Positions 1 through 13,382 of a stretch of 13,382 nt of DNA are shown here, in pieces. The translations under genes were made by a program, and so were the position numbers. How positions within the stretch are numbered: position 1 is the first letter of the stretch; every line of letters begins with the position of its first letter. The notes below the pieces were generated by a model that saw only the letters and a program-made list of their open reading frames with translations, was not told where the DNA came from and searched no databases. The stretch comes from Promethearchaeia archaeon (GTDB taxonomy: Archaea > Asgardarchaeota > Lokiarchaeia > Sigyniarchaeales > SOKP01), in the NCBI GenBank assembly GCA_029856125.1, contig JAHQWJ010000149.1, positions 1 through 13,382 on the forward strand, in the 5' to 3' direction.

Positions 1-1155
1 GGTCTTGAAGCAGGCGTTCCAAACCCCACCAACATTACAGTACCCACATGCATGGCTCTTTGGGATAGTTCAAATCCATACGCATTTGTAAACGATAGTG
101 GGATTTTAATCTGGGTTGGTGCAATGCAAGGAAATGTAACCCTCCAAGGTGTTTTAATCGGAGAATTTTTACCCATCAATGGAGCTCAAATGTTCATGCT
201 ATTTAATTGGCTAGGATCTTTTATGGCTACTCTCGTTCCACTTTTGCTTTTTGACGAAACAGGGTATACCGTACCAGAACTAGCACAACTCGCATTCTAT
301 GAACAATGGGCTAATGGGACAATACAGGGGGCTGCGGTTTTACCTGATGGATTTTTAAGTGAACTTAGTGCTGCCTTTGCGGGTGTGCCATTTTTCGAAG
401 TTGGATTACCAAGTCCTAGTGGACTTTCACTTACTGAAACTATGAATTTATGGGATGAAGCAAATGCTTACACTTTTGTTAATATGGATGGTATTTTAGT
501 CTGGATTGGAGCAATTACAAACACAACTCTTCAAAGTGTATTAGTATCAACGTTCGGTATATCTGCAGGTGAATTAACAGCGCTTCTAACCTGGTTGGGT
601 GCTTTTCTCACAGTACGAGTTCCACAACTTATTGAGTATGAAACAGGATATACTATACCAGAACTTGCTCAACTTTCATTTTATGAACAATGGGCTAACG
701 GTACTATTCAGGGTCTAAGTATTTTACCTGATGGATTTTTAAGTGAACTTGATCCACCTCTATTAGGGCCTCCCTACTTCGAAGTGGGCTTAACAGAAGG
801 TTCAACAGGCTTAACAGCTTCACAATGTGAGGCACTCTGGGATGAAACAAGCGAATATTCACTCGTAAGTGCAAGTGGAATAAATAAGTGGTATATTGCT
901 GAATCCTTCAATACTACATATGATGATTTAATAACTAATAATGGTGGTCTTTCTACTGCACAAATGACCCAGATTCTTGATTGGTTACCACAATTTAGGG
1001 ATGAAATCGTAAATGCATTAGCAAAGGAGGAATTGGGCTTACCAATGGAACCATATGCTCTTGGAAATACACTCTTTATTGGTCTAGGTATTGGAGGAGG
1101 AGCATTAGCTGTTTTAGGCATAGTACTATTAATATTATATAGGAGAAAATTATAA
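1..1155 (+). CDS. Membrane-anchored cell-surface repeat protein, 5'-truncated by the window edge
   Basis: Frame is open from base 1 (GLEAGVPNPTNITVPTC-MALWD...). Repeats of ~128-130 aa (LWD Trp codons at 61, 451, 838; YEQWANGTIQG twice). Several N-x-S/T sequons. C-terminal hydrophobic helix (LFIGLGIGGGALAVLGIVLLILY) followed by a basic RRKL tail. Confidence 0.85.
   Translation, partial: GLEAGVPNPTNITVPTCMALWDSSNPYAFVNDSGILIWVGAMQGNVTLQGVLIGEFLPINGAQMFMLFNWLGSFMATLVPLLLFDETGYTVPELAQLAFYEQWANGTIQGAAVLPDGFLSELSAAFAGVPFFEVGLPSPSGLSLTETMNLWDEANAYTFVNMDGILVWIGAITNTTLQSVLVSTFGISAGELTALLTWLGAFLTVRVPQLIEYETGYTIPELAQLSFYEQWANGTIQGLSILPDGFLSELDPPLLGPPYFEVGLTEGSTGLTASQCEALWDETSEYSLVSASGINKWYIAESFNTTYDDLITNNGGLSTAQMTQILDWLPQFRDEIVNALAKEELGLPMEPYALGNTLFIGLGIGGGALAVLGIVLLILYRRKL
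256..750 (+). repeat. Intragenic tandem repeat, period 384 nt
   Basis: ETGYT(V/I)PELAQL(A/S)FYEQWANGTIQG..LPDGFLSEL occurs twice. A 29-nt exact match ttttacctgatggatttttaagtgaactt lies at 338-366 and 722-750. Confidence 0.9.
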
Positions 1156-1169
1156 TCCAAAACTAATTC

Positions 1170-1182
1170 TTTTTTTTTTTTT
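1170..1182 (+). terminator. Oligo-T (T13) archaeal-type terminator
   Basis: 13 consecutive T starting 15 nt after the stop of the repeat-protein gene. Confidence 0.6.
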
Positions 1183-1190
1183 CTAATATA

Positions 1191-1223
1191 TAAGCGTTCT
1201 AAAAGTTCCATTAGTTTCATTGC
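1191..1223. repeat. 33-nt near-exact copy of uvrA-internal segment 1413-1445
   Basis: taagcgttctaaaagttccattagtttcattgc vs taagtgttctaaaagttccattagtttcactgc: 31/33 identical, direct orientation, offset 222 nt. Confidence 0.9.
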
Positions 1224-1232
1224 TGACTTTTT

Positions 1233-3762
1233 TTATTTTAGGTACTTACCTGTAACCGATTTTACATTCGCTACTATTTCTTGAGGAGTCCCCAAAGCTA
1301 TGATCTCTCCTCCATTTGGACCCCCTTCTGGACCTAATTCGATAATGTAATCCGTGTAAGATAAAATTTCTGGATCGTGTTCTATAATTAGAACACTATT
1401 TCCATCTTGTACTAAGTGTTCTAAAAGTTCCATTAGTTTCACTGCATCGTAAAAGGATAAACCAACGGTGGGTTCGTCTAAAATGTATAAAGATTTTGTT
1501 TTTCTAGCTCTTCCAAGTTCTTTAGCAAGTTTTACTCGTTGAGCCTCTCCACCACTCAATGTAGGAGCAGGTTGTCCTAATGTTATATATCCCATTCCAA
1601 TATCTTCAAGGATCTTTAAAACATTCGATATATTTGCATCGGATGCAAATAACTTCGCCGCTTCTGAAACAGTCAAATTTAATACATCTGAGATTGAACT
1701 ACTTTTATATTTTACTTCCAATATTTCTGGTCTATATCTAAGCCCATGGCATTCCTTACATATGATGTTAAAGCTACTTAAAAACGATATTTTTAGATCT
1801 TGTTCACCGGTACCTTTACATGAGGGACAGCGTCCCTTATCAGAATTATAAGAATAGTGACCTGCTGAATATTTGCGTTTTTTCGATTCAGCCAGTTTTG
1901 CAAATTTATTTCTTATTTTATCCCAAATTCCTATATATGACGCTGGAGTAGATGTTTTAACTCTTGAAATTGGTTTTTGACTGACAACTATAACTTCATC
2001 TAGAAATTCCCAACCACTAACCATTCCAGAATATTCTAGAAGCTCTTCACCATTCTCCTCTTCACCGTTATCATTATTTTTATTTTTGGCTTTATCTGCA
2101 CCTCGCTTGAAAAAAGGTTGCAATAAGGGGACTAATGTATCTAATATTAGAGAACTTTTTCCGGATCCAGATACACCCGCAACTCCTACCATCATCCCTA
2201 AAGGGATTTTGACTTCAATATTCTTTAAATTATTAGTCTTTGCATTCTTAATAGTTAGAAAATTAGTTGACTTGTCTATAAATTTCTTTAAATTCTCTGG
2301 TTTATCAGGTAATGATAATTTTCCACTAAGAAATTGCCCTGTATAGGAATTACTAACATTTTTTAGCTCTTCTATTGTTCCTTGGAAGACTAATTCTCCG
2401 CCATTTTTTCCTGCACCTGGACCAATGTCAATAATCTCATCAGCTATTTCAATAAAGCGTTTATCATGTTCTACAACTATAATCGTATTCCCTAAATCTT
2501 TCAACTTCTTCAACAATTCTATTAATGAGTCCTTTTCTCGTTCATGCAAACTCATACTTGGCTCGTCTAGGATATATATTAGAGAATCAATACCTGCATC
2601 TAAATGTGTCATTAACGACAATCTTTGGAGTTCGCCACCACTTAGTGTGGGTAATGGTCGATTTAAATTAATATACGATAAACCTACATCTCTCATACTT
2701 CTTAGTCCTTTGATTACAAGCTTGCTCATATTCTTTCCTTGAATAGTTTTTATATTATTTTTTTTCAATTCTTTTAGAAAAGAGATCAATTGGTCGATAG
2801 GCATCTTTGCTAACTCACCAATATGTTTATCTCCAATTTTTACACTTCTAGCTTGTTCGTTTATTCTATATCCCTCACATTCATCACATTTTTTTAAAGA
2901 CATGAAATTTTTATGAATCTTATCTCGTCGATATACACTCTTTGATTCTGTAAGAGCACGCTTTATATGAGGGATAATTCCTTCAAATACTCTTTCTAAA
3001 ATCCCCGTAAAGGTTTTCGAGTCCCAATCAAAAGGAAGTATTTTCCCACTCCCATACAAAAATATTTGTTTAACATCTTCAGGTAAATCTTTATATGGTG
3101 TATTTATGTCAAAATCATAAAACTTTGGTAGTTGCTCTACAAATCTGATTTGATCTGCAAATACTGCCGAACCGGCTTTTGTAATTTGAATAAGATTCCT
3201 ATTATAGTCTTGAACGATTAATTCTTCAGTTAGATGCATTTGATATCCTCGTCCTTTACAAGCCAAACACAATCTAGCCTCTGAGCTATTTTCTCAAGAG
3301 GTTTCCAGATGGCTCGTTAAAGGAAAAGTGCTTAATTTGCTTACGTTCTACAACCATACCACACAAATCGCACTCCAAGGATGACTGATTTACGGGTTCT
3401 TTGCAGATAGGACAAAGAAGTACACCTTCTGCTGCATATAACATCCTGAGTAGATTATATAACCTCGTTTTTGTACCTACTGTAGAGCGAGGATTGAACA
3501 CTCTCGTAGTTCTCTGCTCAACAGCAACTGTTGGACTTAAACCTTCAAGTAAATCAAACGGTTTTTCATCTTCGAATTTTGGAGGAAATCCAATAGATTG
3601 TAAATATCGATTCATTCCTTCGTCAAAAATGATATCAAAAGCTAAACTTGATTTGCCCGAACCTGATACGCCCGTAATTAGAACCATTTTCTTTTTAGGA
3701 ATTTCCACATTTAAATCCTTTAAATTATGAAGTCTCGCTCCCACTACTTTTATCTTATCCAT
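1233..3762 (-). CDS. uvrA: Class II UvrA-like (UvrA2/DrrC-type) ABC ATPase, interrupted by a 31-nt intron; exon 1 3762-3303, exon 2 3271-1233, 832 aa after splicing
   Basis: N-terminal GARLHNLK and Walker A GVSGSGKSS; first LSGGE/ILDEP; second Walker A GVSGSGKSS and LSGGEAQR/ILDEP; three CxxC..CxxC zinc modules. The short CPIC-CDLC spacing indicates no UvrB-binding domain. Start ATG 3762 (MDKIKVVG) follows gaaggt. The ORF track splits the gene into 3286-3828 and 1233-3272. Confidence 0.88.
3272..3302 (-). other. Putative bulge-helix-bulge (BHB) mRNA intron, 31 nt
   Basis: mRNA reads CAU-CUGG-AA|A-CCUC-U-UGAG-AAAAUAG-CUCA-GAGG-CUAG-AU|U-GUG. It has a 4-bp central helix CUGG/CUAG, two 3-nt bulges, an 8-bp intron stem and an exon-exon stem CAU/GUG. 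Removal gives UCU GGA AUG UGU UUG GCU UGU (SGMCLAC). Confidence 0.85.
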
Positions 3763-3787
3763 ATTAATTACCTTCTGTAATTTAACA

Positions 3788-4447
3788 TCATTTCTTTTGT
3801 AATATATAGTATGCACAATCAATTTCATTTGGATTGGCTTTTATCCAGCTAATTTCAGCTTCAATAGCCTTGATATTTTCCAATAGATTGGGATCTTCTT
3901 TTCCTTCACGGATATCCTTGATTTTTCTTTCTAAGGGTTCATAATAATCTGTCCACCAGCAACCCTCAGGCCAGTTAAATTGCTTTATCAAATCAAAACC
4001 ACATTTGGCTAATAATTTATGATTCTTTTCCATCGCTTTGATAGCTTGACCAAGCACGAAATACCCTCTAGCCTTGAGAATACGACGGCATGCATTAAAA
4101 CTCTCCTTAAAACCAATAATCTGCACCACACCCGCCTCCCAAACTAGATCAAAATAGTTATCTGGAAAATCATTTTTTAAAAAATCCATTCTTTTAGTCT
4201 TGATTCTATTTGAAAGATTCCTTATCTTAATTTTTTCATTTAATTTATCTAAGAGTACTTGGTCAATGTCTATCGCAATGATATCACCATTGGTCAAATT
4301 AGCAAGCTCGATCGTAGGAAGACCAGATCCACAGCCTAAATCAAATATTCTCGGTTTTTCCATTTTCGGAAGCAATTGAAAAGCCTTACTCATATATTTA
4401 AGAAAATTAACCCTTAATTCTTCCGTGTATGGTTCTTTATATGACAT
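3788..4447 (-). CDS. Class I SAM-dependent methyltransferase
   Basis: Motif I IFDLGCGSG, acidic AIDID, post-II FDLVW, and a WWTDYYEPL C-terminal segment. Confidence 0.9.
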   Translation of the reverse strand: MSYKEPYTEELRVNFLKYMSKAFQLLPKMEKPRIFDLGCGSGLPTIELANLTNGDIIAIDIDQVLLDKLNEKIKIRNLSNRIKTKRMDFLKNDFPDNYFDLVWEAGVVQIIGFKESFNACRRILKARGYFVLGQAIKAMEKNHKLLAKCGFDLIKQFNWPEGCWWTDYYEPLERKIKDIREGKEDPNLLENIKAIEAEISWIKANPNEIDCAYYILQKK

Positions 4448-4456
4448 TTTACCACT

Positions 4457-4885
4457 TCATTTTTTATTTGGATTTATTTTTTTTCCACAATCATAACATT
4501 CGGCATCGTGGACGCAAATTTCTCCACCACAGTCCGGACATCGATATAACATTTCTTTTTCTTGTATCCATTGCTCAAATCCTACCTCTTGAAGTCTCTT
4601 TAGATTCTTAATCTGACTTACACCATATCTTTTAGAATACATCTCATCAAGCCTTTTCAAGTTTGAGCACGGAAAAGTGTTGCATTCGTAACAGAACTCA
4701 ATTTCGTTTTTTCTTATTAACGCACAATCTCTTTTTATATACGAACATTTTTTATTTCGAATCCGACACCCATTGCAACCACTTTTATATCCTTTTTCTT
4801 CAAAAAGATTTTTTTTAAATAACAAATATGATCTACAAGCACCACAATATACTCCGCATGGAGCTGCTAAATTTTTTTCACTCAT
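4457..4885 (-). CDS. DUF3795-like Cys-rich protein with a C-terminal zinc ribbon
   Basis: APCGVYCGAC...CNGCR...C...C...FCYECNTFPC pattern, plus CPDCGGEICVHDAECYDC. ggag lies upstream of the ATG. Confidence 0.8.
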   Translation of the reverse strand: MSEKNLAAPCGVYCGACRSYLLFKKNLFEEKGYKSGCNGCRIRNKKCSYIKRDCALIRKNEIEFCYECNTFPCSNLKRLDEMYSKRYGVSQIKNLKRLQEVGFEQWIQEKEMLYRCPDCGGEICVHDAECYDCGKKINPNKK

Positions 4886-4898
4886 CTTTTATTTCTCC

Positions 4899-6032
4899 TC
4901 AAATTTTTAGTTTATTTAATTTAGTAAACAAAATTTCTTCTTGGTTATGGATATCGTAAGCAATATTCTGTAGTTCTTTTAAATTAATATAACTTAAGCA
5001 CTCATCTTTGTGTTCTTCTGCAGATTCTTTTAAAGTGTCCGCGATCGTAGTCCAATTACTTGCAGACTTACTAATAATAGGAATACATTCTTCTATAATT
5101 TTGAAATCTTCGTTATTCCATGCTTTAGGGCCTTGTTTAATCTCTGGATGCTCTAGTAATTCCTCTAGGAAATCTCTATAAATATTACGAAAGCTTGCCC
5201 CTCCAGTACCCCAAGTTTCAATATATCCATGTAATAGTTCAAACATTAATCTTGCACGGGAAATTGATTTACCAACAGGATCCTTTGCTATCCCCTGCAA
5301 TTTTTTATTCCACTGAGGAATAGAAGCCGCAAATTGTTTTAATCCCTGAATACCGTTATTATTTACTGATGGTCGCAACATATTATCTACCACTTTTTTA
5401 ACAGCAATTTTTACTCCCGCTGCTAAAGGTGGATGTTTTCCGTCAAGTCTTCTTACCATGGAAAATTGGGCATTGCTCGGGTGCATAAATTTCGGACCGT
5501 GCTTAGAACTTCTTGCTTGTTTTAATATTTCTATCGGGACTTCTTGGAAGCCTTCAAATTCTGAATCACCTACAAATGCCATACCATTATCATCATTATA
5601 ACCTGCTAAAGTAATTGCATGCCCGCCGAAGTGGATTTCTCCCTCCTTTTCAAAATAAGGTAAATATCCCAAATCCACTTTAAGGATTAAAGGGATATTC
5701 TGGTTTAACATTTTTTTTGCCTCTTCCCACGCTTTGCTTGCACTGGTAAAAGATTGCTTCCTTAATGTAATTCCTAATAATCGGCAAGCTAACGAATTTG
5801 GCTCAATTGTACCCTGCTTACCTCCAAGGAAAAAGGGGATATCCGATTCCGGTATAAATGATATGCTATTAGTGGTATCGAAAAACCCAAAACCCATCGT
5901 AGCATCTAAACCAAATGCCATAGGCTCCGAAATTGGAAAACCATGAAATTCAAACATATCTCTCATTGAGGATGATTCACAATGATAACCAACTCTGTGA
6001 ACAAACTCATTTATTAGGTGTTTTTGAGCCAA
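4899..6032 (-). CDS. BtrH N-terminal / DUF4872-like protein (papain/NlpC-like fold, putative peptidase)
   Basis: GYHCESSS (candidate catalytic Cys), DLGYLPY, HFGGHAITLAGY (candidate catalytic His), and GTGGASFRNIYRDFL. TTG start after ggggag, overlapping the padR 3' end. Confidence 0.75.
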   Translation of the reverse strand: MAQKHLINEFVHRVGYHCESSSMRDMFEFHGFPISEPMAFGLDATMGFGFFDTTNSISFIPESDIPFFLGGKQGTIEPNSLACRLLGITLRKQSFTSASKAWEEAKKMLNQNIPLILKVDLGYLPYFEKEGEIHFGGHAITLAGYNDDNGMAFVGDSEFEGFQEVPIEILKQARSSKHGPKFMHPSNAQFSMVRRLDGKHPPLAAGVKIAVKKVVDNMLRPSVNNNGIQGLKQFAASIPQWNKKLQGIAKDPVGKSISRARLMFELLHGYIETWGTGGASFRNIYRDFLEELLEHPEIKQGPKAWNNEDFKIIEECIPIISKSASNWTTIADTLKESAEEHKDECLSYINLKELQNIAYDIHNQEEILFTKLNKLKI

Positions 6033-6570
6033 TTTCGTCTCCCCCGTTGATTTTTTCTATAACCCATTCCATAAATAAAATATCTGTTTCAAGGATTTTT
6101 ATAGGATGAATAAATAACCCTGAAACATTTATCGGATAGTTAGAATTAACCTTGAGCATACTTTCCAGTTCAATTTTATGATTTTTCATTGTCTCTATTG
6201 AATAAGAAAACGCTTCAATCATTTGCTCCGTGCTCAAGAGTGGAAGCATAGAAAAGGCAACGTAAAAATCCTCATCGTTTTTTCCAAGAAATCCCTTAAT
6301 TACGTTATAAACCTTCTCCTTTAGTATTTTTGAGCCATAATCTGTAATTGTATATACTTTTCGCTTCCGACGATCTACTTCTTCTTCATAATGTTCTACT
6401 AATTTTGTATCCTCAAGTTCTAAAATTACTCTATATATTGAAGATTTACCTATTGCTGTCCAATCTCTCATTCCCCTTTCATCTATCCGCCGATTGATAC
6501 TATATGCGTGGCTAGGCTCTTCTGCTACCAGTCCTAGAATAACAAATTGTTTATGACTTAAGTTTTCCAT
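6007..6570 (-). CDS. PadR-family transcriptional regulator
   Basis: ILGLVAEEPSHAYSI...SSIYRVILELE...RKVYTITDYG winged-HTH pattern with a helical C-terminal domain. gagg RBS upstream. Confidence 0.9.
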   Translation of the reverse strand: MENLSHKQFVILGLVAEEPSHAYSINRRIDERGMRDWTAIGKSSIYRVILELEDTKLVEHYEEEVDRRKRKVYTITDYGSKILKEKVYNVIKGFLGKNDEDFYVAFSMLPLLSTEQMIEAFSYSIETMKNHKIELESMLKVNSNYPINVSGLFIHPIKILETDILFMEWVIEKINGGDEIGSKTPNK

Positions 6571-6590
6571 AATTATCCTCGAAAAAAAGA

Positions 6591-6631
6591 ATATTCTTAA
6601 ATGAGAGTATATATTCTCATATGAGAATATA
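6591..6631. promoter_or_regulatory. Tandem palindromic operator, probably bound by the PadR regulator
   Basis: Perfect 22-bp palindrome tatattctcatatgagaatata (6610-6631) abuts a degenerate copy atattcttaaatgagagtat (6591-6610), between divergent genes. Confidence 0.7.
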
Positions 6632-6696
6632 ATATTCTTTCATATTTAATAATTATCCTCATTAATTTTTAATTCTAATAGACATTCATTAAAACC

Positions 6697-7434
6697 ATGT
6701 CAAATGAAACGCCACAAAATATCATTGATAAGTATGATAAACCACTTCCTCTTTGGACAATTGCGCTCATCCCAGTATACATTTCAGCCTTATTTATAAT
6801 CATTTTATTCCCCCTCGCTCAAGATTGGTTATGGAGTGAAGCTTGGCTATTCATTATATCATTTGTAATTAACATGACAATTAGTTTCTATTTCATAAAC
6901 AAGAAGAATCCGCGAGTTCTTCGGAACCGGATGAAGGTGAAAAAGGTCGGTATCACAGAGAAAACAAAAAGTTCCGCAGGATCAGATAAATTTATAATGC
7001 CGCTTCTTTCTATCGGATTTATTGGTGCATTATTATTACCCGTTTTCGATTACCGCAATCAATGGTCTCCAATTCCTTTCATGGTGGAGATAGTTGGACT
7101 CGTAATTTTGAATATAGGTCTAATAATCATGGACATCGCAATGGTACAAAATGCGTACGCCTCAAAAATACTTGATATAAACAAAGACCAAAAACTCATT
7201 GATACAGGGTTATATGGTCGTGTTCGCCATCCACTCTACTCCGGAGCAGTTTTACTGATCCTTGGATTACCTATAGCGTTAGGATCGTGGGTTTCATTAA
7301 TTCCCGCTGCAGTAGGAGTATTAGCCATAATAATCCGAATAAAATTCGAAGAGGAAATGCTCATTAAGGGAATGGACGGCTATATTGAATATCGAACTCG
7401 GGTAAAATACAAATTAATCCCGAAAATCTACTGA
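6697..7434 (+). CDS. Isoprenylcysteine carboxyl methyltransferase / PEMT-family integral membrane methyltransferase
   Basis: Multiple TM helices; QKLIDTGLYGRVRHPLYSG and RIKFEEEML...GYIEY...LIP motifs typical of ICMT/Ste14/PEMT. Confidence 0.88.
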   Translation: MSNETPQNIIDKYDKPLPLWTIALIPVYISALFIIILFPLAQDWLWSEAWLFIISFVINMTISFYFINKKNPRVLRNRMKVKKVGITEKTKSSAGSDKFIMPLLSIGFIGALLLPVFDYRNQWSPIPFMVEIVGLVILNIGLIIMDIAMVQNAYASKILDINKDQKLIDTGLYGRVRHPLYSGAVLLILGLPIALGSWVSLIPAAVGVLAIIIRIKFEEEMLIKGMDGYIEYRTRVKYKLIPKIY

Positions 7435-7546
7435 TTTAAAGCTATACACTTTTCAATTTAAATATAAAATGTTAATATCGATTTTTTGCTAAGTTTTTTT
7501 ACAAAATTGAGTAAGATATTTCTTAATTAAATCATAAAGTTACATT

Positions 7547-8980
7547 ATGAATGAAGAAATAGAAGAGATTTTAACAATAATAGCTGAAAAAGCACAATTA
7601 GCTGAAGGTATTGAAGGTGTGCGATCAGTTCTATTAATAATGTATCGCTTTCCTTCTCTAAAAAACAAAAAAGTTTCCCAAAAAACAGGAATTGCTATAC
7701 CTGCTTTAGCAGCTGTTAGAGGAGAATTAGTAAAAGCAGGAATTATAGAAAAGAAAAATTATCTCGGTGAAAAAGGTAGAACTTGGATTAGAGAAAACTT
7801 GAAATTAAAGTTTGAGTATGATCCTCTTCCAGATAATTTTAATGTGTCTTTATCTGATATTCCAAAAGATTTTGCTTCCATTAGTAAAATAGAAAAAATC
7901 TTAGAAAATCGCCCTGAACCCGATTTTGCTTTAGATCAATCGCATGCCATTCCTTCAACGGTAATAAATCGTGCTCTGTATTTATTAAGAAAAGGAGATA
8001 TTGAGGGCAGAAAAATACTATTCCTTGGCGATGATGACGCTACATCTTTAACTGTTGGTTTATTTAACTTAGCTGAAGAAATAACGGTGATAGATATTGA
8101 TCCTAATGTTATTAAATTTCTTTCTGAGAGTGCTAATACTCTATCTATAAAAAATTATAATGTATTAATACACGATCTTAGAGAACCTTCTCCTGTAAAT
8201 GTCCTAAACAAGTATGACATTGTCATAATGGATCCCCCTTATACTAATGAAGGTCTGCGGTTATTTCTAAAAAGAGCTAAGCAAATTTTGAAAACTAGCA
8301 TAATAATCGAAGGAGAGGCACATAAAGTTTTAGGGAAAAAATGTCTCTTATGTTTTGGAAATAAACCTCCCAAAGAAACACAACTCATTCAATTTTCTAT
8401 TTTAGATCATGGATTCATAATAAAAGAAATGATTCCATATTTCAATCTTTATAAAGGAGCGAGTATATTGGGCCAGTTTAGTCACCTTTATTATTTAGAA
8501 TTGGCTGAAATTCAAAATGTAGAAGAAAAATTAAGTTTAAATGTACTCCCTATTTATACTGCTGAACTAAAAGGAAGAAAGGCGAATCCCTACCGTCCCA
8601 TTGGATATCACTTTGTTGGAGAAATGCGTTTTTCAGAGCAGAACTTCCTTTTAGAAAATGAAAAAATCCAAAAAATCTTTCTAGACTCGCTAACTTACGC
8701 AGATTTAATTACTTACGACATTTTTCATCATAATTACCAACCATATGGATATAGTGCTGTTGCTATGCTTAAAACAAGTCATGCAGCAATTCACACCTGG
8801 CCAGAGCATGGATATATTAGTATTGATATATTTATTTGTGACGAGTTTTCTAAAGGAGTAGAAGTCCTAAAATTTTTGAGAAATCATTTTAAACCTGAAA
8901 AATATGAGTTTCTTTATATGGAACGAGGGAAGGGCTCTACGATCAAATATGAGCCGCTTGATTTAGATAACAAGAAATAG
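7547..8980 (+). CDS. bpsA: Branched-chain polyamine synthase (BpsA-like aminopropyltransferase) fused to a C-terminal pyruvoyl-dependent AdoMet decarboxylase (SpeD-like) domain
   Basis: BpsA/DUF43 motifs RPEPDFALDQ, GDIEGRKILFLGDDDATS, DID, HDLREP and DPPYT. The C-terminal ~120 aa carry GYH...QPYGYSAVAMLKTSHAAIHTWPEHGYISIDIFIC...RG of class I AdoMetDC. Confidence 0.85.
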   Translation: MNEEIEEILTIIAEKAQLAEGIEGVRSVLLIMYRFPSLKNKKVSQKTGIAIPALAAVRGELVKAGIIEKKNYLGEKGRTWIRENLKLKFEYDPLPDNFNVSLSDIPKDFASISKIEKILENRPEPDFALDQSHAIPSTVINRALYLLRKGDIEGRKILFLGDDDATSLTVGLFNLAEEITVIDIDPNVIKFLSESANTLSIKNYNVLIHDLREPSPVNVLNKYDIVIMDPPYTNEGLRLFLKRAKQILKTSIIIEGEAHKVLGKKCLLCFGNKPPKETQLIQFSILDHGFIIKEMIPYFNLYKGASILGQFSHLYYLELAEIQNVEEKLSLNVLPIYTAELKGRKANPYRPIGYHFVGEMRFSEQNFLLENEKIQKIFLDSLTYADLITYDIFHHNYQPYGYSAVAMLKTSHAAIHTWPEHGYISIDIFICDEFSKGVEVLKFLRNHFKPEKYEFLYMERGKGSTIKYEPLDLDNKK

Positions 8981-9057
8981 CATTATTATAAATCATTATA
9001 TAAATATTTTTTAATACAGATTATTATATTATACAAGAGCTATGCGAGGCACCAACC

Positions 9058-9702
9058 ATGGAAGAAAATAAATTAACAGAATTAAGTGACCTTAAAGAAA
9101 TTGCAATAGGAAAAATAAAATCGGCATACAATCGCTCGATTGATGCTGAAGCGACACATTCAGTTCTCTGGGATATCACTGAAAAAAAAAGAAATATGTT
9201 GCTTAAGTTTGCTTTATTAATTAGCATTTTAATTATAATATTTGCTTATTTACCGTTTCTTTTTGGCGAAGTAGTAATAATATGGGTTTTTAGTTTAATT
9301 GCTGAAATTTTAGCTTTTGTAATAGCTGGAGTAGCAATATATGGAATTTTTCTTGCCAATTATTCGAAAGCTCATAAACAGCTTATTCACGCCTCTATTC
9401 TTTTACGAAGGCAGAGTCTGGATTTTCTCCAATATAAATTAGATAATTTAGATAAAAAATCATATATTGAAGAATTGAAGTCCTTAGAAGTAAATGATAA
9501 GAACCTAAAAGAAAAAACTCAGCTACATACTGAAAAAATCTCAACTCAAGTAATAATGAGAATTACTTACAATATTGAAGAACTTGAAAGAGCGGGGTTT
9601 AAAAAACATGTTATAACTCAACAAGCAATAGATTCTGCCAATGAAAAATTAGAGAAATTTAATGCGTTGAGAACTTGCGAAGCGTGGCTTAAATTTGATT
9701 AA
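9058..9702 (+). CDS. Two-TM membrane protein, SLATT-like architecture
   Basis: Helical N-terminus, two closely spaced hydrophobic helices, then YSKAH...L and a charged helical tail. gagg RBS upstream. The ORF is solid; the family assignment is tentative. Confidence 0.6.
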   Translation: MEENKLTELSDLKEIAIGKIKSAYNRSIDAEATHSVLWDITEKKRNMLLKFALLISILIIIFAYLPFLFGEVVIIWVFSLIAEILAFVIAGVAIYGIFLANYSKAHKQLIHASILLRRQSLDFLQYKLDNLDKKSYIEELKSLEVNDKNLKEKTQLHTEKISTQVIMRITYNIEELERAGFKKHVITQQAIDSANEKLEKFNALRTCEAWLKFD

Positions 9703-9707
9703 AAGCC

Positions 9708-9715
9708 TTTTTTTT
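9708..9715 (+). terminator. Oligo-T (T8) terminator
   Basis: T8 starts 6 nt after the stop codon at 9702. Confidence 0.5.
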
Positions 9716-9828
9716 GTTTAAGCAGTAAACGCCGTTAACAAAATTGTCTAAAATTTTTATATGTTCTATCAACACAAATTATTCTCTATATCAATCGCTT
9801 TTATATAATTTGAAAACAAATAAGTATT

Positions 9829-9950
9829 GAAGGTAGTAGAAATTCGAGCTAACATTGGATTTCGCCCTCTATTAAACTCAAGTATGAGTTTAATTCTCTC
9901 TTAACCTAAAATACTTCGGCTCGAATTGGAGCTCCTTTTCCTACTTTTTC
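9829..9950 (+). ncRNA. Candidate structured small RNA (strand uncertain)
   Basis: Nested inverted repeats: gaaggtag/ctactttt, aattcgagc (9841-9849)/gctcgaatt (9919-9927), attaaactca (9871-9880)/tgagtttaat (9885-9894). TATA-like ttttatata at 9799-9807 and a T-tract at the 3' end. Confidence 0.35.
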
Positions 9951-10170
9951 ATAGATTCAATTTTTTGATTGAAGATATAATCTCAAGTTTAAGGATCGGT
10001 TTGCTTAATCACCCTCTTCCTATATTATGTTTAATTCTTGTTAGATCTTCACGAAAGAATATAATTAATTATAACAAAAATTTTTATAGAAATTATTTGA
10101 TAATTATATTGTTAGATTTCTACATAAAAGTAGAAAATGATCAAAAATAAACTGAATCCAGAAAGACAAA

Positions 10171-11592
10171 ATGAAAAATTCAACTGTAAGGCTTACATTT
10201 TTAGGTGGCGTGAATGAAGTAGGAGGAAATCAAATCCTTTTAGAAGATTTCACCTACGATGTAAAAATCTTTTTAGATTTTGGAATTAATATTAAGAATT
10301 TCAATGAACACTTCGAAAGGTACGAAGAACCATCTTCAGTTAAGGAATTAATAAAGTTAGGTTTGTTACCTAATGCAGAACACCTTTCAATTGAAAACTT
10401 ATATACTAATTACGAAGCTAGTAAGAACCAGGAATATATTGATTTGGAATCAAATGTAGATGGGGTTCTTATCACGCACCCACATAAAGACCATTTTTTT
10501 GGTCTATCATTTATTAACAGAAAAATCCCCATTTATACCGGTGTTTTTACAAAAAAAATTATTTCTGCTTATTCTAAATGTTCAAAGTTTTCGATCAGCA
10601 ATAATTACAGGGGATTAGAATGGAATCTATTTCGTACTGGAGATGTTCTCAATATTAAAGGGTTAAAAATAATTCCCGTGCATGTAGATCATTCAATTCC
10701 AGCCGCTTATGGTTTTATTATTAAAACTTCTGGAGGTATTGTTGTTTACACGGGAGATTTTCGTATGCATGGACCTTTATCTGCTATGACTCAAGATTTT
10801 TTGAAAGAAATAACAAATAAAGATTTTGATAAAATTGATATCTTAATCTGTGAAGGTACACATATTCATAGGGGTGCAATCGAGTCCGAAAGTAACGTAG
10901 AGAAAAATATTGAACAACTCTTCCTTGAAAATCCTTATGATTTTTTTTTAGTAAAATATGGGCGTTTAGATTGGGATCGATTCAGGACTTTTTCTTTAAT
11001 TGCAAAGAAGTATGGCTGGAAATTTATCATTACCGAAAAGGATGCCTATTTCTATTATCTTCTGAATAAAGATAAAATCTACGAAAGTATGAAAAATCCA
11101 AATATAATTGATGACGATCACATATTAATATTATCTCAGGGTAATGCAAAGTACAGTTGGCAAGAAAAAATAAGACAAGCGCTCCATAAGATAAAGAAAG
11201 GTTCCCGGTTTATAACTTATAATGAAATTAAAGAGTTAGAACGTCAATTTCTCTTTTATATTACATCTGTCCCAAGAGATATTATTAAAAAAATAAATCC
11301 GAATCTTAAGGGTGCTTTTATATCATCTAGCATAGATCCTTACACGGAAGAATATATTGATAATAATAGAACATTAACCCGCTATTTCCGTCAACAAGGC
11401 ATTCCTTCTTTCAAAGTACATGCGTCTGGACACGCGATGCCACATCATTTAATAAACTTTATCAATTTGGTCAATCCTGTAAATTTAATCCCCGTTCACA
11501 CCGAACATCCCCATTTTTTTAAAACATTTTTCAAAAATTCTGATATTGAAGTAATAGTTCTTAATAAAAACGATAAATTTAATTTGAATTGA
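10171..11592 (+). CDS. Metallo-beta-lactamase beta-CASP hydrolase, RNase J-like
   Basis: GGVNEVGGN, LDFG, THPHKDH (HxHxDH), VDHS, YTGDFR, EGT, HASGHA and PVHTEH motifs. Confidence 0.88.
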   Translation: MKNSTVRLTFLGGVNEVGGNQILLEDFTYDVKIFLDFGINIKNFNEHFERYEEPSSVKELIKLGLLPNAEHLSIENLYTNYEASKNQEYIDLESNVDGVLITHPHKDHFFGLSFINRKIPIYTGVFTKKIISAYSKCSKFSISNNYRGLEWNLFRTGDVLNIKGLKIIPVHVDHSIPAAYGFIIKTSGGIVVYTGDFRMHGPLSAMTQDFLKEITNKDFDKIDILICEGTHIHRGAIESESNVEKNIEQLFLENPYDFFLVKYGRLDWDRFRTFSLIAKKYGWKFIITEKDAYFYYLLNKDKIYESMKNPNIIDDDHILILSQGNAKYSWQEKIRQALHKIKKGSRFITYNEIKELERQFLFYITSVPRDIIKKINPNLKGAFISSSIDPYTEEYIDNNRTLTRYFRQQGIPSFKVHASGHAMPHHLINFINLVNPVNLIPVHTEHPHFFKTFFKNSDIEVIVLNKNDKFNLN

Positions 11593-11628
11593 AATCAGAT
11601 ATAGTAAATAGTTTTGGTGTTTCTCAAA

Positions 11629-11763
11629 TTGAAAATAAGATGCTATAAATGCGGAATGATTCGTTCAAGCAAAGATCTCGTAAAGATAGAAAGCGGAGAT
11701 TACATTTGCTTTGCCTGTTGGAATAGAGAGTTAACTGATAAAGAAAATTCACTGCAAAAATAA
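11629..11763 (+). CDS. Small zinc-finger protein, 44 aa (not in the ORF track)
   Basis: TTG start 9 nt after GGTG. Translates as MKIRCYKCGMIRSSKDLVKIESGDYICFACWNRELTDKENSLQK, with CxxC-x18-CxxC. Confidence 0.7.
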   Translation: MKIRCYKCGMIRSSKDLVKIESGDYICFACWNRELTDKENSLQK

Positions 11764-11798
11764 CTAGTTAACTGATAAGAATCTTTAAACTCATTTTA

Positions 11799-12014
11799 TC
11801 AATACGAAAGTAGATAAGTATATCTCGTGAGGTTAAATTTTTTAAGCTTAATCTCATTCTGAGTTTCTGAGCCTTGAGGTATTATTGGCATTTTAATTAC
11901 CCAATCGTAATCTTCTAAATACAAATTATTATAAAAGACATTCGTGTACTTGCACCAATCTAAAAACATACTTATTGATACACTCTCGTTTTTAAGAGAT
12001 GGGACTACCGACAT
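11799..12014 (-). CDS. Hypothetical small protein, 71 aa
   Basis: ATG preceded by gaggtttttt; no competing ORF; no recognisable motif. Confidence 0.5.
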   Translation of the reverse strand: MSVVPSLKNESVSISMFLDWCKYTNVFYNNLYLEDYDWVIKMPIIPQGSETQNEIKLKKFNLTRYTYLLSY

Positions 12015-12286
12015 AAAAAACCTCGTTATATTTATTATTAATTGAATAACCTTATGTTGTGAAACTTGTTTCGCCTAGTTTATATAGGATATACTCTTAA
12101 TCAGCTTTACCTGTTGAAGGAAATAGCGTAATTGGAAATCCTTGATATTTACAGCAACCATCATAATATTAAAAAATGACATATTTATATGTTTCGATGT
12201 TTTGTTCAAATGAATAATTAATCAAAATATTAATATGACTTGTCTTCTCTTTATTAAAACAAACAGTCGAAAATCTGATGAAATAA

Positions 12287-13382
12287 ATGAGTTATGGTTT
12301 TTTTAGTAAAGTATTATGGGTTGACTTAACAAACGATGATTTTAGGGAGGAGGAAGTACCTGAAAAGATATATCGTCAATTCATGGGTGGATACGGTTTA
12401 GGATGTAGATTATTATATGAAAGAATGCTCTCACACATTAAACCCTTGAGTCCTGAATCTATAATTGGATTTTTCCCAGGGTTATTAACGAGCACTGTAG
12501 CTCCTTATTCAGGCAGATATATGGTTGTGGGTAAGTCACCACTTACAGGAACTTGGGGTGACGCAAATAGTGGTGGAACTTTTGGACCTGCGCTTAAAGC
12601 TTGTGGCTACGATGGAATTTTAGTCGTAGGGAAATCTAAAAAACCTAAGTATCTCTCTATTATAGACAATACAACTAAACTATTAGACGCTTCAGATATT
12701 TGGGGAAAAGATATTATAGAAACCGAGAAAATTCTAAAAAAAAGGCACGGTAACTCAATTAAAACCGCTGGTATTGGACAAGCAGGAGAAAAATTATCAA
12801 AAATATCTGGAATCGCAAATGACAAAGGAAGAATTGCTGCCCGTTCCGGTTTAGGAGCAATAATGGGTTCTAAAAATCTCAAAGCGATAGTTCTTAATGG
12901 TAATAAGAAAGTTGAGATCTTTAATCGCGAAAAATTTTATGATTTGATAAAAGAACATAATAAAACAGTCAAGATCAAACCTTTAAACTCAATAAAAAAG
13001 TCGTTTCTAGGTAAAATGTTTGGAATGGTAAAATCTATGCGCAGACTTAAAATTGGAATGATTAGTGCGCCAGATCTTATGCGAACAATTTATCGTAATT
13101 ATGGGACTAGTATTGGAAATACAATTAGTGCAGAGACTGGCGATTCTCCCATTAAAAATTGGTCAGGAATAGGAATGTACGATTTCCCTTACGAAAAATC
13201 AGTCAATTTATCATCAAATAATATTAACAAGTATAAAGTAAAAGAATACGGATGTTTTAGTTGTCCTGTTCAATGTGGAGCAATTCTGAAAATCCCTGAG
13301 TTAAATATTGAAGAAATGCACATTCCTGAATACGAAACTTGTTGTGCATTCGGTTCTCTTTTGCTTAACGACGATTTATTCT
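12287..13382 (+). CDS. aor: Aldehyde:ferredoxin oxidoreductase family (tungstopterin) enzyme, 3'-truncated by the window edge
   Basis: Not in the ORF track because it has no stop in the window. MSYGFFSKVLWVDLT...FMGGYGLG...KSPLTGTWGDANSGGTFGPALKACGYDGI...IGQAGE...GRIAARSGLGAIMGSKNLKAI...GCFSCPVQCG...PEYET. Confidence 0.92.
   Translation, partial: MSYGFFSKVLWVDLTNDDFREEEVPEKIYRQFMGGYGLGCRLLYERMLSHIKPLSPESIIGFFPGLLTSTVAPYSGRYMVVGKSPLTGTWGDANSGGTFGPALKACGYDGILVVGKSKKPKYLSIIDNTTKLLDASDIWGKDIIETEKILKKRHGNSIKTAGIGQAGEKLSKISGIANDKGRIAARSGLGAIMGSKNLKAIVLNGNKKVEIFNREKFYDLIKEHNKTVKIKPLNSIKKSFLGKMFGMVKSMRRLKIGMISAPDLMRTIYRNYGTSIGNTISAETGDSPIKNWSGIGMYDFPYEKSVNLSSNNINKYKVKEYGCFSCPVQCGAILKIPELNIEEMHIPEYETCCAFGSLLLNDDLF

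What the first reader, a model, noticed from the sequence alone, without database searches (positions are those of the whole stretch)
3259..3315. Canonical bulge-helix-bulge intron inside a protein-coding (uvrA-like) gene: candidate tRNA-type mRNA splicing
Seen in sequence: the gene breaks exactly inside the conserved FSFNxPxGxCxxCxGxG zinc motif because of 31 extra nt, not a 1-2 nt indel. The mRNA (minus strand) folds as exon stem CAU/GUG; central 4-bp helix CUGG(3308-3305)/CUAG(3277-3274); 3-nt bulges AAA(3304-3302) and AUU(3273-3271); and intron stem CCUC-U-UGAG/CUCA-GAGG, with the in-frame UAG in its loop. GAGCCA/UGGCUU offers further exon-exon pairing. Established knowledge: archaeal splicing endonuclease EndA cuts after the second nucleotide of each bulge and RtcB ligates; the classic mRNA example is crenarchaeal cbf5. 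Applying that rule with no adjustment removes 3302-3272 and builds an AUG codon across the junction, giving FSFNEPSG-M-CLACKGRG and an 832-aa ORF. Inference: this is a spliced pre-mRNA that pipelines would call a pseudogene or two genes. I know of no described BHB intron in a uvrA-family gene. If the host is Asgard-like, it bears on the origin of non-spliceosomal mRNA splicing.
Basis: partly seen in the sequence, partly recalled or inferred. Interest (0 to 1): 0.95.

Follow-up and report, generated by a model that had tools for sequence, protein, structure and literature searches.

The report
Mobile tRNA-type intron in Asgard uvrA
A UvrA-like gene of an Asgard (Lokiarchaeia-type) archaeon is broken by a 31-base hairpin shaped like a tRNA intron, so its mRNA is very probably cut and re-joined by the tRNA-splicing enzymes; the intron appears to have arrived on a short stretch of DNA swapped in from another lineage.

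Summary
Observation confirmed. The 31-nt insert (3302-3272, minus strand) has bulge-helix-bulge (BHB) geometry. Cutting after the second base of each bulge restores an 832-aa class II-type UvrA with the junction PSG-M-C, as in 59 of 60 intron-less orthologues. The host is a Promethearchaeota (Lokiarchaeia-type) archaeon with two EndA subunits and RtcB.

Eight other alleles carry diverged 30-31-nt inserts at the same site. Their intron stems covary, and synonymous exon bases form a long exon-exon stem. Both exons show dN/dS of 0.04-0.17. DNA contigs from two independent studies contain the insert.

Intron-bearing alleles are not a clade (AU p=1e-76). This allele is a mosaic: a tract of about 270 nt that includes the intron matches an intron-bearing donor, on an intron-less backbone. 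The only detected aIF2-gamma gene of this genome also carries a BHB intron.

No spliced RNA was seen; no RNA holder was listed. The scan noted BHB mRNA introns before, in this genome and at least 33 others. The papers I could search report only cbf5 (coding) and one Haloferax 5' UTR. Splicing is about 88% likely.

The parts
3303..3762 (-). Exon 1 of the short (class II-type) UvrA: 460 nt, 153 codons plus 1 base; Walker A of the first ATPase domain, two CxxC pairs, ends FSFNEPSG
3272..3302 (-). 31-nt BHB intron, phase 1, with in-frame UAG (3288-3286) in the hairpin loop
1233..3271 (-). Exon 2: starts inside the Met codon just before a CxxC zinc-ligand pair; UvrA DNA-binding domain and the rest of both ATPase domains
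3305..3308 (-). Central helix, 5' strand CUGG (exon)
   Evidence: 94% of cells paired in 9 alleles
3302..3304 (-). 5' bulge AA|A; predicted cut between 3303 and 3302
   Evidence: AA in all nine alleles
3278..3301 (-). Intron hairpin; three of its five outer pairs change on both sides across alleles
3274..3277 (-). Central helix, 3' strand CUAG (intron)
3271..3273 (-). 3' bulge AU|U; predicted cut between 3272 and 3271. Base 3272 plus TG also reads as an in-frame TTG
3309..3324 (-). 5' arm of the exon-exon stem, built partly from synonymous codon choices
3252..3270 (-). 3' arm of the exon-exon stem
3261..3532 (-). Recombination tract carrying the intron: 53 of 55 informative sites follow intron-bearing L108, against 9 of 55 outside. 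Left edge 3547-3532, right edge 3261-3252
3788..6570 (-). Upstream co-oriented genes, probably one transcript with the uvrA-like gene: PadR regulator, BtrH-like protein, DUF3795 protein, methyltransferase
   Evidence: similar upstream DNA in L114, L111, L112; co-transcription is inferred

Best explanation
This is a real tRNA-type intron in an mRNA. The transcript folds into a hairpin held by a long exon-exon stem, which presents a 4-bp helix between two 3-nt bulges. The host's two-subunit splicing endonuclease EndA cuts after the second base of each bulge and RtcB joins the exons. That builds an AUG codon, removes the stop and frameshift, and gives an 832-aa class II-type UvrA. The intron is not fixed in the family: it moves between alleles by homologous recombination together with the exon bases it pairs with, and it entered this lineage on a tract of about 270 nt. 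SHOWN: geometry, junction, covariation, selection on both exons, presence of the enzymes, mosaic ancestry. INFERRED: transcription, cleavage, ligation, protein product, and the direction and mechanism of transfer.
For: (1) The junction is fixed by homology: 59 of 60 intron-less orthologue rows have ATG there, and the BHB-rule cut is the only one giving PSGMC in all nine intron alleles. (2) Nine distinct inserts of 30-31 nt sit at one site, only 14-28 bases alike pairwise; one is 30 nt with an in-frame stop and eight are frameshifting. (3) 90% of cells pair against 36-50% for slid controls; three intron-stem pairs change on both sides; 0 of 500 shuffles reach the covariation score. (4) The exon-exon duplex is -9.7 to -21.1 kcal/mol against a mean of -6.1 in 62 intron-less alleles, and beats synonymous randomisation at p<0.05 in 8 of 9. 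(5) dN/dS is 0.04-0.17 in both exons, and tblastn shows no second break in the full-length intron alleles. (6) EndA has two subunits, one keeping the Tyr, His and Lys of Aeropyrum EndA; RtcB is present. (7) The only detected aIF2-gamma gene is split inside GHVDHGKTT by a 29-nt BHB intron; 12 of 39 genus copies have it and 27 do not. (8) Mosaic: 97% identity to intron-less L111 downstream but 77% in the tract, and 95-98% to L108 in the tract (0 of 300 permutations). One clade of intron alleles is rejected, p-AU 1e-76.
Against: No spliced molecule was observed. The strict BHB conformer is about 5 kcal/mol above the computed minimum fold. Two alleles have a mismatch in the central helix. In all nine alleles the last intron base plus TG is an in-frame TTG or ATG behind a purine-rich stretch, which allows a two-protein reading. 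The nine alleles are related, so their counts are not independent. BHB-like folds are too common in this genome to be evidence alone: loose scans showed no excess over frame-shifted controls. The left tract edge falls at a branch point of the public contigs, so an assembly chimera there is not fully excluded.
Confidence: 0.88

Rival explanations
1. Split gene with re-initiation: the insert supplies a stop for an N-terminal chain of about 158 aa and a ribosome-binding site plus start codon for a 679-aa C-terminal chain, and the two chains reassemble. No splicing is needed.
For: All nine alleles have TTG or ATG in the exon-2 frame at the 3' end of the insert, most with GAGG, GAGA or AGGA about 5 nt upstream. 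The 16S 3' end has the complementary tail. Selection on both halves fits this too.
Against: The purine stretch is buried in a covarying stem. This reading does not explain the fixed 30-31-nt length, the bulge geometry or the exon-exon stem. TG is dictated by the Met codon, so only one base (A or T) is free. GAGG and AGGA each precede only about 9% of long ORFs here (rough count). The aIF2-gamma intron splits a P-loop, and the codon at its 3' end is not a start.
Confidence: 0.06
2. Pseudogene: a hairpin inserted and killed an accessory gene.
For: The gene is a second UvrA; a canonical copy with the UvrB-binding domain is elsewhere in the genome. Most orthologues have no insert.
Against: The same site is used in nine divergent alleles, with compensatory changes, purifying selection and no second lesion. 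The allele recurs in several sediment studies.
Confidence: 0.03
3. Programmed frameshift or ribosomal bypass of the hairpin yields a near full-length protein.
For: In this allele the two frames overlap by 5 nt at an A-run before UAG, and in five other alleles they overlap more.
Against: In L004, L017 and L119 the first frame stops before the second opens, so no single shift works. A shift would put about 10 extra residues next to a zinc ligand, which no orthologue shows.
Confidence: 0.02
4. Assembly artefact.
For: The genome is assembled from a metagenome, with 6% contamination, and intron-less relatives occur in the same sediments.
Against: Contigs of two studies not flagged as the source span the insert with no difference (X7 2929-3562, X10 3216-3562). 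Related inserts occur in eight other alleles.
Confidence: 0.01

Closest known systems
BHB intron in the cbf5 (pseudouridine synthase) pre-mRNA of Crenarchaeota (Watanabe 2002; Yokobori 2009, PMC2738675)
   Same: Short BHB intron inside a coding sequence, between the first and second base of a codon in a conserved motif; cut between the second and third bulge residues; host with a two-subunit EndA; patchy presence.
   Different: Different lineage (Asgard) and gene (accessory UvrA-like ATPase). Here the alleles are scattered over the gene tree with a visible recombination tract, and the same genome has other BHB mRNA introns. cbf5 splicing is shown by cDNA; this one is not.
BHB intron in the 5' UTR of Haloferax volcanii HVO_1309 (PMC7714728)
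   Same: An mRNA substrate of the tRNA splicing endonuclease.
   Different: It lies outside the reading frame, so the protein sequence does not depend on splicing; here it does.
Asgard tRNA introns (bioRxiv 10.64898/2026.10.13.758758; PMC11291895)
   Same: Same broad host group, BHB boundaries, repeated gains, two EndA paralogues; route of arrival reported as open.
   Different: Those are in tRNA genes; the preprint has no occurrence of 'mRNA' or 'cbf5'. This case shows one route of spread, allele-to-allele recombination, for an mRNA intron.
Class II UvrA proteins (Deinococcus UvrA2, PDB 2vf7; Ecm16, PMC9328131)
   Same: Host protein: about 830 aa, two ATPase domains, DNA-binding domain, no UvrB-binding domain; aligns end to end with 2vf7.
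   Different: It scores higher against class I UvrA sequences than against 2vf7, so shared descent with known class II proteins is not shown. Function is untested. I found no report of an intron in this family.
Homing group I and homing-endonuclease-bearing rRNA introns (from my own knowledge)
   Same: One insertion site, scattered distribution, transfer of flanking exon sequence.
   Different: 31 nt, with no ribozyme core and no encoded nuclease; no active homing is shown.

Membership tests
Archaeal BHB (EndA/RtcB) intron | 4-bp central helix between two 3-nt bulges on opposite strands, with flanking helices | tested here: met
   the strict conformer is about 5 kcal/mol above the computed minimum
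Archaeal BHB (EndA/RtcB) intron | Cuts after the second base of each bulge restore the uninterrupted gene | tested here: met
   PSGMC in all nine alleles
Archaeal BHB (EndA/RtcB) intron | Structure conserved while intron sequence varies | tested here: met
   three pairs with two-sided change; alleles are related, so support is not fully independent
Archaeal BHB (EndA/RtcB) intron | Host encodes EndA with catalytic residues, and RtcB | tested here: met
Archaeal BHB (EndA/RtcB) intron | Spliced RNA or excised intron seen in vivo | tested here: inconclusive
   no RNA holder listed; the two runs labelled RNA are probably DNA, and their contigs at this junction are a different allele
Archaeal BHB (EndA/RtcB) intron | Cleavage by EndA in vitro | not testable with these tools
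   needs a bench assay
Self-splicing group I/II or homing intron | Ribozyme core or encoded endonuclease/maturase | tested here: not met
   31 nt; no Rfam match at E<=1
Class II UvrA (host protein) | UvrA fold lacking the UvrB-binding domain | tested here: met
   PF17760 absent in the intron-less orthologue, present in the canonical copy on C125
Class II UvrA (host protein) | UvrBC-independent protection against DNA-binding compounds | not testable with these tools
   known for Ecm16 (PMC9328131, title and abstract start only); here only the PadR-cassette context

The most novel reading that the evidence does not exclude
These ~30-nt BHB introns are actively spreading elements of Asgard mRNAs. 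With no enzyme of their own, they are copied into intron-less alleles of other species with a bias, leaving conversion tracts that end 10-20 nt past the intron. Splicing by the tRNA endonuclease could then gate expression of a stress-protection gene.
Probability: 0.2. Interest if true: 0.92.

Novelty: new variant of a known kind. Interest (0 to 1): 0.74.

Why it matters
The papers I could search document endonuclease splicing of an archaeal coding sequence for one gene only, cbf5. This case, with the aIF2-gamma intron in the same genome, points to routine protein-catalysed mRNA splicing in the closest prokaryotic relatives of eukaryotes, which use the same kind of chemistry for tRNA introns and, by my own knowledge, RtcB ligation for XBP1. 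It also bears on a question the Asgard tRNA-intron preprint leaves open, how BHB introns arrive: here an intron has moved between lineages on a recombination tract with the exon bases it needs. In practice, annotation pipelines call such genes split or dead, which distorts Asgard gene inventories. The 85-nt substrate and a cloned EndA make the claim directly testable.

Tried and rejected
Homology-free genome scans. The first script timed out. Loose BHB plus ORF-rescue scans gave no excess over frame-shifted controls (118 vs 123-140; 25 vs 26-34), so motif alone has no power here. With bulge priors from the uvrA alleles the strictest cut gave 15 vs 3-8; it recovered aIF2-gamma, a histone and uppS but did not list this intron, so I did not use it for a count.

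RNA. No RNA holder was listed. X19 and X20 are probably DNA. Their contigs that join across this junction are the intron-less L111-type allele (119 other letters between, also in DNA run X10), not a spliced transcript. This is not evidence either way.

Intron origin. No copy of any of the nine introns elsewhere in the genome beyond chance 12-16-mers. No Rfam family.

Trees. The AU test on all 63 rows did not finish. It was run on 21 rows, exon 2 only, LG+G4, leaving out partial alleles L108 and L113 and most intron-less rows. Exon-1 trees also do not unite the intron alleles.

Other. One query had a frame slip. Tocchini-Valentini 2011 was not held. Seven paper searches found no report of Asgard mRNA BHB introns, but most subscription papers are not searched. 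No structure or complex prediction was run; it would not separate the rivals.

Full report
OBSERVATION. The minus strand carries a UvrA-family gene in two ORFs, 3828/3762-3286 and 3272-1233. Removing 3302-3272 gives one frame of 832 aa from ATG 3762, with the junction HFSFNEPSG-M-CLACKGRG. Many other deletions reopen the frame, so reopening alone proves little. What matters is that orthologues fix the junction. Shuffling the 31 nt gives equal geometry at this register with p=3e-4, and the region folds at z=-4.6.

HOST. Relatives of this gene at 67-100% identity are almost all titled Promethearchaeota or other Asgard names. The genome is 3.69 Mb, 33% G+C, 99% complete and 6% contaminated. It encodes two EndA-family proteins. 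L031 aligns with Aeropyrum EndA (E=2e-33) and keeps the Tyr, His and Lys positions; the His is the one replaced in entry 3ajv. It also keeps the segment that I recall as the crenarchaeal substrate-broadening loop; that identification is from memory. RtcB is present. The gene is the second UvrA: it lacks the UvrB-binding domain, which the canonical copy on C125 has. It lies at the end of a PadR, BtrH-like, DUF3795, methyltransferase cluster.

ORTHOLOGUES. Of about 60 intron-less rows, 59 have ATG at the junction. Five genomes and four further metagenome alleles carry an insert at exactly this site: eight of 31 nt and one of 30 nt with an in-frame stop. In the 42 genomes of the genus, four match the interrupted pattern. 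The inserts share only 14-28 bases pairwise, yet all nine parse as helix, AA|N bulge, hairpin, helix, A(A/U)|U bulge; two have one central mismatch. The BHB-rule cut is the only one giving PSGMC in all nine, and the only possible one in four. On the alignment 90% of cells pair, against 36-50% for slid controls, and three intron-stem pairs change on both sides. The alleles are related, so this overstates independence.

EXON ADAPTATION AND SELECTION. Intron-bearing alleles have a strong exon-exon duplex, -9.7 to -21.1 kcal/mol against -6.1 +/- 2.2 in 62 intron-less alleles. It beats synonymous randomisation in 8 of 9. dN/dS is 0.04-0.17 in both exons, like intron-less pairs, and tblastn shows no second break in the full-length intron alleles. 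This is not a decaying pseudogene.

REAL DNA. Contigs from two studies not flagged as the source span the insert with no difference. No RNA holder was listed, and the two runs labelled RNA are probably DNA whose contigs at this junction are a different allele. Splicing is therefore unobserved.

MOBILITY. Intron-bearing alleles are scattered: eight changes are forced for nine alleles, and one clade is rejected on exon 2 (p-AU 1e-76). The window's allele is 97% identical to intron-less L111 downstream, 77% across coding bases 200-460, and 95-98% identical there to intron-bearing L108. Of the informative sites, 53 of 55 inside bases 231-471 follow L108, against 9 of 55 outside; no permutation of 300 reached this, and the statistic stays high without the stem region. 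The intron-less relatives agree with each other across the tract, so this allele is the recombinant and the intron was probably gained. L004 has a similar step at base 470 against its sister, and L117 a step at about 430. Intron-less pairs also show steps elsewhere, so recombination is common in this gene and passive transfer is sufficient. Short shared flanks in L016, L113 and L117 could be co-transfer or convergent selection for the stem. The right edge is spanned by one unbranched contig; the left edge falls at a branch point and needs read-level proof.

SYSTEM. Homology-free scans have little power. I checked one lead from the scan's notes myself. The only detected aIF2-gamma gene is split in GHVDHGKTT by a 29-nt BHB intron; 12 of 39 genus copies carry a 29-30-nt insert there and 27 lack it. 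As this factor is essential (established knowledge), the host must remove such inserts, and that raises the odds for the uvrA intron.

RIVALS. The strongest is a split gene. In all nine alleles the last intron base plus TG is TTG or ATG in the exon-2 frame, most with a purine-rich stretch just upstream. That stretch is buried in the covarying stem, only one base is free, and the reading explains neither the fixed length nor aIF2-gamma. Frameshifting is impossible in three alleles. Pseudogene and artefact are contradicted above.

COMPARISON. It works like the cbf5 pre-mRNA intron (PMC2738675). A 2020 paper names cbf5 as the only earlier mRNA case and adds a Haloferax 5' UTR (PMC7714728); the 2009 paper mentions predicted introns in other genes. 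The 2026 Asgard tRNA-intron preprint does not treat mRNA and leaves the route of arrival open. All testable BHB features are met; splicing in vivo and cleavage in vitro are not tested. This scan has noted the same kind of intron in this genome and at least 33 others; none of its notes matched uvrA with recombination. Those notes are leads, not support.

VERDICT. A real BHB intron in an mRNA, spliced with about 88% probability. It is a new variant of a known kind: new lineage, accessory gene, and visible transfer between alleles. Interest 0.74.

Noticed in passing
G000:C136:18999-19027 (+), locus L125: 29-nt BHB intron in the P-loop of the only detected aIF2-gamma gene; present in 12 of 39 genus copies, 30 nt in G014. 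G004 (8% contaminated) holds both forms.
   Followed up: yes
G000:C82:17995 (-); C32:16934 (-); C63:73144 (+); C18:10728 (-): Further candidates from my scan: a histone (30 nt, strict BHB), uppS (30 nt, HVGLILDGNRRWA), an HPHP-motif gene, and an unverified 29-nt candidate with a strong fold.
   Followed up: partly
window:3272-3281 (-): The 3' splice site doubles as an in-frame TTG (ATG in three alleles) about 5 nt after GAGG, so unspliced mRNA might make a C-terminal fragment.
   Followed up: partly
window:7547-8980 (+): Fusion of a branched-chain polyamine synthase domain (BpsA_C) with S-adenosylmethionine decarboxylase.
   Followed up: no
window:52-1155 (+): ORF with internal repeats, conserved downstream of this gene in G010 and L116.
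   Followed up: no
L064:1501-4170; L075: In-frame extra sequence in otherwise orthologous short UvrA genes (61 and 18 gap positions); nature unknown.
   Followed up: no
G011:C83:8304-12197: A 1625-aa open frame with several UvrA matches next to the short UvrA gene.
   Followed up: no
L096, L040, L048, L062, L081: Record titles conflict with kinship: L096 is titled a Nanopelagicaceae bacterium, others Odin-, Hod- or Hermodarchaeota, yet they are the same loci as same-genus genomes G010, G021, G012, G019 and G024.
   Followed up: no
G000 whole genome: ARAGORN finds only 29 tRNA genes, about 12 with intron calls, several at odd positions, in a 99% complete genome; many tRNAs may be hidden by introns.
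   Followed up: no
L049/L060, L068/L061, L045/L057: Intron-less alleles also show identity steps (near bases 545 and 1350-1360), so this gene recombines often.
   Followed up: partly

Follow-up and report, generated by a model that had tools for sequence, protein, structure and literature searches.

A polypeptide that joins a relative of the branched-polyamine synthase BpsA to an S-adenosylmethionine decarboxylase (AdoMetDC, SpeD) raises the question of what a lokiarchaeon makes with it, and from which amine. The two halves are encoded in the window (the whole stretch of 13,382 nucleotides that was analysed, contig JAHQWJ010000149.1 of a Promethearchaeia archaeon) by a single open reading frame (ORF) that starts with ATG, has no internal stop and specifies 477 residues (Table 1). 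At a G+C content of 32%, which predicts stops at ~7.6% of random codons, 477 open codons would arise by chance with a probability of ~4e-17. The homologue search retrieved proteins of 471–480 residues that span 97–100% of the query, and the start and end of the ORF are therefore correct. The first-pass annotation had described one uninterrupted frame with a BpsA-like and an AdoMetDC domain, a reading confirmed by Pfam, NCBIfam, the coverage by homologues and an AF2 model of the fusion (pLDDT 89.1) that resembles BpsA and AdoMetDC structures.

The contig is short (13.4 kb) and comes from a MAG with an estimated contamination of 6%, circumstances that could favor a mis-assembly, a frameshift-joined gene pair or a decaying pseudogene. 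Such an artefact is, however, highly improbable, given that a UniRef search returned at least 120 clusters (65–100% identity) of equal length and full coverage, drawn from many independent assemblies. The fusion is also a single ORF in the genomes of isolates (Xenorhabdus, Vagococcus, Erysipelothrix and Bacteroides), and its catalytic residues are invariant across the family. Further, the locus is syntenic with a same-genus genome that matches the fusion and the downstream genes at 85% DNA identity, which assigns the contig to the host genus.

Table 1. Features of the fusion gene (nucleotide positions in the window; residues of the predicted protein).
Feature	Position	Strand	Remarks
Whole ORF	7547..8980	+	BpsA-like aminopropyltransferase fused to class-1b AdoMetDC, 477 aa (54.7 kDa); predicted function
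N-terminal helical, winged-helix-like domain, residues ~1-105	7547..7861	+	As in BpsA structures
BpsA_C (PF01861) Rossmann core, residues 113-312	7883..8482	+	Profile positions 4-193 of 243 only
GDDD, residues 161-164	8027..8038	+	Tk-BpsA 157-160, which binds the aminopropyl amine of dcSAM
DPPYT, residues 229-233	8231..8245	+	Asp229 corresponds to Tk Asp225; Tyr232 in place of the Glu of DPPET
IYTAE, residues 336-340	8552..8566	+	Aligns to the C-terminal '(I/L)Y-DDEE' acidic lid of canonical BpsA
Short linker	8567..8599	+	Low AF2 model confidence at residues 344-348
Class-1b AdoMetDC (SpeD) proenzyme domain, residues 352-477	8600..8977	+	Pfam, NCBIfam, fold
Ser411 codon, in 'KTSH'	8777..8779	+	Predicted self-cleavage/pyruvoyl site T410|S411; spacing as T. 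maritima Ser63
His416 codon, HTWPE motif	8792..8794	+	Tm His68 equivalent, invariant
Cys431 codon	8837..8839	+	Tm Cys83 equivalent, invariant

The SpeD half as a predicted self-processing decarboxylase

The carboxy-terminal domain matches the AdoMet_dc family over the entire profile (PF02675, residues 355-461, profile positions 1-107 of 107; 89 bits against a cut-off of 25, E 3e-25) and scores above the cut-off of the AdoMetDC equivalog TIGR03330 in NCBIfam (86.6 against 75.65 bits). In a Foldseek comparison of the AF2 model, the domain superimposed on 1tlu_A with a TM score of 0.87 and an rmsd of 1.8 Å over 112 residues. It shares with the class-1b enzymes of T. maritima (TM0655, 1TLU/1VR7) and Aquifex aeolicus (2III) the full-length domain, the HTWPE motif and the spacing of the catalytic Ser, His and Cys. 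All three residues (Ser411, His416 at +5 and Cys431 at +20) are invariant in the fusion family and lie in a gapless stretch of the 1tlu alignment, opposite the T. maritima catalytic residues Ser63, His68 and Cys83. This half therefore shows all the catalytic signatures of a class-1b enzyme that processes itself, in agreement with the autocleavage proposed in the first-pass annotation.

Unlike those enzymes, the SpeD domain hangs on the C-terminus of a 350-residue partner, which would extend the beta chain to 410 residues, and its predicted cleavage site is T|S rather than E|S. Class-1b enzymes usually cleave at E|S, the site also present in the Odin, Heimdall and bacterial fusions, whereas Thr410 precedes the serine in Lokiarchaeia. 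Other pyruvoyl enzymes are cleaved after K, S or G, and the T|S site is therefore not disqualifying for a class-1b AdoMetDC. Based on the conserved residues and the fold, we expect the domain to self-cleave between Thr410 and Ser411 into chains of 410 (46.7 kDa) and 67 (8.0 kDa) residues, after which the processed enzyme would decarboxylate SAM to dcSAM. The first-pass annotation had located the serine codon and sized the alpha chain correctly, but it had this chain released; the peptide would instead stay folded into the SpeD domain.

A BpsA-family domain with an altered acceptor side

The amino-terminal half belongs to the same Pfam family and has the same two-domain fold as BpsA (EC 2.5.1.128; T. 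kodakarensis TK1691, PDB 5XNC/5XNF/5XNH; Thermus thermophilus, 6J27), at an identity of ~24% in structure-based alignment and ~40% in the core sequence. The match to BpsA_C is strong (PF01861, 141.4 bits against a cut-off of 27, E 4e-41), and Foldseek placed the AF2 model closest to BpsA (5xnc, E 1.5e-21), with PH1948 and METTL5 as the next structural neighbors. Preceding the Rossmann core is a wHTH-like domain that gives weak wHTH matches in Pfam and is helical in the AF2 model (H3-84); the fusion profile aligns to chains 5xnc and 2qm3 from their residue 19. Also in common are GDDD, the Asp of the DPP motif, the Tyr290 equivalent and the C-terminal 'IY' lid (profile-profile alignment, probability 100%, E 1.7e-62). 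The dcSAM-binding GDDD motif, which the first reading of the sequence had singled out, is invariant (G161-D164) in 52 fused sequences, and Asp229 and Tyr302 (the equivalents of Tk-BpsA Asp225 and Tyr290) are likewise kept and invariant in the fusion family.

These two residues are all that is retained of the set that activates the acceptor in BpsA (Asp225/Glu259/Tyr290/Tyr316). Asn272, variable across the family, replaces Glu259, and the ~18-residue loop that carries Tyr316 is absent from the proteins with the DPPYT signature, the aligned column being a variable Phe311. The acidic E-x-x-DDEE cluster, the aminopropyl carrier and specificity determinant of BpsA, is cut down to one Glu: within IYTAE, Tyr337 is invariant and Glu340 is the sole acidic residue. 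The PF01861 tree placed the fusion in a DPPYT branch that excludes the canonical DPPET/DPPDT BpsA, with weak support for the root split (SH-aLRT 20) and values of 82 to 99 for the Asgard fusion clade. The fusion further differs from BpsA in having mesophilic hosts and an attached SpeD. Unfused members of the branch (Paenibacillus, Brevibacillus and the Asgard families f2, f5 and f25) share DPPYT and IYTxE with the fusion but have no fused SpeD, although some directly adjoin speD. Many of them end in a CxxC...CxxC Zn ribbon, a module that forms the linker in the Xenorhabdus- and Bacteroides-type fusions.

Genomic context and distribution

The source genome is 99% complete and has in this ORF its only AdoMet_dc and its only BpsA_C domain. 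HMM searches of the genome detected no Spermine_synth (SpeE), no CASDH C-domain and no nspC above the cut-off, the latter two indicating that the carboxyspermidine route was not found; these absence calls, as those below, are based on MAGs and six-frame HMM searches. PdaD and agmatinase are encoded. The host, in contrast to those of BpsA, has no recognised source of spermidine (the BpsA substrate), though uptake could supply it. The fusion is an accessory gene in its lineage and not part of a core pathway, being present in 6 of the 31 genomes of the host family. Because deoxyhypusine synthase is encoded in all 31, we rejected an essential supply of spermidine for hypusination as its role. The host lineage is not restricted to thermophiles, in keeping with an earlier suspicion that it might not be thermophilic. 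A tRNA was also considered as the right border of the island and rejected (ARAGORN and Rfam were negative); the conserved element at this border is a small repeat.

The first-pass annotation had allowed for the architecture being already common and characterised. It is common, spanning dozens of 50%-identity clusters in two domains of life (Loki-, Odin-, Heimdall- and Hodarchaeia; Xenorhabdus, Vagococcus, Enterococcus, Clostridium and Bacteroides), but we found no characterisation: the accessible literature on BpsA/PF01861, Asgard polyamines and mesophilic branched polyamines does not describe it. Among 151 Asgard genomes, the fused form occurred in two families, f1 and f21. Their genomes have no real SpeE, G136 being the one exception, and their sole SpeD lies inside the fusion (save for an extra SpeD-like ORF of 108 residues in G093). 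In Asgard genomes with a real SpeE, unfused relatives adjoin a separate speD. We rejected read-through of such a speD-then-bpsA-like pair as the origin of the fusion, because the fusion has its two domains in the opposite order. Family f5 carries unfused DPPYT-branch genes next to a gene for a LysA-like PLP decarboxylase in genomes without detectable AdoMetDC; thus, some DPPYT relatives may not use dcSAM. The eukaryote-type AdoMetDC (PF01536) was found in none of the 151 genomes, a weak negative because the control genomes gave no match either.

Bacterial genomes with a fused or adjacent module lacked SpeE in 16 of 20 cases, and eight fully scored hosts had neither SpeE nor NspC. Where the form is unfused and non-adjacent, all five genomes have SpeE and a separate SpeD. 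Five Bacteroidales hosts carry NspC and therefore have spermidine available. Close unfused members also occur alongside SpeE in Paenibacillus and Brevibacillus, which speaks against a plain replacement of SpeE by the enzyme. Of all host genomes examined, about one half has no other recognised way to spermidine. We found no conserved partner genes around 27 bacterial loci other than the pair itself and the module thus behaves as a portable unit; genes for GNAT acetyltransferases were nearby in 8 of the 27. Occasional neighbors of the bacterial loci also included genes for an ABC-F ATPase and for an AraC regulator. The recurrently fused or adjacent partner is always SpeD, and this recurrence shows a functional link between the two genes.

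Proposed function and alternative readings

From its sequence and predicted fold, the protein is very probably an AdoMetDC combined with a dcSAM-dependent aminopropyltransferase. The BpsA-family domain would bind the dcSAM made by the SpeD domain, hand the aminopropyl group on to an acceptor amine and release MTA, as suggested by the family to which it belongs and by the invariance of GDDD, Asp229 and Tyr302. The two activities are fused here, and adjacent elsewhere, because the module resides mostly in genomes without housekeeping SpeD/SpeE and needs its own donor supply. We favor, as a reasonably probable reading, a bifunctional and self-sufficient module for aminopropylation of an acceptor that does not depend on SpeE. 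Fusions of AdoMetDC and an aminopropyltransferase have been functionally demonstrated in Ca. Pelagibacter (PMC11107197), where one polypeptide likewise makes and spends dcSAM. The Pelagibacter proteins, however, have an N-terminal SpeD followed by a SpeE-type transferase (PF01564), whereas the lokiarchaeial order is reversed and the transferase belongs to the BpsA family, which is unrelated (the PF01564 score of the fusion, 16.8 bits, stays below the cut-off of 22.9).

The acceptor is the less certain part. The likeness to BpsA had led to the initial suggestion of branched or long-chain polyamines, and formation of N4-branched products from imported spermidine would be in line with the BpsA structures being the closest PDB matches by both sequence and fold, the invariant equivalents of GDDD, Asp225 and Tyr290, the tail that aligns to the BpsA lid, a UniRef homologue named N(4)-bis(aminopropyl)spermidine synthase and the spermidine made via NspC in Bacteroidales hosts. 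Yet this chemistry is unlikely, and a branched product is not supported by our analyses. Glu259, the loop with Tyr316 and the acidic DDEE tail, all acceptor or carrier features in characterised BpsA, are missing, DPPYT stands in place of DPPET, and no recognised source of spermidine was found in the source genome or in roughly half of the bacterial genomes that were examined. Furthermore, branched polyamines have been reported from thermophiles only (PMC12979288). Since the fusion falls in an uncharacterised branch of PF01861, separate from canonical BpsA, a branched product should not be assumed. The same changes on the acceptor side, together with the missing spermidine source, favor an amine that is available without SpeE. 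Most likely, this would be agmatine or putrescine from the host PdaD and agmatinase, and the product would be aminopropylagmatine or spermidine, possibly extended further. We give a diamine or agmatine slightly less than even odds of being the first acceptor.

A more distant reading departs from aminopropyl transfer altogether. The motif (D/N)PPY is a classic of amino-methyltransferases, and PH1948 and METTL5 follow BpsA among the structural neighbors. The Rossmann domain could use SAM itself for N-methyl or 3-amino-3-carboxypropyl transfer while the SpeD-like domain decarboxylates arginine, ornithine or the carboxylated transfer product; alternatively, the wHTH modules, and the Zn ribbons of relatives, could serve a non-polyamine target such as an amino group on a macromolecule. 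SpeD homologues have indeed been neofunctionalised repeatedly as arginine or ornithine decarboxylases (PMC10407285), and the f5 relatives reside in genomes without AdoMetDC, next to the LysA-like decarboxylase gene. We nevertheless consider such chemistry improbable, even more so than N4-branching. GDDD is invariant, the TIGR03330 equivalog cut-off is passed and the fused or adjacent partner is invariably SpeD; arginine decarboxylase is already supplied by PdaD, and canonical BpsA shares the wHTH N-domain yet acts on free polyamines.

Implications for polyamine synthesis in mesophiles

The analyses identify a large BpsA-related branch, usually with its own AdoMetDC, across mesophilic Asgard archaea as well as cultured bacteria from gut, insects and soil. 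Asgard archaea are the closest known relatives of eukaryotes and, to our knowledge, their polyamine biosynthesis is essentially unstudied. Tentatively, we propose that the DPPYT branch forms a second family of primary aminopropyltransferases, independent of SpeE, that draws on its fused or adjacent SpeD to make the first aminopropylated polyamine (spermidine, aminopropylagmatine or an analogue) from a diamine or agmatine in mesophiles lacking SpeE and the carboxyspermidine route (Asgard archaea, Xenorhabdus, Enterococcus/Vagococcus and Clostridium/Tissierella). If true, this would overturn the view of BpsA-type enzymes as a speciality of thermophiles, to which a 2026 review confines BpsA (PMC12979288). 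Public annotations name the fusion 'adenosylmethionine decarboxylase' only or, by rule, 'N4-bis(aminopropyl)spermidine synthase'. The module has culturable hosts in Vagococcus, Xenorhabdus and Bacteroides. An acceptor that is a diamine or agmatine would define a new, third route to triamines, and branching of spermidine would mean that branched polyamines exist in mesophiles; either outcome would correct the current annotation.

The BpsA-like-SpeD fusion and its locus

We identified in the window one uninterrupted frame of 477 aa that, in a sequence with 32% G+C, is too long to be open by chance. The first-pass annotation had read it as a BpsA-like transferase joined to a pyruvoyl AdoMetDC and had placed GDDD, DPPYT and Ser411. 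All three positions proved correct, and both domains were borne out by profile matches (see table), including one to the AdoMetDC equivalog TIGR03330 (NCBIfam; 86.6 bits, cut-off 75.65). The window spans one whole contig of its source genome (G000; 3.69 Mb, 99% complete). It is not contamination, because a same-genus genome matches it at 85% DNA identity across the fusion and the downstream genes.

Features of the fusion, its locus and related loci (G000, source genome; Tk, Thermococcus kodakarensis BpsA)
Feature	Location	Strand	Remarks
Fusion ORF	window 7547-8980	+	477 aa
BpsA_C (PF01861)	fusion 113-312		Pfam E 3.8e-41
AdoMet_dc (PF02675)	fusion 355-461		full-length; Pfam E 3.1e-25
GDDD	fusion 161-164		Tk 157-160; retained, invariant
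DPPYT	fusion 229-233		
Asp229	fusion 229		Tk Asp225; retained, invariant
Asn272	fusion 272		Tk Glu259 lost; family-variable position
Tyr302	fusion 302		Tk Tyr290; retained, invariant
Phe311	fusion 311		in column of Tk Tyr316, whose ~18-residue loop is absent from the whole DPPYT branch
IYTAE tail	fusion 336-340		alignable with Tk carrier cluster ELYDDEE; Tyr337 and one acidic residue left
Ser411	fusion 411		within KTSH
Membrane methyltransferase, ICMT/PEMT-like	window 6697-7434	+	upstream flank
214-aa ORF	window 9058-9702	+	flank; weak DUF1404 match only
Intergenic element	window 9836-9932	+	~60-97 nt; terminal inverted ends, internal 10-bp hairpin
Second copy of element	G000:C74:3166-3223		
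UvrA homologue	window 1233-3272	-	matches UvrA models ~278-940 only; N-terminal third missing
Deoxyhypusine synthase paralogues	G000:C1:5313-6951; G000:C136:66784-68572		one divergent from pdaD, one adjoining agmatinase
Split speE, Xenorhabdus hominickii (G152)	C79:106975-108189		overlapping ORFs of 218 and 155 aa beside class-1a speD
SpeE of G136	G136:C151:1399-2691		7-kb contig
BpsA-like Zn-ribbon gene / LysA-like decarboxylase, family f5	L105:8888-10036 / 10138-11412	- / +	divergent pair
Similar layout, second f5 genome	L106:6394-7668 / 7793-8953	- / +	alike by position and length alone; 424-aa ORF in decarboxylase position

The fusion is accessory in its lineage. Same-genus genomes without it keep the left flank and carry other DNA in its place, and it occurs in only 6 (three genera) of 31 evenly sampled genomes of the window's family (at least 90% complete, ten genera). 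Neither flanking gene is conserved beside the fusion in same-genus G077, nor is the upstream one in G067. The intergenic element lies in relatives downstream of the variable segment holding the fusion. It recurs, often in several copies, at 77-92% identity in all five same-genus genomes checked, with a folding z-score of -2.2, no tRNA by ARAGORN and no Rfam match. Elsewhere on the contig, the UvrA homologue ends a tight gene row (padR, BtrH-like, DUF3795, methyltransferase).

The two halves of the protein

Sequence and fold of the SpeD half both fit an AdoMetDC. All 52 fused sequences share Ser411, His416, Trp418, Glu420 and Cys431, and this stretch aligns without gaps to T. maritima AdoMetDC, so that Ser411, His416 and Cys431 fall on its Ser63, His68 and Cys83. 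In an AF2 model (pLDDT 89.1, pTM 0.71) the SpeD half superimposes on 1TLU with a TM of 0.87 (rmsd 1.8 Å). Thr precedes the cleaved Ser in Lokiarchaeia, and Glu does so in Odin, Heimdall and bacterial fusions; as cleavage behind Lys, Ser or Gly is known from other enzymes of the pyruvoyl type, we do not regard Thr as disabling. Predicted self-cleavage would yield chains of 46.7 and 8.0 kDa, computed from the sequence. This agrees with the alpha-chain size of ~8 kDa in the first-pass annotation but not with its release, since the peptide is expected to stay within the folded SpeD domain and come free on a denaturing gel alone. SpeD-type Arg/Orn decarboxylases have arisen by neofunctionalization (PMC10407285); G000 encodes its own pyruvoyl arginine decarboxylase, PdaD, which leaves no need for such a role here.

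The best PDB matches of the other half, in sequence (1e-26 alone, 5e-67 with the family profile) and in fold (E 1.5e-21 across ~345 columns of the AF2 model), are P. furiosus 2QM3 and Tk-BpsA 5XNC. We compared it with the Tk-BpsA functional residues listed in a 2026 review (PMC12979288), the solved chain being numbered native +20. Residues 157-160, 225, 259, 290 and 316 of the review fit that offset; its acidic cluster E339/D342-E345 fits the tail only at offset 22, a numbering inconsistency of the literature or the construct. GDDD, Asp and Tyr are kept but Glu259, the Tyr316 loop and the acidic tail are changed, so the donor side looks BpsA-like and the acceptor/carrier side rebuilt. Furthermore, canonical BpsA carries DPPET whereas DPPYT is invariant in the fusion family; canonical-type BpsAs of other Asgard families (DPPET or DPPDT, tails ending IYYDEE) are clearly unlike the fusion.

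Distribution and origin

The first-pass annotation knew AdoMetDC fusions only with spermidine-synthase-type partners; the BpsA-like pairing proved common. When 1.84 billion representatives were searched exhaustively, ~30 of the 150 top-ranking clusters (50% identity) had both domains. The length of the fusion and its two domains recur in at least 120 clusters built at 90% identity, and homologues named at 65-100% identity are Lokiarchaeota/Promethearchaeota MAG proteins. Named members of two-domain clusters include Odinarchaeota, Heimdallarchaeota and Hodarchaeales among archaea and Xenorhabdus, Vagococcus fluvialis, Erysipelothrix and Lachnospiraceae among bacteria. A scan of species-representative genomes added true fusions in Enterococcus larvae, Lysinibacillus, Cytobacillus, Siminovitchia, Bacteroides, Phocaeicola and Dysgonomonas, and a bpsA-like gene directly followed by a separate speD in Clostridium, Tissierella, Anaerocolumna and Virgibacillus. 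NCBI annotates all found fused or adjacent members plainly as adenosylmethionine decarboxylase; UniRef labels one fusion homologue N(4)-bis(aminopropyl)spermidine synthase. Characterized Pelagibacter AdoMetDC-aminopropyltransferase fusions (PMC11107197) have the opposite domain order and a SpeE-type partner, and a paper on SpeD (PMC10407285) describes only SpeD-SpeD fusions. We found no published description of the BpsA-like-SpeD architecture in an incomplete coverage of the literature. The fusion is thus real, common and, as far as we found, uncharacterized.

In an IQ-TREE phylogeny the seven Asgard fusions formed one clade (SH-aLRT 82; 99 with the unfused metagenomic row P0148 included), bacterial fused, adjacent and Zn-ribbon forms formed a second group (SH-aLRT 94), and canonical BpsA fell outside both. 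This separation implies that the two genes fused at least twice; still more fusions are suggested by a FastTree of 225 rows.

Polyamine context and function

A whole-genome profile search located the sole AdoMet_dc and sole BpsA_C domains of G000 inside the fusion ORF and found no SpeE, CASDH or NspC above cut-off in this 99%-complete genome, which does hold PdaD, agmatinase and two deoxyhypusine synthase paralogues. Among 151 Asgard genomes, the fused form occurs in part of the window's family, where only G136 has a real SpeE, and in 7/7 genomes of family f21, none with a real SpeE. Families f8, f11, f15, f18 and f19 have real SpeE and an unfused BpsA-family gene adjoining a separate speD (in f18, a speD-speE-bpsA-like operon). 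Fusion-bearing Asgard genomes carry SpeD inside the fusion only, barring one extra 108-aa SpeD-like ORF in G093. The G136 SpeE adjoins a second, divergent BpsA_C gene (DPPYE) with an in-frame TAA within the match; contamination or recent transfer might explain why this SpeE is there.

We also surveyed 25 bacterial genomes. SpeE was absent from 16 of the 20 with a fused or adjacent module. Another of the 20, X. hominickii, has its speE broken into two ORFs, which, alongside the fusion, may represent a decaying canonical pathway. Where the gene is neither fused nor adjacent to speD (five genomes), SpeE and a stand-alone SpeD are always present. Both SpeE and NspC are missing from eight fully scored genomes with the module (two Xenorhabdus, counting X. 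hominickii with its split speE; two Tissierella; Enterococcus, Siminovitchia, Clostridium mobile and Vagococcus), and five module-bearing Bacteroidales have NspC. No other conserved neighbor surrounds the bacterial module loci. With half of the module hosts lacking a known spermidine source, spermidine is not an obligatory substrate unless imported.

Deoxyhypusine synthase is present in 31/31 genomes of the family sample, against six with the fusion, which means that hypusination in this lineage does not draw on the fusion product. Fusion-less relatives in the larger Asgard sample also lack SpeD and SpeE, and we rejected the view that the organism depends on the fusion as its essential spermidine synthase. 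The majority of the 31 genomes have at least two deoxyhypusine synthases (eight have a single copy) despite mostly lacking any aminopropyl pathway, which suggests that (deoxy)hypusine or homospermidine is made there from agmatine or putrescine.

The branched-polyamine product proposed in the first-pass annotation is not supported, given the altered Glu259, Tyr316 loop and acidic tail and the missing spermidine route of G000. Some members of the DPPYT branch, the separate PF01861 branch holding the fusion, may use another donor. In Asgard family f5, all 17 genomes carry DPPYT-branch genes that encode a Zn ribbon and are not fused to SpeD, and neither an AdoMetDC (PF02675 or PF01536) nor SpeE was detected in them. 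For this reason a different chemistry retains a low probability as an alternative reading. At one f5 locus (L105) the Zn-ribbon gene is paired with a LysA-like PLP decarboxylase, whose 230 bits fall short of the lysA cut-off (297.9); next to these come a CxxCxxCC protein and an amino-acid kinase.

Donor supply by the SpeD half, the other part of the original proposal, is well supported by the sole AdoMet_dc of G000 and by its conserved residues and fold. The simplest reading leaves the acceptor unspecified and accounts for the architecture: a transferase that needs decarboxylated SAM would, where there is no housekeeping SpeD, form a portable unit with a SpeD that is fused or adjacent to it.
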